Assembly (NCBI GenBank): GCA_036835125.1
Contig: DAITMO010000001.1
Location: 421,487 to 485,486 of the forward strand
Source: Patescibacteria group bacterium
GTDB taxonomy: Bacteria; Patescibacteriota; Microgenomatia; UBA8517
DNA: 64,000 bases
Direction of reading: 5' to 3'
The notes beneath the pieces were generated by a model. The model was given only the letters and a program-made list of their open reading frames with translations. It was not told the DNA's origin and did not search any database. Below are positions 1-64,000 of the stretch, piece by piece. The stretch's first letter is position 1, and every line of letters starts with the position of its first letter. The translations under genes were made by a program, and so were the position numbers.

Positions 1-150
1 TCTAAAGAAGTTCAAATAGATACTTTTTTATCTGAATATAATGTTTCAGGAATAAATTCTGAAGATTTCAAATATATTTCAAGATTTGGAATATATTCTT
101 GGTTTTTACTAATATTATCCTATTCATTATTAATTCTTAATATATTCTTT

Positions 151-438
151 TTGCTACATCTAACCAATGAGGGAAGGAAGTTTGTCTTACCTGGGATTTC
201 TTTTATATTTTCGGGTCTAACTTTTCTTGGAATGTATTTTATTGGAAATTCCATTCTAAAGATGTTGAGTTTGAAATATTTTGAAAGCACAAATATTGGA
301 ACGCTTTTAATTACAATAATAACTCCACCCATTGTTTCAAAGATAATACAAATATGGATATGGTTTAGTGTTTCTTCCTTGATAATTGGGGTAATATTGT
401 TTTTTATTAAGAAACCTGTTAAAACTAAACAGAAATGA
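151..438 (+). CDS. hypothetical small integral membrane protein
   Basis: 95-aa ORF with 2-3 hydrophobic segments; overlaps the next ORF by 4 nt (ATGA); no recognisable motif. Confidence 0.3.
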   Translation: MLHLTNEGRKFVLPGISFIFSGLTFLGMYFIGNSILKMLSLKYFESTNIGTLLITIITPPIVSKIIQIWIWFSVSSLIIGVILFFIKKPVKTKQK

Positions 439-884
439 AATACGTTTTAACAATATTAATTACTACAGTTATTGTCTTTTTAGGAGCTACTGTCTATTAC
501 AAAGGATTACCTGAGTTTGTTCGTCCGCAAGGTGTGTCAATAACTTCAGTTGAGACGATAGAATCCCCCCTACCTTCACCAACAGCAGTTCCAGAAGATT
601 TGTCTAGTGTAATCAAAGAAGCATTGATAGCAAAATATGGAAGCTCGTCTGCTGATATGGTTGTAACTGTCTCAAAAATTGAAGGAGAATATGCAAAAGG
701 AATGGTGACAGAACAAGGTGGAGGAGGGATGTGGTTTGCAGCAAAAGAGAATGATTCCTGGACTCTTGTTTGGGATGGAAATGGGATTATAGAATGTGAT
801 GATATTTTTTCTTTCCCCGAATTTCCTATTAGCATGATCCCAGAGTGTTGGGATGCTTCAAAAAGTGCACTTCTTAAACGTTAA
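435..884 (+). CDS. hypothetical N-terminally membrane-anchored protein
   Basis: 149-aa ORF with an N-terminal TM helix followed by a soluble domain; no family recognised. Confidence 0.35.
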   Translation: MKYVLTILITTVIVFLGATVYYKGLPEFVRPQGVSITSVETIESPLPSPTAVPEDLSSVIKEALIAKYGSSSADMVVTVSKIEGEYAKGMVTEQGGGGMWFAAKENDSWTLVWDGNGIIECDDIFSFPEFPISMIPECWDASKSALLKR

Positions 885-902
885 TATTGATATAATGGGT
901 TT

Positions 903-1739
903 ATGGCAAAAGATGAATATACAGCAACCTGGGTTTCTCATTCTTCAATATCAGATTTTTTAAAATGTCCTAGGGCATACTATCTTAGAAATGTATACAA
1001 AAACCCAAAGACGGGGCACAAGATGGCAATTGTTACACCCCCAATGGCTTTAGGGTCGGCTGTTCATGAAGTAATTGAATCCCTTGCAGTTCTCCCTGTC
1101 GAAGAAAGATTAAATATCTCTCTTGTTAAAAAACTAGATCCTGTATGGCTTAAAGTCACAGGGAAAAAAGGAGGATTCAAAAACCATAAAGAAGAAATGG
1201 AATACCGCGAAAGAGCTATCCAAATGCTCATAAATCTTCAAGAGAACCCTGGCCCAATATTAGAAAAAGCCATAAAAATAAAATCAAGAATGAATCTCCC
1301 ACACTTCTGGCTCAATGAAGAAGATGGAATAATTCTTTGTGGAAAAATTGATTGGTTAAAATACAACGAAAATGATGATAGTGTAGAGATAATTGATTTC
1401 AAAACAGGTAAAAATGAAGAAAAAGAAGATTCCTTGCAACTTCCAATTTACCTTCTATTGGCAACAAACACACAGACAAAAGTAGTAACAGGAGCCTCCT
1501 ACTGGTATTTAGATCGTGATGATGGACTTATTGAAAAGAAACTTCCCAATTTGGATGACTCTTATGACAAAGTCTATAAAGTTGCTAAAAGAATTCAGCT
1601 TGCTCGCAAAATTAATCACTTTAAATGTCCAAAAGGTGGGTGTTATGCTTGTCGTCCATACGAAAAGATTTTAGATGGAGAGGCAGAATTTGTGGGAGTT
1701 AGCGATACAAAGCAGGATGTGTATATAATTACCGATTAA
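903..1739 (+). CDS. PD-(D/E)XK nuclease, Cas4/RecB-like (DUF83-type) with Cys cluster
   Basis: N-terminal Cys (CPRAYY) plus C-terminal CPKGGCYACRP gives four Cys as in Cas4/AddB Fe-S nucleases; motif II/III (GKIDWL ... VEIIDFKTGK) and QLPIYLLL (QhxxY) fit RecB-family nucleases. Confidence 0.6.
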   Translation: MAKDEYTATWVSHSSISDFLKCPRAYYLRNVYKNPKTGHKMAIVTPPMALGSAVHEVIESLAVLPVEERLNISLVKKLDPVWLKVTGKKGGFKNHKEEMEYRERAIQMLINLQENPGPILEKAIKIKSRMNLPHFWLNEEDGIILCGKIDWLKYNENDDSVEIIDFKTGKNEEKEDSLQLPIYLLLATNTQTKVVTGASYWYLDRDDGLIEKKLPNLDDSYDKVYKVAKRIQLARKINHFKCPKGGCYACRPYEKILDGEAEFVGVSDTKQDVYIITD

Positions 1740-2785
1740 TTAGAGGTTAACGATTTGATCGCATTTTTTATTTCACTATAGTCAAACGTCCCTGCTTTTG
1801 GATAGAGTACATAGGCACCAATTGGGGATTTTCCTTCTTTCAAGTAGTTTTCAGTTGTTAAATTAATTTCATTTCCTGAATAGACGCTTGTGTCTCCAAA
1901 AACTTCCAAAAGTGTTTTAATCTTTCCAAGGGTAAGATCGGTTTTTACTATATCGATAATAGTGTCTATGGTTGAATCAAGTTTGTTTATTGATTTAATG
2001 GATATTAATTTCTTTAGGATTCCTTTTAAAACGGCAAATTGTCTAGCACTTCTTCCAAAGTCACTGTCTCCATGACGAGACCTGACAAATTTTAGTGCAT
2101 CTTTTCCATCTAGTTTTGCAGGTCCCTTCTCATAACTAATTGTTTCATATCTACAGGTAAACTGTTTTTCTAAATTAAAATCAGAGTATTGGTTTTTAAG
2201 TTGAAATATTTCTTCCTCTGTTTTTCCACAAGTATCATTTTCTTTTCCTTCAACAGGATATAGAGTATCTGTAAATGAAGTAGGAACCTCAACTTCCACT
2301 CCACCAAGATTATCAATCAATTTTACAAAGCTTCCAAAGTCTATTGCTACAAAATTATCTATTGATAAACCAGTAATTCCTCCAACAGCAGCAGATGTTC
2401 CTTGATATCCATTTACGGAAGCCTCTGCATTTACTTTTCTACCACCCTGTACCCATAAATCTCTAGGAATAGAAATCAAAGTATACTTTTTGGTGTTTGA
2501 GTCAACATGAACAACGATAAGACTATCTGTTAGCCCTCCTCCTGAATGATTAGCACCCCCATATCCCAAAAGAAGAACATTGAAAATTCCCTTTTTGGAT
2601 TCATCAACTGGTTCGGCGATTACTTTTGAAAAGGAGCTTGGGTTTATAGAGTTATCTTTAATAAACACTTTTGATATTTGTAAAGTTAAATAAGTTGTAC
2701 CAAACCCAATTGCAAAAACTCCGATAAAAAATGCGATCAAAAGCTTTTTATTACTCTTCAGTTTCTCGATAAATCTTTCTAGCAT
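1736..2785 (-). CDS. LytR-CpsA-Psr (LCP) family cell-envelope transferase
   Basis: N-terminal TM, then LLLGYGGANHSGGGLTDSLIVVHVD ... ISIPRDLWV, characteristic of the LCP domain. Confidence 0.8.
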   Translation of the reverse strand: MLERFIEKLKSNKKLLIAFFIGVFAIGFGTTYLTLQISKVFIKDNSINPSSFSKVIAEPVDESKKGIFNVLLLGYGGANHSGGGLTDSLIVVHVDSNTKKYTLISIPRDLWVQGGRKVNAEASVNGYQGTSAAVGGITGLSIDNFVAIDFGSFVKLIDNLGGVEVEVPTSFTDTLYPVEGKENDTCGKTEEEIFQLKNQYSDFNLEKQFTCRYETISYEKGPAKLDGKDALKFVRSRHGDSDFGRSARQFAVLKGILKKLISIKSINKLDSTIDTIIDIVKTDLTLGKIKTLLEVFGDTSVYSGNEINLTTENYLKEGKSPIGAYVLYPKAGTFDYSEIKNAIKSLTSN

Positions 2786-2821
2786 TGATTCCCATTATAA
2801 TTATATGTTAGGATAAATTGT

Positions 2822-3292
2822 ATGGGTAAAACTGCCAAACTTGTTATCTCAATAGTTATTTGTCTTCTTGCAGGATTTCTTGGTTCTCTCTTTACAACTC
2901 CCGCAATCCCAACCTGGTATGCAGGCTTAATAAAACCTGTTTTTAGTCCACCAAATTATTTATTTGCTCCTGTTTGGACTACTTTATATATCTTGATGGG
3001 AATTTCTTTATACATTGTCTGGGGCAAAAAGAAGGATCAAAAAGTAAAAGAAGCATTGAAACTATTTGCAATTCAACTATTTCTTAATACAATATGGTCA
3101 CCTATTTTTTTTGGAGCCAAGAATTTATTTTTGGCATTAATAATAATTATCTTTATGTGGATTTTTATACTAAAGACAATTCATGCATTTGCAAAAGTTG
3201 ACAAAAAAGCTTCGTATCTTCTGTATCCATATATAGCTTGGGTAAGCTTTGCCTCAATACTTAATTTCTCCGTTTGGTTTTTGAACCGCTAG
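2822..3292 (+). CDS. tspO: TspO/MBR family tryptophan-rich sensory protein
   Basis: 156 aa, five TM segments, PxWYxxLxKPxFxPPxxxFxxVWTxLY signature. Confidence 0.75.
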   Translation: MGKTAKLVISIVICLLAGFLGSLFTTPAIPTWYAGLIKPVFSPPNYLFAPVWTTLYILMGISLYIVWGKKKDQKVKEALKLFAIQLFLNTIWSPIFFGAKNLFLALIIIIFMWIFILKTIHAFAKVDKKASYLLYPYIAWVSFASILNFSVWFLNR

Positions 3293-3310
3293 ATAATATA
3301 ATTCATTTAT

Positions 3311-4594
3311 ATGGATTTAATGGAAAAAATTACTTCACTTGCAAAACGACGTGGGTTCATTTTTCAGGGTAGTGAAATATATGGTGGTTATCAGGGATTT
3401 TGGGATTATGGACCTGCTGGAGTAGAACTAAAAAATAATATCAAAAGAGAGTGGTGGAAATATATGGTTTATAGTAGGGACAATATAGTTGGAATTGACG
3501 CTGCAATAATAATGAACCCTGTTACTTGGGAAAAGTCGGGACACCTTAAGGCTTTCACAGACCCCCTGGTTGAATGCAAGATTTGCCATAAAAGAGTAAG
3601 GGCTGATAATGAAGAAGCGGTTTTACAGCACGAAAAAACTCACAAAGAAGAAAAAGATATTTGGACAGAACCAAAAACTTTCAATCTTATGACAGAAGTT
3701 CTTTTGGGTACAACAGAACCAAAAGAAAAGTCCTACTTAAGAGGAGAAATAACGCAGGGTGTTTTTGTAAACTTTAAGAATGTTGTTGATTCAACCCGCG
3801 TAAAAGTTCCATTTGGTATTTCTCAGATTGGAAAGGCTTTTAGAAATGAAATCACTCCCGGGAATTTAACTTTCCGTTCTCGTGAATTTGAACAGATGGA
3901 ACTGGAATATTTCGTACGACCAGACGAAGAAGAGAGTAAAGACGTCTTTGAGTATTGGAAGGAAGAAAGAAAAAAATGGTATGAAAATCTTGGGATAAAT
4001 CCAGAGAAACTAAGATTCCATGATCATGAACCTGAAAAAAGAGCTCATTATGCTAAGTATGCAACTGATTTGGAATATGAAGCACCATTTGGGTGGAGTG
4101 AATTTGAAGGAATCCATCATAGAGGAGATTTTGACCTTGGGAACCATGGACTGAAATATAAAGATCCTGTAACAAACGAAGAATATACCCCATGGGTAAT
4201 AGAAACATCTGGGGGGGTTGATCGGGCAATGCTATTTTTCTTGATTGATGCGTACAAGGAAGACGGTGATAGAGTCTATCTAAAACTTCATCCCAAACTT
4301 GCTCCATATAAAGTTGCTGTATTTCCACTTCTTGCAAATAAACCAGAGCTTGTTGAAAAGGCTCGAGGTATTTATAAAGAACTTAAAAACGACTTTAGTG
4401 TTGTATGGGATGATAGGGGAAATATTGGGAAACGTTATTTTGCACAGGACGAAATAGGGACTCCATGGTGTATTACGGTAGATTTTGAATCACTTGATGA
4501 TAATACTGTTACTGTTCGTGACAGGGATAGTGGAAAACAAGAAAGAATGGGCATTGACAAACTCTCAGAATATTTTCAAAATAAACTAAGATGA
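3311..4594 (+). CDS. glyQS: glycine--tRNA ligase (single-chain alpha2 type)
   Basis: 427 aa; N-terminus GFIFQGSEIYGGYQGFWDYGPAGVELKNNIKREWW and class II aaRS core typical of dimeric GlyRS. Confidence 0.9.
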   Translation: MDLMEKITSLAKRRGFIFQGSEIYGGYQGFWDYGPAGVELKNNIKREWWKYMVYSRDNIVGIDAAIIMNPVTWEKSGHLKAFTDPLVECKICHKRVRADNEEAVLQHEKTHKEEKDIWTEPKTFNLMTEVLLGTTEPKEKSYLRGEITQGVFVNFKNVVDSTRVKVPFGISQIGKAFRNEITPGNLTFRSREFEQMELEYFVRPDEEESKDVFEYWKEERKKWYENLGINPEKLRFHDHEPEKRAHYAKYATDLEYEAPFGWSEFEGIHHRGDFDLGNHGLKYKDPVTNEEYTPWVIETSGGVDRAMLFFLIDAYKEDGDRVYLKLHPKLAPYKVAVFPLLANKPELVEKARGIYKELKNDFSVVWDDRGNIGKRYFAQDEIGTPWCITVDFESLDDNTVTVRDRDSGKQERMGIDKLSEYFQNKLR

Positions 4595-5262
4595 GTCCTA
4601 AGTTAAAGAAACTTCTACCTATTATTGCAGGAATATTGATAGTTGTAGTGGTAGTTGTTGCATTTTTAGTTAGGGGAAATAAATCAGTTGGTACCACTGA
4701 GGAAGAATCAGGAAGCACTCCAACCCTTTCTGAAGATCAATGGCCAGCAATTTCATTAACACCAACGGAAAAGTCTGACGTTTCAGGATCTCTTGGTAAA
4801 TGGCTTAATTTTAAAGTTGAGAAGATAAATGTTAAAAACGCTAAGAGTATGGATTACCTTTTGGTATATAACACTAGTGATGGAGGACAACAGGGAGTTC
4901 CTGGTTCTGTACAGCTTACAGGTACTAGTATAGAAAAGAAGCTTCTTTTGGGGTCTGAGTCCTCTGGTAAGTATCGATATGATGCTGGGGTAGAAACTGG
5001 AACAATGACAATTACTTTTAGAGATGCAAAAGGTAAATCTTTAGGGAAGCTTGCAACGGAATTTCACCTTCAGACTGGAGTAACTGAATTAACCTCAGTT
5101 GAAAAGACATTCAAATACACTCTTAATAAAGCTGCTAAGAATGTCTATTTCGTAACAATGAAAACTTTTGCCAAGCCAGAAGTACCAACTGTCATTTGGC
5201 AAGATGGTTATGGAATATTTGCTTCAGATGGTGAGGAACACGCAGGATCTGTAGCAGAATAA
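4591..5262 (+). CDS. hypothetical membrane-anchored protein
   Basis: 223 aa with N-terminal TM; start overlaps the glyQS stop (ATGA); no family recognised. Confidence 0.4.
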   Translation: MSPKLKKLLPIIAGILIVVVVVVAFLVRGNKSVGTTEEESGSTPTLSEDQWPAISLTPTEKSDVSGSLGKWLNFKVEKINVKNAKSMDYLLVYNTSDGGQQGVPGSVQLTGTSIEKKLLLGSESSGKYRYDAGVETGTMTITFRDAKGKSLGKLATEFHLQTGVTELTSVEKTFKYTLNKAAKNVYFVTMKTFAKPEVPTVIWQDGYGIFASDGEEHAGSVAE

Positions 5263-5340
5263 CCCCCATTAGATACTTCTTTTTGTTTTTACCTTTCCTT
5301 TTACCCGTGTAGCAATTTAGTGAAAATAGTGAAAAAGGGC

Positions 5341-5369
5341 TTGACATGGTCGTGAAAATAGTATTTAAT
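5341..5369 (+). promoter_or_regulatory. putative sigma70-type promoter of the dcw cluster (TTGACA-17-TTTAAT), overlapped by GTGAAAATAG direct repeats (candidate MraZ boxes)
   Basis: TTGACA at 5341-5346, 17-nt spacer, TTTAAT at 5364-5369. The element gtgaaaatagt occurs twice (about 5321-5331 and 5352-5362), giving TGAAA repeats at ~10-bp phasing. Confidence 0.4.
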
Positions 5370-5449
5370 GGTATCTAATGGCACGAAATGGTGAATAACC
5401 AATCAAACCAGAATGAATATGAACACTGCCCTGTTCAGTATCTATTGCT

Positions 5450-5887
5450 ATGTTACTAGGAACCTATCCTGCAAAGTTTGCTTCGGGACACAGAGTTTCT
5501 GTCCCATCTCAATTTCGAAAAGATCTTGGTCAGCCAATAATTTTAGCCAGGTGGTATGAGGGCTGTTTAGTTTTGGTGGGGAAAGAATTTTGGGAAGCAC
5601 TTTACAAAAGATTAACCGGAGAAAAAGGAATAATTGTTAATCCCGTTCGTGATACTGAGAGGTTCATTTTAGCATCAGCCTACGAGGTTAACCCTGATGA
5701 ACAAGGAAGAATAGTAGTCCCGGAAAGATTGGTTGAGTATTCAAATCTCAAGGATGACATATATTTTATAGGACTTGGGGAAAAAGCCGAGATTTGGGAT
5801 AAAACAATCTGGGAAGAGAAAGAAAAGGAAGTGGTTAAAGGTGCTGCAGGGTACATTGAGGAATTGGCAAAAAGAAATGAACATTAA
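5450..5887 (+). CDS. mraZ: transcriptional regulator MraZ
   Basis: 145 aa, two MraZ half-domains (GHRVSVPSQFRKDL ... RIVVPERLVEY), first gene of the dcw cluster. Confidence 0.85.
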   Translation: MLLGTYPAKFASGHRVSVPSQFRKDLGQPIILARWYEGCLVLVGKEFWEALYKRLTGEKGIIVNPVRDTERFILASAYEVNPDEQGRIVVPERLVEYSNLKDDIYFIGLGEKAEIWDKTIWEEKEKEVVKGAAGYIEELAKRNEH

Positions 5888-6761
5888 TTATCACGAGACA
5901 GTACTGATAAAAGAGACGGTTGAATCTTTGCACATTGAAAAAGGTAAAAAGTATATTGATGCAACTCTTGGAAATGCGGGTCATACTTTAGAGATTTTAA
6001 AAGCTAAAGGACAAGTTTTAGGGATTGATGCGGATCCAACTATGATTTCAATTTCCAAAAACAGATTATCTGAAGCAAATATTCCTGATGAGAATTACAG
6101 GCTTATACAGGGAAATTTTACAGAAATTGATGAAATTGCAGAAAAAATCGGATGGGAAGAAGTTGACGGAATTTTATTTGACCTTGGAGTAACAAATTTG
6201 CATTTGAAAGATCAAGAACGCGGTTTTTCATTCGCGAACCGTCAAGCAGATCTTGATATGAGAGTGGATCCTAAAGCTCAAGGAGTGAAAGCAAGCGATC
6301 TATTAAATGTTTTAAGAGAAGATCAATTAAGAGAAATGTTTGAAGTAACTTTGGAAGCTGGTTCTGCCAAATGGATCACTGGTCGCACAATTCATTCTAG
6401 GAATCAGAAACCCATTAAAACTGTTGGAGATTTCTTGGAAATTTGTGAAGGGTTAAAAACAGGTAAAGGTGGAATAAATGAGGCAACACTTCCCTTTTTA
6501 GCAGTCAGAATTGCAGTCAATAGTGAATTAACAAACTTAGAAGAAGTCTTACCTAAGGCATACGCTCTTCTTAAAAAAGGTGGAAGATTGGTGGTTATAA
6601 GCTTTCACTCAAAAGAAGATGTTTTAGTTAAAAGTTTTTTTAAGGAAAAAGTACTTGAAGGTTCAAAAATGATTACTTTTAAGCCTGTAATGGCAGGTGA
6701 GGAAGAATTATTTGAAAACAAAAGAGCAAGAAGTGCAAAATTAAGAGTTTTAGAAAAATAA
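5877..6761 (+). CDS. rsmH: 16S rRNA (cytosine1402-N4)-methyltransferase RsmH (MraW)
   Basis: HETVLIKETVESL ... IDATLGNAGHT ... DLGVTNLHL motifs. Start trimmed from the tracked 5775 to the internal ATG at 5877, since the upstream part overlaps mraZ. Confidence 0.9.
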   Translation: MNINYHETVLIKETVESLHIEKGKKYIDATLGNAGHTLEILKAKGQVLGIDADPTMISISKNRLSEANIPDENYRLIQGNFTEIDEIAEKIGWEEVDGILFDLGVTNLHLKDQERGFSFANRQADLDMRVDPKAQGVKASDLLNVLREDQLREMFEVTLEAGSAKWITGRTIHSRNQKPIKTVGDFLEICEGLKTGKGGINEATLPFLAVRIAVNSELTNLEEVLPKAYALLKKGGRLVVISFHSKEDVLVKSFFKEKVLEGSKMITFKPVMAGEEELFENKRARSAKLRVLEK

Positions 6762-6772
6762 ATAGTAAAAAA

Positions 6773-7099
6773 ATGAAAAGAAGAATAAAGATAATTAATA
6801 AAGAAGAAAGAAGTGTAAAAAAAGGTGTTACTAAATATCTATTGTTTGCAGTGGGAGGGCTTTTAGCTCTTTCGTCAGTATTTATGACAGTTGAGACTGC
6901 AACTTCTGGGGTTGAGGTCTCAAGTCTTAGAGAAAAGGAAAGAGTTCTTTCAATGGAAAAAAGAAATCTAGAAGCGACTCTAGTTCACTCTCTTTCCGTA
7001 AATGATTTGGGTGAAAAAAGTACAGAAATGGGCTTTGTTAAACCTGTTACAATGGTTTATGTTGCCGAATCTCTTGAGGTTGCAGCAAAACTTCCATAA
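6773..7099 (+). CDS. ftsL: cell division protein FtsL-like (small bitopic membrane protein)
   Basis: 108 aa, single TM plus a coiled-coil-like segment, positioned between rsmH and ftsI. Confidence 0.45.
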   Translation: MKRRIKIINKEERSVKKGVTKYLLFAVGGLLALSSVFMTVETATSGVEVSSLREKERVLSMEKRNLEATLVHSLSVNDLGEKSTEMGFVKPVTMVYVAESLEVAAKLP

Positions 7100-7102
7100 A
7101 AA

Positions 7103-8824
7103 ATGACTGGAAAAATAAGGCTACTCTCTGTAATTTTTCTTTTACTTTTTTCAATTCTTGCAGCAAGACTTTTTTGGTGGCAGGTTGTTAAAGGAAGCTC
7201 ATTAGCAGGACAAGCAAGGAACCAGCATTCTTCATCAACTCTGACATCGGCTCCTAGAGGAAATATTTTAGCGTCTGACGGGACTCCTTGGGTGGCCAGA
7301 GTTCCTGCTTGGAATCTTTGGGCAAATCCTCGTTTGTTGGAGACTTCAAAAGATAAAGTAGCTGATAAAATTGCACCATTAACTTATGAAAAAGAAACGG
7401 AAAATGAGGATGAATATAAAGGTATATTAAATGAAAAAGGTAGATTGGTCTCACTTTTGTCTAAAAATGTAAGTTGGGTATCTCTTAAGCAAAAGATAGA
7501 CAATAACACTAAAACAAACATTGAGGCATTAAACATTAAAGGGATAGGTTTTGATTCTATTGAAAGTTCTTTTTATCCAGAAGCATCAATGGCAGCGCAA
7601 TTATTAGGATTTGTTGGAAAAGAATCTGATGGTACTGATATTGGTTATTTTGGGCTTGAGGGTTATTACAATTTACCTTTAAGTGGAAAACCAGGGTTTT
7701 TAGGTGGTGAAAAGGACGCGAAAGGATCTCCAATTTTGATAGACGGAACTACATCAGTATCGGCAGTTTCTGGAGTTGATCTTTTAACAAATATAGATAA
7801 AAGAATACAGATTGTAACGGAGAATGAATTAATAAAAGGTATTGAAAAGTATGGGGCAGTTGGAGGAAGTGTAACAATAATGGATCCTAAAACTGGCAAA
7901 GTTATCGCTATGGCAAGTTATCCTTCTTTTGACCCGTCAGATTACGGAAGATACAGTGACGCACTTTTTAAAAATCCCATAATCACAGACACTTTTGAAC
8001 CTGGTTCAATTTTTAAGGTTATTGTTATGGCATCAGGCCTTGATGCTGGTGTAATAACACCAGATACAGAATGTGACATCTGTGGTGGTCCCTTAAAACT
8101 GGACAAGTATTACATTAAAACTTGGAGTGACAAATATACTCCCAATATTACGATGACAGAAACAATAGTTGAATCGGATAATGTTGGAATGTCGTTTGTT
8201 GGACAAAAACTAGGGGCAGACACACTTTATGACTATTTAACTAAGTTTGGAATTGGTCAAAAAACTGGAATTGATTTGCAGGGTGAAGTAGCGCCAAAAC
8301 TTAGAGCTAAAGGAACATGGAATGTAGTAGACCTTGCTACAGCTAGTTTTGGACAAGGGGTTGCGGTCACAGGAATTGAAATGGTTAGAGCAGTTGCAGC
8401 AATTGCTAATGGAGGGTATTTAGTTACTCCAAAAGTTGTAGATTCAATAAAAGGTGATGAATGGGAGGAAAAAATTGACACAGACAAGCCTATTAGAATT
8501 ATTAGTGAAAAAGCTGCAGCAGAAATTTCTCAAATGATGGTAAAAGCTGCAAATGAGGGGGAGGCAAAATGGTGTAAAATTCCAGGTTATAACGTTGCAG
8601 GAAAAACTGGTACAGCTCAAATTCCAGTTGCGGGACACTATGACGCAACAAACACAAATCACTCTTTTATTGGTTTTGCTCCAGTGGGAAATGCTAAATT
8701 TGTAATGCTTGTTACTCTAAAATCTCCTCAAACTTCCCCTTGGGCAGCTGAGACTGCAGCACCCCTTTGGTATTCAATTGCTGATGACCTCTTTCCATAT
8801 TTTGGGATAGCGCCTGAGAAATGA
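7103..8824 (+). CDS. ftsI: peptidoglycan D,D-transpeptidase FtsI (class B PBP)
   Basis: N-terminal TM, PBP dimerisation domain, SIFK (SxxK), SDN (SxN) and KTGTA motifs. Confidence 0.85.
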   Translation: MTGKIRLLSVIFLLLFSILAARLFWWQVVKGSSLAGQARNQHSSSTLTSAPRGNILASDGTPWVARVPAWNLWANPRLLETSKDKVADKIAPLTYEKETENEDEYKGILNEKGRLVSLLSKNVSWVSLKQKIDNNTKTNIEALNIKGIGFDSIESSFYPEASMAAQLLGFVGKESDGTDIGYFGLEGYYNLPLSGKPGFLGGEKDAKGSPILIDGTTSVSAVSGVDLLTNIDKRIQIVTENELIKGIEKYGAVGGSVTIMDPKTGKVIAMASYPSFDPSDYGRYSDALFKNPIITDTFEPGSIFKVIVMASGLDAGVITPDTECDICGGPLKLDKYYIKTWSDKYTPNITMTETIVESDNVGMSFVGQKLGADTLYDYLTKFGIGQKTGIDLQGEVAPKLRAKGTWNVVDLATASFGQGVAVTGIEMVRAVAAIANGGYLVTPKVVDSIKGDEWEEKIDTDKPIRIISEKAAAEISQMMVKAANEGEAKWCKIPGYNVAGKTGTAQIPVAGHYDATNTNHSFIGFAPVGNAKFVMLVTLKSPQTSPWAAETAAPLWYSIADDLFPYFGIAPEK

Positions 8825-8842
8825 TACAATACCTAATATAAG

Positions 8843-10111
8843 ATGTCGAAATTTATAGTTGAAGGCGGAAACCGCCTTGAAGGCAAAGTTAAACTTTCCG
8901 GAAATAAAAACTCGGCTTTAAAGCTTATTCCTGCTGCTCTTCTTGGAGATTCTCCAACCACCCTTACAAATGTACCAAGGATACTAGATGTTGACGTAAT
9001 GCTTGAGCTTATAGGCAAGCTCGGGGTAAAAGTGACAAGGAAGGATCATGAAGTGACGATTGATCCTACAGGACTTTCTTCTTTTGATCCAGATCCTGAT
9101 TTATCTGCCAAGTTTAGAGCCTCAGTTGTTTTAGCAGCTCCACTCTTGGTCAAATTTGGGAAAGCAATAGTTACCCCTCCAGGTGGGGATCAAATTGGAG
9201 AAAGACTTTTAGACACCCACTTTGCGATGATGCAAAAACTTGGAGTTGAGATAAAAAGAGTAGATGGACGCTTCTATCTAAAGTGGAAGAAAAAAGTTGG
9301 TGGAAACATATTTTTAGATGAGCCTTCAGTTACTGCAACAGAGATGGGGCTTATGATGGCTTCTGCAATGAATGAGAATATAGTAATTGATGATGCTGCA
9401 ACTGAGCCTCATGTAAATAACCTTGCTGAAATGCTTTCCAAAATGGGAGCAAATATTAATGGTATCGGATCAAATGTTTTGAATATTAAGGGCGGAAACC
9501 TCCACGGAGTTGATCACAAAGTATGCCCGGATCATATTGAGGGAGGGACTTTTGCAATTGCGGCAGCCATTACTGGAGGAAAAATTGAGATAGAAGACTT
9601 TGAATCTGAAAAGTATCCAATGATACTTAATTATTTAGGTTATATGGGTGTTAAATACAAAGCTACTCCCAATACTCTTACAGTTTTACCTTCAAATTTG
9701 GAAGCTACACGAGGAAAGTTTCAGACTCGTCCTTGGCCAGGTTTCCCAACGGATTTGATGAGTCCCTTTATAGTTCTCGCAACTCAAACAAAAGGAACCG
9801 TGGTCTGCCATGACTGGATGTATGAATGGAGAATGTTCTTTGTTGATGATTTGATTTCAATGGGCGCAAAAATATTTATTGCTGATCCACACCGAGTGAT
9901 AGTTAGTGGAGCAACACCCCTGATGAGCGACAGATTATTTTGTAAAGATATTAGAGCAGGAATTTCTGTTATTTTGGCAGCTCTAACCGCAGAGGGTAGA
10001 AGTGAAATAGAAAATGTAGAGGTAGTTGCCAGAGGATACGAAAATATTGACGAAAGATTCCGCCGCCTTGGAGCTAAGATTATAGCCAAGGAAGAAAATG
10101 CAGCAAAATAA
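8843..10111 (+). CDS. murA: UDP-N-acetylglucosamine 1-carboxyvinyltransferase
   Basis: MSKFIVEGGNRLEGKVKLSGNKNSALKLIPAALL is the canonical MurA/EPT N-terminus; 422 aa. Confidence 0.9.
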   Translation: MSKFIVEGGNRLEGKVKLSGNKNSALKLIPAALLGDSPTTLTNVPRILDVDVMLELIGKLGVKVTRKDHEVTIDPTGLSSFDPDPDLSAKFRASVVLAAPLLVKFGKAIVTPPGGDQIGERLLDTHFAMMQKLGVEIKRVDGRFYLKWKKKVGGNIFLDEPSVTATEMGLMMASAMNENIVIDDAATEPHVNNLAEMLSKMGANINGIGSNVLNIKGGNLHGVDHKVCPDHIEGGTFAIAAAITGGKIEIEDFESEKYPMILNYLGYMGVKYKATPNTLTVLPSNLEATRGKFQTRPWPGFPTDLMSPFIVLATQTKGTVVCHDWMYEWRMFFVDDLISMGAKIFIADPHRVIVSGATPLMSDRLFCKDIRAGISVILAALTAEGRSEIENVEVVARGYENIDERFRRLGAKIIAKEENAAK

Positions 10112-11114
10112 ATATAGCTACAAACAGAAGATTGTTACATTTGGCGGGAAAACAGGCCATTTTCAGCTTCTAAATGGATTAAAAAAATTAAATGATTCTT
10201 CTCTCATCACTGCAGTTGTTGGAACATGGGACAGTGGTGGAAGTTCTGGAATATTGAGAAGTGAACTTGGAGTTCTTCCTCCAGGGGATATCAGAGCTTG
10301 TATTCTTGCATTGATGGAGGATGATGAACAACAAAAAGTAGCCCAAAGACTATTTGATGACAGATTAAAAGAAGTTGTAGGACCTCTTAAAGGTCATTCA
10401 CTTGGTAATTTGATCGGTGTAAGGCTGGATCATATTTATCATGGACAGGATAGAGGTACAGAAGCCGAAAAGAAGCTATTTAGAGTTCGTGGAGAGGTTC
10501 TTCCAGCAACCCTAACAGACTTGAACCTTGTTGGGTGTACAAAACATGGTATTGAGATTGATGGGGAAGCCAATATTGATAACAGAAAAGAAAGAGCTGA
10601 TTTTGACCCTAGGGATAGAATTGTGAGGATTAGGTTTACTAGTAGAGCAGATAGCAATCCTAAAGTACTTTCTGCAATTAAAAAGGCTGATAAAATTGTG
10701 TTTGCACCAGGGGACCTTTTTACAAGTGTTTTACCTCATCTTTTAGTTGAGGGAGTGGCTGAGGGGATTCTTAAGTCAAAGGCTAAAGTATATTTTGTGC
10801 TTAATTTAATTCAAAAAGAGGGAGAAACGGACTATTTTAAGGCTTCCGACTTCTTAAGAGCACTAAATTTCTATTTAGGAAGTTCAAGGAGATTAAACTT
10901 TATCGTGGTTAATAATAAAAAATTTGACAAAGATATTGTGAAAGTATTTCAAGGAGAAAGGAAAAGGGCCGTAAATTTAGATGAAGATAATTGTCAAAAA
11001 ATTTGTCCAAACGCAAAGATAATAAAAGCAAATTTAGGGGAATATCTCAAAAAAGAGCATCTGTTACGACACAATCCAGAAAAATTAGCTCTTTCAATTT
11101 TGAGAAACAATTAA
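10098..11114 (+). CDS. YvcK/CofD-like (UPF0052) gluconeogenesis-factor family protein
   Basis: VVGTWDSGGSSGILRSELGVLPPGDIRAC matches the YvcK/CofD P-loop-like signature; overlaps the murA end by 14 nt. Confidence 0.7.
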   Translation: MQQNKYSYKQKIVTFGGKTGHFQLLNGLKKLNDSSLITAVVGTWDSGGSSGILRSELGVLPPGDIRACILALMEDDEQQKVAQRLFDDRLKEVVGPLKGHSLGNLIGVRLDHIYHGQDRGTEAEKKLFRVRGEVLPATLTDLNLVGCTKHGIEIDGEANIDNRKERADFDPRDRIVRIRFTSRADSNPKVLSAIKKADKIVFAPGDLFTSVLPHLLVEGVAEGILKSKAKVYFVLNLIQKEGETDYFKASDFLRALNFYLGSSRRLNFIVVNNKKFDKDIVKVFQGERKRAVNLDEDNCQKICPNAKIIKANLGEYLKKEHLLRHNPEKLALSILRNN

Positions 11115-11153
11115 ATTTGAGCTGGGCACAATTGTTGATATAATATACCTCAG

Positions 11154-13163
11154 ATGATTAAAAACATTGATGAAGTTATTAAAAATATCTCTAACTTTCG
11201 TGGGATAACTGATAACTCAAAAGAGGTAAAAAATGGATTTATTTTTGTAGCTATAAAAGGATTAAAAACAAATGGCCATGATTACATTCCAGATGCCATT
11301 AAAAGAGAGGCTAAGTTAGTAATTGGCGAAAAAGATTTAGATTTTGAGAATTATATAAAAGTTGCTGACGGCCGTGAAGCTTTGGGAACTCTTGCCTCGG
11401 CTTTTTATGGTGATCCTTCACAAAAATTGAAAATTATTGGTGTAACAGGCACAAAAGGTAAAACCACAACATGTCATATAATTGAACATATTCTGAATTC
11501 ACTTGGTAAAAAAGTAGGAGTTTTATCTTCAATTTCTGTACCTGGACTTCATGTTACAACTCCAAATCCAATATTTCTTCAAAAAAAATTAGCAGAATTT
11601 GTAAAAGAAGGAAAAGAATTTGCAGTGATTGAGGTTAGCTCACATGGAATAGCTCAAAAAAGAATTGCCGGTATCAAATTTGATGTTGGGGTACTAACGA
11701 ATATTGCGCGAGAGCATTTGGATTATCACAAGACTTTTTCTGAATATAAAAAAGTTAAAATGTCTTTTATTAACTCCTGTAAAGAAAAAATTATTTCTCC
11801 TAAAACGCCGTCAATAAATATTTTACCTGGTGAATATAATAACTCGAATGCAGAGGCGGCAGTTGATGCTGTTGTTAGATTTGGATTGAATAAAAGCGAA
11901 GCACTTAAATCTCTTGAAACATTTAAGCTTCCAGAAGGCCGTTTGATGGAAATTAAAAACGATTTGGGAATAAATATAGTAATTGATTTTGCGCACACTC
12001 CAGGATCTCTTGAAGCAGTTTTAAAACACTTGAAAAAAGAAACAAAAGGAAACTTGATCTCGGTATTTGGTTGTGCGGGAGAAAGAGATCCAGGAAAAAG
12101 GTTTTTAATGGGAAAGATTTCTGTAAAACTTGCAGATTTGTCTATCTTTACATCAGAAGATCCAAGAACAGAAAATTTGTTTGAAATTATTGCCAAGATA
12201 GCCAAAGGTGCCAAGAGTATTGGAGGGATTGAGGATAAAGATTTTGTGAGAATTTATGAGAGAGGTGAAGCTATAGTTTATGCATTGACTTATGCAAAAA
12301 AAGGAGACACTATTGCAATACTGGGCAAGGGACATGAGAAAAGTATGTCATTTGATGGTTGGGAACACCCATGGAGTGACAAAGAAGTGGTCGAAAATTT
12401 TCTAAATAGAGACAAAAATTTGTCAGCTATTATTTTAGCGGCAGGAAAAGGATCAAGGATGCATTCTTCTTTACCCAAAGTTATTCACAAAATTTGTGGC
12501 AGGCCAATGATCTCATATACTTTAGAAAATTTGAGATTTGCTGGAGTTGGAGATATTACTGCAGTCATTTCGTTTAAAAGAAACGTTGTTTCAAAGTATA
12601 TTAAAGGAGCCATAAAGTTGGCTATTCAAAAAAATCCAAAAGGCGGAACAGCTGACGCTGCAAAAACTGGTTTTGAGAAAGTAGACAAAAACTCCAAAGT
12701 ACTAATTGTTATAAATGGTGACGATAGCGCATTCTACAAATCGGAAACAATTAAAAAAATTATTGATATTCACATGGAAAGAGATAGAAAGCTTACCTTT
12801 GTATCGTTAATAAAAGAAAACCCAACAGGTTTGGGACGAGTCATCAGGGGAGAAAATGGTCTAATTACAAAAATTGTTGAGGAAAAAGATGCAACTTTCG
12901 AAGAAAAGAAAATTAAAGAAGTAAACGATGGTCTTTATGTTTTTGATAGAGATTGGTTTTCAAAAAATATCAATAAAGTTAAAAGAAGTGCATCAGGCGA
13001 GCTTTATTTAGTTGATTTAGTAAAAATGGCAATTGATGAGGGGGTCAAAATGGCTACATATACTCTTCCGAACGATAATGAATGGCAAGGAATAAACACC
13101 CCTGAAGAGTTAGAGAAAGCTAGAAAGAAAATGGAAACAAGACTTAAAGATTTAAATGAATAA
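11154..13163 (+). CDS. murE: bifunctional Mur ligase (MurE-like) fused to a sugar-1-phosphate nucleotidyltransferase (GlmU N-domain-like)
   Basis: Residues 1-~420: IIGVTGTKGKTTTCHI, Mur ligase central and C-terminal domains. Residues ~425-669: LSAIILAAGKGSRMHSSLPKVIHKICGRPMI (NTP_transferase G-x-G-x-R motif), no LbH acetyltransferase repeats. Confidence 0.8.
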   Translation: MIKNIDEVIKNISNFRGITDNSKEVKNGFIFVAIKGLKTNGHDYIPDAIKREAKLVIGEKDLDFENYIKVADGREALGTLASAFYGDPSQKLKIIGVTGTKGKTTTCHIIEHILNSLGKKVGVLSSISVPGLHVTTPNPIFLQKKLAEFVKEGKEFAVIEVSSHGIAQKRIAGIKFDVGVLTNIAREHLDYHKTFSEYKKVKMSFINSCKEKIISPKTPSINILPGEYNNSNAEAAVDAVVRFGLNKSEALKSLETFKLPEGRLMEIKNDLGINIVIDFAHTPGSLEAVLKHLKKETKGNLISVFGCAGERDPGKRFLMGKISVKLADLSIFTSEDPRTENLFEIIAKIAKGAKSIGGIEDKDFVRIYERGEAIVYALTYAKKGDTIAILGKGHEKSMSFDGWEHPWSDKEVVENFLNRDKNLSAIILAAGKGSRMHSSLPKVIHKICGRPMISYTLENLRFAGVGDITAVISFKRNVVSKYIKGAIKLAIQKNPKGGTADAAKTGFEKVDKNSKVLIVINGDDSAFYKSETIKKIIDIHMERDRKLTFVSLIKENPTGLGRVIRGENGLITKIVEEKDATFEEKKIKEVNDGLYVFDRDWFSKNINKVKRSASGELYLVDLVKMAIDEGVKMATYTLPNDNEWQGINTPEELEKARKKMETRLKDLNE

Positions 13164-14364
13164 CATAAAAAAAATTCACATGATGGGGATTGGAGGAAGT
13201 GGAATGAGTGGCGTTGCCTATTTAGCTGAAAAAATGGGCTATATTGTGACAGGTTGTGATCTTGAAGAATCAACTGCTTATACAAAAAACATTTTTAAAG
13301 GACATTCTCCCGATCATTTGAAAGATATTGATTTATTGGTGGTTTCTCCGGCTGTTTTCTATCAGAATTCTGATAATCCCGAACTTCTTGAAGGTAAAAA
13401 AAGGGGAATGGTGATAACCTGGCAAGAATTTGTTGGCAGGTATATGACTGATGGCAAAAAACTAATTTGTGTTGCAGGAACTCACGGGAAGTCTACAACA
13501 ACAGCAATGGTAGGAAAGCTTCTTATTGATGTGGGGCTTAATCCGACAGTTTTGGTTGGAGCCAAAGTTCCTGAGTGGAATGGAAATGCAAGGTATGGCA
13601 CAGGAGAATATTTTGTATTAGAAGCAGATGAGTTTAATAACAATTTTCTTTTTTATCACCCCGACATAATTGTTTTAAATAATATTGAATTTGATCATCC
13701 GGACTTCTTTAAAGATGAGGAAGAAGTAAGGAGTTCCTTTGATAAATTTATCGGAAACCTAAAAGGAGAAAAGATTTTAATTACTTTAAATGACAGTTTG
13801 GACAAACACTTCAATCTCAAAGTAATGGGAGAATATAATCAGAAAAATGCAAATATGGTTTTTGCTTTGGGAAAGAAATTGGGAATTAGTGACGAGGAAA
13901 TTACTAAATCATTAGAATCATTTGAAGGAATAGGGAGAAGGATGGAGCTTATTGCTGACAGAAATGGAGTGAAAGTCTATGATGATTATGCACATCACCC
14001 CACAGCAATAAAGTTAACTCTCGAAGGAGTAAGAGAAAGATTTTCTGATGCTAAAATTTTAGTAATAGATGAACCACATGGATATAAAAGAACAAAAGCA
14101 CTTTTATCCGAATATGGGGGTGTTTTTGGTTCAGTTAATAAAGTAATTATTGGCCCCATATTTCAAGCTCGTGATGAAGTTGATAGTTCGATTACTCCTG
14201 AGGGTGTAGTGAAAGCATTAAAGCATAAAAATGCTATTGGACTAAATAGTTTTAAAGAAATAATTGAAGAGGTCAATAACGAGAGTAGAAAATATGACAT
14301 TATTGTAGTAATGGGAGCAGGCAAAAGCTATCTCTGGGCAAAGGAAATTGCAAAAATTATTTAA
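13156..14364 (+). CDS. murC: UDP-N-acetylmuramate--L-alanine ligase
   Basis: IHMMGIGGSGMSGVAYL N-terminus plus GTHGKSTTTAM P-loop. Confidence 0.85.
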   Translation: MNNIKKIHMMGIGGSGMSGVAYLAEKMGYIVTGCDLEESTAYTKNIFKGHSPDHLKDIDLLVVSPAVFYQNSDNPELLEGKKRGMVITWQEFVGRYMTDGKKLICVAGTHGKSTTTAMVGKLLIDVGLNPTVLVGAKVPEWNGNARYGTGEYFVLEADEFNNNFLFYHPDIIVLNNIEFDHPDFFKDEEEVRSSFDKFIGNLKGEKILITLNDSLDKHFNLKVMGEYNQKNANMVFALGKKLGISDEEITKSLESFEGIGRRMELIADRNGVKVYDDYAHHPTAIKLTLEGVRERFSDAKILVIDEPHGYKRTKALLSEYGGVFGSVNKVIIGPIFQARDEVDSSITPEGVVKALKHKNAIGLNSFKEIIEEVNNESRKYDIIVVMGAGKSYLWAKEIAKII

Positions 14365-14379
14365 CTAGTTTTTTGATTT

Positions 14380-15390
14380 ATGACAATGATAAAAATTGAA
14401 GAAAATAAATATTTTAAAGATCTTACAACTTTTAGAGTTGGTGGAAAAATTAAATATTTTGTGGAAGTAAAAGATGTTGAGGAAACAAAGGAGGCTTTGG
14501 TTTTTGCTAAAAAAAATAATTTAATAATTTTCATTCTTGGTGAAGGAAGTGATCTTTTGGTAAGTGATAATGGTTTTAATGGAATTGTTATAAAATTTGT
14601 CGGAGATTCATATAAAATTGATGGCAATATTGTTACAGCTCAAGCAGGTCTTTCTTGGGACAAACTAGTAGACATAACTGTAGAAAATGACCTTCAGGGT
14701 TTAGAATGCCTTTCGGGAATTCCAGGTACAGTTGGTGCGTCCCCCATTCAAAACATTGGTGCATATGGAGCTGAAATGTCTAATACTTTTGAAAAACTTG
14801 AAGCATTAAATTTGGAAAAAGGAAAAATAGAAGAGTTTGATAAGGAAAGATGTGAATTTGGATACAGAGAAAGTATTTTCAAAACTAAAGAATATTGGCA
14901 AAAGTATTTAATATTAAGTGTTTCATTTAAATTGAATAAAGGTGGCAAACCAACAGTTAACTACGATTCTTTAAAAGGATTGGTGAATAAAAGCTCTACA
15001 ATTTCTGAAATACGCGAAGCGGTAATAAAAACAAGGAATGAAAGACTTGAGAATCCAAAGGAACATGGCAATGCGGGTTCCTTTTTCCAGAATCCAATAA
15101 TTGATAAAAATAAGAAACAAGAATTGGAAGACTTATATCCGGATATAAAAATATTTCCATTTGGAGAAAACTTTAAGGTGTTTGCTGGCTGGTTAATCGA
15201 AAAGGCTGGATGGAAAGGACGTGTTCATAAAGAAGCAGGTGTTTCTCCTAAACATGCATTGATTCTAATTAATAGAACGAATAAAGCTACAGCCATGGAT
15301 ATTTATGAACTATCCCAAAAAATTATAGACGACGTTTCAAACAAATTTGGTGTAGAGATGAAAAGAGAGGTACAGTTAATTAATTTTTGA
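14380..15390 (+). CDS. murB: UDP-N-acetylenolpyruvoylglucosamine reductase
   Basis: FAD-binding PCMH domain (TFRVGGKIKYFVEV ...) and MurB C-terminal domain; 336 aa. Confidence 0.85.
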   Translation: MTMIKIEENKYFKDLTTFRVGGKIKYFVEVKDVEETKEALVFAKKNNLIIFILGEGSDLLVSDNGFNGIVIKFVGDSYKIDGNIVTAQAGLSWDKLVDITVENDLQGLECLSGIPGTVGASPIQNIGAYGAEMSNTFEKLEALNLEKGKIEEFDKERCEFGYRESIFKTKEYWQKYLILSVSFKLNKGGKPTVNYDSLKGLVNKSSTISEIREAVIKTRNERLENPKEHGNAGSFFQNPIIDKNKKQELEDLYPDIKIFPFGENFKVFAGWLIEKAGWKGRVHKEAGVSPKHALILINRTNKATAMDIYELSQKIIDDVSNKFGVEMKREVQLINF

Positions 15391-15393
15391 AAA

Positions 15394-16689
15394 ATGGAAA
15401 AATATAAATTTAAAAAGATTGCTGTGATAGGTTTGGGAATTGAAGGGAAAGATGCTGTAAATTACTTTCTAAGTTGTGGAGGAATAATAACTTTGTTTGA
15501 TAAAAAGAAAGAAAACGAAATAGATTTCACTGGAATTGATAAAAATAAAATTGAGTTAGTTTCTGGAGAAGATTATTTAAAGAATGGTTTTAAAGGTTTT
15601 GATTATATTGTTAGGTCCCCTGGGGTGTATCCATATATTAAAGAGTTGTTTAATGCAAAAAGAGATGGGACAGTTATTACTTCAGTTGTAAAAGTATTCT
15701 TTGACGAATGTCCTGGAAAAATCATTGGGGTAACTGGAACAAAAGGAAAAGGAACAACGTCAACCCTGATTTATGAAATATTAAAAAAAGAAGGGAGTGA
15801 TGTTTATCTTGTTGGAAACATTGGTAAACCTTCGCTTGAGATATTGCCAAAACTTAACAAAGACTCATGGGTTGTAATGGAACTTTCATCATTTCAACTT
15901 ATGGATATGGAAGTAAGTCCTCATATTGCAGTAGTTCTCAATATCACAGAAGACCATATGGATTGGCATAAAGACAGAGAAGAATATATAAAGGCAAAAA
16001 TGAATATAGTTAAATTCCAAAAAGAAGAAGATTTTGCAATTATTAGTGACGATTATGATTTACCAAGATCGTTTTATAAATATACAAAAGCTAAAGTTAA
16101 ATATTTTTCTAAACACAATCTCAGATTTTTAAGTGGTGAAAAATTAAAACTTCGTGGAGAACATAATTTAGAAAATATTTGTGCTTCCATGCATGTGGCA
16201 GAAGTGATTGGTGTTCCCAAAAAGATAATAAAAGAAACTGTTATTAATTTTAAGGGTTTGGAACATAGACTTGAATTAGTTACTGAAATTGACGGAGTTG
16301 CCTATTACAACGATTCATTTGCTACAGGTCCACAACCAACAATTGCGGCAATTAACTCATTTACTGAAGATGAAACGTTAATTTTGGGGGGAAGTGATAA
16401 GGGTTTATCTTTTGAAGAATTAAGAAAAGTAATAGAAGAAAAAAATAATGTTAAAAATCTAATTTTAATAGGAGATATTGGAGAAAAAATTGGCGGTGGA
16501 ATAAAAGGTAAAAACACAATTAATTTAGGGCATACTTCAATAAACAAAATCGTTGAAAAGGCAAATGAAATTACAAAAAAAGGTGGGGTTGTCATTTTTT
16601 CTCCAGCTGCAGCAAGTTTTGATATGTTCAAAAATTACAAAGATAGGGGTAATCAATTTAAAGAAGCGGTTTTAGGATTAAAGAGTTAA
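15394..16689 (+). CDS. murD: UDP-N-acetylmuramoylalanine--D-glutamate ligase
   Basis: KIAVIGLGIEGKDAV Rossmann N-terminus, VTGTKGKGTTSTLI P-loop; 431 aa. Confidence 0.85.
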   Translation: MEKYKFKKIAVIGLGIEGKDAVNYFLSCGGIITLFDKKKENEIDFTGIDKNKIELVSGEDYLKNGFKGFDYIVRSPGVYPYIKELFNAKRDGTVITSVVKVFFDECPGKIIGVTGTKGKGTTSTLIYEILKKEGSDVYLVGNIGKPSLEILPKLNKDSWVVMELSSFQLMDMEVSPHIAVVLNITEDHMDWHKDREEYIKAKMNIVKFQKEEDFAIISDDYDLPRSFYKYTKAKVKYFSKHNLRFLSGEKLKLRGEHNLENICASMHVAEVIGVPKKIIKETVINFKGLEHRLELVTEIDGVAYYNDSFATGPQPTIAAINSFTEDETLILGGSDKGLSFEELRKVIEEKNNVKNLILIGDIGEKIGGGIKGKNTINLGHTSINKIVEKANEITKKGGVVIFSPAAASFDMFKNYKDRGNQFKEAVLGLKS

Positions 16690-16709
16690 ATTTTGTTATA
16701 ATTTCTCCC

Positions 16710-17750
16710 ATGATTTCAGTACAGCCAATATTAAGCTTTAAATATTTTCAGTTAAGGAAAAATAGTTTACCAAAAGGAATTAGGAGCCTGTTCTATCTTT
16801 CTTGGGAAGATGCTTTATGGGATCTTTTATATAAAAAAAATATTAAAAAAGGATCATATATTTTAGTCCCTGACTTTTACTGTAATGATGTAGAAAAAAA
16901 CATTAAGCAACATGGGTATAAAATTGGTCATTACAAAATTAATAAAAACCTTTCTGTTGACAAAAAATCTTTTCAATCAAAAATATCTCAACTGAAACCT
17001 GGTGTAATTGTTGTTTTTCACCCAGTTGGAATTAAAAGTAATTTATTTGAGAATATCACATGGCTTAAAAATGTTACAAAAGAAGCTATTCTAATTGAAG
17101 ACTCGGTTCACAGAGTTATTGATCGAAAAGAAATAAAAATAATTAAAAAAAACCATTTTGCAATTGATAGTTTAAGAAAAGTTGTTCCTCTTCAAGGAGC
17201 AAGGATGTATGGCAAAATTGAAGATTTAAATTTTGATGAACCTACTATCTTTCAATCATTTTTTTATAGAGTTAAGGTGAGTATTTATTGGTTTTTAATG
17301 ATTATTTGTTGGACGTTAGGTTTTGGAATATTGGCAGAAAAACTAATGATTAAAGGTTATGAAATAATAGGGGATTCAAAAAAACCTTCTCGTGGAAGTT
17401 TTCTTTCAAAACTATTTAGTAACCATATTAATATTAGAAGAATTCAAAAAGACAAAGTAAAACAGTTTGGAATCTACATGAATAAAATAACAAACAGATC
17501 TTTAGGTCAATTGAAAATAAAAGAAGAGGACAAAAAACATCTAAGAGGATTTCCAATTATTTTATCAATCAAAAATGCTGATATGATTCTTGGATATTTA
17601 AGGTGTCACGGACTTTTGGTTTGTTATGAACTAGATGGTTCTTTTTGGAGCACTAAACAAAAAATCATATATTTACCGTTTGGACCTCAAATTGACAAAA
17701 AGTCTAATGAAGATATTTGTAATTTGGTTAACAAAGCATTTGAGATATAA
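16710..17750 (+). CDS. DegT/DnrJ/EryC1-like PLP-dependent enzyme fold protein (function unknown), with a C-terminal hydrophobic segment
   Basis: ILVPDFYCNDVEKNIKQHGYKIGHYKIN, AILIEDSVHRV and SLRKVVPLQGARMYG resemble fold-type I sugar aminotransferases (putative Schiff-base Lys in SLRK). Assignment by eye only. Confidence 0.35.
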   Translation: MISVQPILSFKYFQLRKNSLPKGIRSLFYLSWEDALWDLLYKKNIKKGSYILVPDFYCNDVEKNIKQHGYKIGHYKINKNLSVDKKSFQSKISQLKPGVIVVFHPVGIKSNLFENITWLKNVTKEAILIEDSVHRVIDRKEIKIIKKNHFAIDSLRKVVPLQGARMYGKIEDLNFDEPTIFQSFFYRVKVSIYWFLMIICWTLGFGILAEKLMIKGYEIIGDSKKPSRGSFLSKLFSNHINIRRIQKDKVKQFGIYMNKITNRSLGQLKIKEEDKKHLRGFPIILSIKNADMILGYLRCHGLLVCYELDGSFWSTKQKIIYLPFGPQIDKKSNEDICNLVNKAFEI

Positions 17751-17760
17751 AATGTGTTAA

Positions 17761-18912
17761 ATGCTATATATGCAATCTACTAATAAATACAAAACTTGGA
17801 TAGAAATTTCCAAAAAAGCACTTTATCATAACGTTAATGTTTATAAAAAAGCAGTAGGGAAAAATGTAAAAATTGCAGCTGTTGTTAAAGCTAATGCCTA
17901 TGGTCATGGATTAAAAGAAATAGTTTCGCTTCTTGATAAAAAAGTAGATATGTTTGCCGTAGATAGATTAGAAGAAGCTTTCTTAATTCAAAAATATGGT
18001 AGAGAAACTCCGATTTTAATCCTTGGTTACACACGACTTTCAAATCTAAAAGAAGTTATTAATAACAATATATCCTTTGTTGTATATAACATTGAGACAC
18101 TTAAAAAAATTGTGGATTTAGATCTAAATATGCAGGCAAAGGTTCATTTAAAAATAGAAACAGGTCTGAATCGTCAGGGAGTTCAGCTAAAAACTGTTAA
18201 GAAAATCCTTTCCTATATAGAAAAGTATAGAAACAAGATACTTCTTGAAGGCATTTCTACTCATTTTGCCAACATTGAAGACACTCTTGATCCCTCATAC
18301 GCAATGAAACAAAATACTCTGTTTAAAAAAGCCATAAAAGAAATTAAAAAAGCAGGATTTAAGCCTAAATTAGTACATGCTTCTGCTTCAGCAGGAGCCC
18401 TTCTATATCCAGAAACACATTTCTCGATGGTCAGGATTGGATTTGGACTTTATGGTTGGTGGATGTCAACAGAAACAAGAGTAATGCTTTTGGCAAAAAA
18501 TCCAAAACTGGATTTAAAACCTGTAATGACTTGGAAAAGCGTTATTGCTCAGATAAAAACAATTAATGTTGGTGAAGCAGTCGGGTATGGTTTAACGTGG
18601 TTTGCTTCCAGAAAAACAAAGATTGCAATAATCCCAGTCGGATATTCGGATGGTTACGACAGGAAACTTTCAAATATAGGAAGGGTAATAGTAAATGGTA
18701 AACATGCGCCAGTTATTGGAAGAATTGCAATGAACATGTTTGTTGTTGATATTACTGATGTAGGAGACGTAAAGGTTGAAGATGAAGTTGTTCTTTTGGG
18801 GAACAATAGTGGACTAAAAATTTCGGCTGACGAAATTGCTAAAAAGATTGGTACAATTAACTATGAAGTTATTTCTAGAATCAATTCTGATATTCCTAAA
18901 ATAGTAACATGA
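17761..18912 (+). CDS. alr: alanine racemase
   Basis: AAVVKANAYGHG PLP-lysine motif; 383 aa. Confidence 0.85.
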   Translation: MLYMQSTNKYKTWIEISKKALYHNVNVYKKAVGKNVKIAAVVKANAYGHGLKEIVSLLDKKVDMFAVDRLEEAFLIQKYGRETPILILGYTRLSNLKEVINNNISFVVYNIETLKKIVDLDLNMQAKVHLKIETGLNRQGVQLKTVKKILSYIEKYRNKILLEGISTHFANIEDTLDPSYAMKQNTLFKKAIKEIKKAGFKPKLVHASASAGALLYPETHFSMVRIGFGLYGWWMSTETRVMLLAKNPKLDLKPVMTWKSVIAQIKTINVGEAVGYGLTWFASRKTKIAIIPVGYSDGYDRKLSNIGRVIVNGKHAPVIGRIAMNMFVVDITDVGDVKVEDEVVLLGNNSGLKISADEIAKKIGTINYEVISRINSDIPKIVT

Positions 18913-20123
18913 GAAAATTAAATCCAATTATAAGTTGGTGGGTAACCCCCAAGCTTCCATATGAGGATATTGTTGCGAAACACAATTTGATTAGTAAGTG
19001 GATTACTCATCCAATAAAAAGAAGAATAGCTAGAGTTTATCTAAATTTTCTTAAAAAGGTTGGAAAAATAAAAGTAATAGCGATTACAGGTAGTACAGGT
19101 AAAACTACAACTACAGAAATCTTGGCCTCAATTCTTAAAGAAGACGGAGAAACTGTATATTCTGCAACGGGAGTTGATCCTGTTTACAATATTCCAAATA
19201 CAATATTGAGAGCAAAGCTGTCAACTAAATACCTTATTTTAGAAATGTCCGTTGAATATAAAAATGAAATGGATTATTACCTTTGGTTGGCGAGTCCCGA
19301 TGTTGGACTAATAACAAATATTGACGCTACACATATAAAATATTTTGAAAATATAGATGGGGTTTTAGAAGAAAAAGGGAAATTGTTAAAATCTCTTTCT
19401 CGTAAAAATCTGGCTTTAATAAATACTGACGATCTGAAAATAATGTCCTTGAAAAAATACATTAAAGCAAAGATTGTATTCTTTGGTATAAAATCTGAAA
19501 TCTTTTATTCAAAAGTCACGTTCAATTCAGACATGAGTACAGATTTTGTTCTGAATATTAACTCGATTACAAAAAATATTCATATAAACGCTTTTGGTTT
19601 GCCAGTAGTAAATAATGCTCTGGCTTCTATCGCTGTCGCCCATACTCTTGGACTATCACTTGAGAAAATTGCTTCAGGTTTGGAGAAATTCAGAATGCCT
19701 CCACACAGATTAAATATAGTAAATAGTAAAAATAGCGGTCTAGTTTTTGATGATACATACAACAGTAATCCAAAAGCTGCTAGTGAATCTCTTGATGCTT
19801 TTTGTATAGCTGCAGGAAAGAGAAAAAAAATTGTCGTTATTGGGGATATGCTTGAACTTGGAAATATTGAAGAAGGTGCTCACAGAAATTTAGGTAAAAA
19901 AATTGGGAATATTGGCGTTGATTATTTGATAGCCGTTGGTAGTGCTGCAAGGTTTATTTTGGAAGAAGCGTCAAAGAAAATTAATAAATCAAATTGTTAT
20001 CTCGTCCAAAATTACTTGGAAGCGTTTGAGATAGTTAATAAATTAAGAAACTCAAAGAGTGCGATATTTGTTAAAGGATCTCGCTCAATACACTTGGATA
20101 AATTGGTTGAAAAATTAATCTAA
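18909..20123 (+). CDS. murF: UDP-N-acetylmuramoyl-tripeptide--D-alanyl-D-alanine ligase
   Basis: AITGSTGKTTTTEILASIL P-loop and Mur ligase domain architecture; follows alr. Confidence 0.8.
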   Translation: MRKLNPIISWWVTPKLPYEDIVAKHNLISKWITHPIKRRIARVYLNFLKKVGKIKVIAITGSTGKTTTTEILASILKEDGETVYSATGVDPVYNIPNTILRAKLSTKYLILEMSVEYKNEMDYYLWLASPDVGLITNIDATHIKYFENIDGVLEEKGKLLKSLSRKNLALINTDDLKIMSLKKYIKAKIVFFGIKSEIFYSKVTFNSDMSTDFVLNINSITKNIHINAFGLPVVNNALASIAVAHTLGLSLEKIASGLEKFRMPPHRLNIVNSKNSGLVFDDTYNSNPKAASESLDAFCIAAGKRKKIVVIGDMLELGNIEEGAHRNLGKKIGNIGVDYLIAVGSAARFILEEASKKINKSNCYLVQNYLEAFEIVNKLRNSKSAIFVKGSRSIHLDKLVEKLI

Positions 20124-20160
20124 TTGCCTCTTTTTTCACGCAAGTCTATAATCAAATTGT

Positions 20161-21210
20161 ATGACTAATTATTTACCACTTACACTTGGGCTTATAATAT
20201 TCTCATTTCTTATTTGTTCCATCTTTATTGTTCCTTTTATAAACTTTCTATATAAAATAAAACTAACGAGGAGAAAAGAAGCTCCTAAAAATGGCAAAGT
20301 GCCTTTATTTGACAAGCTTCATGATATAAAAGTTGGTACTCCTGTTGGAGGAGGGGTATTGATAATTGCAATTGTTAGTATTCTTTTTGTAATATCATTC
20401 CCCTTAGCTTCCTACCTTGGACTTTATGTTAAAAGTGCTTTTTCGCTTAAATCTGAACTTTTTGCAATATTCTTTACTTTCATTTCATTTGGAATATTGG
20501 GACTTTCTGACGATTTGTTAAAAGTATTTAGCAAGCCTTCTCGTGGAATTCTTGGTTTATGGTTTGGTTTAAGGCGATGGCAAAAATTTATACTTCAGTG
20601 TGTTCTTGGACTTTTTGTAGGGTTTTTCATCTACCATTTTTTGGGAATACACATAATTAACATACCTGGAATAAACGTAGTGTTGGATTTAGGATTTTTT
20701 TACATACCTTTTGCAGCATTTGTTATAGTAGCTTTTTCAAATGCCTTTAATATCACAGATGGACTTGATGGGCTTTCTACAGGACTTCTTTTGATTTGCT
20801 TAGTTGTATTTGGAGTTATTGCTACAGGAAATTTAGACACTCCTCTTTTGTTTTTCATTTCACTTTGGATTGGATGCTTAATATCCTTTTTATACTTCAA
20901 TATCTGGCCTGCAAGAGTATTTTTGGGAGATGCAGGCGCACTATCCTTTGGAGCCACTCTAGCAGTAATAGGTCTTGTTACAGGCAAAATTCTTGCACTT
21001 GTAATAGTAGGGGGTATATTTGTAGTTGAGGCAGCAACATCTTTAATTCAAATTATTGGTTGGAAGTATTTAAAAAGACCGATTTTTCCCTTGGCTCCAA
21101 TTCATCACACATTTCTTGCCCGTGGGTGGAAAGAACCCAAAATCGTGATGCGTGCATGGATTTTAGGAATTCTTCTCGCGGTATTTGGACTTTGGTTGGC
21201 AACAATGTAG
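20161..21210 (+). CDS. mraY: phospho-N-acetylmuramoyl-pentapeptide-transferase
   Basis: 10 TM segments; SNAFNITDGLDGL motif; C-terminal IHHTFLARGW. Confidence 0.9.
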   Translation: MTNYLPLTLGLIIFSFLICSIFIVPFINFLYKIKLTRRKEAPKNGKVPLFDKLHDIKVGTPVGGGVLIIAIVSILFVISFPLASYLGLYVKSAFSLKSELFAIFFTFISFGILGLSDDLLKVFSKPSRGILGLWFGLRRWQKFILQCVLGLFVGFFIYHFLGIHIINIPGINVVLDLGFFYIPFAAFVIVAFSNAFNITDGLDGLSTGLLLICLVVFGVIATGNLDTPLLFFISLWIGCLISFLYFNIWPARVFLGDAGALSFGATLAVIGLVTGKILALVIVGGIFVVEAATSLIQIIGWKYLKRPIFPLAPIHHTFLARGWKEPKIVMRAWILGILLAVFGLWLATM

Positions 21211-21222
21211 TTTTAACCTCAA

Positions 21223-22341
21223 GTGAAAAACAGAAAAAGTACACTTTCAAAACAGAATAAAACTTTTGATAAAAAACTGTTTTTCCTTGTATTGGGACTT
21301 GTTGTAATAGGAATAATCGCTGTTGCAGATGTTTCAGCTCCTCAATCTCTAAACACTTTTGGTAACAAATTTCATCTTTTGAAACAGCAAGCGATATCAG
21401 GTCTTATTGGAGTTGTTGCTTTTATTGTAATTTCTAAGATTAAATATACTTTTTGGGAAAAGCTTGCAACACCACTTTTTTTTGGTTCAGTGGGTTTATT
21501 GATAATGGTACTTATTCAACACTTTGGTGTATCTGCCCTTGGAGCCCAGCGTTGGATAAGCATTGGTCCTGTTAATTTTCAGCCATCTGAAGTAGTTAAG
21601 TTTGCATTATGTTTATATCTTGCCAAGGTGGCAAGTAAGGAAAAAGGACCTCTTTCATACTTTCTTCCGCTTGTTTTAATAGCTGGATTAATAATGTTAC
21701 AGCCTGATCTTGGAACAACACTAGTAATTCTTTTAATTGGCTTTTCTCAAATATTAATATCAAATGTTAAGCTTGTATACATTATAGGATCAGGAATAAT
21801 AGGGGCAATTGGAACTTTTCTTCTTATTATTTTCTCTCCGTATAGAAGAGCACGTCTTATGACTTTTTTTGAAAATACCTCAGACCCCCTAGGAAGCTCA
21901 TACCATATAAGGCAGGTAATGATGGCGTTGGGAAGTGGTGGTATTTTTGGAGTTGGTTTTGGAGCTTCCCGTCAGAAATATTTGTTTTTGCCTGAAGCAT
22001 CAACTGATTCAATTTTTGCTGTAATTGCAGAAGAACTTGGTTTAATTGGAGGGTTTATTATAATTTCTCTTTTTGCATACTTTGTAATTAGGGGTTTAAA
22101 GATTTCAAAAAATGCTCCAGATAGGTTTTCCTCTGTTTTAGCAGGAGGAATTGCAGCATGGATTGGAGGACAGGCATTTCTTAATATTGGTTCTATGGTT
22201 TCTATTGTTCCTCTAACAGGAATTCCTTTGCCATTTATTTCCTATGGTGGAAGCAGCCTTGTTACAATATTAGCTGCTTGCGGTATACTACTTAATATAA
22301 GTAAACACACCAAACATGAAGAAGGGGAGAAAAGAAGATAA
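21223..22341 (+). CDS. ftsW: SEDS peptidoglycan glycosyltransferase FtsW
   Basis: Polytopic membrane protein with FtsW/RodA signatures (LQPDLGT, PEASTDSIFAVIAEELG), in dcw position. Confidence 0.85.
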   Translation: MKNRKSTLSKQNKTFDKKLFFLVLGLVVIGIIAVADVSAPQSLNTFGNKFHLLKQQAISGLIGVVAFIVISKIKYTFWEKLATPLFFGSVGLLIMVLIQHFGVSALGAQRWISIGPVNFQPSEVVKFALCLYLAKVASKEKGPLSYFLPLVLIAGLIMLQPDLGTTLVILLIGFSQILISNVKLVYIIGSGIIGAIGTFLLIIFSPYRRARLMTFFENTSDPLGSSYHIRQVMMALGSGGIFGVGFGASRQKYLFLPEASTDSIFAVIAEELGLIGGFIIISLFAYFVIRGLKISKNAPDRFSSVLAGGIAAWIGGQAFLNIGSMVSIVPLTGIPLPFISYGGSSLVTILAACGILLNISKHTKHEEGEKRR

Positions 22342-22355
22342 GTAAAGAAAAGAAG

Positions 22356-23453
22356 ATGAAAAAAAGATTAATACTGACAGGAGGACATGCCGCCACAACT
22401 GCGGTTGCAGTAGTACAAGAAATAAAAAGTGAAAATAAAGACTGGAGTCTTTATTGGATTGGGGTTAAAAATGCGATAGAAGGTAAAAAAATTGTTACCC
22501 TAGAATCTGAAGTCCTTCCTAGGCTTGGAGTAAAATTTCTTCCTTTAATAATGGGTAGAATTCAGAGGAAGTTTACATTTTGGACAATTCCATCAATATT
22601 AAAAATCCCATTTGGATTTATACAGTCGTTTTATTATTTAGCAAAAATTAGACCCAATCTAATATTATCTTTTGGAGGTTTTGCTTCTTTTCCGGTTGTA
22701 TTTGTTGCAAAACTTTTTAGAATTCCTGTTGTTATCCATGAACAAACCTCAGCAGCAGGAAGAGCAAACATTGTTGCTTCAAAGTTTGCTGAAAAAATAA
22801 CACTTTCTAGAAAGGAAAGTGTGAAATTTTTTGAGGGAATAAGTACAGAAGTAATAGGAAATCCTGTTATGGAAGAGATAAGAATAATAAAATATGTTAA
22901 AAACGATGAACCTCCAGTTGTTTATGTTACAGGTGGTTCTAGAGGATCTCAATCAATAAACCTTGCCATTGAGAAGATATTAAAGACACTCCTTTCTCGT
23001 TATAAAGTAATTCATCAAACTGGAGGATTGGATTATTTAAAATTTTCAGCCATAAGTCAAAAACTTCCTCAGGCATTGAGGGATAATTATGAAGTATTTG
23101 TTAGAGTAAATCCGCTTGAAGTTGCCAAAATATATTCAAAAGCTTCTGTAATTGTTAGTAGATCAGGAGCAAATACAGTTTCTGAAATTATGATCGCAAA
23201 AATTCCTGCAGTGTTAATACCTTTACCAATAAGCTATCAAAACGAGCAATTTAAAAATGCTGAAATAGCCAAAAAATGGGGGATTGCAAAAGTGATTCTT
23301 CAAAATGATTTGACTCCTGAAAAGCTTCTTAAGGCAATTGAATTTCAGATAGAAAATCGTTACCGTATTCAGTCTTTGCTTAAAAGTAAAAAGAGCCAGG
23401 ATTTTGATGCGTCAAAGAAGCTTGTTAAAATAGTTGGAGAATATATGAAGTGA
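22356..23453 (+). CDS. murG: UDP-GlcNAc:undecaprenyl-PP-MurNAc-pentapeptide GlcNAc transferase
   Basis: GT28 two-domain architecture: LTGGHAATTAVAVV N-terminus, C-terminal EQxxNA-like region (NEQFKNAEI). Confidence 0.85.
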   Translation: MKKRLILTGGHAATTAVAVVQEIKSENKDWSLYWIGVKNAIEGKKIVTLESEVLPRLGVKFLPLIMGRIQRKFTFWTIPSILKIPFGFIQSFYYLAKIRPNLILSFGGFASFPVVFVAKLFRIPVVIHEQTSAAGRANIVASKFAEKITLSRKESVKFFEGISTEVIGNPVMEEIRIIKYVKNDEPPVVYVTGGSRGSQSINLAIEKILKTLLSRYKVIHQTGGLDYLKFSAISQKLPQALRDNYEVFVRVNPLEVAKIYSKASVIVSRSGANTVSEIMIAKIPAVLIPLPISYQNEQFKNAEIAKKWGIAKVILQNDLTPEKLLKAIEFQIENRYRIQSLLKSKKSQDFDASKKLVKIVGEYMK

Positions 23454-24118
23454 AAAAGATTCTTTCAATAATTACCCTTGTTCTACTTGTTTTAATTATA
23501 TTTCTTCCTAAATTTTTAATTAAAGTTAATGTTGTTTGTAAAGAACATTCCCAAAACTGTCCAACCTCAATTTTGGAAAAATTAGAGAAAGTAAATGGTA
23601 AAAGTATATATTTGGCAAAAAAAGAAATTGAAAAGCTCTTAAACGAAGATGAATTAATATCGGGTTTTTCAATTCAATTTAAACTTCCCAACATATTAAA
23701 AGTAGATATAGTAGTGAAAAAGTCACTGTTTAGTTTAAAAAGTATGTTGTCACAAAAATACGCAATGACTTCAGAAGATGGAACTGTATTGTCCTATTCT
23801 GATAAGTTTGAACTTCCATCTGTTTATATTAATGAAGATCTTCCCGGTTTAGGAGAAAATGTTGGTGTCAAAAATAAATTAGCCCTGGAATTGATAGATG
23901 GTGTATATAAAATGTATCAGGTTGGGGTAGGGGTTATCAATAACGATACTTTGGTTGTTGATCTACCTGGGGGAATAAGAGTAATATTTCCTTTAGTGGA
24001 TGCTGATAGGTCGACTCTTTTGGGATCATTGAGATTAATATACTCGAATATTCAAAAAGATGAACAGGGGAAGTATTCGGAGATTGATTTGCGTTTTGAG
24101 AATCCTGTATTAAGATAG
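23450..24118 (+). CDS. ftsQ: FtsQ/DivIB-like cell division protein
   Basis: 222 aa bitopic protein with N-terminal TM, located between murG and ftsA; similarity weak, assigned from synteny. Confidence 0.45.
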   Translation: MKKILSIITLVLLVLIIFLPKFLIKVNVVCKEHSQNCPTSILEKLEKVNGKSIYLAKKEIEKLLNEDELISGFSIQFKLPNILKVDIVVKKSLFSLKSMLSQKYAMTSEDGTVLSYSDKFELPSVYINEDLPGLGENVGVKNKLALELIDGVYKMYQVGVGVINNDTLVVDLPGGIRVIFPLVDADRSTLLGSLRLIYSNIQKDEQGKYSEIDLRFENPVLR

Positions 24119-24162
24119 TGTTTAATACAGTTATAATAGGTTAATATAGTTAATATACATAT

Positions 24163-25425
24163 ATGAACAAACCAAGAATAGTAGCAGCAATAGACATAGG
24201 ATCAAGTAAGATTGCAACTTTGGTTAGTCAGGTAATTAATGATCCCATAACAGGTGAGACTTCAGTAAATATTGTTGGAGCTTCCCAAGCAGAGTCAAAA
24301 GGAATTAAAAAAGGTCAGATTGTTGACATAGAAGAAGCAGTTGAGGCAACAATTAATTCAATTGAGGCTGCAGAACGAATGGCTGGATATAATTTAGATA
24401 CTGCATATGTTGCGATAGGTGGGGCCCATATTCATTCACAGAATTCTCACGGTGTTGTTGCTGTTTCAGATCCAAATGGTGAGATCACAATTAGCGATAT
24501 TGACCGTGCAATTGAAGCAGCTTCAGCCGTTTCTCTTCCCGTATCTCGTGAGGTAATCTTTGTAGTACCAAGAGAGTTTATTGTTGATGGTGAAGCAGGG
24601 ATTAGAGATGCAGTAGGAATGAGTGGTGTAAGGCTTGAGGTAGATACACACATAGTCTCGGCAGCAGCCTCTGCCTTAAAAAACACCAAGAAAGCAGTCA
24701 ATGAAGTTGGTATAAAAATTGAAGAAATGGTTTTTTCAGGACTTGCTTCTGCTGAGGCCGTGCTTACCCCAACAGAAAAAGAATTAGGGTGTGTTCTTAT
24801 CGATATTGGTGGAGGAACTACATCTGTTGCTGCATACATTGATGGGGCTATTGTTTATTCAGGAGTAATACCAATTGGAGCAAAAAATGTAACTAATGAT
24901 TTAGCAATCGGTCTTAGAGTTTCTTTAGAAACTGCAGAGAAAATTAAAGTTGCTTTATCTAGAGAGAAATCAAAAAATGCGGAGGAAAGCGACGAATTAG
25001 ACTTGGCAAGTTTAAACATTACTGAGATTAGAAAGATTTCTAAAAAAACATTAACCGAAGGAATTATTCGTCCACGTCTAAACGAAATATTCTCTATGGT
25101 CAAAATTGAGTTAGAGAAAGAGGGAATAGTTAATAGAATTCCATCAGGCGCTATTATCACTGGAGGTGGAGCTGAAACTGCAGGAGTTGTCGATAGTGCA
25201 AAAAGAATGCTTTCGGTTCCTGTAAGAAAAGGTTTACCAAAAGGGATTGGGGGACTAATTGATGACGTTATAACTCCAGCTTTTTCTACTTGTGTGGGAC
25301 TATTACTATATGGAGCAAAATCGGCTCCGAATGAAAACTTGACAAGTTTCTCAAAAAAGATAAAACTACCTTCAGTTGGTATGTTTGGTAAGTTAGTTGA
25401 TAGTATTAAAAATTTATTACCTTAG
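24163..25425 (+). CDS. ftsA: cell division protein FtsA
   Basis: Actin-fold motifs AAIDIGSSKI, VLIDIGGGTTSVA, GAIITGGGAE; 420 aa. Confidence 0.85.
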   Translation: MNKPRIVAAIDIGSSKIATLVSQVINDPITGETSVNIVGASQAESKGIKKGQIVDIEEAVEATINSIEAAERMAGYNLDTAYVAIGGAHIHSQNSHGVVAVSDPNGEITISDIDRAIEAASAVSLPVSREVIFVVPREFIVDGEAGIRDAVGMSGVRLEVDTHIVSAAASALKNTKKAVNEVGIKIEEMVFSGLASAEAVLTPTEKELGCVLIDIGGGTTSVAAYIDGAIVYSGVIPIGAKNVTNDLAIGLRVSLETAEKIKVALSREKSKNAEESDELDLASLNITEIRKISKKTLTEGIIRPRLNEIFSMVKIELEKEGIVNRIPSGAIITGGGAETAGVVDSAKRMLSVPVRKGLPKGIGGLIDDVITPAFSTCVGLLLYGAKSAPNENLTSFSKKIKLPSVGMFGKLVDSIKNLLP

Positions 25426-25502
25426 AAGGTTTTTTAAGCTTGTATTTTTCTTCTGCCCAAGGTACAATTCTGCCACAGTGTGAGTAGGTTCAAATTAATT
25501 AT

Positions 25503-26675
25503 ATGGCACTAGTTAAACCAGATAGCGCAAGAATAGCTAAAATTAAAGTAATTGGTGTTGGTGGTGGTGGTGGAAATGCGATAAGCTCCATGATTGAGGC
25601 AGGAAACATTAACGGTGTGGAGTTTGTAGCAATTAATACAGATGCACAAGTTCTTCTTAATAATAAAGCTCCAACCAAACTTCAAATTGGAGAAAAACTA
25701 ACAAAAGGGTTAGGAGTTGGTGGAAATCCTGAAATTGGAAGACAAGCAGCGGAAGAGTCTATTGAAAAAATGAAAGAGCTTCTAATTGACACAGATATGG
25801 TTTTTGTTACAGCAGGAATGGGTGGAGGAACAGGAACAGGGGCTGCACCAGTTGTTGCACAGCTTGCTAAAGAAGCAGGTGCTCTAACCATTGGAGTTGT
25901 GACTAAACCTTTTGCTTTTGAAGGAACTAGAAGAATGGTTGCAGCTGAGGATGGAATAGAAAGACTAAAAGAGGCAACAGATACTCTAATTGTTATTCCA
26001 AATCAAAGACTAATGGATGTAATTGATCGCAAAATGACTCTTTTAGAAGCTTTCAAGGTTGTTGATTCAGTTTTAGGACAAGGTGTTGGAGGAATTGCTG
26101 ATATTATTACAACTCCAGGTCTTATCAATGTAGACTTTGCTGATGTTAAAACCATTATGAAAGATGCAGGAAGTGCTCTTCTTGGAATTGGAACTGGGGT
26201 TGGAGAGAATAGAGCACAAATGGCTGCTCGTGCAGCGGTTTCTTCACCTCTTCTTGATTTGTCAATAGAAGGGGCTCGTGGAGTCTTGTTTAACATTGCA
26301 GGTGGAAATGATTTGACAATGTTTGAAGTTGATGAGGCAGCACGTGTGATTTCTTCAGCAGCTGATCCAGATGCAAATGTTATTTTTGGTTCAGTAATCA
26401 AACCTGAACTTTCTGACCAAGTAAAAATTACTGTTATTGCTACAGGTTTTGATGAAACAAGGTCCCATCTTGCACAAATGAGCCAGACAGCAGTTCAAAG
26501 ACCAATTGTGCAAGGAGTGGTAAGTGAAACAGCACCAACCCCAATGAATACAGTAGGCTCAAAAGAAGATGAGGAAGATATCGGTGATGAAAATAACGAA
26601 AACACACCAGGAGATAGTGAAGATTCGTTTGGTGAAAAATTCGAAATACCTGCTTTCTTGAGAAAAATTAGATAA
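25503..26675 (+). CDS. ftsZ: cell division GTPase FtsZ
   Basis: GVGGGGGNA tubulin signature, [16 protein letters not shown]; C-terminal acidic linker and conserved C-terminal peptide (IPAFLRK). Confidence 0.95.
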
Positions 26676-26696
26676 TTGTCTATACTTTAATTTGTA

Positions 26697-27311
26697 ATGA
26701 AAAACAAAAAGATAATTGGAATGCTAGCTTTGGTAGTTATTCTTGGTGTCACAGGTTTTATTTTTAAGGACAAAATATTTTTCGGAAAAGTAAAAGAGGC
26801 ACAAATTGAAACAAACTCTCCAAAAACTCTTAAAGATCTTCTTGGTATGGGTATAGCTCAGAAATGTACATATGATGGTGGAACAATTTATATAACAGGC
26901 TCGAAGTTTAGAGGTGATTTTGAGTCAATTTCTCAAGAAAAAGTTATTAAATCTCATATGATAGTTGATAACAATGTGAGTTATATATGGACAGAAGGAG
27001 AAACATCTGGAATAAAAATGGCATTTGATGATTCTGATTTTAAGGATGAGGGTACCACAGATAATACTACAGAAAATGTGGGTTTTGATCCTTCCGCACC
27101 TCTAAATTATTCATGTTCTGCCTGGATTGTAGATGGGTCCTATTTTGAATTACCAAAGGGTGTGAACTTTACTGACATGAGTGCTATTTTTACACCTGAA
27201 ACCTCAGGAACAACGGAAAATGGTAATGTGTCAAACTCTCAGTGTTCATATTGCAATATGCTTTCGGGTGAGGACAAAGAAAGCTGTCTTTCGTCTTTAA
27301 ATTGTGAATAA
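26697..27311 (+). CDS. hypothetical secreted/anchored Cys-rich protein
   Basis: 204 aa, N-terminal TM/signal, C-terminal region with six Cys (CSAW, CSYCN, CLSSLNCE). Confidence 0.4.
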   Translation: MKNKKIIGMLALVVILGVTGFIFKDKIFFGKVKEAQIETNSPKTLKDLLGMGIAQKCTYDGGTIYITGSKFRGDFESISQEKVIKSHMIVDNNVSYIWTEGETSGIKMAFDDSDFKDEGTTDNTTENVGFDPSAPLNYSCSAWIVDGSYFELPKGVNFTDMSAIFTPETSGTTENGNVSNSQCSYCNMLSGEDKESCLSSLNCE

Positions 27312-27618
27312 TATGTCAGTCAAAAAATTAGGATTTCTTCAAGCCTTAGGAGTTTCTTTCTATATTCTTTTAATTGGACTTTTTATAAATAATGTTGAAA
27401 AGTATATTGGGAATATTGGCCTTCCCTTTGGTCCAATATTAATGCTTCTATTATTGTCTACCTCTGTACTAATTTGTGCGGTTTTGGTCTTATATAAACC
27501 ATACAAACTTTTTATTGAAGGTAAGAAAAAAGAAGCACTAAGCGTTATAATTGCAACTACAATATCACTTTTTGGATTTTTGACTCTTTTCTTAATAGGA
27601 TTAGCTGTTTTTAAGTAA
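27304..27618 (+). CDS. hypothetical small membrane protein
   Basis: 104 aa, three predicted TM segments, overlaps the upstream ORF by 8 nt. Confidence 0.35.
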   Translation: MNNMSVKKLGFLQALGVSFYILLIGLFINNVEKYIGNIGLPFGPILMLLLLSTSVLICAVLVLYKPYKLFIEGKKKEALSVIIATTISLFGFLTLFLIGLAVFK

Positions 27619-27666
27619 TATTTATTTTTACTGGTTTTGCTTCACTTATACTGCTAGAATAGCTTA

Positions 27667-27990
27667 ATGATAATTAAAAAAAAGGCTACAGAAGAAGAAC
27701 TAAAAACACTTGCGAGCCACTTTAATGGATATATAAAAGTTGTTGTTGATGTTGAGAAAAAGATATTAGCAGGAGGTAGTGACAGGCATTTTGATAATGA
27801 ACAGGATCTTATTTTAGATGGATCTTTTCAGAAAAACTTGTGGGGAGGTGGATTTGATTCTGAAACAAAAGAGATAGATTATAATTCGATAATTAATTTA
27901 AGACCCAACCAAAATAATCCCTCGCGCGACATTCTTTCAATTGAGATAAGAAAACAGTTCGATGAAATCGTAAATAAACTTTTAAAATGA
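27667..27990 (+). CDS. hypothetical protein
   Basis: 107-aa ORF, no motif; its 3' end overlaps the next ORF by 4 nt (ATGA). Confidence 0.35.
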   Translation: MIIKKKATEEELKTLASHFNGYIKVVVDVEKKILAGGSDRHFDNEQDLILDGSFQKNLWGGGFDSETKEIDYNSIINLRPNQNNPSRDILSIEIRKQFDEIVNKLLK

Positions 27991-28298
27991 CACAAAAAGC
28001 AATAATACTAGATATTGCAATGAATTTAAATAGAATTGGCAATTGGGCTGCTGATGATTATGTTGGAAAAAAAGATAGAATAATAACATTTTTATCAAAC
28101 ACCTCTGGATATTTGGAAGATATAAATAAGGAAACATTCCCGTCTTCATTTGAAGGTATATTATCAAAGTTTACTGGTGAATATAAAACACTTGAGGAGG
28201 AAGGGTTTAACGGGCCGAAAGATACAATGCTTTGGGCAGAAAAAATGATGACTTGGGGAAATATTTTGACACACCGTTCAAAACTTCTTGATCTTTAA
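27987..28298 (+). CDS. hypothetical protein
   Basis: 103-aa ORF translationally coupled to 27667..27990. Confidence 0.35.
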   Translation: MTQKAIILDIAMNLNRIGNWAADDYVGKKDRIITFLSNTSGYLEDINKETFPSSFEGILSKFTGEYKTLEEEGFNGPKDTMLWAEKMMTWGNILTHRSKLLDL

Positions 28299-28339
28299 GA
28301 AACAATCCCCATAAAGCAGTAATAGGTTATAATTCACAT

Positions 28340-29290
28340 ATGATAAATTTTTGGCAAAAACTTTCCGTGCCCTTTACTATTATGGCACCGATGGATGATG
28401 TCACAGATAGTGTTTTCAGAAAAGTTATGTTGAAAGCGGGAAGACCCGATGTTTTTTTTACAGAATTTACCAACATTGATGGTCTTGTTCATGGAGGAAA
28501 TGGAATTCCATTAAGAAAACTTAAGTTTAGTTTTAAGGAACACCCTATTGTTGCTCAATTATGGGGAACCAATTTAGAAAACATGGAGAAATCGGCAAAG
28601 ATGGTTGTCAAGCTTGGTTTTGACGGGATTGATATAAACATGGGTTGCCCCGTTAAGGATGTGATTAAAAAGGGAGCGGGATCAGCTCTTATTGGAAATT
28701 TTGATTTGGCTGGAAATTTAATTGAAGCTGTCAAAAAGGGAGCAAAAGGACTTCCGGTTAGTGTAAAAACCAGGCTTGGAAGAAATATTAATATTGCAGA
28801 AGAATGGACAGAGTTTCTCTTGAAAAAAGACATTGCTGCTCTTACTGTTCATGGAAGATTGGCAAAAGATATGTCAAAAGGTCTTGCTAGTTGGGAAGAA
28901 ATAGGAAAAGTTGTAGAAAGAAAAAATAAAATTGCACCAAACACATTGATTATTGGGAATGGGGATATTAATAGTTATCAAGAAGTTTTAGAAAAAAATG
29001 AGAAGTATGGAGTAGATGGGGTGATGATAGGAAGAGGGGTATTTGCAAATCCTTGGGTGTTTAAAAAAGAAAACCAATTACCAACTAAACAAGATTTATT
29101 AAAATTACTTACATATCATATTGATATATATAAAGAAACATGGGAAGAAAGGAAAAATTTTGCATCTCTTAAGAAGTTTTTTAAGATGTATGTAAAAGGA
29201 TATGATGGAGCTAGTGAATTAAGAATGAAACTAATGAAAACAAAAAGTTTGAAGGAAATTAAAACTATCGTTGAGTCTTTAGATTCTTGA
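28340..29290 (+). CDS. tRNA-dihydrouridine synthase
   Basis: IMAPMDDVTDSVFRKV ... GFDGIDINMGCPVKDV (catalytic Cys) TIM-barrel Dus signature. Confidence 0.85.
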   Translation: MINFWQKLSVPFTIMAPMDDVTDSVFRKVMLKAGRPDVFFTEFTNIDGLVHGGNGIPLRKLKFSFKEHPIVAQLWGTNLENMEKSAKMVVKLGFDGIDINMGCPVKDVIKKGAGSALIGNFDLAGNLIEAVKKGAKGLPVSVKTRLGRNINIAEEWTEFLLKKDIAALTVHGRLAKDMSKGLASWEEIGKVVERKNKIAPNTLIIGNGDINSYQEVLEKNEKYGVDGVMIGRGVFANPWVFKKENQLPTKQDLLKLLTYHIDIYKETWEERKNFASLKKFFKMYVKGYDGASELRMKLMKTKSLKEIKTIVESLDS

Positions 29291-29693
29291 AGCCAATTGC
29301 ATCAAGTTGTTCGGCTATTCTTTTCTTTAAGCTTGTTAAATCACCTGTATTATGTGCAAGATCTTTATCTTGCTCCGTAATATTAATAACTCGAATTTGA
29401 ATACCATTGTTGTCCAATATGGATTTTAATTTTTTATCTTTATCAAACAATTTTTTTTCATAAATCGAAGAGAAAACAACATTCCCCACGTTTACTAAGT
29501 CCTCTCGAGTTACATAATTGTAATTATGATTAACACCAGCATTTGTAGCAAAATAACCACGATTATTTAATTCGTCTGCAATATAACGGCTTCTATCAGA
29601 GCCAGCTGCACAAATTGCCAAAACAGATTTCTTTATAAAATTCTCAGGACTTGAATTGGCCTCAGTACTTTCCATGATTCTAATATAAAACAA
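29265..29693 (-). CDS. low-molecular-weight phosphatase-like protein (CX5R P-loop)
   Basis: LAICAAGSDRSRYIADE contains C-x5-R-S as in LMW-PTP/ArsC-type P-loops; rest of the fold not verifiable by eye. Confidence 0.4.
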   Translation of the reverse strand: MFYIRIMESTEANSSPENFIKKSVLAICAAGSDRSRYIADELNNRGYFATNAGVNHNYNYVTREDLVNVGNVVFSSIYEKKLFDKDKKLKSILDNNGIQIRVINITEQDKDLAHNTGDLTSLKKRIAEQLDAIGFKNLKTQR

Positions 29694-29739
29694 TTATTCT
29701 AAAAAGTAAAAATTATATATAGAAACGATTGAGAAGTTG

Positions 29740-29979
29740 TTAACTATTATTTTCTTTATCTCTTTTCTTTTTTAAAGCAAGTTCCTTGGCACGCTCTTCT
29801 TGTTCCAGATACATTACTTTTCTTTTGTTTTCCTCAACTAATAGACCTTTTTCAACCAATTTTTGACATTCAGGATCTGGGCATATTGTTACAGTGTGTG
29901 TAATTATAGAATTTCCAATTTTTTCAACACGAGAAGACTTAACAATTCGTTCTTTTCCACATTTTGTGCATTTACTCAT
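29740..29979 (-). CDS. zinc-ribbon domain small protein
   Basis: CTKCG ... CPDPEC four-Cys ribbon followed by a Lys/Glu-rich tail. Tracked ORF 29740..30120 trimmed to the internal Met (MSKCTKCG) because its upstream part overlaps the RRM gene in another frame. Confidence 0.35.
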   Translation of the reverse strand: MSKCTKCGKERIVKSSRVEKIGNSIITHTVTICPDPECQKLVEKGLLVEENKRKVMYLEQEERAKELALKKKRDKENNS

Positions 29980-29980
29980 A

Positions 29981-30385
29981 TTAGTGTTTTCCAGTATAGC
30001 CTCGCCTTCCCCCACCTTTTCCATCTCTACCAAAATTTCCACGTCCTCCTTCACGCCTTTCACCAAACGGTCTTCTTTGTCTTCTAAAACCCCCTGGTTT
30101 TGACCCAAGTCTATATCCATGATTCTGAGACCTTTCCTCTTTAGGTTTAGCTATAGTTACAATAATCTTTCTTTCGCCAAGTTCAGTATCATGAAGCTTT
30201 GAAATAGCATTTTGAGATTCTTCCTCAGTTTCCATTTCAACAAAACCAAAACCTTTAGACTTTCCAGTGTCTCTGTCTTTGATAATAACAGCTGAAACCA
30301 CAGTTCCAATATTTTGAAAAAGATTTTTTAATTCTTCATCTGTGGTTGAAAAAGGCAAGCCTGCAACAAAAAGACGTTTATTCAT
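29981..30385 (-). CDS. RRM-domain RNA-binding protein with RGG/Gly-Arg-rich tail
   Basis: RNP2 LFVAGLPF and RNP1 KGFGFVEM motifs, C-terminal GGFRRQRRPFGERREGGRGNFGRDGKGGGRRG. Confidence 0.75.
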   Translation of the reverse strand: MNKRLFVAGLPFSTTDEELKNLFQNIGTVVSAVIIKDRDTGKSKGFGFVEMETEEESQNAISKLHDTELGERKIIVTIAKPKEERSQNHGYRLGSKPGGFRRQRRPFGERREGGRGNFGRDGKGGGRRGYTGKH

Positions 30386-30570
30386 TGTTTAAGCATTGAA
30401 AAGAGAAGTTGTTTAAACCGCTAAATGCAAGCTATGAGATATTATATCATAATCTCGGGATAATTTTTGACATTTTTATAAATTCACTATTATTAAGTAA
30501 CACAAGATGCTAAAACATTTAAAAATTGCCAATTTTGTGTATACCTTCATAAGTGTTAAAATAGCTTCAT

Positions 30571-33500
30571 ATGACAAAAGCGTATTTTGAACCCGTTAAC
30601 TTGCAGGTTAACTTTCCTGAGCTTGAGAAAGCATTACTTGATAAGTGGTATAAAAAAGGGATTGTTAAGAAGTATTTAGGAAGAAACAAAAACTCCAAGA
30701 AATATTTTAGCTTTATAGATGGACCTATTACAGCCAACAATCCAATGGGGGTACATCATGCTTGGGGAAGAACATATAAAGATCTTTGGCAGAGATTTAA
30801 AAATATGCAAGGTTACCGACAAAGGTTTCAAAATGGATTTGATTGTCAGGGTCTATGGGTAGAGGTTGAAGTAGAAAAGGAACTGGGTTTTAAAAATAAA
30901 AAAGATATTGAAGAATTTGGAGTTGCCAAGTTTGTTCAGCTTTGCCGTGATAGAGTTAAAAAATATTCAGAGATCCAAACTGATCAAAGTAAACGTTTAG
31001 GGTACTTTATGGACTGGGAACATTCCTATTACACATTGGGAGAGGACAACAACTATATGATTTGGCATTTTTTGAAGGTATGTAATGAAAAAGGTTGGAT
31101 ATATAAAGGTCAGGATGCTGCTCCCTGGTGTCCAAGATGTGAGACTGCCATTTCTCAGCACGAAATGCTAACTGAAGATTATAAAGAACTAACTCATGAT
31201 TCAGTGTTTTTGGCTTTCCCTGTTGTGGGATCTGACGAAGAGTATTTAATGGTTTGGACAACAACACCATGGACAATACCTGCAAACGTAGCGGTTGCTT
31301 TGGATGCAGATTTAGATTATGTTCTAGTTGAAACAGAAAAGAAAAAATATTGGGTTGCTAAAGAAGCAAAAGAAAGAATTTTTGCAGGAGTTAAGATTAA
31401 GGAAATTAAATCTACAAAAGGATCTAAGCTTGTTGGATTAAGATATAAAGGAGCTTTTGATAATCTTTCTAAAGTTTTTGAAGCTGCCAAAAATGATAAA
31501 TTCCATACAGTTGTAGCAACAGACGACCAGATTTTGCCAATTAGTACTGAGGAAGGAACTGGAATGGTACATATTGCAACTTCCTCTGGTTCTGAAGACT
31601 TTAATCTTGGTAAAAAGCTTGGACTTCCTGTAATAAAAGTAATTCATGATGATGCTTCCTATTTGGACAATTTAGGGTTTTTGTCGAATCAAAATGCTAA
31701 AAAACATCCTGAACTTATTGTTGATTTTCTTCAAAAAGAAAATGAGGATGGAAAACACTTTGTCTATAAGGTTGAAAAATATACTCACAGATATCCAGCT
31801 TGTTGGAGATGTAAAACAGAGCTTGTTTGGAAGATAACTGATGAATGGTACATCTCAATGGATAAACCTGCAAAGATTCAAAGTGTAAAACACCAAAATT
31901 CTACATTGGATGATTGGAGTAGGGAAGAACAACCCAAAGAAGAACCTGACACAAGAACCTTAAGAGAAAGAATGAAGGCGGTTGCTGAGAAAATCACTTG
32001 GATTCCAGGATTTGGGTTAGATCGTGAAATGGATTGGCTTACTAACATGCACGATTGGTTGATAAGTAAAAAGAATAGATATTGGGGTTTGGCACTTCCT
32101 ATTTGGGAATGCACCAAATGTCATCATTTTGAAGTGGTTGGATCAAAGGAAGAGTTGGAAGAAAAAGCGGTTGAAGGAATTAAGGAATTTAAAGACAAAA
32201 CTCCTCATAAACCACAAATTGATGCAGTAAAAATCAAATGTGAGAAGTGTGGGAACATTATGAATAGAATAGAACCTGTAGGGAATCCATGGTTAGATGC
32301 TGGAATTGTACCTTTTTCTACCATAAGTAGGGACAACAAAGCCTGTAACTTTGAAAAGACTAATAGAAAACCTTTGTATGTTGAGGATAAAGAGGAGTGG
32401 CAAAAATGGTTTCCTGCAAATTTTATTACAGAGAGCTTCCCTGGACAGTTTAAAAATTGGTTCTATGCCCTAATTGCAATGAGTACAGTTCTTGAAGACA
32501 CAAATCCATATAAAACTGTTTTGGGATTCGGTACTTTACTTGGAGAGGATGGAAGGCCCATGCATAAAAGTTGGGGTAATTCTATTGAATTTAATGAAGG
32601 TGCAGATAAGATTGGGGCAGATGTTATGAGATGGATGTATGTGAGGAGTAACCCTTCTGATAATATGTTATTTGGTTACAAAATTGCAGATGAGGTAAGG
32701 CGAAGGTTCCATCTTAAACTTTGGAATGTCTATAACTTCTTTATCACATATGCCAACTTGGATGGTTGGAAACCAGGCTTTCATAAAAAACCAGGGAAAT
32801 TGACAGGCGCTTTAGATAGGTGGATTATTTCAAGACTAAATGAAACTGTTGGATTGGTAACTAAAGCTCTTGAAAAACATGATGCGATGTTTGCTTCAAA
32901 TGAAATTGAAAAATTTGTTGACGATTTGTCGCTTTGGTATGTGAGGCGTTCTCGCGATAGAGTAGGACCTGCTAAAGAATCTGAAAAGGATGCTAATGCA
33001 TTTTATTCAACAACCTATTATGTTCTTTATACTGTTTCTAAGCTTCTTGCTCCATTTACACCTTTTATTGCTGATTTTATTTATACAAATTTAACAAGAG
33101 AGACTTCCGTTCACTTAACAGATTGGCCAGAAACAATTGAAGTTGACAAAAAAGACTTAATTTTAATAAAGGAAATGGAAGAAGTCCGAGAAATAGTTGA
33201 GAAAGTACATGCAAAAAGAAAAGAAGCTACGATTCCTGTAAGGCAACCTCTTTTAGAAGCCATAGTTTATGTCAAAGAAAAAGAAAATCTTTCCAAGGAG
33301 GTTTTGGAGGTGGCAAAGGTAGAACTTAATATTAAGAGTATTAAACTTGTTCAAGGAGATAAAGAGGTTAAGTTGGATACTAATATTACTCAAGAATTAT
33401 TGGAGGAAGCTATTGTTCGTGATATTGTTCGAAAAATCCAAGGTGAAAGAAAAAATCTAGGTCTTAATCTTACACAAAAGGTGGATGTGTCTTTTGAAAG

Positions 33501-33597
33501 AATTCCAAAAAGCAAAGAATTACTTGCCTGGATAGTTAAAAAAGCTCAAGTTGCAAAAATTACTGAAGGACCTTTTAAAGTCACAAAATCTTCTTAA
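30571..33597 (+). CDS. ileS: isoleucine--tRNA ligase (class I aaRS)
   Basis: 1008 aa; HIGH-region (PMGVHHAWG), GFDCQGLWVE (GwDchGlP-like), DWLISKKNRYWGLALPIW (IleRS DWcISRQRyWG-like) and MHKSWGN (KMSKS variant). IleRS versus ValRS decided by these motifs only. Confidence 0.75.
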   Translation: MTKAYFEPVNLQVNFPELEKALLDKWYKKGIVKKYLGRNKNSKKYFSFIDGPITANNPMGVHHAWGRTYKDLWQRFKNMQGYRQRFQNGFDCQGLWVEVEVEKELGFKNKKDIEEFGVAKFVQLCRDRVKKYSEIQTDQSKRLGYFMDWEHSYYTLGEDNNYMIWHFLKVCNEKGWIYKGQDAAPWCPRCETAISQHEMLTEDYKELTHDSVFLAFPVVGSDEEYLMVWTTTPWTIPANVAVALDADLDYVLVETEKKKYWVAKEAKERIFAGVKIKEIKSTKGSKLVGLRYKGAFDNLSKVFEAAKNDKFHTVVATDDQILPISTEEGTGMVHIATSSGSEDFNLGKKLGLPVIKVIHDDASYLDNLGFLSNQNAKKHPELIVDFLQKENEDGKHFVYKVEKYTHRYPACWRCKTELVWKITDEWYISMDKPAKIQSVKHQNSTLDDWSREEQPKEEPDTRTLRERMKAVAEKITWIPGFGLDREMDWLTNMHDWLISKKNRYWGLALPIWECTKCHHFEVVGSKEELEEKAVEGIKEFKDKTPHKPQIDAVKIKCEKCGNIMNRIEPVGNPWLDAGIVPFSTISRDNKACNFEKTNRKPLYVEDKEEWQKWFPANFITESFPGQFKNWFYALIAMSTVLEDTNPYKTVLGFGTLLGEDGRPMHKSWGNSIEFNEGADKIGADVMRWMYVRSNPSDNMLFGYKIADEVRRRFHLKLWNVYNFFITYANLDGWKPGFHKKPGKLTGALDRWIISRLNETVGLVTKALEKHDAMFASNEIEKFVDDLSLWYVRRSRDRVGPAKESEKDANAFYSTTYYVLYTVSKLLAPFTPFIADFIYTNLTRETSVHLTDWPETIEVDKKDLILIKEMEEVREIVEKVHAKRKEATIPVRQPLLEAIVYVKEKENLSKEVLEVAKVELNIKSIKLVQGDKEVKLDTNITQELLEEAIVRDIVRKIQGERKNLGLNLTQKVDVSFERIPKSKELLAWIVKKAQVAKITEGPFKVTKSS

Positions 33598-33599
33598 AA

Positions 33600-34646
33600 A
33601 TGCGTAAATTTTTATTCAAAGATCCACTTATGGGTGGGTCAATTATGTTTTTAATGGTCTTTAGTTCACTTGTTTTAAATTCTCTAGATAATACACTTTT
33701 TCCACAGTACTTTTTATATATTTTTCTAGGTATTGCTGTCTTTATCATTTTTTCACTTATCGATTTTGATATTATTTCTCTTTTTTCAAAACATTTTTAT
33801 ATTATTAGTCTTGTGCTTTTGGCTGGAACTTTAATACTGGGGCAAGTTACAAGAGGAACTGTACGCTGGATTCAGCTGGGTGCTGGGAGTTTTCAGCCTG
33901 CAGAATTAGTTAGACCTTTTTTGCTTCTTTTCTTTGCAAACTATCTTGGTGGTGGAGAAATAAGTTTGAAAAAATTTGGAAAGGCTTTATTTTTACTCAT
34001 AATTCCAGTTGTTTTGATTTTAGTTCAACCTTCACTAGGGGTATCAATACTAACTACAGTGGGTTTTTTGGGTGTACTATTGGCGTCGAGGTTTAAAAAG
34101 AAATACATATTAATAGGATTTTTGATTTGTTTAGCTTTGCTTCCTGTGGGATGGAAAGTAATGGCTCCATATCAAAAAGAAAGGATTACAACGTTTTTAA
34201 ATCCCACAAGTGATCCAAAAGGTGCAGGGTATAACAGTATTCAAGCGACAATTGCAGCTGGCTCTGGAAAAATATTTGGAACAGGTTTGGGGAAGGGTGT
34301 ACAAACACAACTTGCGTTCTTGCCTGAAAAACAAACAGATTTCATTTTTGCTTCCACCGCAGAAGAACTTGGTCTATTTGGAGTTCTTCTGGTTTTGACT
34401 GCAAGTTTCATAATTCTTTGGAGGTTAACAAAAATTATGGAAAACTCAATTAATCCAAGTGGTAGAGCTTATGTTGCAGGATTCTTTTTAACATATATTC
34501 TTCAGATTTTTGTACATGCAGGTATGAATATGGGAATGCTTCCTATTACAGGTCTTCCTTTTCCCCTTCTCTCAGCTGGTGGTTCATCACTTTTAGCTAC
34601 AATGATAGGATTTGGGATTGCGCTAGGTGCATACAAAAAGAACTAA
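33600..34646 (+). CDS. rodA: SEDS family peptidoglycan glycosyltransferase RodA-like
   Basis: 10-TM protein with NPTSDPKGAGYNSIQATIAAGSGKIFGTGLG and LPEKQTDFIFA motifs; second SEDS paralog, outside the dcw cluster. Confidence 0.8.
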   Translation: MRKFLFKDPLMGGSIMFLMVFSSLVLNSLDNTLFPQYFLYIFLGIAVFIIFSLIDFDIISLFSKHFYIISLVLLAGTLILGQVTRGTVRWIQLGAGSFQPAELVRPFLLLFFANYLGGGEISLKKFGKALFLLIIPVVLILVQPSLGVSILTTVGFLGVLLASRFKKKYILIGFLICLALLPVGWKVMAPYQKERITTFLNPTSDPKGAGYNSIQATIAAGSGKIFGTGLGKGVQTQLAFLPEKQTDFIFASTAEELGLFGVLLVLTASFIILWRLTKIMENSINPSGRAYVAGFFLTYILQIFVHAGMNMGMLPITGLPFPLLSAGGSSLLATMIGFGIALGAYKKN

Positions 34647-34686
34647 TCTTGTTTTTAGGTTCATATTCAAATATAATACACAATAT

Positions 34687-34989
34687 ATGAAATACGCAGT
34701 TATCAGAATTGGTGGAAAACAGTATAAAGTTGAGGAAAAAGAGGAGATTCTAGTTGATAAACTTGTAGATCCTAAAAAATTTGTTTCTGAAACTCTTCTT
34801 GTTGTTGATGGAGAAAAGGTTGAAGTAGGTAAGCCTACACTTAAAACAGAAGTTAAACTCAAGGTAGTTTCTGAAATGGAAAAAGGGGAGAAAGTTGAAA
34901 TTTATAAATTCAAAGCTAAAAGCAGATACAAAAGACACACTGGTTTTAGAGCTCAATATTCAAAGCTTCTAGTTGAGAAGATTGGTTAA
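34687..34989 (+). CDS. rplU: 50S ribosomal protein L21
   Basis: MKYAVIRIGGKQYKVEEKE canonical L21 N-terminus. Start moved from the tracked 34627 to the ATG at 34687. Confidence 0.85.
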   Translation: MKYAVIRIGGKQYKVEEKEEILVDKLVDPKKFVSETLLVVDGEKVEVGKPTLKTEVKLKVVSEMEKGEKVEIYKFKAKSRYKRHTGFRAQYSKLLVEKIG

Positions 34990-35067
34990 TATATCAATCT
35001 ATAACTTTCTGTCCTCTTGACAACTGTGAAAACATCAATTATATTGTCATAAGTTCAATTAACTAAT

Positions 35068-35319
35068 ATGTCAACACACAAAGCGGGAGGAAAAGCTTCA
35101 CAACATGTAAGTCCAGAAGGCAAAAGGCTTGGCCCAAAAGTTTCTGATGGTCAAAAAGTAGGAAAAGGAGAAATTTTAATTAGACAAAGAGGAACAAAGT
35201 TTGCAAAAGGAGTAGGGGTCAAAGAAGGACGCGATCACAGCCTTTATTCTATTGTTGATGGTGTAGTTAAAGTAGGGAAAAAGTTGGGTAAGCAGGTAAT
35301 ATCTGTGGTTTCCAAATAA
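35068..35319 (+). CDS. rpmA: 50S ribosomal protein L27
   Basis: MSTHKAGGKASQHVSPEGKRLGPK ... canonical L27. Confidence 0.9.
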   Translation: MSTHKAGGKASQHVSPEGKRLGPKVSDGQKVGKGEILIRQRGTKFAKGVGVKEGRDHSLYSIVDGVVKVGKKLGKQVISVVSK

Positions 35320-35320
35320 C

Positions 35321-36169
35321 ATGGCAGAAGAAATAATACAGTTAGACATTAATCAGCTTCAACCAAATCCTCTTCAGCCTCGTGGAGCAATTACTCCTGA
35401 AAGTTTAGTAGATCTTGTTGATTCAATTCGTGAGCATGGGATACTGGAACCCTTAGTTGTTGCCAAAACGCCAGCAGGTTTCCAAATTATTGCAGGAGAA
35501 AGACGTTGGAGAGCTTCAAAATTAGCAGGTCTTACACATGTACCAGTAATTATTCGTGAAACTTCTCCAAAAGGCATGCTTGAGATGGCTCTTGTTGAGA
35601 ATGTACAAAGAGTTGATCTTAACCCTCTAGACCGCGCTAAGGGCTTTGAGAGGCTTATGAACGAGTTTGGACTAACCACCAGTGAAATTGCCGTCAGAAT
35701 CGGTAAAAGTGTTGCTTATGTAAGTAATTCCTTAAGACTTCTTTCTTTACCAGATGCTTTAAAAGATGGACTTTTATCAGGGCTCATTAGTGAAGGACAT
35801 GCAAGGGCATTGGCTGCAATCGATGATAGTAATCTCATGATTGAGGCCTACAAAATAGTACTTAAGGAAAGCGGTTCAGTCAGAAGGGCAGAAGAGCTTG
35901 CAAGAAGAATGAAAGTTAAAAGCAATCAGGAAGCTAGAAAAAATGATGAGCATGTTAGGATTGTTTCTGAGGAAATCGATAAAATGCAAGAAACAATGGA
36001 AAAGGCGCTTGCTGTCAGGTTAGAGAATGGGACAGAAAGTATAAGAAAGAATTCAGTAAAGTTAATAAGAAGTAGACGCGAGACAAGAGTTGTTTTTATA
36101 CTTAAAGGTGGGCTTGATGAAACAGAAGCTACACTTCAAAGAATCTATAAATCAGTTACTTCAGAATAA
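35321..36169 (+). CDS. parB: ParB/Spo0J family partition protein
   Basis: ParB N-terminal domain: LQPNPLQPRG, PLVVAKTPAGFQIIAGERRWRASKLAG, HTH segment; no parA adjacent. Confidence 0.85.
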   Translation: MAEEIIQLDINQLQPNPLQPRGAITPESLVDLVDSIREHGILEPLVVAKTPAGFQIIAGERRWRASKLAGLTHVPVIIRETSPKGMLEMALVENVQRVDLNPLDRAKGFERLMNEFGLTTSEIAVRIGKSVAYVSNSLRLLSLPDALKDGLLSGLISEGHARALAAIDDSNLMIEAYKIVLKESGSVRRAEELARRMKVKSNQEARKNDEHVRIVSEEIDKMQETMEKALAVRLENGTESIRKNSVKLIRSRRETRVVFILKGGLDETEATLQRIYKSVTSE

Positions 36170-36175
36170 TTTTTG

Positions 36176-36739
36176 TTATTCGGAAAATGAATAAATTGGA
36201 GTTCCAACATTACCTGCAAGTTTTAGTGGCCAATAGATAATCCAAGCACGCCCGCTCATAGATTTTTTAGTAATAGGTCCCCAATATCTTGAGTCTGAGG
36301 AATTTGGGCGATTATCTCCCATTACAAAATATTCTTCTTCAGGAACAACATAATTTTCTCCTTCTTCAAGAAACGCTCCACTTCCTGTGCATACAGCATT
36401 TTCGATATATGGTTCATTTAATAATTTTCCGTTTATATATATTTTGCAGTCTTTAATCATTATACTTTCACCAGGTAGAGCAATAACTCTTTTAATATAT
36501 TCATCCAAATTGGTTACTGGTGGAGTGAAAACCACAACATCACCTCTTTCAGGATTTCTAAGATAGTAGCTTACTTTTTCTGTTAATAAGTATTCACTGT
36601 CAGGAAAATTTGGCATCATGGATTGACCATCAATTTTGTGAGGACGCATTATAAGAAGATAGACAAAAAAGAAGATTCCAACAGCAAAAACAATTACTTC
36701 AAAAACATCCAAAAAAAATGAGCCCAAACGTTTAAACAT
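36176..36739 (-). CDS. lepB: signal peptidase I
   Basis: S26 motifs GQSMMPNF (Ser), YIKRVIALPG (Lys), GDNRPNSSDSRYWG. Confidence 0.85.
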   Translation of the reverse strand: MFKRLGSFFLDVFEVIVFAVGIFFFVYLLIMRPHKIDGQSMMPNFPDSEYLLTEKVSYYLRNPERGDVVVFTPPVTNLDEYIKRVIALPGESIMIKDCKIYINGKLLNEPYIENAVCTGSGAFLEEGENYVVPEEEYFVMGDNRPNSSDSRYWGPITKKSMSGRAWIIYWPLKLAGNVGTPIYSFSE

Positions 36740-36777
36740 ATTTCATTATATTTGTCTAAGAGGTAACTTTACAAGGA

Positions 36778-37812
36778 CTACCTTACATTAACATCGTGTG
36801 CTCCGTTTTCTCTTGCGCCAAGCGTGCTCACTCTAATAAATTTTGCTTTTTCCCAAAGTTCCTCTATATTCTTTGCACCTTCATATGAAAAACCTGACCG
36901 AATATTCTCTAATATGTTTTCTAAGTTTGGTGCAAGCTCACCAATATATGGAACAAGGGTTGCCACTCCTTCAATATGTTTTACTCCAGTTTTTGATCTT
37001 TTTGCTTTTTCAGCAATTGAAGTTGATCCGTTATATTCTTTATATTCAATTCCATCCTTTGTTACTATTCTTCCTGCGGTTTCTTTAAGACCAGCAAACA
37101 TGTGTCCCGTCATAACCGCTGATCCTCCCGCAGCGAGCCCTTTCACTATATCTCCAGAATTTTTCATACCACCATCACAAATTAACGTTTTCTTGTATTT
37201 TCTTGCAGCTTTTGCACAATCAAGCATTGCAGTTATTTGAGGAACACCACAACCGGTTTGAATTCTTGTAATACATGTTGATCCAGGTCCAACTCCAACT
37301 TTTACACAGTCAGCTCCTGCTTTAAAAAGGTCATTGGCAGCTTCATAGGTGGCAGCATTTCCTGAAACAATTCCAACCTTATTACCAAATAGACTTCTTA
37401 ATTTTTTGGTCATTTCTATAGCTTGAAACATGTGTCCATGAGCAACATCTAGAACTAGTAGATCTACACCGGCAGAAACAAGTAGTTTAGCTCTTTTTGT
37501 ACTTTCTTCACGTACTCCGACAGCAGCTCCAACCTTTACCCTTTCCTTTTTTACTTTTTCTACAATTTTTGCTTCTTCTTCTGATGTTGAAAATCTTGGA
37601 ATAATCCCAAGTCCTCCAAGTTTTCCTAGGGCAATTGCAAAATTAGCATCAGTTATAGTACTCATGTTGGAGCTAATTAAAGGTATATCTAGTTTTAAGT
37701 CAGGAGTAATTTGAGTTGAGAGATCGACTTCAGACCTACTTTTTATCTCAGAATATTGAGGTACCAATAATACATCGTCGTAGGACAGACCGAGAGAAAA
37801 TTTTTGATCCAT
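36778..37812 (-). CDS. IMP dehydrogenase/GMP reductase family enzyme lacking CBS domains
   Basis: TIM-barrel IMPDH signature IVSGNAATYEAANDLFKAGADCVKVGVGPGSTCITRIQTGCGVPQ (catalytic Cys), 344 aa, no CBS pair. Confidence 0.8.
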   Translation of the reverse strand: MDQKFSLGLSYDDVLLVPQYSEIKSRSEVDLSTQITPDLKLDIPLISSNMSTITDANFAIALGKLGGLGIIPRFSTSEEEAKIVEKVKKERVKVGAAVGVREESTKRAKLLVSAGVDLLVLDVAHGHMFQAIEMTKKLRSLFGNKVGIVSGNAATYEAANDLFKAGADCVKVGVGPGSTCITRIQTGCGVPQITAMLDCAKAARKYKKTLICDGGMKNSGDIVKGLAAGGSAVMTGHMFAGLKETAGRIVTKDGIEYKEYNGSTSIAEKAKRSKTGVKHIEGVATLVPYIGELAPNLENILENIRSGFSYEGAKNIEELWEKAKFIRVSTLGARENGAHDVNVR

Positions 37813-37899
37813 ATTTTGTAATGTCCATATGGATCATTACAGTTAAATTTATTTTAATTTACCCTTTCTGTCAATATGTTAGAATATGTCAGTTGGTAA

Positions 37900-37971
37900 G
37901 GACGACTGGCTCAGTGGTAGAGCGCTTCGTTCACATCGAAGAGGCCGTTGGTTCGAATCCAACGTCGTCCA
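37900..37971 (+). tRNA. tRNA-Val (anticodon CAC)
   Basis: Hand-folded cloverleaf: acceptor ggacgac/gtcgtcc, D-arm gctc-agtggta-gagc, anticodon arm cttcg-ttCACat-cgaag, T-arm gttgg-ttcgaat-ccaac, discriminator A, CCA not encoded; 72 nt. Confidence 0.85.
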
Positions 37972-37976
37972 CAAGA

Positions 37977-38642
37977 ATGAAAAAAATATTATTTATTGTA
38001 ACACTAATTATTCTTGTTTCTGTTCCTATTTTTACTATTTTTAAAGCATTTGATCCATCTTTTGTTTTAGAATATCCAACAAGAATAACTAATTTTATTG
38101 AAAGAGGTTTGGGCCTTATTGTTTTTAACCTTCTTTTCGTTCAAATAATTTTAGGAGCTTTTGTGGAAAAATTTGCAAAAAAGCTAGGACAATGGGTGTT
38201 TAAATTTCATACATTTAATGGAATTTTTGTGTATTTACTTGTATTTCTTCACGCTTTTTCTTATGTAATGATTAATTATTTTTCTGGTCATGGAATGGAT
38301 CCTTATGTAGCATTTATTAACGTGTGTTTAATATGCAAAGAACCCGCTAATTATTATCTAACAATAGGAAGAATAAGCTTTTGGATATTAACAATCGGTG
38401 TTTTTGCAGCAATATTCAGAAAATACAATTCATGGTTTAGTAGAAACTGGAGAAATTTGCACATTGTAAACTACATTGTGTTTATTTTTGTAGCCATACA
38501 CGGTTTTCTTCTTGGTACAGACTTTAAGATAATGCCATTTTTTGCATTGGCAATTATTGAAACAATTTGTGTTTTACTAATTTTGGTATTTGTTAAAATT
38601 CCTCAACTTCAAAAGTCTATTAATAATTGGTTAAGAAGCTAA
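37977..38642 (+). CDS. polytopic membrane protein with conserved His pairs (possible ferric-reductase/MsrQ-like heme-binding TM domain)
   Basis: 221 aa, ~6 TM segments, His in consecutive helices (FHTFNG, LHAFSY, LHIVNY, AIHGF). Tracked ORF 37716..38642 trimmed because its first 87 codons run across tRNA-Val. Confidence 0.4.
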   Translation: MKKILFIVTLIILVSVPIFTIFKAFDPSFVLEYPTRITNFIERGLGLIVFNLLFVQIILGAFVEKFAKKLGQWVFKFHTFNGIFVYLLVFLHAFSYVMINYFSGHGMDPYVAFINVCLICKEPANYYLTIGRISFWILTIGVFAAIFRKYNSWFSRNWRNLHIVNYIVFIFVAIHGFLLGTDFKIMPFFALAIIETICVLLILVFVKIPQLQKSINNWLRS

Positions 38643-38643
38643 T

Positions 38644-40467
38644 TTATCTACGGTACCTAATCCACCATTTCCAAAACCCATGCCAGAAGATTGGAAAATG
38701 TGGCTTTTTGTATTCTTTAACTTCATGAATAGGATTAATATTAACTCTTTTAGAATTAAATTCTAGTATTTTTACGTCAGTTGGTGCTTTTGAATATTTA
38801 TATTCTTTATATGAAGTTTGTCCGTTTGCAAGAAACTGATCAACTATAAGAGTTGTTCTTGAGTTATTTGGATCAAACTGTATTTGATAATTAGAATTAG
38901 TAGGATTCATTACAGCAATCATTCCGTTTTCGCTTGATATTGTTTCACCTTTCTCGTTTGTTATTTTGAAATCACCTGGATATCCAATAAGAATCAAAGC
39001 AGAAGTATCATCACTGTAGGGAGGATCATCGATTCCTGGAGAACCAAGAAAAGATAGAATTGAATTTATTCCTTCAGTTGAACCCACAAGTCCTCTATGT
39101 GATTGAGATATCACATCATTTTGAAATGCACCAAGTAATTGACTGCTATTATTAAGTACTGTTCCATCTCCTTCGTTGGTGTATTCTCTACTCACAGGTA
39201 CTCCATCAATCCAGTTTCCGAGTCTAATATCAAATTTTGAAGGGTTTATTACCTTAATAATGTCTAACGTCTTTTGGTCATTTCCTGATAAAGTTCCCAC
39301 CTTTACATTCCAGAATGGGGCAACAAAGAAGTCTGTAATAAAATTGTTTTTAACTTTCATTGAAGAAATTTCCTTTAAATTTTCTGAAGACTTGTCTCGA
39401 AGATAGGGTAGGGTGGGTAATAAGTTTTGAATTGATGGAAATAAAGATTGAACAGTTAAACGATTATTTGAATTAATACCGCCACAATGTTTCAGATAAA
39501 GATCAATTCCAATTTTTTCAATTAAATTGTTTGTCCAGACTTCCCCACCTTCCCAGGGTGCATATGAAAGAGAAGATCCTTGATGAGGCGTTCCAGCTGA
39601 ATAGTATTTTGAAAGTTTTCCTCCAGAATATTCTTCCATATAACCACGTCCAACAAGACCACCCATACTATGACCAACAAGGTTTAATTTTTCATCTTCT
39701 GAAGTGTTACTTTTTATATATTCCGACAAAAGTTGAGAATTTTCAGATACATTTTGTCTCCAATCATAATAAAAAGGTAAAGTTGTCCAACCAGCATTTT
39801 GTAAAGCTGCTAATACATTCGTATATACACTTTTAGCATAAGGTGCAAGAGACCAATTATCTCTGTTGGAAGATTTTGTACAATTTATAAAATCATTTAA
39901 ACTCCAACTTGCTCCAAGACCTGGAACAAAAACAGTTTTTGTGATTGGGGTTTCTGTGAGATCAATCAGTTTAAGATTTGTTGTAAAACAACTATTTGAA
40001 AGCGAACATCCAGAGCCTTGTAAAAAATAAACAGTATTAGATAATGCAGTAAACGTAATTTCCCAACCATCATGAGAACAATCACTGGTAGGACATATCC
40101 AATCCTTTCCACCTGAATAATTATATCCAGACGCATCGATTAAATGATTTGCTATAAAATCACCATTAGTTCCAACAAAATCAGTTTCTACAGAAAATTT
40201 ATAAGAATGATCTTTAATTGTATTTATTAAAATTGCGGGATCGTTGTTGTGAATCCAAGAAGTTGTACTGTTGACCCCATTTTGATTATAACAAAGATTA
40301 TCAAAACTTTGTCCGTCACCACCTTGCCCTGAACAGTCGGTAGTATTGCTTAGCTGCCAAACTAATGTTTCAGCAGAACATGTGTTTGGATAGAAGAAAC
40401 TAACAATAATAAAACAAACAAATAGAGAAATAAACAAACTAAACAGTTTCAAATATTCTCTTACCAT
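38644..40467 (-). CDS. secreted alpha/beta-hydrolase, lipase-like (GHSMGG nucleophile elbow)
   Basis: Signal peptide ending in a Cys-containing signal-peptide C-region (NTCSAE), VGHSMGGLVGRGY lipase class 2/PGAP1-like motif, Cys-rich N-terminal region, 607 aa. Confidence 0.6.
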   Translation of the reverse strand: MVREYLKLFSLFISLFVCFIIVSFFYPNTCSAETLVWQLSNTTDCSGQGGDGQSFDNLCYNQNGVNSTTSWIHNNDPAILINTIKDHSYKFSVETDFVGTNGDFIANHLIDASGYNYSGGKDWICPTSDCSHDGWEITFTALSNTVYFLQGSGCSLSNSCFTTNLKLIDLTETPITKTVFVPGLGASWSLNDFINCTKSSNRDNWSLAPYAKSVYTNVLAALQNAGWTTLPFYYDWRQNVSENSQLLSEYIKSNTSEDEKLNLVGHSMGGLVGRGYMEEYSGGKLSKYYSAGTPHQGSSLSYAPWEGGEVWTNNLIEKIGIDLYLKHCGGINSNNRLTVQSLFPSIQNLLPTLPYLRDKSSENLKEISSMKVKNNFITDFFVAPFWNVKVGTLSGNDQKTLDIIKVINPSKFDIRLGNWIDGVPVSREYTNEGDGTVLNNSSQLLGAFQNDVISQSHRGLVGSTEGINSILSFLGSPGIDDPPYSDDTSALILIGYPGDFKITNEKGETISSENGMIAVMNPTNSNYQIQFDPNNSRTTLIVDQFLANGQTSYKEYKYSKAPTDVKILEFNSKRVNINPIHEVKEYKKPHFPIFWHGFWKWWIRYRR

Positions 40468-40577
40468 TATCTAATTAATATTAGATATATATTAATTATT
40501 ATGTCAATATTCAATTTCATATAGTTGAGCCTTTGTATTTGATGATATTCATTTTTGTTATATGTTAAACTTGCGAT

Positions 40578-41513
40578 ATGAAGGTAATATATATAACTAA
40601 ATTCTTTTTTCCAAACATAGGGGGTGTTGAAAATCATGTATTACAAACAGTTAAAAAAGCAAACATTAATGGCATAAATACGGTAGTCATATGCTCAAAA
40701 ACAATGTCAACAATGTCATTTAAGAAAGGTAAGTTTAAATCTATTGACATAGAGATAAAGCACATTGATTACCCAAAAACTAAAATATTTGGATTAATAT
40801 ATATATGGAATTGGTTAATAAGAAACAAAAATTTATTAGCAGGTGTAAAAGTTGTTCATGTCCATGACGTAATGCTGTGGGCTATCCCATTAAGAATATT
40901 ATTTCCAAGTTTAAAATTTATAGTTACTTTTCATGGATGGGAAGAAATTTGGCCGATTCCTTTTAAAAATATATTAATAAGAAAGTTGGTAAAAAAACTA
41001 TCTAGCTATTCTTATTCTGTTGGTCATTATGTAGATAAATACTACAGAATTAAATCAAATAAGATAATTTATGGAGCAGCAGATATTCATAATTATAAAA
41101 ACCAGAAGGATGGGAATAGAATTGTGTATGTAGGTAGACTTGAAGAGAATACAGGTTTATTAAAGTTTTTAAAGTGGCTTGATAATAATCCTGGTTTTAA
41201 GGTTGATTTTTGTGGAGATGGTAATTTAAGAAGTGAGTGTGAGAGGTATGGGGAAGTACATGGATTCACTGATCCTAATCCTTTCTATAAAACATGTAAA
41301 ACTGTTGTTCCAGGAGGATACTTGGCAGCACTCGAAGCATTAAACTCTGGTTGTGATATAAAATTATTCTGGAATAATAAACTTAAAGAAGATTATTGGA
41401 AAATGTCTCCCTTTTACAAATTAAATGGGGATAAACTAAAAAAGTGGGCAAGGGCTCAAACTTGGGAAAAACTAGCAAATGAATACATCAATTTGTATAA
41501 CAGTATTAAATGA
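40578..41513 (+). CDS. glycosyltransferase family 4-like
   Basis: MKVIYITKFFFPNIGGVENHV GT4 N-terminal signature and C-terminal YVGRLEENTGL ... FCGDG motif. Confidence 0.5.
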   Translation: MKVIYITKFFFPNIGGVENHVLQTVKKANINGINTVVICSKTMSTMSFKKGKFKSIDIEIKHIDYPKTKIFGLIYIWNWLIRNKNLLAGVKVVHVHDVMLWAIPLRILFPSLKFIVTFHGWEEIWPIPFKNILIRKLVKKLSSYSYSVGHYVDKYYRIKSNKIIYGAADIHNYKNQKDGNRIVYVGRLEENTGLLKFLKWLDNNPGFKVDFCGDGNLRSECERYGEVHGFTDPNPFYKTCKTVVPGGYLAALEALNSGCDIKLFWNNKLKEDYWKMSPFYKLNGDKLKKWARAQTWEKLANEYINLYNSIK

Positions 41514-42420
41514 GGAATATTCAATAAGTAAACTTCTTGATTCTCTTCTTGTTCAATCAAAGAAATCATCCGAAATAATTATCGTTGATGGTGGCTCCAT
41601 TGATAAAACAGTAGAGATAATTAAACATTATCAAAAAAAATACTCTTTAATTAAATTGGTTGTTAATAAGTCCACTCGTGCAGAAGCAAGAAATATTGCA
41701 GTAGATTTTGCAAAGAGTGAAATTGTTGCAATGACGGATGCAGGGTGTATTACAGACCTAGATTGGTTAAAAAACATAACAACTCCATTTGAAACAGGAA
41801 AGGTTGATGTTGTTGCCGGTTTCTACACTATGACAGGAAAAACAAAACTACAGAAAGCAATGAGTGTATATATGGGAGTGACCCCTAAAAGATTTAATCA
41901 GAAATTTCTTCCTTCAACTCGTTCAATAGCTTTTACGAAAAAAATATGGGAAGAGGTTGGTGGTTTTCCTGAGAAAGCAGAAGGAACTGCTGAAGACACT
42001 TTGTTTAATCTTAAACTAGTACAAAATAAAGCAAAAATTTCACGCATGAAAAATGCAACAGTAGAGTGGGGGATGCCAGAGACAATTTCTGACTTTTATT
42101 TGAAAATAAAAAATTATGCAAAGGGTGATGCAAAGAGTAATAATTGGATATTTCCTGGTAAAGGTATAATGTCGCACAATATTAAAGCAATCTCGATCTT
42201 TTTAAGATATATATTAGCTTTTGTATTTATTGTAATTTGCCTATTCAACACTTCCCTATTTGTTTACTGGATAATGGGTCTCTTTATTTATTTATTCTGG
42301 GCTTTTAGAAAAGTGTATTTGGAATTTAGCGATTGGAAGCTAGCACTATATAGTCCTGTTCTTCAAATTGTTTCTGATTTTGCAGTGATGAGAGGATTCT
42401 TATCAGGTATAATCGGTTAA
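41479..42420 (+). CDS. glycosyltransferase family 2
   Basis: ICITVLNEEYSISKLLDSLLVQSKKSSEIIIVDGGSIDKT (GT2 N-terminus, DGGS), D-A-G acceptor region, C-terminal TM segments. Confidence 0.75.
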   Translation: MNTSICITVLNEEYSISKLLDSLLVQSKKSSEIIIVDGGSIDKTVEIIKHYQKKYSLIKLVVNKSTRAEARNIAVDFAKSEIVAMTDAGCITDLDWLKNITTPFETGKVDVVAGFYTMTGKTKLQKAMSVYMGVTPKRFNQKFLPSTRSIAFTKKIWEEVGGFPEKAEGTAEDTLFNLKLVQNKAKISRMKNATVEWGMPETISDFYLKIKNYAKGDAKSNNWIFPGKGIMSHNIKAISIFLRYILAFVFIVICLFNTSLFVYWIMGLFIYLFWAFRKVYLEFSDWKLALYSPVLQIVSDFAVMRGFLSGIIG

Positions 42421-43640
42421 TGGGTTATTTTAAAGAAACAGTTCGTGGAATTAGCTGGATGACTGCATTTCGTGCTGCATATAGAGGTCTTGGAATTGTT
42501 AGGATTGGAATAATTGCTCATATACTATCTCCATACTCACTTGGTGTTTTTGCTGTAGCTACAATTTCATTAGGGTTTCTTGAGATCATTACTGAAACAG
42601 GAATAAATGTTTTTCTAATTCAGGAAAAAGAGGATATTGAAGGTTTTATAAATTCTGCCTGGGTAGTGTCTATTGTTAGAGGAATTTTAATTGGAATACT
42701 TATTGCGGCAACTGCTGTTCCAGTTTCTAATTTTTTTGGTTCTGTTGAATCAAGAAACTTACTTTACTTAGTAGCTATTGTTCCTGTCCTTCGCGGTTTT
42801 ATTAATCCTTCTATAGTTAAATTTCAAAAAAATCTTCAGTTTAATAAAGAATTTTTTTATCGGTTTTCAATGTATTTGGCAGAATCTATTTTTTCAGTAG
42901 CCGGAGCATTATTCTTAAAAAATCCTTTAGGTCTAGTATTAGGGCTTATTGGAGGAGCTTTATACGAGATTATTTATACATTTGTTGCAGCACGTCCTCT
43001 TCCAAAGTTAGTTATTGAGTGGAATAAAGTAGTTAAAGTTATAAAAAGAGGAGTTTGGGTAACCCTCTTTGGAATATTTGATTATATTTACACACAATTT
43101 GATAATGTGATAGTAGGGCGCATGCTTGGAGTATCTCCTTTGGGTATTTATCAAAATGCATATAAAATTTCTACAACTCCTTTAACAGAAGTAGGAGATG
43201 TGTTTTTCAGAGTTACTTTCCCTGTATTTTCCAAAATATCAGACGAGGGAGTAAGACTAAAGAAGGCATTTGTCAAAAATGTTTTGGTTAATTCGGTACT
43301 TATGATAGTTGCGGGTGTAATTATTTTTATCTTTGCTTCTCCAATTGTAAATATTGTGTTTGGGCCAGGTTGGGAGGCTGCGATTCCTGTAGTTAAACTT
43401 CTTTCTATACTTGGAGTGGTAAGAGGAGTTGCTTCATCAACAAATTCCATGCTTGTTGCCAAACAAAAACAAAAATACTGTGCAATTATTACTTTTGTAA
43501 GTGCAGCAGGACTTCTTGCCTCAATTGTCCCTCTTATTAATAAATTTGGAATCATGGGAGCAGGAATTGCTGCAATTTTTGGAACAATAATTTCTCTTCC
43601 TTTTACTATCTATTTTGTTTCAAAAACCTTAAAATCCTAA
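42420..43640 (+). CDS. polysaccharide biosynthesis/flippase family membrane protein (Wzx/MOP-like)
   Basis: 406 aa, ~12 TM segments, typical oligosaccharide-flippase topology, placed inside the glycosyltransferase cluster. Confidence 0.6.
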   Translation: MGYFKETVRGISWMTAFRAAYRGLGIVRIGIIAHILSPYSLGVFAVATISLGFLEIITETGINVFLIQEKEDIEGFINSAWVVSIVRGILIGILIAATAVPVSNFFGSVESRNLLYLVAIVPVLRGFINPSIVKFQKNLQFNKEFFYRFSMYLAESIFSVAGALFLKNPLGLVLGLIGGALYEIIYTFVAARPLPKLVIEWNKVVKVIKRGVWVTLFGIFDYIYTQFDNVIVGRMLGVSPLGIYQNAYKISTTPLTEVGDVFFRVTFPVFSKISDEGVRLKKAFVKNVLVNSVLMIVAGVIIFIFASPIVNIVFGPGWEAAIPVVKLLSILGVVRGVASSTNSMLVAKQKQKYCAIITFVSAAGLLASIVPLINKFGIMGAGIAAIFGTIISLPFTIYFVSKTLKS

Positions 43641-43644
43641 GGCA

Positions 43645-45660
43645 ATGAAAGATTTTAGGAAACTATCAAAAATTCTTTTTATCAATCAATCTTTGAGTAT
43701 TGGTGGAGCAGAAAATTTTGTCCTCGCACTTTTTTCTTGGTTTGTTAAAAATGGAGTTAATGTTAAAGCCTATACCAATTCAACTTCTTTTATTGGAAAA
43801 CTAAAAAAAAGTGGAATAAAGACCAAAAGGATTCCAATTGTTATAGATATCATTGGTGATTGGAAAGGATTTTTAAAAGGAGTAATACTTTTTATACCTG
43901 GAGTTATTTATTATGCAAAATTAGTATTTCAAAATAGAAATGAAGGAGTGGTGTTCCTTTCGGGATATATTGAAAAGATTCTGGTAACACCCTGGACAAA
44001 ACTTTTAAACATTCCAACGGTTTGGGTTGAGCACGGTCCGCTTGCCCCAATTCTCAACAAGTTTTTTGGTATACCAAAGACTTTATACAGGTTTGTTTCA
44101 AAGTATCCAGATTATGTTATTTTTCCAAGTCATTTTTCGATGGAAAGTAACATTAAAATTTCAGGAATTGATAAGAAAAAAATGTTAGTAGTTAATGATG
44201 GGATAATTCCCATAAAAAGATATCCAGGAAAAATTATTCCAAATACAGCATATTGTGCATCTCGTCTTGAAGAAGGAAAAGGTCAGGATATCCTTATTAA
44301 AGCTTGGAAGAAAGTTATAGAAGTTTTCCCTGAAGCAAAACTTTATATTATTGGAACAGGAGACTTTCGTATTAAACTAGAGAAGCTTATAGAAGAGTTA
44401 CAACTTCAAAAAAACGTTATTCTAACAGGTTGGATAAAAGAAATAGCATCAAAGGCTTCATTTGCCGAACTTGGGGTTTTCCCTTCTGTTTGGGATTTGG
44501 AAGGGTTTGGCGTGGTTCTCCTTGAAGCAATGAATATGAGCAAACCCACCATTTGTTTTGATCATGGTCCCTACTCAGAGGTTGTTGATAGTAAATGTGC
44601 TGTGATAGTAAAAGAAAAAAGTCCTGAAGCTTTGGCAAGGGCAATTGTTAAAGTGTTTTCAGATAAAAAGCTGTCAGATAGTTTGGGTAAAAATGGAAGA
44701 ATAAGATTTAACAAACTTTTTACAATTAACATTTGTGGTTTGGAATATGGGAAAGTATTTGAAAAAGCGATAATGGATAGAACTCTATTTAAGAGAAGCT
44801 CTAGGTTTTCAATATATTTATATGATTTAATGAACAAAGGTTTAACTTTATTTATCACCGAGAGAATTAAAAAACGAAAACTTGGTAGAAAACTCTTTTA
44901 TCTTTTTAAAAAGCCGTATGTAAACGTCTTAGGAAAGAAATTATACATAAACAAAATGGATACTGTTGTTTCAGAAAGTCTTTTGGGGAAAGAAACCTGG
45001 GAGCCACAAATGACAAAACTTCTTTTAAAATATCTTTCTAAATATAGAACTTTTGTTGATATTGGAGCGAATATTGGATATTTTAGCTTGATCATCGGTA
45101 ATACTCTTATAGACAAAGGAAAGGTGTTTGCTTTTGAACCTGCTAGTAATAATTTTAAGTTTTTAGAAAAAACAATTAATGAAGCGAATTTGGGAAACAT
45201 TACGATTGAGAAATTGGCTCTAGGAGATAGTGAATCAGAAGGTTTTATTTATCTTAATGATGAAAATTTTGGAGACCAGAGACTTTGGGGAGAAAAAACC
45301 AAGAAAAAAGAGAAAATTCAAATTACAACACTTGATAGATATTTTTCTAATATTTCAACAAACCCGGAATTGGTTAAGATTGATGTTCAAGGATATGAGT
45401 TAAAAGTATTAAAAGGTGCAATAAGTCTATTAAAAAAGAAACGTATAAAAGTAATAGTTAGTGAGCTTTGGCCGAGTGGTTTAAAAAGTGCAGGTGATTC
45501 TTGGGAGAAATATGTAGCATACTTAAGAAAATACGGATTTAATCTATTTGAAATTTTGGATTCAGGAAAGACAATTCCATTTTCTGATAGATATATAAAA
45601 GAAGAATATTTAGAAGACAATGAATTTACAACAAATATATTAGCAATACTCAAAAGATGA
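43645..45660 (+). CDS. glycosyltransferase family 4 fused to FkbM-family methyltransferase
   Basis: N-terminal ~370 aa: GT1/GT4 C-domain EGFGVVLLEAMNMSKPTICFDHGPYSEVV. C-terminal ~240 aa: TFVDIGANIGYFSL ... FAFEPASNNFKFL (FkbM/Methyltransf_21 signature). Confidence 0.65.
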   Translation: MKDFRKLSKILFINQSLSIGGAENFVLALFSWFVKNGVNVKAYTNSTSFIGKLKKSGIKTKRIPIVIDIIGDWKGFLKGVILFIPGVIYYAKLVFQNRNEGVVFLSGYIEKILVTPWTKLLNIPTVWVEHGPLAPILNKFFGIPKTLYRFVSKYPDYVIFPSHFSMESNIKISGIDKKKMLVVNDGIIPIKRYPGKIIPNTAYCASRLEEGKGQDILIKAWKKVIEVFPEAKLYIIGTGDFRIKLEKLIEELQLQKNVILTGWIKEIASKASFAELGVFPSVWDLEGFGVVLLEAMNMSKPTICFDHGPYSEVVDSKCAVIVKEKSPEALARAIVKVFSDKKLSDSLGKNGRIRFNKLFTINICGLEYGKVFEKAIMDRTLFKRSSRFSIYLYDLMNKGLTLFITERIKKRKLGRKLFYLFKKPYVNVLGKKLYINKMDTVVSESLLGKETWEPQMTKLLLKYLSKYRTFVDIGANIGYFSLIIGNTLIDKGKVFAFEPASNNFKFLEKTINEANLGNITIEKLALGDSESEGFIYLNDENFGDQRLWGEKTKKKEKIQITTLDRYFSNISTNPELVKIDVQGYELKVLKGAISLLKKKRIKVIVSELWPSGLKSAGDSWEKYVAYLRKYGFNLFEILDSGKTIPFSDRYIKEEYLEDNEFTTNILAILKR

Positions 45661-47069
45661 AACCTAAAAAAAGATTATTAGTACCACTCACAATAATTTT
45701 AATAACTCTTCTTGCACTTATTTTGAGATTCTATAGATTTTATCCAAACTTAATTTTTAATGGTGAGATGGGAACGGACTACATAAATGTCTGGAACATG
45801 CTTTATAATAATCGCACATGGTTAATTGGACCAAGAACTTCTCATGAATGGTTTTTTATTCCCCCTTTTGCCTACTATATTTATGCAGGTGTAATGTTTT
45901 TGGGAAAAATGAGCCCAATATCAATAAATGTATTTTGGGGAATTGTTGGTAGTATTGCAGTACCAATTTGCTATTTCTATATCAAAAAATTGTTTGATAC
46001 GAAAACTGCCTTGATTTCTGCATTATTTATTGCAGTTTCACCTGCATGGATCACCCAAACCCGTGATGCACGTTATAACCTCCTTGTTTCAATTCTATTT
46101 CTGCCATATTTATATTATTTAAAAAGATCAGTAGAAGATAAGGGAAAAAGTCTTCTAAAGCTTGGTTTGGTTTTGGGTCTTATGATGAGTTTTTTCCCAA
46201 GCCCACTTCTGCTTATTCCGGGAGTATTGATAAGCTTTGCGTTTTTTAAAGTTAAACCAAGGTTAAAATATGTTGGAAATTTTATTTTAGGATTTATAAT
46301 TCCAAACATAACATTTTTAATTTATGAAATTGGAAACAGATTTGAAATAACAACAAAACTTATTACTTGGATTCCTTATAGAATATTAGGATTTTTTGGT
46401 TTTTATCCTAAAAACACAATAGATAGTGAAATATTTACTCAAAATACAATTTCAATTTATAGATTTATATCTAGTTTGTTTTCACTAAAGATTGGAATGA
46501 TAGCGGGTTCCATTTTTGTATTATTAACACTTGGACTTATTGTTTATTCAATCAGAAATTACAATAATAGAAAAAAAGAAGTTTCCTATTACCTTCTTTT
46601 AATCAATTTACTAACGTGTGTGGTTGGACTTTTTGTACATGGAAATCCTCCATCTCATTATTACTACACAATCTATGCAGTTCCTTTAGTTTTTCTTGCA
46701 TATTTCATGGTTAGATTATTTAAAAGTAAGTTTCTTCTTTGGCTTTCTGTAATATCGATTGGTGGAATTTGTATTTCATCTCTAATTACCGATAAATGGT
46801 TTTTCCAAGACAGATTGCCAGTAGACTATCAAAATAGACCAGTTGCCTATGAAACACAAATAAAATTGGCAGACTCTATTATTCAAATGTCACAAGGAAG
46901 ACCCTTTAATCTTAAAAGAATTGGGACAAATGATCATTTTGAAAATAATTTTGCTAATAATTATATCTATCTTTTATTATTGAAAGGGGTTAAGGTTGAT
47001 CTAAACTCAACAGATACATATACAATAGTTGAAGAACCCAATAACGTTTTTGTATATAAAGAATATTAA
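45657..47069 (+). CDS. GT-C fold membrane glycosyltransferase (GT39/ArnT/PMT-like)
   Basis: 470 aa, ~11 TM segments, N-terminal loop FNGEMGTDYINVWN typical of ArnT/PMT-like GT-C enzymes. Confidence 0.55.
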   Translation: MKPKKRLLVPLTIILITLLALILRFYRFYPNLIFNGEMGTDYINVWNMLYNNRTWLIGPRTSHEWFFIPPFAYYIYAGVMFLGKMSPISINVFWGIVGSIAVPICYFYIKKLFDTKTALISALFIAVSPAWITQTRDARYNLLVSILFLPYLYYLKRSVEDKGKSLLKLGLVLGLMMSFFPSPLLLIPGVLISFAFFKVKPRLKYVGNFILGFIIPNITFLIYEIGNRFEITTKLITWIPYRILGFFGFYPKNTIDSEIFTQNTISIYRFISSLFSLKIGMIAGSIFVLLTLGLIVYSIRNYNNRKKEVSYYLLLINLLTCVVGLFVHGNPPSHYYYTIYAVPLVFLAYFMVRLFKSKFLLWLSVISIGGICISSLITDKWFFQDRLPVDYQNRPVAYETQIKLADSIIQMSQGRPFNLKRIGTNDHFENNFANNYIYLLLLKGVKVDLNSTDTYTIVEEPNNVFVYKEY

Positions 47070-47641
47070 TGAAATACGAAATAATCACTCTTAATCAGAA
47101 GAATATTACTGATTTTGCCATGGCTAGAAATGAGCTTTTGAAAAGAGTAAAAAAAGATTGGGTGTTATTTTTGGATACAGACGAAAGGCTCTCATCAGAG
47201 TTAAAAAGAGAAATTGATAATATTGATTTAAAAAACTACAGTGGATTTTACATTAAAAGAAAAATTAATTTTTTGGGTAAAAATGTAGGTGAAGATAAAG
47301 TTTTACGTTTTGCCAAAAAAAACGCAGGTATGTGGCAAAGAGCAGTTCATGAGAAGTGGATTATAAAAGGGAAAACAAAAATTCTAATGAATTATATAAT
47401 TCATGACACGGCAAGTGATTTACATTCATACATTGATAAAATTAATTATTATTCGACTATTCATGCCAGAGAGAATATGAAGGAGGGGAAGAAATCAAAT
47501 CTTTTTAAAATTATTTTCTTTCCATTTGCAAAATTTATTCAAAACATACTCTTGGGACGTGGGGTTCTATTTAGCATGTTACAATCATTACATTCATTTC
47601 TAGGATGGAGTAAATTATGGGAATTACAACAAAAGCATTAG
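47069..47641 (+). CDS. short glycosyltransferase family 2-like protein
   Basis: NITDFAMARNELLKRVKKDWVLFLDTDERLS matches the GT2 region around the DxD motif, but the ~50 N-terminal residues of a typical GT2 are missing; 190 aa. Confidence 0.45.
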   Translation: MKYEIITLNQKNITDFAMARNELLKRVKKDWVLFLDTDERLSSELKREIDNIDLKNYSGFYIKRKINFLGKNVGEDKVLRFAKKNAGMWQRAVHEKWIIKGKTKILMNYIIHDTASDLHSYIDKINYYSTIHARENMKEGKKSNLFKIIFFPFAKFIQNILLGRGVLFSMLQSLHSFLGWSKLWELQQKH

Positions 47642-48813
47642 TTTTGGTAAAAAAGATTTTTTCCTTTGAATATTTATTTGTGTTTTTGTTTTTATGTCTT
47701 CTTCCTTTTGGTCAATTGGGCCGTTTTAACATTCACATAGGTAGTTTTACAGTGCCATTCCTACTTGCAGATGCTGCTGTTGGTTTAGGGGCTTTATATA
47801 GCATCATTTTTCAAAAAAAGAGAACAATGATTTTTAAGTATTTGATGTTTTTCCTTTTTGCCTGTCTTTTTTCGTTTATTTTGTCCTATTTCTATTTTGG
47901 TACAAAAATTATCTATGGATCACTTTATCTTCTTCGTATTTCTTCCTATTTTATTTTTGTAAATTATGTTTGGAATTATATAAAAGGAATTGAAAAGAGA
48001 AGAAGGCTTCTGGTTGACAGTTTAATTGCAGTTTCAATAATCTCAGCCTTATTTGGATGGATTCAAATGGTGGTATTACCTGATTTAAAAATCCTTTTCT
48101 ATATAGGTTGGGATATGCATCTTTTTAGACTTGCGGGAACATTTTTTGATCCAACATTTCTAGGCTTGATAATTGTTTTTGGACTTCTAATATCAATAAA
48201 CAGATATTTTGAGGTAAAGAAAAAATTCTATATTGCAATAATACTGTTTCTATTAATTTCTCTAGCGTTTACATATACAAGAGCATGTTTTCTAGCTTTT
48301 TTGGGAGGATTAACTGTTTTAGCATATGTAAAGAAAAAACTAAAAGTATTTATTGGTCTTTTGGTTGGATTAGCTTTAATGTTATTTCTTCTTCCAACCA
48401 GCGGTAACTTAAGTAATAAACTAACAAGAACTTTTAGTATTGATGCCAGACTTCAAAATTACAAAGAAGCGGAAAATATAATAGAAAAATACCCTCTATT
48501 TGGTGTGGGGTATAACAATTTCTGTGTTGCAAGAAATATTTATATTGGAGAAGAAGAATACTCTTCTCATGCATGTTCTGGGTCTGACTCGAGTTTGCTA
48601 TTAGTTTTGGGAACAACAGGAATTGTGGGACTAATGGTTTTTATCGGAATGATTATAAAAACAAGGTTATTTATAAAAAAGGACAGTTATGGAGTATTGC
48701 TTACAGCTATTTTAGTTTCTGTATTTACCCACAGCCTATTTTCAAACTCACTATTCTATCCGTTTACCTTGGGGTATATAGCAATTATTCTGGCAACTTC
48801 ACTTAAGGAGTAA
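47617..48813 (+). CDS. O-antigen ligase/polymerase (Wzy_C) family membrane protein
   Basis: 398 aa, ~10 TM segments, Wzy_C-like loop (TYTRACFLAFLGG ... periplasmic loop). Confidence 0.6.
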   Translation: MGITTKALVLVKKIFSFEYLFVFLFLCLLPFGQLGRFNIHIGSFTVPFLLADAAVGLGALYSIIFQKKRTMIFKYLMFFLFACLFSFILSYFYFGTKIIYGSLYLLRISSYFIFVNYVWNYIKGIEKRRRLLVDSLIAVSIISALFGWIQMVVLPDLKILFYIGWDMHLFRLAGTFFDPTFLGLIIVFGLLISINRYFEVKKKFYIAIILFLLISLAFTYTRACFLAFLGGLTVLAYVKKKLKVFIGLLVGLALMLFLLPTSGNLSNKLTRTFSIDARLQNYKEAENIIEKYPLFGVGYNNFCVARNIYIGEEEYSSHACSGSDSSLLLVLGTTGIVGLMVFIGMIIKTRLFIKKDSYGVLLTAILVSVFTHSLFSNSLFYPFTLGYIAIILATSLKE

Positions 48814-49507
48814 AGTTTAGGGTTATACTTTTTTCTGTGGTATTTTCTGCTTTATCCTTAGCTTTAACACTAAAAGTGTTAGCTCCTTCGTTTAGTGTGG
48901 TTGTATATTGAAATTTGCCTTCATCGTCAATTGTAATAAATCTATCGTTTATTGTAATTTGTACATCAGTTTCTGTTTCTCCTTGAATGGTAACCTGTCT
49001 TTGACCTGATCCATAATAACTAGAATTATCAGTTGGAGAAGTAATAGACAAATCGGGTGGTTCATTATCAAACGTTATTTGGTGATCATCTGATTTTTGA
49101 CTCATGTTTCCTGCTTGGTCTATTGCTATAGCGTTAAAAGAATTTATACCATTACCCAGGTTTAGAGTAAAAGAAAATTGACCATTATTATCAGACAGCA
49201 CTTCTTGCTCCTCTCCATTAAAAGTTAATTTGACTGTTGCACCCCCCTCAGTATTGCCTAGAAGTGTCACACTTTTTTGATTTGTGTATTCGTTAAAATA
49301 TTTAAACTTTGGTGGTGGAGGTGGAGTTGTGTCAGAACTAACTATGGAACCACCTTTTCCTTTGAATCCTGAGACCAAAGAGGCAAGTTTTCCTAATGCA
49401 GGAATACCTAAAAAGTACAAAATAGCCAATGCTGCAATTGTGAGTCCAATGTATAAAAGAGCGCTTCTAGTATTTTTCTTTTGTTCGTAATTAATGTATT
49501 TTCTCAT
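48803..49507 (-). CDS. membrane-anchored protein with tandem bacterial Ig-like domains
   Basis: N-terminal TM, Pro-rich linker (PPPPPKF), then two ~80-aa beta-rich repeats (VTLLGNTEGGATVKLTFNGEEQ ... / VTIQGETETDVQITINDRF ...). Confidence 0.5.
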   Translation of the reverse strand: MRKYINYEQKKNTRSALLYIGLTIAALAILYFLGIPALGKLASLVSGFKGKGGSIVSSDTTPPPPPKFKYFNEYTNQKSVTLLGNTEGGATVKLTFNGEEQEVLSDNNGQFSFTLNLGNGINSFNAIAIDQAGNMSQKSDDHQITFDNEPPDLSITSPTDNSSYYGSGQRQVTIQGETETDVQITINDRFITIDDEGKFQYTTTLNEGANTFSVKAKDKAENTTEKSITLNFTP

Positions 49508-49514
49508 TATCTTG

Positions 49515-49587
49515 AGCCGAGGGTGGGGATCGAACCCACTACCTGCGGTTTACGATACCGCCGCTCTACCAACTGAGCTACCTCGGC
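49515..49587 (-). tRNA. tRNA-Thr (anticodon CGU)
   Basis: Reverse complement folds as acceptor gccgagg/cctcggc, D-arm gctc-agttggta-gagc, anticodon arm gcggt-atCGTaa-accgc, T-arm gtggg-ttcgatc-cccac, discriminator U; 73 nt, no CCA. Confidence 0.85.
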
Positions 49588-49618
49588 AAGGTAGTCAATT
49601 ATATCATTTACTCTCTTT

Positions 49619-49633
49619 TGGAGCGGGTGAGCG
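49619..49633. repeat. 15-bp direct repeat identical to the 3' end of tRNA-Gly (att-like; partner at 51032..51046)
   Basis: tggagcgggtgagcg is identical at 49619-49633 and 51032-51046. Flanks diverge immediately, and the second copy is the 3' acceptor/CCA end of the minus-strand tRNA-Gly. Confidence 0.8.
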
Positions 49634-49960
49634 TAATTGGCTCGGACCTATTTAGCCAGGACGAGTATATCAAACAATATCTACTCGATCCCACCTTACC
49701 ACTTATTTTTAAAGTTAAAATAGGTCTTCGCTATTACATTACCAGTGACCTTATTTTACAGCTAAACGTATTCAAAGACTATCTTGAGAAAATTAATCCA
49801 TTTCTGTTTCGAGATATATTTGGTAAACATCGCAAAGATCGAAAAATATGCTAACATTTGGATACCGAATGATCCCTGTAGTGAAAGTACCTTATTTTAG
49901 GAAGCGAATGTTGACAGTTAATTACTGATCCATCTTGGCTACAGGGACCGAAATTTATTT

Positions 49961-50491
49961 ATGATCGAAACACACCCGTTTGGAAGTTTTGTTCCTCCTA
50001 AAGCAAAATATTTATTACTGGGAAGCTTTACGACCAAAGAAGCTTTTGATGACAAGAAAAAAGCAGCCTACGTTTGGTTTTACTCCAATGGCGGAAGAAA
50101 TCAGTTTTGGCCAATTTTACAAGAGATCTATGGAATTAAGCTGCAAACCAGGGATGAGATGCAACAACTTTTTACCGATTTGTATATGGCTCTGGCGGAT
50201 ATTATTTATCAGTGCGAAAGAAAGAAGACAAGTAATTTGGATATTAACCTAACAAATATTGTTTACGCGTTGGATGACATAACCAAGATTTTAAAAGAAA
50301 ATAAGATCGAAAAAATATTTTTTTCTAGTCGATTCGTCGAAAATACATTCCGACGAGTTTTTAAACATGTTGTAAACCAATATCCTAAGATAGAACTGAT
50401 TACATTACCAAGTCCATCTCCACGGTACGTCCAAATGACAAAGATTGAGAAAGTTAAACGGTATAAAGAATTATTACCCAAACTAAGGTAA
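49961..50491 (+). CDS. uracil-DNA glycosylase superfamily protein (Mug/TDG-like)
   Basis: YLLLGSFTTKEAF ... YSNGGRNQFWPIL (compare Mug GINPG ... NRFW) and C-terminal LPSPSPRY (UDG motif B, HPS/LPNPS-like). Confidence 0.5.
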   Translation: MIETHPFGSFVPPKAKYLLLGSFTTKEAFDDKKKAAYVWFYSNGGRNQFWPILQEIYGIKLQTRDEMQQLFTDLYMALADIIYQCERKKTSNLDINLTNIVYALDDITKILKENKIEKIFFSSRFVENTFRRVFKHVVNQYPKIELITLPSPSPRYVQMTKIEKVKRYKELLPKLR

Positions 50492-50980
50492 TACTTGCAA
50501 GACTTGATCTATAATTGACTCATTCTTGTCAAATATAAATTCTGCTTCGACATCTTTTCCTTCAAGAACTAAAGGTAACCAAAGTTTTTCGTCAGGCCAC
50601 ATCTTTTCAAACGGAATGTCATCTTTATTGAACCATTGTGGATTCATTTCTTCTGTTTCAACAGGATCGCCATTCCATTCACTGACCAAAAATACGCTAA
50701 CTTGTTGACCCCATTCTGGATTGTCGGGGAAATAGCACTTCAAAGTCGCTTTTTTGGTTAAGTTGCTAACAACAACATTAATTTCTTCTTGAGTCTCCCG
50801 TATCGCTGCATTTTCAATAGTTTCATCATCATTCTTCTTTCCGCCAATTCCATTAAACTTTCCAACAGCAAAACCACGCTTTTTCATAGCCAAAAGGACT
50901 TGATCTCCTTTAATTAGAAAACACAAAGTGGCTTGTCGAAGGGGATGTGTGAATGATTTTTTATAGTCAAAAATATTCAT
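50483..50980 (-). CDS. NUDIX hydrolase
   Basis: Nudix box GGKKNDDETIENAAIRETQEEINV (Gx5Ex7REUxEExGU); 165 aa. Confidence 0.8.
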   Translation of the reverse strand: MNIFDYKKSFTHPLRQATLCFLIKGDQVLLAMKKRGFAVGKFNGIGGKKNDDETIENAAIRETQEEINVVVSNLTKKATLKCYFPDNPEWGQQVSVFLVSEWNGDPVETEEMNPQWFNKDDIPFEKMWPDEKLWLPLVLEGKDVEAEFIFDKNESIIDQVLQVLP

Positions 50981-51031
50981 TTATGTATTTGTCAAGCAAC
51001 TTTGTGTACATTTCTGTAGGTAATTCTCATA

Positions 51032-51105
51032 TGGAGCGGGTGAGCGGAGTCGAACCGCCCTTTCTACCTTGGGAAGGTAGCGTTGAGCCGATCAACTACA
51101 CCCGC
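51032..51105 (-). tRNA. tRNA-Gly (anticodon CCC)
   Basis: Reverse complement: acceptor gcgggtg/cacccgc, D-arm gttg-atcggct-caac, anticodon arm ctacc-ttCCCaa-ggtag, T-arm ggcgg-ttcgact-ccgct, discriminator U, CCA encoded; 74 nt. Confidence 0.85.
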
Positions 51106-51174
51106 ATAGGGCTCAAACCACACAAACAATTATACCTCATCCTAATTGTTCAAATTAGTTAGAAAGCTTTTTGT

Positions 51175-51717
51175 TTACCTTGGCAATATTAATATATTTC
51201 CTGTGTGGATAATATTTGGATTATCAAGATTGTTTACTCTAGCAATCTCTGTCCATACAAATCCATCTCCATATGCTCTAACTGCAATATCCCAAAGACA
51301 ATCACCTTCAGAAACTGTATAAGTATCTGCTGTTATAGATGTTAAATCTGTAACTTCAGCTTTTGCTGTAACAGTTGGGGTTTTTGCTTCAACATCATTA
51401 GGAATTATTAATTTTTGTCCAATTTCTAAAGAGTCTGATGTTAAATTATTTGCACTTTTTAGATCAACCCAGTTATATCCAGAACCATATGAATCTTCAG
51501 CTACAGACCAAAGTGATTCACCTTGGGTAACTATATGCTCATTTTGACTCATTGTTGCTTGAGTAGAACTATCAGTAATAACTCCTGAATTTTTATCTTT
51601 AAAGTAATTAACTATCAACACTCCAACTATCACTATAACCAAAGCACCTAAAACCATACTAATATTTTCTTCGTTTAGTTTGATAGTTTTTAGAAGTTTT
51701 TTTAAATTGAATTTCAA
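51175..51717 (-). CDS. LysM-domain protein (two LysM repeats), membrane-anchored
   Basis: N-terminal TM; two LysM repeats (VTQGESLWSVAEDSYGSGYNWVDLKSANNL ... and YTVSEGDCLWDIAVRAYGDGFVWTEIARVNNL ...). Confidence 0.8.
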   Translation of the reverse strand: MKFNLKKLLKTIKLNEENISMVLGALVIVIVGVLIVNYFKDKNSGVITDSSTQATMSQNEHIVTQGESLWSVAEDSYGSGYNWVDLKSANNLTSDSLEIGQKLIIPNDVEAKTPTVTAKAEVTDLTSITADTYTVSEGDCLWDIAVRAYGDGFVWTEIARVNNLDNPNIIHTGNILILPR

Positions 51718-51796
51718 ATTATTTCACCTCCCCCTTAAGGCAGGTAAGTTAGCCTGAATTTAGATGAAGTGGGGTGTGAAGTCAAGTACCTATTTT

Positions 51797-51836
51797 TCCA
51801 AAATAAAAACCTCTAAAATGGCACATATTTTAGGGG
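51797..51836 (-). terminator. rho-independent terminator for the 51913..52341 gene
   Basis: 10-bp stem cctctaaaat/attttagggg (one mismatch), 7-nt loop, followed on the minus strand by ggTTTTTATTTTgg. Confidence 0.45.
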
Positions 51837-51912
51837 TTTATCTTTCACTTACTAATTTTGTTACTTTTGAAATATCTTCCGATTTTTGATCGCATTGATC
51901 AATTTAACAAAT

Positions 51913-52341
51913 CTATCGATGATATTTCGAAAAAAGTTTTTTAACAGATTGTTGTAATGATTTTTGCAAAGATGCTAACGAGCGGACAAAGTGGTGCCAG
52001 AGAGATTCTGGAGAAAGTTCAACTTCCTTATCAATCTTCTGTCCCATCAGAATCTTCTCGATTACCGAGACATAATCTATCGGATCGAAAAGATCTGCAA
52101 TTTTGACAGACAATTCATACCGTTGTATAAAAATCTCAGTAACACCGCGCATTTTCATGATTTTTTTAACAATTTCTTTTCCGACTGGGCCCGTTTCATT
52201 CAAGTATTTATTGCTTTTGTCACGAAGTGGCCAGTTAAATGACTGGATGGTGCAATCGCAAATTTGAAAATTGGTGTGAAAAGTTAAAAAATGAGTGTTA
52301 ACATCACCATTTTCCAACATAACTTCCTTCTTGGAACTCAT
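51913..52341 (-). CDS. hypothetical protein
   Basis: 142-aa ORF between tRNA-Gly and tRNA-Asp; noticeably higher GC than the flanks; no motif recognised. Confidence 0.35.
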   Translation of the reverse strand: MSSKKEVMLENGDVNTHFLTFHTNFQICDCTIQSFNWPLRDKSNKYLNETGPVGKEIVKKIMKMRGVTEIFIQRYELSVKIADLFDPIDYVSVIEKILMGQKIDKEVELSPESLWHHFVRSLASLQKSLQQSVKKLFSKYHR

Positions 52342-52462
52342 ATCATCCTCACTTTCTCATCATCATCAGAATGTCAAAGTGCCCTTGTGCCTAAGGCGAA
52401 AACAATTTTAGCATAATAATATGATTTGTCAATACTACAGGATATAATAATCAACATCTGAT

Positions 52463-52491
52463 TTGCGACTGGTGGTATTTGTTGATAAAAT
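52463..52491 (+). promoter_or_regulatory. putative promoter for tRNA-Asp (TTGCGA-17-TAAAAT)
   Basis: TTGCGA at 52463-52468, 17-nt spacer, TAAAAT at 52486-52491, about 10 nt upstream of the tRNA 5' end. Confidence 0.4.
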
Positions 52492-52501
52492 ACACTCTTG
52501 A

Positions 52502-52782
52502 GAGGTCGTAGCTCAATTGGTTAGAGCGCTTCCCTGTATAAAGTGGCAGCTCTTAAGAGTAATCTTGAGATGATAATCAGGCTAATTCGGGAAATGCCTT
52601 TGAAAGAAGGAGAATCCCGAGCTAAATCTACGCTCAATTAAAAAATGAACGTAGTAAATGTGTAGAGACTATATACCTGATATCCTACCTGGTTCACCCA
52701 GGGGATAATGAGATAGTCCACCTTTTCAGAAATGAAAAGTTTTGCACGGAAGAGGTTGCGAGTTCGAGTCTCGTCGACCCCG
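52502..52782 (+). tRNA. tRNA-Asp (anticodon GUC) interrupted by a group I intron between nt 35 and 36
   Basis: 5' exon 52502-52537: acceptor gaggtcg, D-arm gctc-aattggtta-gagc, anticodon stem cttcc, then loop nt ctgt. 3' exon 52745-52782: cac-ggaag (stem partner)-aggtt-gcgag-ttcgagt-ctcgt-cgacccc-G. Spliced loop is CUGUCAC (as in E. coli tRNA-Asp), discriminator G; one A-C mismatch at 2:71. Confidence 0.8.
52538..52744 (+). ncRNA. group I self-splicing intron (207 nt) in the tRNA-Asp anticodon loop
   Basis: Internal guide GUGGCAG (52543-52549) pairs with 3' exon CAC (P10) and 5' exon CUGU (P1, U.G at the 5' splice site); terminal omega-G at 52744. Conserved P (aattcgggaaa), Q (aatcccgagc), R (gtgtagagactata) and S (gagatagtcc) elements, with gacta/tagtc forming P7. 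Confidence 0.8.
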
Positions 52783-54267
52783 CCCAGAGTGACGGTACTC
52801 AGGTTTTAGGAGTACATCATAGGGCATTTTGAAGCTAAAAACAGGGTTTTTGTTATCCAAATAGAAGTTCTCACCGATATCCATAAGTAATTTTCTCTTC
52901 TCTAAAATTTTATCGCTTTCCATAACACTTCGTGCGTAAAAAGCGTTATCTAGAAATTCTTCAGCTAGTTCCAACCAATTTTCTTCTGAATTTTTGACAT
53001 CCCTAATTAATCCCTCGATTCTAGCCTGTTCACTTAAAGATATATTCTTTTGGATCATAAATTCATCTCTAGTAAGTTCATTATTTGCACGCATTTCAAT
53101 TAATCTACTTATTTTGGTCTGAATCATTCTTTCTTCCTTATTCAGGTGTTCAATTTGTTCATTGTTTCTATTCGATTGATCCTTATTTTTAGCTTTTAAA
53201 AGTTTCACTCCAAGCTCCCAAACATCTTTATCAATCGATATCTTGGAGATTTTATATAACAATCTACCTTCAAAATTTTCCAATCTAACTGGTGATTGAT
53301 CACAATTTCCTTTACGTTTTGTGCAGTGTAAATAAACATATCTGACTGTTCGGTTGGTTTCTTTGTAATATTTAGTTTTGAATGTTGTGGTTATGGCGGA
53401 ATTACATGATGGACATTTTAAAAGGCCATTATAGCTCATTTTATTCCAAATATTCACTTGCGGCTTTGATCGGTCTTTTAACTTTTCTTGTGCGGTATCA
53501 AACAGCGTCTTAGTGATTAGTGGATCATAATTCCCTTTGTAAAGTTGCCCTTTATATTTGAAATAACCATAATAGGATGGATTTGTAAGCATTCGGTGAA
53601 TTTGTTCTTTACAAAGTTTTTCACCATTCCTAGCAGTTAAACCTTGTGAATATAAAAAATTCGCAATGTTTGTAAGCGAATACTGACCAGTAGCTTCCAT
53701 TTCAAAAATTTTTTTAATCAACGGAGCTTCAAATCCGTCTGGAATTAGATTCTTTTTACCTTTCTCGCCGACCATTTTATAACCAAAGAACGAATAACCA
53801 GGATATTCTCCTCGTTCAACCTTGTGCTTTAAACCTCTCAAAACATTTTGGCTCAATACTCGAGAATATTGATTAGCCATTCCAAAATGAATTTGAAGTA
53901 TTAGGTGGTCTGAGTCTGGATTATAAATTTCTCCCGTGGGTGTTCTTATTTCTTTTAAAACACCATCTTGCAATAACTGAAGTATTTCACCCCCTTCTTT
54001 TGGATTTCTACTTAACCTATCTGGTTTCCAGGTAAGTATTGCATCAGCCTTATTAGATTTAATAAGTTCTAACATTTCATTAAACACGACACGTTTATTT
54101 GGTTTGTAGGCAGATTTACTTTCTTGTAAACGGTAAACAATGGGCAAAGATTCTTTCAATGCATATTCTTCACATTCTAAATTCTGGTCGTTTATTGAAG
54201 CCACTTGTTTCTCTTTTGCTTCAGAGGACTTCCTGGAATATCTAATATATCTTAATTTGTTATTCAT
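52726..54267 (-). CDS. large serine recombinase (integrase)
   Basis: N-terminal resolvase catalytic domain (RYIRYSRKSSEAKEKQVASINDQ ... ILTWKPDRLSRN), recombinase domain and Cys4 zinc ribbon (CPSCNS ... LHCTKRKGNC); 513 aa. The last ~19 codons are the antisense of the tRNA-Asp 3' exon. Confidence 0.85.
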   Translation of the reverse strand: MNNKLRYIRYSRKSSEAKEKQVASINDQNLECEEYALKESLPIVYRLQESKSAYKPNKRVVFNEMLELIKSNKADAILTWKPDRLSRNPKEGGEILQLLQDGVLKEIRTPTGEIYNPDSDHLILQIHFGMANQYSRVLSQNVLRGLKHKVERGEYPGYSFFGYKMVGEKGKKNLIPDGFEAPLIKKIFEMEATGQYSLTNIANFLYSQGLTARNGEKLCKEQIHRMLTNPSYYGYFKYKGQLYKGNYDPLITKTLFDTAQEKLKDRSKPQVNIWNKMSYNGLLKCPSCNSAITTTFKTKYYKETNRTVRYVYLHCTKRKGNCDQSPVRLENFEGRLLYKISKISIDKDVWELGVKLLKAKNKDQSNRNNEQIEHLNKEERMIQTKISRLIEMRANNELTRDEFMIQKNISLSEQARIEGLIRDVKNSEENWLELAEEFLDNAFYARSVMESDKILEKRKLLMDIGENFYLDNKNPVFSFKMPYDVLLKPEYRHSGRGRRDSNSQPLPCKTFHF

Positions 54268-54308
54268 AATTAAAAACCTTATTCTAATCTTAAAAGAAAT
54301 GTAAAAGA

Positions 54309-54749
54309 CTAGGATATTTTGATCTCATCATCTTTCTTATCTGATAAATTGAACATTATTTTTGACAACTCGTCTTCTGATTTTAAATAGTATATTGCCA
54401 CATTTGGCAATGACTTTTTTGTTAGGATATTTGCTGTATTTACCTTGAACATGTCCAAGTTTTTTATATACGAGACTCCATTATTTTCCTCCAACAACCC
54501 CTTTTTTATTAATAATTTTCTCAACCTATGAACTTTACTATAACTACAACCCCAAAGTTCTGAGAACTCCTCATCACTTTTAAGTATAGCTCTATAATAC
54601 TTATGTTTTCTATCCCAGTCTGCTTGCATTGAAAACAAAATGTATGCACTTAATTCTATTAAATTCACGACCCCTCTACTGAGTAGATATTGTATACATC
54701 TCAATATTACAATATAACCAGAGTATTTTGTAGAGTATTCAATATTCAT
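54309..54749 (-). CDS. hypothetical protein with putative winged-helix DNA-binding segment
   Basis: 146 aa; WGCSYSKVHRLRKLLIKKGLLEE resembles an HTH recognition helix; no family assigned. Confidence 0.3.
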   Translation of the reverse strand: MNIEYSTKYSGYIVILRCIQYLLSRGVVNLIELSAYILFSMQADWDRKHKYYRAILKSDEEFSELWGCSYSKVHRLRKLLIKKGLLEENNGVSYIKNLDMFKVNTANILTKKSLPNVAIYYLKSEDELSKIMFNLSDKKDDEIKIS

Positions 54750-54766
54750 ATTAAATTTGTATATCT

Positions 54767-55000
54767 TTACCTAAAAATTATTGTTTTTAATCTTCCAATT
54801 GATTCATAGTATGTTCTGGCGTTAACTAACAATTCTCCAAAAAAGTATTTTTTTGATATGCTTTCGCAAAGACCTATATTTTCAAAAACAAAAAAACAAA
54901 TGTTTTTGATACGTTCTATTTTTGAGATTTGTATGCCATAAGTAATCAAGGCGGCTGCTTCTGCCAAATCTCGTGTTTTGTATTCTTCAGAATTTCTCAT
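54767..55000 (-). CDS. hypothetical small protein
   Basis: 77-aa ORF immediately upstream of 54309..54749 on the same strand. Confidence 0.3.
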   Translation of the reverse strand: MRNSEEYKTRDLAEAAALITYGIQISKIERIKNICFFVFENIGLCESISKKYFFGELLVNARTYYESIGRLKTIIFR

Positions 55001-55185
55001 ATTGCATTTTCTTTATAAATCTAAAAGCATTTTCTATATATGAGGTAAGATTTACGGCTATTTGTTTAATTTCCAAATCAGACAGTTGCCTTTTATATCG
55101 AGGTTCAAAAACTTTTTTTATGTTTAATTTTAGTGTGTTATCAAGCCATGTAATTTCCATATCCATTGATTAAAGATTTGCCAAC

Positions 55186-55211
55186 AAAAAACCAGGCCAA
55201 GCAAGCCTGGT
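55186..55211 (-). terminator. rho-independent terminator (minus strand)
   Basis: Stem accaggc/gcctggt with loop caagcaa, followed on the minus strand by TTTTTT (plus strand: aaaaaaccaggccaagcaagcctggt). Confidence 0.45.
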
Positions 55212-55607
55212 ATTACAATCCTTAATTAGCCTAATGGCTAAAACCTAAACAGGTTATGGATATGGCTTTCGACAATACTATTGTCTGTAGCTTCCAAAAA
55301 TAATTTTAGTTAGGTGTTTACTAATTTGTCAACACGACGCAATGTAATAAATGTGGAACCTAAAAACTGTAACGAGGGTACTGGTAGTTCAATCTTAAGG
55401 ATTATTCATTTTGTTAAAAGTCATTGCATACACAGAGTGGAGGGGATACTACTTGCTAGTGCTTGTTAATATTTGTCAAGTTCTTGCATAGTCATTTATT
55501 TAAATATGTTATGCTCTTATTGTTATTGCTGGTTGGAAGGCAATAACTGGCAGAATCCTGTGCCTAATCCATCGCAAAAAGGGTATAGTTCCCATACACA
55601 TAAAGCC

Positions 55608-56225
55608 CTAGTTACTTTGTGGTCTTACTGCACAGGAAGTTTGATACCATATGGGGGTAAATTTTCCTTTATTGTAAGTGTATCTAGTGACTCTATATTC
55701 ACCATTGTTCCAATCAATAGTCTCATGTAGAAAGAAACCATTACTATCTCCGGCTTTTGATATATTCACACTGGCTCCCTGGTATTTAAAAACTATGAAT
55801 CCATCCTTAACAATCACTACATCATTTGGAGTGTGATTCATTGCAGTATTTGCTGTTAAAATTCTTTCATCTATTTGATCACTATCAACATCAAACTTGG
55901 TTTCTGTCCAAGGATTGATACTTTCAGGGGTTGTATAAAATTCACCTCCAAATGGTTCTTTTGTCGAATCAAATTTTTCTTTAAGAGAAATGATTTTTTT
56001 ATTTGAAGTAACCAGAGAAGGAGGATATGAAGCAATTACTTCATATAGCACATCCGAAAGATATTCTTTAGGAAATTCTTTTCCTACATAATGTGGACAT
56101 ATAATTTGAGTAAAGTTTGGTTGTCTAAGATTTTTTGACCTATCAAATATTGTGTTACTAACTAATAAATAAGTTCCAATTATCGAGACTAATGATACTG
56201 CGATGTGGGAGAGTAACTTTCTCAT
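55608..56225 (-). CDS. hypothetical secreted protein
   Basis: 205 aa with N-terminal signal/TM (MRKLLSHIAVSLVSIIGTYLLVSN); overlaps the upstream ORF by 4 nt. Confidence 0.4.
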   Translation of the reverse strand: MRKLLSHIAVSLVSIIGTYLLVSNTIFDRSKNLRQPNFTQIICPHYVGKEFPKEYLSDVLYEVIASYPPSLVTSNKKIISLKEKFDSTKEPFGGEFYTTPESINPWTETKFDVDSDQIDERILTANTAMNHTPNDVVIVKDGFIVFKYQGASVNISKAGDSNGFFLHETIDWNNGEYRVTRYTYNKGKFTPIWYQTSCAVRPQSN

Positions 56226-56437
56226 TTACAAGGTTTATAAACATTAAACCTTTCACATCCAATTCCAGTAAAGTTATTTATCTCTGTTTCCCAGCCACCT
56301 TTAGTGTATGAGAACCTGTTCAACCAAAGCAACAGAATTTGGAGCAAGACAATAATGATTAGAATCACTCTCGCGAAGTATTTTTGATCAACTATTTTTT
56401 TTATTATTTGTAAAAACTTATTCAAAGATTTTTTCAT
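56222..56437 (-). CDS. hypothetical small membrane protein
   Basis: 71 aa with one TM; translationally coupled between the S26 peptidase gene and the secreted-protein gene. Confidence 0.35.
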   Translation of the reverse strand: MKKSLNKFLQIIKKIVDQKYFARVILIIIVLLQILLLWLNRFSYTKGGWETEINNFTGIGCERFNVYKPCK

Positions 56438-57141
56438 TTTGAAAATAATTTAAACATAAATTTGCCAATAATATTTTGTTTTTTGACGACTTGGATATCG
56501 CCACCTCTTTTGTCAAAAAGTACAAGATATTCATCATCTTTCAGTGAAACATTTTGTACCCTATTTTCAGCCCACTGAATCCAATCTGCATATGGTTCAC
56601 TAAGACTATTACCATTAACTACAAGCTCACCTGGGGCAATCTGGAGTGTTTCATTTGGCAAACCCACTATTCTACCCATCCTCTCACTATTGCTAGATAT
56701 GTAGTCAATAACATCGCCTCTCTTCGGAGGGTTTATCTTATAAATAAATTTATTTACCAAGTATGTATCATCATGCACATACAATGGTTCCATTGAGAAT
56801 CCATCAACAATGGCATAGCGAAAGAGACTGGCCCATAAAATCACAATAACAATAAGGCTTGCTACAAGAATTCCGACAATCCTTATTATTTTCCAGATTA
56901 GTTTTTTAGAATGAAGCCAGATTATCATCCAAATAGGAAAACTAAATATACAGGTGAGTAAAGAAATAATTAATGGTAAAGATATCCATAAAGGAGCCGT
57001 ATTAGAAATAAAACCTATTCTAAAAACATCCAGGATAAGAAAAATTACAAATACTATAAACGAATACAGAGAGATTTTCTTTAACAAATTATTTTCATAT
57101 AATTTGTTCTTATTTAGTCCAGGCACGGATTTTTTATCCAT
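56434..57141 (-). CDS. S26 family signal peptidase (SipW/TraF-like) with extended N-terminal multi-TM region
   Basis: IVDGFSMEPLYVHDDTYLVNKF ... PKRGDVIDY ... GLPNETLQIAPGELVVNGN (S26 Ser/Lys dyad context), preceded by ~100 aa with 3 TM helices. Confidence 0.65.
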   Translation of the reverse strand: MDKKSVPGLNKNKLYENNLLKKISLYSFIVFVIFLILDVFRIGFISNTAPLWISLPLIISLLTCIFSFPIWMIIWLHSKKLIWKIIRIVGILVASLIVIVILWASLFRYAIVDGFSMEPLYVHDDTYLVNKFIYKINPPKRGDVIDYISSNSERMGRIVGLPNETLQIAPGELVVNGNSLSEPYADWIQWAENRVQNVSLKDDEYLVLFDKRGGDIQVVKKQNIIGKFMFKLFSK

Positions 57142-57238
57142 ATGAAAGTAATAATTAATCAGATTTTACGCCCTTATTGTAAATAATTGCAAGATATATC
57201 TGGTAAATATATAGCTGGTAATTTATTAACCTTTAGAA

Positions 57239-57451
57239 ATGAATTACCAAACAATATACAGAAAGCTAGGTGAAAGAATTGAATGGTTCAGAAAAGAGAA
57301 AGGAATGACACAAGAGGAGTTGGCAGAAAAAGCTGGTTTACATAGGGCATATTTTTGGGATATAGAAAGGGGTAGAAATATCTCAGTAAGAACAGCGTAT
57401 TTGATATCCAGGGCGTTAGAGATTAAACTATCCACACTTTTCGATTTTTAG
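57239..57451 (+). CDS. XRE-family helix-turn-helix transcriptional regulator
   Basis: 70 aa; MTQEELAEKAGLHRAYFWDIERG is a canonical Cro/C1-type HTH; divergent from the S26 operon. Confidence 0.8.
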   Translation: MNYQTIYRKLGERIEWFRKEKGMTQEELAEKAGLHRAYFWDIERGRNISVRTAYLISRALEIKLSTLFDF

Positions 57452-57521
57452 TTAAAATATTACTTTAATTTTGCATGTTTGCATCTTTGTTATAAAATAA
57501 CTTAGTTCTGTCTAAAACTGA

Positions 57522-58511
57522 ATGACCAAAGCTCAATTAGAAACAAGTATTAAGACATTGGCTGAATTAAGAGATTCTAACGAGATTATCTTTTATTTGA
57601 CTAGTGACAAAAAACCTCCAGAATTGTTTGCAACGGCGATTGCAACAGATACGTTAGCTATATTTGAAAAACATCTATCAAAGATTGGTCAGAAAAATAA
57701 AATTTCACTTTTTCTTAATACAACTGGAGGTAGTCTCGAGGCACCATGGCCGATAGTGTCTTTAATACGTGAGTATTGCAAAGAGCTTGAAGTAATTGTA
57801 CCTTTTCAGGCCTTGAGTGCGGGTACACTTATTTGTTTGGGTGCTGATAAAATTGTTATGACTCCATCAAGTTTTTTAAGCCCAATTGATCCGAGAGGTT
57901 CTTACAGACTTGGTGCTGAAACGAAAAGTATTCAAATAGAGGATGTTGTTGGTTTTATTGACTTTGCTAAGAATAAAGTTGGACTATCGGAACAGGGTTC
58001 TTTAGCCGAGGTTATGAAACTACTATCATCAGAGATACCTCCTTCGATATTGGGATCGGTGAACAGAACCCATTCACTTATAAGAATGCTTGCTGGAAAA
58101 ATGTTGAAATTGCATAAAACAAAACTGGATGATAATCAAATTCGACAGATTGTAGAAAATCTAACTGAAAAGCTATATTCACACCAATATTTAATTGGTA
58201 GAAAAGAAGCGAAAACCGTAGTTGGTTTCCATGGCATAATTCATAATGCGACCTCAGATGAAGAAAAACTAATAAAACAATTAATGAAATATTTTTCTGA
58301 CGAGATGGAATTATCCAAAAAATTTGACCCTGCCGAATATTTACAAGGTGATGCTGTTGAAAATACAATTCGAGTTTCTAGGGCTATTATAAAAAGTTCT
58401 GCTGGTCAGGACACTTATACAACTGATTATAGAATACAGAAAATACAAGATCCGGCTGCTCCCAAACCATTTAATGTAAGTTGGTCTGACAAAGAATGGA
58501 TAGAAAAATAA
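57522..58511 (+). CDS. ClpP-fold serine peptidase of the SDH (serine dehydrogenase proteinase)/S49-like family
   Basis: LFLNTTGGSLEAPWPIVSLIREY (compare ClpP INSPGG) and VPFQALSAGTLICLGADKIVM (nucleophile Ser in LSAG, as in SDH-family AKSAATLIALGADEIVM); 329 aa. Confidence 0.45.
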   Translation: MTKAQLETSIKTLAELRDSNEIIFYLTSDKKPPELFATAIATDTLAIFEKHLSKIGQKNKISLFLNTTGGSLEAPWPIVSLIREYCKELEVIVPFQALSAGTLICLGADKIVMTPSSFLSPIDPRGSYRLGAETKSIQIEDVVGFIDFAKNKVGLSEQGSLAEVMKLLSSEIPPSILGSVNRTHSLIRMLAGKMLKLHKTKLDDNQIRQIVENLTEKLYSHQYLIGRKEAKTVVGFHGIIHNATSDEEKLIKQLMKYFSDEMELSKKFDPAEYLQGDAVENTIRVSRAIIKSSAGQDTYTTDYRIQKIQDPAAPKPFNVSWSDKEWIEK

Positions 58512-58567
58512 GTATTTATGAAGATGACAAAACTGGTTTGAAAAGGGGGTGAAAATATAAAAGATAT

Positions 58568-58810
58568 ATGACAAACAACGACAAATTTGTAAAAACTACC
58601 AGCTATACTGGACAGTTACCAAACACGGGTATTGTTCAAGAAAATACAGCAAAAACCTCGTCTGAACGTGACTATATAGTAATTGATCAACAAGAGCCAT
58701 TTTCAAGCCATCAGTTTTTAACAGTTGATAATAATGATGAAGTAGATGAGGAGATAATAAAAGAAATATCTAATATAAATTACAAACCGATATTATCGTC
58801 GGCTTTATAA
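58568..58810 (+). CDS. hypothetical small acidic protein
   Basis: 80-aa ORF following the protease gene; acidic C-terminus (DNNDEVDEEIIKE). Confidence 0.3.
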   Translation: MTNNDKFVKTTSYTGQLPNTGIVQENTAKTSSERDYIVIDQQEPFSSHQFLTVDNNDEVDEEIIKEISNINYKPILSSAL

Positions 58811-58817
58811 TCCATGA

Positions 58818-59369
58818 ATGTATACGGCAATAAATCCTCAAGAAATTCTTCAAGGAGATTTGATAGTTGATTATGAATTTATTGCACCACCAACAGATGA
58901 ATTGTTGGTGGTTGAGAGGAACCAAAGTGGTGTTTTGATTACTAAACCAGTTTCACAGGTGGTTAAGCCATATATAGGTGGTAAGATAGCCGTCGTAGCT
59001 AATTCTTTCGTTTCAGATGCTATGGTGATATCACAGTCGTGCGATATCCAACGGCGAGATTATGTGCATTTATGTCCAGTACATAAATTAGGAAACCTAA
59101 TTACAGAATTAAGTTCTAAAGGATTTGAACAAAAAAGAATAGATGGCGTTTTGGACGGCTTGAGAAAAAATACAATAAATTATTATTTTTATCTACCACC
59201 AGGCTCAATAAACGAGATTCCTATCGAAGAAAGCTATGTAGATTTACAGTTTGTGGGAATGGCACCTCTTTTAACACTTGGGACTTATTCTAGAACCCTA
59301 TCACTTACTGATTTAGGCAGACATCGTCTTACATTCAAGCTAACTAATTTGTATAGTAGACCTATTTAG
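58818..59369 (+). CDS. hypothetical protein
   Basis: 183-aa ORF, no motif; followed by a clear terminator. Confidence 0.35.
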   Translation: MYTAINPQEILQGDLIVDYEFIAPPTDELLVVERNQSGVLITKPVSQVVKPYIGGKIAVVANSFVSDAMVISQSCDIQRRDYVHLCPVHKLGNLITELSSKGFEQKRIDGVLDGLRKNTINYYFYLPPGSINEIPIEESYVDLQFVGMAPLLTLGTYSRTLSLTDLGRHRLTFKLTNLYSRPI

Positions 59370-59466
59370 AACAGTGAAAAAGTTCTGGAGATAGTCAACT
59401 AAAGCCCGCTTGTATATTGTAATTTTGACTTCCATCTTCAGTTGTAGTAGTATGCACTTATAATTT

Positions 59467-59499
59467 CAGGCTAAATGCAGCCTGATTTTTTGTTTTTTT
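59467..59499 (+). terminator. rho-independent terminator
   Basis: caggct-aaatgc-agcctg hairpin followed by aTTTTTTgTTTTTTT. Confidence 0.6.
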
Positions 59500-59640
59500 A
59501 GGCTTAAGCTATCTTGTACTTTAAAAGTTGCGGATTATTAGAAAAAACTCCTTCTTAAGTGGGTAGTTTTCTGGATATTACGTATCTGGAAAAATACCCA
59601 CTTGGGTAGAAAATTTTTTTTCGGAAAAGGAGTGTGTCAA

Positions 59641-60093
59641 ATGAAAACAAAAACAATCGGTTACATAATTTGGACGATTGTAGTTATCGCTGCCCTTATC
59701 TTCGTTGGTATTCAAGTTACGAAGGACCGAGTGTACATCGGGACCAAGCATGAATTCAGCACCGACAGGACGATTCAAATTGATGCTAATAAAGTAACCT
59801 TTCAGGCGGCATCGTCTGATTTCTTCGTTCTTCGAAAGGTGAGTGGTGAAACCATCATAGGTTCTCCCGCACCCGCCCCGCTAAGATGGTCAAGTGATTT
59901 GTATTTCACTGCTGGACCACAAGAAGTTCCCGGCGGCACATGGTTATTCGCGTATGGAACTGCTACAGTGAATATCACGAGCGACAGACCTGTAACTGTA
60001 CGATTGATCCAAGCAGATCAGGGAAGGTATTGGGTTTTAATAATAATGTCTGCTTTTCTCGTGTGGATATTAGGCATCTTTTTAAATCCCTAA
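59641..60093 (+). CDS. hypothetical membrane-anchored/secreted protein
   Basis: N-terminal TM (IGYIIWTIVVIAALIFVGI) and C-terminal TM. AAGGAG RBS 8 nt upstream of the ATG at 59641, preferred over the tracked 59602 start. Confidence 0.4.
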   Translation: MKTKTIGYIIWTIVVIAALIFVGIQVTKDRVYIGTKHEFSTDRTIQIDANKVTFQAASSDFFVLRKVSGETIIGSPAPAPLRWSSDLYFTAGPQEVPGGTWLFAYGTATVNITSDRPVTVRLIQADQGRYWVLIIMSAFLVWILGIFLNP

Positions 60094-60255
60094 TGAGTAC
60101 ACCCGTAACAATGTCCAAGAAACAGACCCTCGGTAGAGAAATTATTAGGCTAATATAGCTAATTTTTTTTATCAATACCGAGGGTGTTTTCAATTATTGA
60201 AGATAAAAATTCTAAATACATAATAGTAAGCTTACCTAGTGTTATATAATGGTTT

Positions 60256-61968
60256 ATGCCTCAAAAACCATTAACTAATCTCCAAATTGCAGAATTACTT
60301 CGTGATGTAGCAGCTTCGTATCAATTAAAAGACGATCGAAAATATAAATTTCAAATAATTGCATATGAACGTGCCTCAGATGCAGTTGAGCACGCTACAA
60401 GTGAACTAAAAGACCTTTGGGATGATGGGAAATTGGAAGAAGTTCCTGGTATTGGACCCTCAATTGCGGAGCATTTAGGAGAATTATTCAAAAATGGGTA
60501 TTCCAAACATTTTGAGAAATTAATGGAAGGTATTCCGAAAGAAGCATTTAAGCTAATGGAACTGCCTGGAATTGGAATAAAAACTGCAATGAAGCTTTTA
60601 AAAGAAGGTAATCCAAAAGAAGTTAAGGCAAAACTTATTGAAGTAGAAAAGAAAAACAAAAAGGTTAAAAGACACCTTTTGCCATATGCTGCAATGGTAG
60701 CAAATGAAGTAATGGATTATCTTTTGACTTGTCCTGAAACATTGCGTGTAGACCCACTAGGAAGCCTTAGACGCCAAGCTTCAACCATTGGGGATATAGA
60801 CATCGCTGTAGCCACAAATGACCCAGGAACAGTCTTGGAATATTTCACTAAATATCCAAAATCAAATAAAACTATTGATATAGGAGACACTTCAGCCTCA
60901 ATCTTGCTACCAGGGGATATTAGAGTTGACCTTAAAGCACAACCTTTAAAGACTTATGGATCACTTCTGCAACATTTTACAGGTTCAAAACACCATAATA
61001 TTGCACTTCGTGAATACTCACTAAAAAAAGGCCTATCACTATCTGAATATGGTATTAAAAATATCTCAACTGGTAAGATGTCGAAATTTAGCGATGAAAA
61101 AGATTTCTATGAGTATTTGGGGTTGGAATATATAGAACCTGAATTAAGAGAAGACACTGGTGAAATTGAGGCTGCAAAAGAACATAAACTTCCAAAACTA
61201 GTAAATATTTCTGACATTAAAGGTGATCTACAGATTCATTCAGATTTTGATATAGAAACTAGTCATGATCTTGGAGAAAGCTCTATGGAAGAAATTATTG
61301 ATAAAGGAAACGAACTGGGATATGAATATTTAGCTTTCACTGAACATAATCCAAGTCAAAAAGGTCACAGTCAAAAAGATATTGTGGAAATACTAAAAAG
61401 AAAGCGTGAAAAGATTGATAAACTAAATTACTCAATTAAAGAAAAGGGTAATAATAGTATACATAAAGTATTTAACAGCCTTGAGATAGATATTCTTTCA
61501 GATGGTTTAATTCCTGTACCAGACGCGGGATTAGATTTATTAGATTTTGCCTTAGTTTCAATTCACTCAAGTTTTAATTTGTCTCGTGACCAAATGACAA
61601 ATAGAGTTTTAAAAGCATTAACACACCCAAAGTGTAAAATCTTTGCACACCCAACAGCCAGGAAATTAAATGAACGTGAGGGTGTGGAACTTGATTGGCC
61701 AAAAATTTTTGATTTTTGTTTGAAGAATGATAAATGGATAGAGATAGATGCAGACCCCATGCGTCTTGATTTACCAGACAATTTAGTTCGTGAGGCAGTG
61801 AAAAGTGGTGTGAAACTAACAATAGGTACGGATGCCCATCATAAAGACGGACTGAACAATATGATATTTGGAGTGTCTGTGGCAAGACGAGGATGGGCAG
61901 ATGCTCATGATATAATAAATACTTGTAATTTAGATGAGTTTGAAAAAGAATTAAAAGGAGGTGAATAA
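60256..61968 (+). CDS. DNA polymerase X family protein with C-terminal PHP domain
   Basis: N-terminal HhH/Pol-beta-like region (IGPSIAEHL ... GIGIKTAMKLL), nucleotidyltransferase GDIDIAV, C-terminal PHP His-rich motifs (DLQIHSDFD ... HNPS ... IHSS). Confidence 0.85.
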   Translation: MPQKPLTNLQIAELLRDVAASYQLKDDRKYKFQIIAYERASDAVEHATSELKDLWDDGKLEEVPGIGPSIAEHLGELFKNGYSKHFEKLMEGIPKEAFKLMELPGIGIKTAMKLLKEGNPKEVKAKLIEVEKKNKKVKRHLLPYAAMVANEVMDYLLTCPETLRVDPLGSLRRQASTIGDIDIAVATNDPGTVLEYFTKYPKSNKTIDIGDTSASILLPGDIRVDLKAQPLKTYGSLLQHFTGSKHHNIALREYSLKKGLSLSEYGIKNISTGKMSKFSDEKDFYEYLGLEYIEPELREDTGEIEAAKEHKLPKLVNISDIKGDLQIHSDFDIETSHDLGESSMEEIIDKGNELGYEYLAFTEHNPSQKGHSQKDIVEILKRKREKIDKLNYSIKEKGNNSIHKVFNSLEIDILSDGLIPVPDAGLDLLDFALVSIHSSFNLSRDQMTNRVLKALTHPKCKIFAHPTARKLNEREGVELDWPKIFDFCLKNDKWIEIDADPMRLDLPDNLVREAVKSGVKLTIGTDAHHKDGLNNMIFGVSVARRGWADAHDIINTCNLDEFEKELKGGE

Positions 61969-61971
61969 AAT

Positions 61972-62526
61972 ATGATTTATGTACTAATTGCTATAGCTAT
62001 CGTAATACTTTTTTGGGTTATATCTACTTACAATTTTTTTGTAAGTACAAAAACAAGAGTTGAAGCTTCTACCCAGGAAATAGGAAATCAATTAAAAAGA
62101 CAATCTGAGCTTATTCCAAATCTTGAGTCATCAGTAAAAGGTTATCTTACACACGAAAAAGGAATACTAGAAATGCTTTCTGAAGCCAGAAAGATGACAG
62201 CAAAAGGACAAGATGCAAGTAAAAAGATTTCAGAATTGTTACCAAAGCTTCAAGTTGTAGTTGAAAGTAATCCAGAGCTTAAAGGAGCTAGTGTTGTAAC
62301 AAATTTGATGGATGAGCTTAGAGATACAAGCGATAAAGTAATGTATGCTAGGCGTCTCCTTATAGATCTAACAGCTGACTATAATGTTAAAATTATTACT
62401 TTTCCAAGCAAAATTGTTGCCAATGCGTTTCATTTTGGCAAATTGAAGGGTTTGGAAACGGACGAAAATGGAGATTTTCTTAAAGTAAAAAGTGAAGAAA
62501 TGAAAACTCCAAAAGTAAATTTGTGA
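61972..62526 (+). CDS. lemA: LemA family protein
   Basis: N-terminal TM followed by the LemA domain; 184 aa; immediately upstream of htpX. Confidence 0.75.
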   Translation: MIYVLIAIAIVILFWVISTYNFFVSTKTRVEASTQEIGNQLKRQSELIPNLESSVKGYLTHEKGILEMLSEARKMTAKGQDASKKISELLPKLQVVVESNPELKGASVVTNLMDELRDTSDKVMYARRLLIDLTADYNVKIITFPSKIVANAFHFGKLKGLETDENGDFLKVKSEEMKTPKVNL

Positions 62527-62527
62527 G

Positions 62528-63451
62528 ATGAAAAACATTTACGAAGCTCAAAGGTCAAACAAGATTAAGAGTGCTACTGTTGTGGTGCTTTTTGTCTTGT
62601 TTGTAGCAATATCAACATATTTTATATCTAAAGCATTTGGGGTATATCTTGGTTACGAACCAAGTGAACTTGGGTTTGTGGGGATTGCACTTATTGTTTC
62701 TGGAATATCTAGCTTTGTAAGCTATTATTTCTCAGATCAAATAATTCTTGGAATTTCAGGAGCAAGAGAGGCAGATAGAAAACGTGATTTTCTTTTTTAC
62801 ACAGTTTCCGAAAACCTAAGTATTGGAGCAGGTATCCCAAAGCCAAGACTTTATGTAATTGCTGACTCGGCTCCAAACGCATTTGCTACAGGAAGAGATC
62901 CAAAACACGCAGTAATTTGTGCTACGACAGGACTCCTTGAGAAACTAAACAGAACAGAGCTTGAGGGAGTTGTTGCCCATGAAATGAGCCATATAAAAAA
63001 TTATGACATAAGGCTTATGTCTATTGTTTCTGTTATGGTGGGGTTAATCGCACTTTTGGGGGATTGGTTTTTAAGAGTTTCTTTTAGGGGGAAAAGCAGA
63101 GATGATAACAATGGTGCTGCTGGAATTTTTATTCTTGTAGGGCTTATTTTTGCAATACTTTCACCTATTATTGGACAGCTAATTCAACTTGCAATAAGTA
63201 GAAGACGTGAATTTTTGGCAGATAATGGTTCAGTTTCAATTACCAGGCAGCCTCAAGGGCTTATCTCAGCTTTAGAAAAAATTTCAAACGATAATGAACC
63301 ACTTGAAGTGGCAAATAAGGCGACAGCTCATCTTTACATAGTTAGTCCCTTTAAAAACAAGAATAAAAACAACAGAAGTACTTTTGCGAGTTTATTCAAT
63401 ACACACCCTCCTGTTTCAGAAAGAATTAAGGCATTAAAACTCATGGCTTAA
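62528..63451 (+). CDS. htpX: zinc metalloprotease HtpX (M48 family)
   Basis: HEMSHI (HExxH) zinc motif, 4 TM segments, typical lemA-htpX pairing. Confidence 0.85.
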   Translation: MKNIYEAQRSNKIKSATVVVLFVLFVAISTYFISKAFGVYLGYEPSELGFVGIALIVSGISSFVSYYFSDQIILGISGAREADRKRDFLFYTVSENLSIGAGIPKPRLYVIADSAPNAFATGRDPKHAVICATTGLLEKLNRTELEGVVAHEMSHIKNYDIRLMSIVSVMVGLIALLGDWFLRVSFRGKSRDDNNGAAGIFILVGLIFAILSPIIGQLIQLAISRRREFLADNGSVSITRQPQGLISALEKISNDNEPLEVANKATAHLYIVSPFKNKNKNNRSTFASLFNTHPPVSERIKALKLMA

Positions 63452-63494
63452 ACTCTTGTTTTGATATCCTTTTGAGGTTATCATTACAAAAGAT

Positions 63495-63806
63495 ATGGCC
63501 AAACTTACAGATAAGGAAGTGCTCCATGTAGCAAAGCTTGCAAAACTTGAATTAAGTAAAGAAGAAATTGAAAAATTTACTCTTCAATTATCAAGTGTTG
63601 TTGATTATTTTGGGGACTTGAATGAAGTTGATACAAAAGACATAGAACCAACTAGTCAAACAACTGGACTCGAAAACGTTAGAAGAGAAGATTTGGTAAA
63701 AAGTGATGAATCTATAAACCAGGAAGAAGCTCTTTCAAATACAGACAAATCTCATAATGGTTACTTTAAAGTCGATGCAATATTAGGAGAAAGGAGTGAT
63801 AAATGA
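63495..63806 (+). CDS. gatC: Asp-tRNA(Asn)/Glu-tRNA(Gln) amidotransferase subunit C
   Basis: ~100 aa with the characteristic GatC start (MAKLTDKEVLHVAKLAKLEL ...), followed by gatA. Confidence 0.8.
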   Translation: MAKLTDKEVLHVAKLAKLELSKEEIEKFTLQLSSVVDYFGDLNEVDTKDIEPTSQTTGLENVRREDLVKSDESINQEEALSNTDKSHNGYFKVDAILGERSDK

Positions 63807-64000
63807 AGGCACCTTTAACAATTGAGGACACACAAAAAGGTTTGTTAAACAAAGATTTTTCTACAGTGGAATTAGTTGATGAGTATTTAAGAAAAATTAA
63901 AAAAGAAAGTAAACTAAACGCTTTTATTACTGTAACAGAAGAAGAAGCTTACAAAAAAGCAAAAGAAACAGATAAATTAATTTCGATAGACAAAGAAATA
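63803..64000 (+). CDS. gatA: Glu-tRNA(Gln) amidotransferase subunit A (5' partial, runs off window)
   Basis: Start overlaps the gatC stop (ATGA); N-terminus ... LNKDFSTVELVDEYLRKIK ... LNAFITV matches GatA; open to the window end. Confidence 0.75.
   Translation, partial: MKAPLTIEDTQKGLLNKDFSTVELVDEYLRKIKKESKLNAFITVTEEEAYKKAKETDKLISIDKEI

Follow-up and report, generated by a model that had tools for sequence, protein, structure and literature searches.

Our results suggest that the window, a 64,000-nucleotide stretch of DNA from a Patescibacteria group bacterium, contains an integrative element that is very probably neither a prophage nor conjugative and was inserted by a large serine recombinase (LSR) at the extreme 3′ end of tRNA-Asp(GUC). 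This reading is carried by the domains of the recombinase, two located junctions, empty sites in relatives and a family-wide association of such recombinases with tRNA genes. The host genome is Microgenomates-like (CPR/Patescibacteria). The coordinates of the features are collected in Table 1.

Table 1 Features of the element and of its target gene, in window coordinates
Feature	Position	Strand	Basis or remark
tRNA-Asp(GUC) exon 1, host DNA	52502..52537	+	matches tRNA-Asp without an intron in relatives
Group I intron, 207 nt, splitting the anticodon (nucleotides 35/36)	52538..52744	+	Rfam RF00028, 75.2 bits
tRNA-Asp exon 2 to G73 (52782), then CCC	52745..52785	+	LSR ORF antisense across all of it
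attL	52762..52815	+	B arm, overlap, P′ arm
Integrative element, 6,626 bp	52784..59409		bounded by attL and attR
Large serine recombinase (integrase), 513 aa	52726..54267	-	Pfam, PHROG, Cys pattern
Winged-helix-like protein, 146 aa, conserved integration module	54309..54749	-	copies beside LSR in L015, L020
DUF5659 protein, 77 aa	54767..55000	-	PF18903
Conserved small protein of module, 59 aa	54987..55166	-	copies in relatives
Noncoding stretch, ~441 nt	55167..55607		sequence
Cargo operon: S26 signal-peptidase-like (235 aa), 71-aa and 205-aa proteins	55608..57141	-	PF10502, TIGR02227
Cargo operon: XRE (70 aa), SDH/ClpP-like serine protease (329 aa), 80-aa and 183-aa proteins	57239..59369	+	PF01381, PF01972
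attR	59372..59430	+	P arm, overlap, B′ flank

The original prediction of a 513-aa LSR with resolvase and recombinase domains is borne out by Pfam, which finds Resolvase (PF00239, E = 2.2e-19) and, at residues 180-266, Recombinase (PF07508, E = 2.2e-16); in PHROGs the protein matches phrog_95, ‘integrase’ (E = 3e-69). Ser14 (in RKS) aligns with the catalytic serine (in RVS) of the resolvase-family domain 3guv, and the sole match to a solved structure spans the catalytic domain alone. For the proposed Cys4 zinc ribbon, the four cysteines are present (Cys285/288/315/322, a CxxC...Cx6C pattern), and the PF13408 match scores 20.9 bits, below the 25.3 cut-off. The ORF had been thought to end within the tRNA 3′ exon, yet it traverses exon 2 completely in antisense, and its stop codon (52726-52728) lies 17-19 nt inside the intron. 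The last ~19 codons are indeed antisense to the tRNA, as first described, but they are not part of the conserved protein, which ends at about residue 494-496; the final ~17-19 aa are read-through into the antisense tRNA. The closest LSR homologues are found in L015 (81% identity), L017 (78%) and L020 (71%), all at the same tRNA-Asp. L015 also carries, at tRNA-Gly, a second LSR insertion that is a prophage.

Both att junctions were found, with attL at the tRNA 3′ end, in agreement with the predicted integration junction at or next to the tRNA. In attL, the B arm GTTCGAGTCTCGTCGAC (52762-52778) is the tRNA T-arm and acceptor strand, the overlap CCCGC (52779-52783) corresponds to tRNA positions 70-74, and the P′ arm CCAGAGTGACGGTACTCAGGTTTTAGGAG, from 52784 onward, also codes for the last conserved LSR residues. 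This P′ arm is near-identical in L015 and L017, looser in L020 and absent at island-free tRNAs. In attR, the P arm (...GTTCTGGAGATAGTCAACTAAAG, 59382-59404) is followed by the overlap CCCGC (59405-59409) and then by host DNA, the B′ flank TTGTATATTGTAATTTTGACTTCC, which aligns with the empty site of L099. The attR motif closes the far end of the L015, L017 and L020 islands, whose borders also have CCCGC as the overlap. It recurs with tRNA-specific tails in L031, L033, L034 and L046 (nhmmer E 1e-8 to 2e-10 for the motif matches); the attR of L017 keeps the native tRNA tail, CCCGCCA. Elements in L046 are arranged in tandem. The overlap measures 5 bp in the window element and 4-8 bp in its relatives. 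The P and P′ arms have CTGNNNANNGTC in common (read by eye), and the dyad symmetry of attP is imperfect. No long repeats were found flanking the block, consistent with the earlier view that no repeat defines its right border, and its GC content does not contrast with the surroundings.

A synteny comparison reveals the empty site that had been proposed as a check: in six relatives (L008, L014, L097, L009, L095 and L099; PolX ~76-79% identical) the tRNA-Asp site is unoccupied and the flanks are conserved, so the refuting condition originally set, presence of the block throughout related lineages, does not hold. In L008, L014 and L097, the LysM-PolX interval holds little beyond tRNA-Asp (0.24-0.7 kb), and in L009, L095 and L099 the tRNA-Asp lies in the window’s orientation without an LSR. 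L095 bears the scar of another element at tRNA-Asp. The reconstructed attB aligns across the junction with L099, the one empty site to give such an alignment, including the TTGACTT...CTTCAGTTGT blocks. The description of the region as a recombination hotspot is reasonable, as the tRNA-Thr/Gly/Asp interval varies among relatives.

Each of the 13 contigs from the same population matches the integrated form collinearly, with neither an empty site nor an excised circle among them; no circular contigs were found, and no near-identical copy of the element elsewhere (the nearest LSR being 81% identical). Present-day mobility and activity of the element are putative. In a single-gene neighbour-joining tree of PolX, which carries no support values, the island-bearing genomes are paraphyletic, so several gains or several precise losses are needed. 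One could regard the island as an old, vertically inherited and immobile remnant, with deletions at the unoccupied sites and an LSR kept for a host function. Such a remnant would leave no excision products in the population, and because LSR identity (81% / 78%) resembles that of the host PolX (75% / 70%), long vertical residence with cargo turnover is possible; the cargo is in fact wholly turned over between related islands. We nevertheless consider it unlikely: exactly at the att position the empty sites bear no scar, islands whose LSRs are 71-81% identical have kept the P and P′ arms and an intact LSR, and attP-like P-overlap-P′ junctions are present in the relatives L023, L039 and L046. Moreover, the same architecture is found at six other tRNA species, and reaching these calls for repeated rounds of retargeting and integration.

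Since attL and attR are both located, the element inserted by the LSR measures 6,626 bp and ends short of PolX. The island had originally been drawn to PolX (60250), 846 bp too far, as the right border is at 59409; likewise, of the att sites suspected near the tRNA and near PolX, attL does lie at the tRNA acceptor end and attR lies farther left, at 59382-59409. An island reaching from the tRNA to PolX (52726-60250) would include as cargo the 150-163-aa ORF at 59602-60093, which has no homologue at any relative’s locus, and the entire LysM-PolX interval is variable among relatives. However, the conserved P arm and overlap stop at 59409, and from 59410 onward the DNA aligns with the flank directly 3′ of the unoccupied tRNA-Asp of L099, which places the ORF outside the element and makes the longer extent quite improbable. 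The 9-bp inverted repeat near 60150 (60127/60184), once put forward as a border marker, lies beyond the element and is at chance level: it arises in 6.8% of shuffles of the spacer, and the 52-61 kb region has 11 repeats of this kind.

The element thus delimited combines a conserved module with lineage-specific cargo, here an S26-peptidase operon and an XRE/SDH-protease operon. The module consists of four genes, for the 59-aa protein, DUF5659, the winged-helix protein and the LSR. Copies of the 146-aa winged-helix-like protein, 45-47% identical, adjoin the LSR in L015 and L020; it has weak PHROG matches to DnaD-like and replication-initiator proteins (E ~2e-4), and its positional equivalent in L018 and L019 is an HTH_36 protein (PF13730). 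Among the accessory genes of the module, DUF5659 is conserved best, with copies in nine of eleven delimited elements, and its AF2 model (pLDDT 86) gave no informative fold match. The 59-aa protein is 47-51% identical in L015, L017, L018 and L020. Its gene lies in what had been described as a 607-nt noncoding stretch, so ~441 nt are left as noncoding; these matched no Rfam family and contain a terminator-like hairpin with a T-run (55188-55214, minus strand) 3′ of the 205-aa gene. The small module proteins may act as a regulator or directionality factor; no recombination directionality factor was identified. Pfam recovered the S26 peptidase, the XRE regulator and the SDH-type protease of the original prediction. 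The S26-peptidase operon is absent from related elements. The XRE/SDH operon has PHROG matches (phrog_11747, E = 1.8e-40, and phrog_4575), and the XRE protein matches the PADLOC control-protein and capH models; the function of the cargo is what we infer.

Could the element be a degraded prophage that lost its structural genes? An LSR is a typical integrase of phages, the SDH/ClpP-like protease bears a weak likeness to head-maturation proteases, L020 has a Terminase_2 gene, and the L015 insertion at the neighbouring tRNA-Gly is a true LSR prophage. However, the ClpP-like protease is the only phage-reminiscent gene in 52.8-59.4 kb, where Pfam, PHROGs and NCBIfam detect no virion or packaging genes (capsid, portal, terminase, tail), and the eleven delimited clade elements (5.6-10.8 kb) contain neither virion genes such as capsid, portal or tail nor conjugation genes. 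The window LSR has no IMG/VR match and shares ~25-27% identity, 27% at most, with known phage LSRs, and we judge a prophage origin to be very improbable. Searches with Pfam and NCBIfam gave no conjugation genes or relaxase in the element. The 5-11 kb elements of the clade could be satellites of CPR phages. PICI-like features of the window element are its size, the XRE regulator and the weakly replication-like winged-helix protein. A packaging gene is absent from the window element but present in L020 as Terminase_2, and no helper phage is known.

The original identification of an intron-containing tRNA-Asp was correct. A group I intron is found, and the spliced exons fold into a complete tRNA-Asp cloverleaf (ARAGORN), so the target, next to which the LSR adjoins attL, is restored; its A2.C71 mismatch is also in the tRNA-Asp of island-free L095. 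The intron is host DNA, independent of the island, and also lies within the tRNA-Asp of island-free L009 and L099. In every island the tRNA-Asp is convergent with the LSR, and in L008, L014, L097, L010 and L013 it is reversed relative to LysM/PolX; this difference in orientation would be explained if the tRNA were an element-borne replacement. Such an origin is extremely improbable, because the flipped tRNA-Asp also exists where no LSR element is present (L009, L095 and L099), the attR tail (CCCGCCA in L017) shares the flipped orientation, the P arm holds no tRNA body and no remnant of a second tRNA-Asp was found.

We propose a model in which the LSR inserts the element into the host’s own tRNA-Asp by attP x attB recombination at its 3′ end. 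The attP site would lie at the 3′ end of the integrase gene, where the P′ arm would code for the last conserved residues (...PYDVLLKPEYRHS), and attB would be the tRNA T-arm and acceptor strand; the P arm would end up at the opposite end of the linear integrated map. Strand exchange would occur within CCCGC (tRNA positions 70-74), and the crossover dinucleotide is probably CC at positions 71-72, as judged from the dyad of the two P arms; with an overlap of only 5 bp, this position is deduced and not observed. As attP and attB have identical overlaps, the tRNA would be rebuilt unchanged, and as only nucleotides past position 74 would be replaced, CCA is not encoded. The integrated integrase ORF, having no stop of its own, would read via attL into the antisense tRNA for ~17-19 extra codons.

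The association with tRNA genes extends to the family. The LSR stop codon is at a convergent tRNA in 40 of 45 evaluable metagenomic loci (inside an ARAGORN-called tRNA in 35, adjoining an intron-split tRNA in three and adjoining a tRNA cut by the contig end in two), while tRNAs make up only ~1.2% of the bases at these loci; as many loci are near-duplicates (e.g. L037/L038, L070/L071, L072/L073/L078 and L046/L048), 40/45 overstates the independent cases. The targets comprise at least six tRNA species (Gln, Asn, Trp, Asp, Ser and Leu), and the LSRs span ~30% to 100% identity. The eleven delimited elements have the small module in common and differ in cargo. The B and P arms share GTTC-N6-YRGTC, and in 7/7 elements the distance of this motif from the overlap is 6 bp greater in P than in B. 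We lean, by a little, towards a large, CPR-wide and hitherto undescribed LSR clade that is specialised on tRNA 3′ ends and mobilises 5-11 kb elements, the window island included. In such a clade, attP may lie within the stop region of the integrase gene, the P arm may imitate the tRNA T-arm motif GTTC-N6-YRGTC with a displacement of 6 bp, specificity may be re-aimed among the six or more tRNA species via core-proximal bases only, and the mobilised elements may be neither phages nor conjugative. Their cargo would resemble genes of defence or conflict (caspase-like, HEPN/AbiU2, Macro and ClpP-like proteases).

The window leads to an LSR clade in which tRNA targeting, rare for serine integrases, is the rule. 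The sequence alone reveals both att arms, and natural retargeting between tRNA species can be seen, which makes the clade a testable model for the re-aiming of LSR half-site recognition. It offers compact, factor-independent integrases with known sites for CPR/Patescibacteria, now short of genetic tools, and an initial glimpse of the small integrative elements, cargo included, of the reduced CPR genomes. For annotation, the ‘RDSN...’ C-terminal tails of many clade LSRs are antisense T-loop read-through and not protein conservation.

The window LSR has the same domain order (resolvase, recombinase, then a putative zinc ribbon with four cysteines) as canonical LSRs (Listeria A118/LI, Bxb1, phiC31 and SPbeta), and shares with them short att sites, an imperfect attP dyad and the lack of long direct repeats. 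In LI integrase, the zinc-ribbon motif is shifted by 5 bp between attP and attB (PMC3783163), which is echoed by the 6-bp shift between P and B in this clade. Unlike the canonical systems, which use a protein-coding gene or an intergenic site, this one targets the 3′ end of a tRNA gene, and integration changes the tail of the ORF because the stop region of the integrase gene overlaps attP. The SCC recombinases CcrA/B/C, likewise LSRs, place a non-phage cassette into the 3′ end of rlmH, a conserved gene that is RNA-related, and they are the best NCBIfam matches of the window LSR (67-88 bits against equivalog cut-offs of 700-900), but here a single recombinase acts on another target. Islands of tyrosine integrases (P4-like, Islander-type) likewise have the integrase gene at the tRNA-proximal end, restore their target, are sporadic among relatives and form tRNA hotspots (here the L095 scar and the L046 tandem); they differ in catalytic family and mechanism, and the crossover here falls in acceptor/discriminator positions and the identity block is 5-8 bp instead of ~15-50 bp. 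In an earlier account, serine integrases are a group not known to target tRNA genes (PMC7192596). Mycobacterium AICE serine integrases are reported or predicted at tRNA-Leu, among few known cases called rare (PMC3218068), TIGER predicted 14 of 297 S-Int islands at tRNA genes and requested experimental proof (PMC7192596), and the small phiRSM recombinase, which is without large C-terminal domains, likewise uses the 3′ end of tRNA-Ser. Those cases are isolated, whereas here a whole CPR clade is associated with at least six tRNA species.

Relatives of the window keep the host genes LysM and PolX close together on either side of tRNA-Asp. In four relatives' loci (L008, L014, L010 and L013; PolX 50-77% identical by tblastn), the LysM-PolX gap is 0.25-0.9 kb and holds an intron-less tRNA-Asp and short spacers. 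Locus L011 keeps this gene order across a gap of 2.3 kb, and L094, L095, L097 and L099, reached through PolX homologues (77-81%), also lack the large serine recombinase (LSR). No counterpart of the genes at 52.7-60.1 kb was found in these island-free loci, and since the locus itself is conserved, the block is an insertion. GC content (~32% in the window) and skew show no contrast between island and flanks. Among public genomes, the window is closest to Candidatus Microgenomates / Patescibacteria MAGs; the best PolX match reaches only 81% identity and lies on a 3.5-kb contig, and no closer relative was found.

An unoccupied site is present in L099 (PolX 77% identical to that of the window), where tRNA-Asp has the window orientation and an intron and there is no LSR. 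The unoccupied sequence reads ...GTCGACCCCGC-AGTGTCCTATAATCTTGACTTTTGGCTTCAGTTGTGA..., and joining window position 52783 to 59410 yields ...GTCGACCCCGC-TTGTATATTGTAATTTTGACTTCCATCTTCAGTTGTAG..., collinear with L099 across the junction. The site is also unoccupied, in the same orientation, in L009 and L095. In L095, 22 nt of the tRNA-Asp 3' end recur as a direct repeat ~70 nt past the gene; this resembles a scar left at the same tRNA by another element, probably of the tyrosine-integrase type. Elsewhere in the window, no relative's locus has a counterpart of the 176-aa ORF or the NUDIX gene that lie between tRNA-Thr and tRNA-Gly; this interval ranges from 0.07 to 4.5 kb among relatives and is therefore a second variable spot.

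The three closest LSR homologues occupy the same LysM/tRNA-Asp locus (81% identical in L015/16, 78% in L017-19 and 71% in L020). PolX lies on the far side of the island in L015 and L017, and the L020 contig stops short of it. In all three, the LSR converges on tRNA-Asp with overlapping 3' ends, independently of the intron, which is present in L015 and absent from L017 and L020. These islands share only the LSR, the 146-aa protein (L015, L020), DUF5659, the 59-aa protein and, loosely, an XRE regulator. The rest of the cargo differs wholly.

Direct and inverted repeats across 52.3-60.6 kb gave chance-level matches only; this search is uninformative for the att overlap because 5 bp is too short. 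Sensitive BLAST of relatives' flanks against the window returned one unexpected 30-nt match (59380-59409), and inspection revealed that each island ends, on the side away from the LSR, in a conserved arm. A P-arm (element-side) profile built from these arms gave matches with E 1e-8 to 2e-10, including in elements at other tRNAs, where each arm is followed by that tRNA's tail (for example ...GTGCCTGCCAATAAGG for tRNA-Trp in L033 and ...GTGCCAGCCAAATC in L046). On the tRNA side, island-bearing genomes share ...CCCGCC(C)(A/T)GAGTGACGGTACTC(A/C)GGTTTTAGGAGTA, which is missing from island-free tRNAs. Conserved arms and CCCGC at both ends therefore define the element as 52784-59409. The original prediction had extended the island to PolX; attR ends well before it, leaving outside the element a membrane-like ORF that lacks homologues in the relatives' loci and matches no family. 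The 9-bp inverted repeat proposed near the right end is at chance level and also lies outside. From the window we reconstructed synthetic junctions for attP (85 bp; ...GTTCTGGAGATAGTCAACTAAAGCCCGCCCAGAGTGACGGTACTCAGG...) and attB (80 bp; ...GTCTCGTCGACCCCGCTTGTATATTGTAATTTTGAC...).

Features of the tRNA-Asp locus, the integrated element and related loci
Feature	Source	Coordinates (strand)	Details
Element	window	52784-59409	6,626 bp
attL	window	52762-52778; 52779-52783	B arm (tRNA T-arm and acceptor strand); CCCGC (tRNA positions 70-74); then P' arm
attR	window	59382-59404; 59405-59409	P arm; CCCGC; then B' flank: GTTCTGGAGATAGTCAACTAAAG / CCCGC / TTGTAT...
attR	L017		GTTCTCGAGATAGTAAACTAAAG / CCCGCCA / AATAGG
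attR	L015		GTTCTCAAGGTAGTTAACCAACG / CCCGC / TCGATGG (~30 nt before PolX)
attR	L020		GTTCTCAAGGTAATCAACTAGTG / CCCGC / TTTGC
attP-like junctions directly after LSR (P-overlap-P')	L046	11440-11580; 4441-4482
	L023	3352-3399
	L039	~4040-4125
LSR ORF	window	52726-54267 (-)	513 aa
Second LSR	L015	12870-14525 (-)	551 aa; block downstream to 21611
tRNA-Asp exon 1	window	52502-52537	from comparison with intron-less relatives
Group I intron	window	52538-52744	207 nt, between anticodon nucleotides 35 and 36
tRNA-Asp exon 2, then CCC	window	52745-52782
tRNA-splitting group I introns	L009	8394-8635
	L015	11526-11713
	L025	6523-6718
	L036	11529-11740
	L099	9120-9308
136-aa PDDEXK_5 protein	L009	7948-8358 (+)
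	L015	11751-12161 (-)
Acceptor-stem mismatch A2.C71	window	52503 and 52780	GAGGTCG/CGACCCC
	L095	8418-8494
Direct repeat of tRNA-Asp 3' end	L095	8480-8585	22 nt
ORF between attR and PolX	window	59602-60093 (+)	150-163 aa
176-aa ORF and NUDIX gene	window	49600-51000
Promoter-like flank past attR	window	59425-59475	TTGACTTCC...TAATTTCAGGCTAA
Second copy, upstream of LysM	window	51750-51795
Hairpin and T-run	window	55188-55214 (-)	CCAGGC...GCCTGG
LOOT RNA (RF03000)	L015	8188-8304 (-)	71-72 bits
	L046	15748-15862 (-)	71-72 bits
Cargo operon 1	window		S26 signal-peptidase-like protein, 71-aa protein, 205-aa protein
Cargo operon 2	window		XRE regulator, SDH/ClpP-like protease, 80-aa protein, 183-aa protein

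The B (host) and P arms share the motif GTTC-N6-(T/C)(A/G)GTC, which in the tRNA corresponds to the T-loop GTTC plus T-stem and acceptor strand. The motif start is 17-18 nt away from the overlap in B and 23-24 nt away in P, so that P carries it 6 bp farther out in 7/7 elements with both junctions known. In a model of LI integrase, attB carries the zinc-ribbon motif 5 bp closer to the centre than attP does (PMC3783163); we take this as a similarity to the 6-bp shift here, not as proof. The sequence CTGNNNANNGTC is common to P and the reverse complement of P', and because the centre of this dyad falls on the second and third C of CCCGC, we infer that the crossover would take place at the CC of tRNA positions 71-72.

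The LSR contains Resolvase and Recombinase domains, a sub-threshold zinc-ribbon match with four cysteines at 285/288/315/322, and a Ser14 at the aligned position of the catalytic serine in a resolvase-family domain of known structure. The original prediction that this gene lies at tRNA-Asp and ends inside the 3' exon captured a real overlap, but the ORF runs antisense through the whole of exon 2, and its stop lies 17-19 nt inside the intron. Among 8,000 candidates scored from a 5.8-billion-protein collection, 386 homologues passed E 1e-3; they are essentially all from CPR bacteria, mostly 496-500 aa long and cover ~96% of the query. In an alignment of C-termini, conservation ends at ...FSFKKPYDVLLKPEYR(H/T)(S/N)G, tails beyond vary in length, and many include 'RDSN', the antisense translation of the universal T-loop GGTTCGAATCC. 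The tRNA-antisense tail, earlier counted as the last codons of the protein, is therefore read-through outside the conserved protein. Reconstruction through attP predicts, for the excised form, an LSR of 517 aa with the C-terminus ...HSGRALVDYLQNFFTVLNRSTIQIS; in the integrated form the C-terminus is ...HSGRGRRDSNSQPLPCKTFHF. A scan of IMG/VR with the LSR gave no match, and known phage LSRs are at most 27% identical to it. In the phage collection, the LSR is matched best (27% identity over 93-94% of the query) by two small contigs from human faeces, MT836653.1 (9.3 kb) and MT837677.1 (6.4 kb), which are unannotated, labelled 'Bacteriophage sp.' and similar in size to these elements.

The association with tRNA 3' ends extends across the LSR family. 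A metagenome scan yielded 67 loci with LSR relatives (26-70% identical); we evaluated 46 of them together with L015, L017 and L020, and 45 of these 49 remained after four that end before the LSR stop were set aside. The stop lies 13-121 nt inside a convergent ARAGORN tRNA in 35/45 loci (Gln 22, Asn 4, Asp 3, Leu 3, Trp 2, Ser 1). A further three (L015, L025, L036) have a group I intron at this position and so a split tRNA, and in two (L035, L055) the contig ends within a tRNA. Of the five loci left, four have a P-like arm abutting the P' arm, attP-like junctions that would point to a free form or to tandem elements, and L056 has only the 3' half of a tRNA there. The 270-kb contig L046 clearly carries two different elements in tandem at one tRNA, and the junctions on short contigs could be the free form. 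The pattern is beyond chance, because tRNAs cover ~1.2% of these bases, and represents fewer than 40 independent cases, because several loci are near-duplicates. Eleven delimited elements measure 5.6-10.8 kb, and 9/11 encode DUF5659. Separately, L015 carries a second LSR (30% identical) that runs antisense through a whole tRNA-Gly, thus the same geometry at another tRNA, and heads a prophage-like block with ParB/methylase and GpA terminase.

On a PolX neighbour-joining tree, with the order (L017,(L015,((L008,L014),(window,L009)))), island-bearing genomes are paraphyletic, so that several integrations or several scar-free excisions are needed. Either route would imply site-specific mobility on evolutionary time; present-day mobility is a candidate only. 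The LSR has diverged about as much as its hosts have. The source population yielded neither an excision product nor an empty allele: every contig retrieved by exact-protein look-ups (LSR, PolX, 150-aa ORF, 183-aa ORF) is collinear with the window, and a terminal-repeat test for circular contigs found none.

The window element has no virion, conjugation or relaxase genes. Its 146-aa protein gives weak replication-initiator and DnaD-like winged-helix matches, and DUF5659 has a confident structure model with no informative structural neighbour. PADLOC matched only the XRE protein in the window cargo, to generic control-protein models. Sister elements encode a caspase-like Peptidase_C14 (L015 and L017), a Macro-domain protein (L015), and HEPN_AbiU2 and Terminase_2 (L020); from this company, it is tempting to guess that the cargo may serve in conflict or defence. 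Rfam gave no match on the noncoding stretch. A hairpin followed by a T-run, ~400 nt downstream of the 205-aa gene beyond a long untranslated stretch, looks like an intrinsic terminator judging from its sequence. LOOT RNAs occur in or beside the elements of L015 and L046 and not in the window.

ARAGORN missed the tRNA at the left edge of the island. Rfam placed a group I intron at 52522-52739 (75 bits), and comparison with intron-less relatives identified the split gene as tRNA-Asp(GUC), whose spliced product folds into a normal cloverleaf except for an A2.C71 mismatch. The mismatch also occurs in island-free L095; other relatives have A2:T71 or G2:C71. Its origin as an integration by-product was rejected, given C71 in both attL and attR and the same mismatch in L095. 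Group I introns between anticodon nucleotides 35 and 36 split tRNA genes in several of these CPR genomes, and since some have an LSR next to them and others do not, the intron is independent of the island. Immediately 5' of the intron-bearing tRNA-Asp, L009 and L015 encode a 136-aa protein (PDDEXK_5 domain called in L015; L009 copy 70% identical) that is probably a free-standing homing endonuclease, of a family that includes I-Ssp6803I. The window lacks it and has an unrelated 142-aa ORF in that position.

The orientation of tRNA-Asp relative to LysM/PolX is inverted in the window, L009, L095, L099, L015, L017 and L020, and not in L008, L014, L097 or outgroups (window 52502-52785 was compared with L008, L014, L097, L010 and L013). 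The flipped state is not monophyletic on the PolX tree, and the LSR was rejected as its cause, as three flipped genomes lack it. No remnant of the ancestral minus-strand tRNA-Asp was found beside LysM or PolX. Past attR, the host flank resembles the LysM promoter region found after tRNA-Asp in relatives without the flip, and another copy is kept upstream of LysM; the arrangement suggests an inverted duplication of tRNA-Asp plus its downstream flank.

Serine integrases at tRNA genes have been reported before. Mageeney et al. predicted such cases for 14/297 serine-integrase islands and called for experimental proof (PMC7192596), and Ghinet et al. (2011) described them as 'rare', with Mycobacterium AICEs (tRNA-Leu) and the small phiRSM recombinase (tRNA-Ser) as examples (PMC3218068). 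In kind, the element described here is an ordinary island; what is unusual is an LSR clade systematically paired with tRNA 3' ends, with attP embedded in the stop region of the integrase gene.

Follow-up and report, generated by a model that had tools for sequence, protein, structure and literature searches.

A mobile three-gene cassette joining an SDH-family protease, a small acidic protein and a predicted MazF-fold protein in Patescibacteria: a candidate toxin-antitoxin or abortive-infection module

The window, by which we mean the whole 64,000-nucleotide stretch of Patescibacteria DNA analyzed here, carries an integrative element of approximately 7.4 kb in a CPR-like host bacterium. All five open reading frames listed in the first-pass annotation of this DNA were recovered at the coordinates and lengths it gave. 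Together with the recombinase of the element, a terminator, and an RNA hairpin, they are the following:

52726..54267, minus strand: large serine recombinase (Resolvase E 2.2e-19, Recombinase E 2.2e-16, Zn-ribbon domain)
57239..57451, plus strand: XRE/Cro-C1 HTH regulator, 70 aa (HTH_3 E 2.9e-13)
57522..58511, plus strand: SDH-family ClpP-fold serine protease, 329 aa (PF01972 SDH_protease)
58568..58810, plus strand: acidic protein of 80 aa with a pI of 4.35, a candidate antitoxin or substrate of the protease
58818..59369, plus strand: protein of predicted MazF/PemK/CcdB fold, 183 aa, candidate toxin
59466..59493, plus strand: intrinsic terminator closing the operon, stem TCAGGCTAAATGCAGCCTGA then TTTTTTGTTT
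59551..59621, plus strand: RNA hairpin of ~26 bp with G-U pairs and a T-run, a 9-bp repeat forming the core of the stem
59602..60093, plus strand: membrane protein, 163 aa from TTG, a neighbor outside the conserved cassette

The 3' end of the recombinase gene overlaps, in antisense, an intron-containing tRNA, and housekeeping genes (PolX, LemA, HtpX, and GatC, as read off their translations) appear to resume from position 60256. Homologous integrative elements were found at L004, which comes from another metagenome and is syntenic, and at L007, and a remnant was found at L001. The island holds no structural phage genes.

The assignment of the 329-aa protein to the SDH family was borne out by its Pfam match (54.3 bits against a cut-off of 31.3), and the catalytic serine previously placed in an LSAG motif is found at L98-S99-A-G. 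Both the 9- and the 30-sequence alignment show G69-G70, S99, D123, and H221 to be invariant; S99, D123, and H221, which follow each other in the order Ser, Asp, His, are also kept in the phage homologue, and the catalytic triad Ser99/Asp123/His221 is intact. The protein scores 63.3 against the NCBIfam equivalog NF047768, far under the cut-off of 250, and thus represents a divergent subfamily, while phrog_11747 ('unknown function') matches it over nearly the full length (E 1.8e-40). It has at least 534 relatives at E <= 1e-5, and no sensor domain is recognizable in it with Pfam and NCBIfam models. Searches of the literature on PF01972 and serine dehydrogenase proteinase returned nothing relevant.

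The acidity noted earlier for the 80-aa protein was confirmed by its pI, and it is shared by 12 of the 13 proteins found at the small-gene position (pI 4.0-5.7). No match to the 80-aa protein was found in the Pfam, PADLOC, PHROG, or NCBIfam libraries, and neither an HTH, RHH, or AbrB DNA-binding domain nor a known antitoxin domain was detected in it with Pfam and NCBIfam. Its homologues occupy the same position at seven other loci (L001, L004, L007, L010, L011, L012, and L025). These small proteins are fast-evolving, with two conserved islands; in the 80-aa protein, a conserved N-terminal S-Y-T-G motif is joined by a variable linker to a conserved C-terminal motif, D-EE-hh-KE-h..NYK.hL. Fast evolution, acidity, and two islands are typical of disordered type II antitoxins, and the 80-aa protein is probably disordered.

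The 183-aa protein had been described as lacking any recognizable domain. This holds for the Pfam, NCBIfam, and PADLOC libraries, none of which matches it, but not for structure, since prediction yielded a MazF-type toxin fold and not a capsid fold. The confident AlphaFold model was obtained from a 147-sequence alignment, while a 9-sequence alignment gave a pLDDT of 54. This model places the protein, at the level of the fold, in the MazF/PemK/CcdB toxin superfamily, with a predicted SH3-like beta-barrel superposable on MazF, Kid, or CcdB. Neither MazF/PemK (PF02452) nor CcdB (PF01845) matches the protein in Pfam at E <= 0.1, none of its 147 relatives matches either model at E <= 0.01, and hhalign comparisons with single MazF and CcdB sequences are not significant (E 0.09 and 0.27, respectively). 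The protein exceeds MazF by ~70 residues and has insertions that comprise a ~40-residue N-terminal segment and a helical insert. Its conserved motifs are QGD (12-14), [ST]Q[ST]CD (with C75 invariant), FYLP, ES, and R181-P, and the polar residues conserved across the family are Q12, G13, D14, S72, Q73, S/T74, C75, D76, E138, S139, R159, and R181. The catalytic Arg of MazF lies at the start of strand 2 and the Thr/Ser after strand 3 (R25 and T48 in B. subtilis, R29 and T52 in E. coli). None of the conserved polar residues falls at these positions in an alignment of motifs, as distinct from a residue-level superposition, and the family has an invariant Cys75-Asp76 instead; its activity may therefore differ from that of MazF, or it may be no toxin at all.

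The MazF-fold family comprises 358 clusters at 50% identity and corresponds to phrog_4575. Its members also pair with partners other than proteases, namely TIGR04255 and predicted proteins of 514, 290, and 128 aa, and a distant member adjoins an Old-family nuclease at L017. The 290-aa upstream partner at L026 was considered as a proteasome/HslV-like protease and rejected, as it has no Pfam match and its PDB matches are noise. Nothing relevant was found in the literature on TIGR04255 and DUF114.

The first-pass annotation had grouped all five genes into one cargo module, of which only the central part is conserved. The functional unit is a three-gene cassette of the SDH-family protease, the acidic 80-aa protein, and the 183-aa protein. 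A co-occurrence analysis recovered this trio, in the order protease, small protein of 62-125 aa, and MazF-fold member, in 11 distinct loci (the window, L001, L004, L007, L010, L011, L012, L025, L028, L029, and L030), between which protease identity falls from 70% to 44%. Adjacent genes of the trio overlap or lie from a few to ~25 nt apart; the gap between the protease and small genes is 56 nt in the window, and the small gene overlaps the protease gene in relatives. A single small gene separates the protease and MazF-fold genes in every trio and is directly upstream of the latter in all 11 loci, ending 7 nt before the start of the 183-aa gene in the window. The strict co-linearity and coupling maintained across this range of protease identity and all 11 loci argue for one unit. 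As proposed earlier, the genes are mobile-element cargo: the flanks differ between loci, and the settings include serine-recombinase elements beside tRNAs, a restriction-modification (R-M)/GmrSD island, and viral contigs. The trio at L030, for example, adjoins HTH, T5orf172, EcoRI-methylase, and GmrSD genes.

The Cro/C1-type HTH identity of the 70-aa protein was upheld by its HTH_3 match, and in PADLOC it comes closest to generic 'control protein' and capH HTH models. A same-strand upstream XRE gene occurs only in the window and at L004, L005, and L023; it is missing upstream in nine of the 11 trio loci, and at L029 an XRE gene lies downstream on the opposite strand. From this gene order, the XRE protein seems to be an optional transcriptional partner of the cassette.

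The terminator reported after the 183-aa gene was recovered by our scan (59466-59485 and a T-run), the region holding 16 terminator-like sites against 5.0 +/- 2.0 in shuffled sequences, and it separates the 183-aa gene from the membrane-protein gene. The inverted repeat AAGTGGGTA / TACCCACTT at 59557-59603 is present as described, but its interpretation as an operator gives way to that of an RNA hairpin followed by a T-run. By length the 9-bp repeat is not above chance: the window holds 24 perfect 9-bp inverted repeats with a spacer of 3-40, against 30 +/- 8 in Markov-1 random sequence. The hairpin built around it has a folding energy of -31.5 kcal/mol on the plus strand (z = -6.3, none of 200 shuffles as stable) and of -23.7 kcal/mol on the minus strand, and is thus strand-biased; it lies directly 5' of the ribosome-binding site of the membrane-protein gene, and its 21-nt arm occurs only here. 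The likelier start of that gene, judging from the AAGGAG preceding it, would be the ATG at 59642, which gives a protein of ~150 aa. The product had been called bitopic; it is a membrane protein, but not strictly a bitopic one, since hydrophobic segments lie at both ends. It has no family match in Pfam, PADLOC, or NCBIfam, and phmmer found a homologue in none of the related loci. We also considered TATCTGGWAAAWAT, upstream of both the XRE and membrane-protein genes, as a shared XRE operator and rejected it; it occurs only once, as could be expected by chance, and provides no link between the membrane protein and the cassette.

The third gene after the protease and small open reading frame differs among loci and encodes a MazF-fold, PIN, or AAA protein. 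At L032, from Scalindua rubra, the gene of an orthologous protease (46% identical) precedes one for a 97-aa protein, and 4 nt beyond the latter comes a gene for a PIN-domain protein of an ordinary size, 134 aa (31.5 bits against a cut-off of 23.6). Read from sequence, the 97-aa and PIN proteins are a VapBC-like pair, and at this one locus the toxin has been exchanged for a PIN protein. Among viral relatives of the protease, which are 33-43% identical to it, the majority carry the small open reading frame but lack a MazF-fold gene. The E. coli homologue, present in 47 of 5426 complete genomes, sits in a lambdoid element, in the Q-holin moron slot, and is followed by a 59-aa open reading frame only. 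These viral and E. coli loci suggest that the protease and small protein work as a pair without the MazF-fold toxin. The 185-aa neighbor of the protease in Shewanella phage MuM16-1 was compared with the 183-aa protein and set aside as non-homologous (hhalign E 0.1, no PHROG or Pfam match). In some viral relatives (L053 and L061), the protease gene appears, on our own reading of the sequence, to lie between a putative large terminase and a putative portal gene.

The earlier statement that the genes match no named system is correct for PADLOC, none of whose models matches the trio, but DefenseFinder includes a system with the same protease family, FS_HP_SDH_sah. This appears to be the nearest named system, by a likeness of domain and description. 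It is said to be a two-gene anti-phage system from phage-inducible chromosomal islands, reportedly described by Fillol-Salom et al. in Cell in 2022, and we know of no published mechanism for it. Like the cassette, FS_HP_SDH_sah has a PF01972 (SDH_sah / SDH_protease) protein, a small or 'hypothetical' partner, and carriage on mobile elements; unlike the cassette, it has two genes, to which the cassette adds a strictly linked MazF-fold gene and sometimes an XRE gene. The name is given in PMC13532340. The Tai systems, from phage-inducible chromosomal islands, were judged unrelated, since their paper mentions no protease.

Compared with MazEF, PemIK (Kid-Kis), and CcdAB, the cassette has a small protein devoid of the AbrB/RHH DNA-binding domain, encodes its own protease whereas these systems rely on host Lon or ClpXP, and has a candidate toxin that is longer, carries the invariant Cys-Asp, and belongs to none of their sequence families. 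The omega-epsilon-zeta, PaaR-PaaA-ParE, and CmdTAC systems resemble it in that a third or fourth gene adds a layer of control, and the XRE protein would stand in for the DNA-binding domain missing in the antitoxin, as in tripartite systems. Those systems, however, have a regulator or chaperone as third component and depend on a host protease, whereas the cassette has its protease in the operon; in CmdTAC, antitoxin proteolysis by a host protease is the trigger (PMC11618068). CalpL-CalpT-CalpS likewise has three genes and links a protease to a protein with a MazF-like domain, CalpT, which CalpL cleaves (10.1101/2024.05.08.593097). MazF-like domains can thus be non-toxic adaptors cleaved by a protease. 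In contrast to the cassette, that system has a SAVED-Lon protease, a DUF2080 domain in CalpT, an ECF sigma factor, and linkage to type III CRISPR; Lon, SAVED, DUF2080, and sigma-70 models from Pfam match none of the cassette proteins. The protease-effector modules Avs2-MBL, Pepco, EACC1, and others similarly link a latent toxic effector to a protease, but these are trypsin-, caspase-, or subtilisin-like proteases fused to STAND or other sensors (PMC12642450). A MazF-like defense effector domain split by a helical insertion is found in GajC of type II Gabija (PMC13069673), which is likened to the candidate toxin by description only and whose partner is a UvrD-type helicase, not a protease.

With slightly less than even confidence, we read the cassette as a tripartite module of the toxin-antitoxin or abortive-infection kind, with a protease of its own; its toxicity, neutralization, cleavage partner, and trigger are all what we infer. 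The 183-aa protein would be the toxic effector, with RNase activity as the default guess, though its conserved residues differ from those of MazF. The 80-aa protein would neutralize it through the conserved helix-like C-terminal motif, and the protease would degrade the 80-aa protein, possibly by recognizing a conserved N-terminal [FY]-T-G motif; as a protease without an AAA+ partner, it should digest only unfolded chains. The toxin would then be released once the element is lost or expression is switched off, or in response to a phage cue. Autoregulation through DNA binding, missing from the small protein, would come from the XRE protein where there is one, a role much like that of omega in omega-epsilon-zeta. 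The function of such a cassette would be stabilization of the integrative element, abortive phage infection, or a combination of the two. We found no description of a toxin-antitoxin or abortive-infection arrangement supplying its own protease in the literature searched, and the tandem RNA repeats that precede the toxin gene in type III systems (ToxIN / AbiQ / CptIN) were not found. A bolder and more doubtful version is that of an undescribed class, in which an element-encoded, ATP-independent ClpP-fold protease is dedicated to a disordered antitoxin and the toxins are interchangeable; the class would be widespread across CPR/Patescibacteria and also present in phages. The toxins of this class would mostly be a new Cys-Asp MazF-fold family, with PIN in one locus.

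Several other readings account for part of the data. The protease might, on a phage cue, cleave the N-terminal or helical insertion of the MazF-fold protein and so unleash its toxicity, the small protein being an inhibitor, bait, or pseudo-substrate that restrains the protease and not an antitoxin. Such zymogen activation would agree with the wider conservation of the protease and small open reading frame as a pair, with the variable third gene, with the extra length of the 183-aa protein, and with the widespread use of site-specific cleavage in defense modules (PMC12642450), yet the described modules have protease types and sensor fusions that are not recognizable here, and the ordinary-sized VapC-like PIN protein of L032, preceded by a small gene of its own, is more in keeping with a toxin-antitoxin pair; we regard it as unlikely. 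Somewhat less probable still is that the protease itself is the effector, degrading phage or host proteins, as the one in FS_HP_SDH_sah might also do, under the control of the small protein as its inhibitor, with the MazF-fold gene as part of a hitch-hiking independent two-gene toxin-antitoxin module. Pairs that lack a third gene, the listing of a two-gene SDH_sah-containing system as defense in DefenseFinder, and the other partners of MazF-fold members are all in line with this idea, but it would leave the MazF-fold gene without its own antitoxin, as there is one small gene per trio, and the coupling of the genes across the 11 loci argues against it.

The protease could also act in a switch of the ImmR/ImmA or CalpL-CalpT type, cleaving the XRE protein or a MazF-fold anti-regulator and so controlling excision, replication, or expression of the element, with nothing toxic involved. 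The carriage on serine-recombinase elements, the XRE gene directly upstream in the window and at L004, and the precedent of CalpT, the CalpL substrate, which contains a MazF-like domain and acts as an anti-sigma factor (10.1101/2024.05.08.593097), speak for this; we nevertheless consider it improbable, since most trio loci lack the upstream XRE gene, the trio is also found on viral contigs and beside R-M genes, away from recombinases, Pfam detects neither a sigma factor nor a DUF2080 domain, and the PIN replacement points to toxins. While the earlier suggestion of an abortive-infection or defense-like gene set was reasonable, its companion, a prophage maturation remnant with a ClpP-like prohead protease, a scaffold, and a small structural protein, is extremely unlikely, as is a housekeeping SppA-like operon. 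The protease does match head-maturation models, NF045542 (36.2 bits) and phrog_1684 (E 1.6e-6), and the small protein shares its acidity with scaffolds. These matches are weak and cover only residues 47-119, however, and the NF045542 score is far below the cut-off of 120; no portal, terminase, capsid, or scaffold gene accompanies the trio in any of the 11 loci, the fold of the 183-aa protein is not that of a capsid, and in neither the Shewanella Mu-like phage nor the E. coli lambdoid element does the homologue of the protease lie within the head module. A fixed housekeeping operon is ruled out by the flanking genes, which differ from locus to locus.

The removal of antitoxins is the subject of a long dispute in toxin-antitoxin biology, in which the role of Lon and ClpXP has been repeatedly questioned, and a module with a built-in protease would allow proteolytic activation to be tested cleanly and with genetically separable parts. 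Reduced CPR genomes may lack the usual host proteases, and the cassette would add to the very small set of conflict systems predicted for these bacteria. It would also give a fold and a probable role to the phrog_4575 protein family and the phrog_11747 protease subfamily. The E. coli prophage homologue makes the protease and small-protein half of the cassette testable in a model organism. If the reading as an undescribed class is true, it would account mechanistically for both the SDH-protease moron carried by E. coli lambdoid prophages and FS_HP_SDH_sah, suggesting how this validated defense system works.

The six-frame ORF list agreed exactly with the five genes that the first-pass annotation had mapped and read as a candidate uncharacterised, defence-like cargo module of a mobile island, comprising an XRE regulator, an SDH/ClpP-fold protease and three small proteins. 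That observation was confirmed, and its interpretation was supported in part. The five genes and the recombinase to their left are listed below.

Genes of the cassette and its surroundings in the window
52726-54267, minus strand: large serine recombinase, left of the cassette
57239-57451, plus strand: XRE regulator, 70 aa, HTH_3 (Pfam E-value 2.9e-13)
57522-58511, plus strand: protease, 329 aa, PF01972 SDH_protease (54.3 bits; gathering score 31.3)
58568-58810, plus strand: small protein, 80 aa, no Pfam, NCBIfam or PADLOC match
58818-59369, plus strand: 183-aa protein, no Pfam, NCBIfam or PADLOC match
59602-60093, plus strand: membrane protein, 163 aa, no Pfam, NCBIfam or PADLOC match

Searches with the 183-aa protein identified nine close relatives, and every contig long enough to judge had the same gene order, namely a protease, a protein of 81-90 aa and a protein of 182-191 aa. 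Relatives of the protease number at least 534 (E ≤ 1e-5) and come mostly from Patescibacteria; among them we sampled four loci with 44-49% identity. The trio was found again in three of them (L028, L029 and L030; E-values of 1e-41 to 1e-59 with the profile of the third gene), while in the fourth, from Scalindua rubra (L032), the protease is followed by a 97-aa protein and, 4 nt on, by a PIN protein (31.5 bits; cut-off 23.6). Altogether, this dataset includes 11 distinct trio loci (L025 among them) and the one toxin swap in Scalindua. The XRE gene precedes the trio only in the window and in loci of the L004 type, and the membrane protein is conserved in none of the related loci. Cargo of an island the genes are, as first proposed, but the conserved unit has three genes rather than five, with the XRE gene optional and the membrane protein outside. 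The flanks of the trio vary everywhere, including thioredoxin/DsbA genes in L001, a resolvase in L029, and primase and sigma-70 genes followed by HTH/T5orf172/EcoRI-methylase/GmrSD genes in L030.

The reality of the island itself was upheld by the arrangement of recombinase and tRNA, a syntenic element in L004, the repetition of this arrangement in L007 and a remnant in L001. Besides the recombinase, the left side of the island encodes a DUF5659 protein, a weakly DnaD-like protein, two unknowns and an S26 signal peptidase. A group I intron (Rfam RF00028, 75.2 bits, 52522-52739) interrupts a tRNA gene at 52502-52786 (plus strand), and the last ~19 codons of the recombinase ORF cross the 3' exon of this tRNA in antisense. 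ARAGORN made no call for the interrupted gene; by manual reading of its anticodon loop (CUGU-intron-CAC), it is a putative tRNA-Asp(GUC). From 60256 rightward, the genes appear by our own reading to be housekeeping ones (PolX/PHP, LemA, HtpX, GatC). In L004, which derives from another metagenome, a syntenic element of ~7 kb, flanked by tRNA-Lys and tRNA-Arg, has the gene order recombinase, DUF5659 protein, small unknowns, XRE, protease, 83-aa protein and 183-aa protein. The recombinase again overlies a tRNA in L007, and in L001 a recombinase remnant alone survives beside a tRNA cluster. These data suggest a family of ~7-kb tRNA-targeting serine-recombinase integrative elements without capsid genes, present in independent CPR elements.

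An opposite-strand tRNA contains or adjoins the recombinase end in L004 (67-1637, tRNA-Lys), L007 (4768-6384, tRNA-Glu), L001 (6028-6477, Glu-Lys-Gln cluster) and the window (52502-54267, the intron-containing tRNA). Inside the island at 55608-57141 (minus strand), the gene for the S26 signal peptidase I (235 aa, bearing additional transmembrane segments at its N-terminus) runs in the same direction as those for two membrane-anchored proteins of 71 and 205 aa and unknown function; L004 shows no conservation of these genes. Elsewhere in the window, a 22-nt direct repeat (49612-49633 and 51025-51046, 91% identical), which corresponds to the 3' end of tRNA-Gly(CCC) and adjoins tRNA-Thr(CGU), brackets ~1.4 kb with two ORFs, and may be a tRNA fragment or the trace left by a different integration event.

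Downstream of the 183-aa gene, the terminator was found as described (59466-59485 and a T-run). The 9-bp inverted repeat at 59557/59595 also exists, but we do not read it as an operator. The window contains 24 such repeats versus 30 ± 8 in random sequence, which is not above chance, and this one forms the core of a hairpin at 59551-59621 (plus strand) with a ~26-bp stem including G-U pairs. The hairpin folds at -31.5 kcal/mol on the plus strand (z = -6.3) versus -23.7 kcal/mol on the minus strand, where the fold is 7.8 kcal/mol weaker, and it is placed between the operon terminator and the ribosome-binding site of the membrane protein. Since a T-run and then AAGGAG-ATG follow 3' of the stem, the repeat is better read as an RNA hairpin, which may act as another terminator or as an attenuator, or mark where a small RNA ends. 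The ATG at 59642 is probably the true start of the membrane protein.

The SDH family is named for its Ser-Asp-His order. In the cassette protease this triad (S99 in LSAG, D123 in IDP, H221 in YSH) is invariant, as are G69-G70, across 30 sequences and a homologue from a Mu-like Shewanella phage, and the enzyme is therefore predicted to be catalytically active. It is matched almost end to end by phrog_11747 (E-value 1.8e-40). Against the NCBIfam models of the SDH equivalog and of the ClpP-related head-maturation protease, its scores fall well short of the respective cut-offs. In annotated genomes the homologues lie outside head modules; in Shewanella phage MuM16-1, for example, the gene is located between late regulator C and the lysis genes.

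A homologue with 32% identity was observed on an E. coli plasmid, the lambdoid phage-plasmid NZ_CP081704.1 (L091, 2229-3396), where it stands alone on the opposite strand, flanked by antiterminator Q and the holin, in the classic moron slot. Of 5426 complete E. coli genomes, 47 carry this locus at 99% identity or more. In three viral contigs (L053, L061 and L063, ~3900-5000), the homologue is flanked by proteins of 547 and ~405 aa that, by our own reading of the sequences, look like a large terminase and a portal, respectively; a moron would seldom be expected to insert between two such genes.

The 183-aa protein had been described as lacking a recognisable domain, and the sequence libraries indeed name none, whereas structure prediction, suggested as a check in the first-pass annotation, gives a MazF fold. 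An exhaustive profile search yielded 358 clusters at 50% identity (E ≤ 1e-3), nearly all stand-alone proteins of 150-250 aa. Among 147 members there was no consistent Pfam match and no match to any PADLOC model, the family profile had no PDB sequence match, and the sole library match of the 183-aa protein was phrog_4575, annotated as "unknown function". With the 147-sequence alignment, the AlphaFold2 model reached a pLDDT of 96.7 (54 with nine sequences). Its top 50 Foldseek matches in the PDB were MazF-family toxins only (MazF, MoxT, YdcE), and a Foldseek search of BFVD returned "PemK-like protein" entries. The predicted MazF-type fold is solid. The conserved residues of the family are Y2, Q12-G13-D14, S72-Q73-[ST]74-C75 (100%)-D76 (97%), P87, F124-Y-L-P127, E138-S139, R159 and R181; the positions of the MazF catalytic Arg and Thr are not conserved. 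The QGD-[IL] before strand 1 and the [ST]Q[ST]CD after strand 2, by our own comparison, echo (R/K)GD-[IV] and V(I/L)(Q/S)ND of MazF, respectively.

The small proteins evolve fast. The 13 position equivalents range from 62 to 123 aa, and all but one are acidic (pI 4.0-5.7 in 12/13). Those from CPR bacteria share two conserved islands, an N-terminal S-Y-T-G and a C-terminal D-EE-hh-KE-h..NYK.hL, separated by a variable linker. Similar [FY]-x-T-[GSD] motifs occur in otherwise unrelated ORFs that follow the protease in L028/L030, in Chlorohelix (L092), in a family of six viral loci and in E. coli, where the unannotated 59-aa ORF overlaps the protease stop codon (L091). Among viral loci, the MazF-fold gene is added in L016, L044 and L072/L074 only. 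Since the pair of protease and small ORF occurs with similar motifs in E. coli, Chlorohelix and viral loci, it is older and more widespread than the trio.

The most constant feature of MazF-fold family loci is a small gene directly upstream. Other upstream partners of distant members include a 290-aa unknown with a 62-aa acidic protein (L026), and 128-149-aa with 78-86-aa proteins. In L013 (5728-7513) and L015 (5629-7465), distant members are preceded by a TIGR04255-family protein (E-values 2e-31 and 4e-17) and a protein of 112-119 aa. This makes a further conserved arrangement of three genes, the first of which encodes an uncharacterised component. In L017 (1990-6023), a distant member lies 8 nt past a 514-aa protein without a family match, in a defence-island-like neighbourhood with an ATPase-TOPRIM nuclease of the Old family and a TPR-repeat Ser/Thr kinase.

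The anatomy of the cassette, its conservation, the fold, the catalytic triad, the toxin swap and the genomic context were all observed here, and three features call for a joint explanation. A MazF-fold or PIN gene is coupled to a small gene whose acidic product evolves fast, the protease encoded upstream has its triad intact and is accompanied by no unfoldase, and mobile elements carry the whole. We tentatively favour, at somewhat under even odds, a module of the toxin-antitoxin or abortive-infection kind. The small protein would be the antitoxin of the MazF-fold toxin, its lifetime would be set by the operon-encoded protease, and XRE would regulate transcription in those loci that have it. 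The toxic action, its neutralisation, the substrate of the protease and the trigger are the parts of this model that we infer.

The same protease could instead activate the MazF-fold protein as a zymogen, which we consider unlikely, or could itself be the effector with a toxin-antitoxin pair hitch-hiking, which is a little more doubtful. A regulatory switch of the CalpT/ImmA type is improbable; in CalpL-CalpT, a protein with a MazF-like domain is cleaved by a protease (10.1101/2024.05.08.593097). A prophage head remnant or a housekeeping operon is barely credible. The housekeeping operon, which the first-pass annotation had itself set against the cargo reading, is excluded because the flanking genes differ at every locus where the trio recurs, XRE is kept only in loci of the L004 type, and the membrane protein is kept in none.

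The toxin-antitoxin half of the cassette in the favoured model works like MazEF/PemIK, but its candidate toxin does not belong to those families by sequence and probably lacks their catalytic residues as well. The protease is assigned to PF01972, and FS_HP_SDH_sah, a two-gene DefenseFinder system with a PF01972-domain protein, is reported to have been validated with material from a phage-inducible chromosomal island. None of the cassette components has a model in PADLOC v2. FS_HP_SDH_sah, whose name occurs in PMC13532340, is the only named system known to contain this domain. CmdTAC (PMC11618068) is a conceptual precedent; protease-effector modules are known with other protease classes (PMC12642450), and GajC is a split MazF-like effector (PMC13069673). 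In contrast to all of these and to CalpL-CalpT, the cassette joins a protease of the ClpP fold to a protein of the MazF fold, and no description of the combination of protease, small protein and MazF-fold protein was found in the libraries and literature searched. The cassette is conserved and mobile, and is best seen as a variant of toxin-antitoxin/abortive-infection systems, not as categorically new. It defines two uncharacterised families and offers a testable mechanism, and it may explain an orphan defence system, with FS_HP_SDH_sah as the candidate link.
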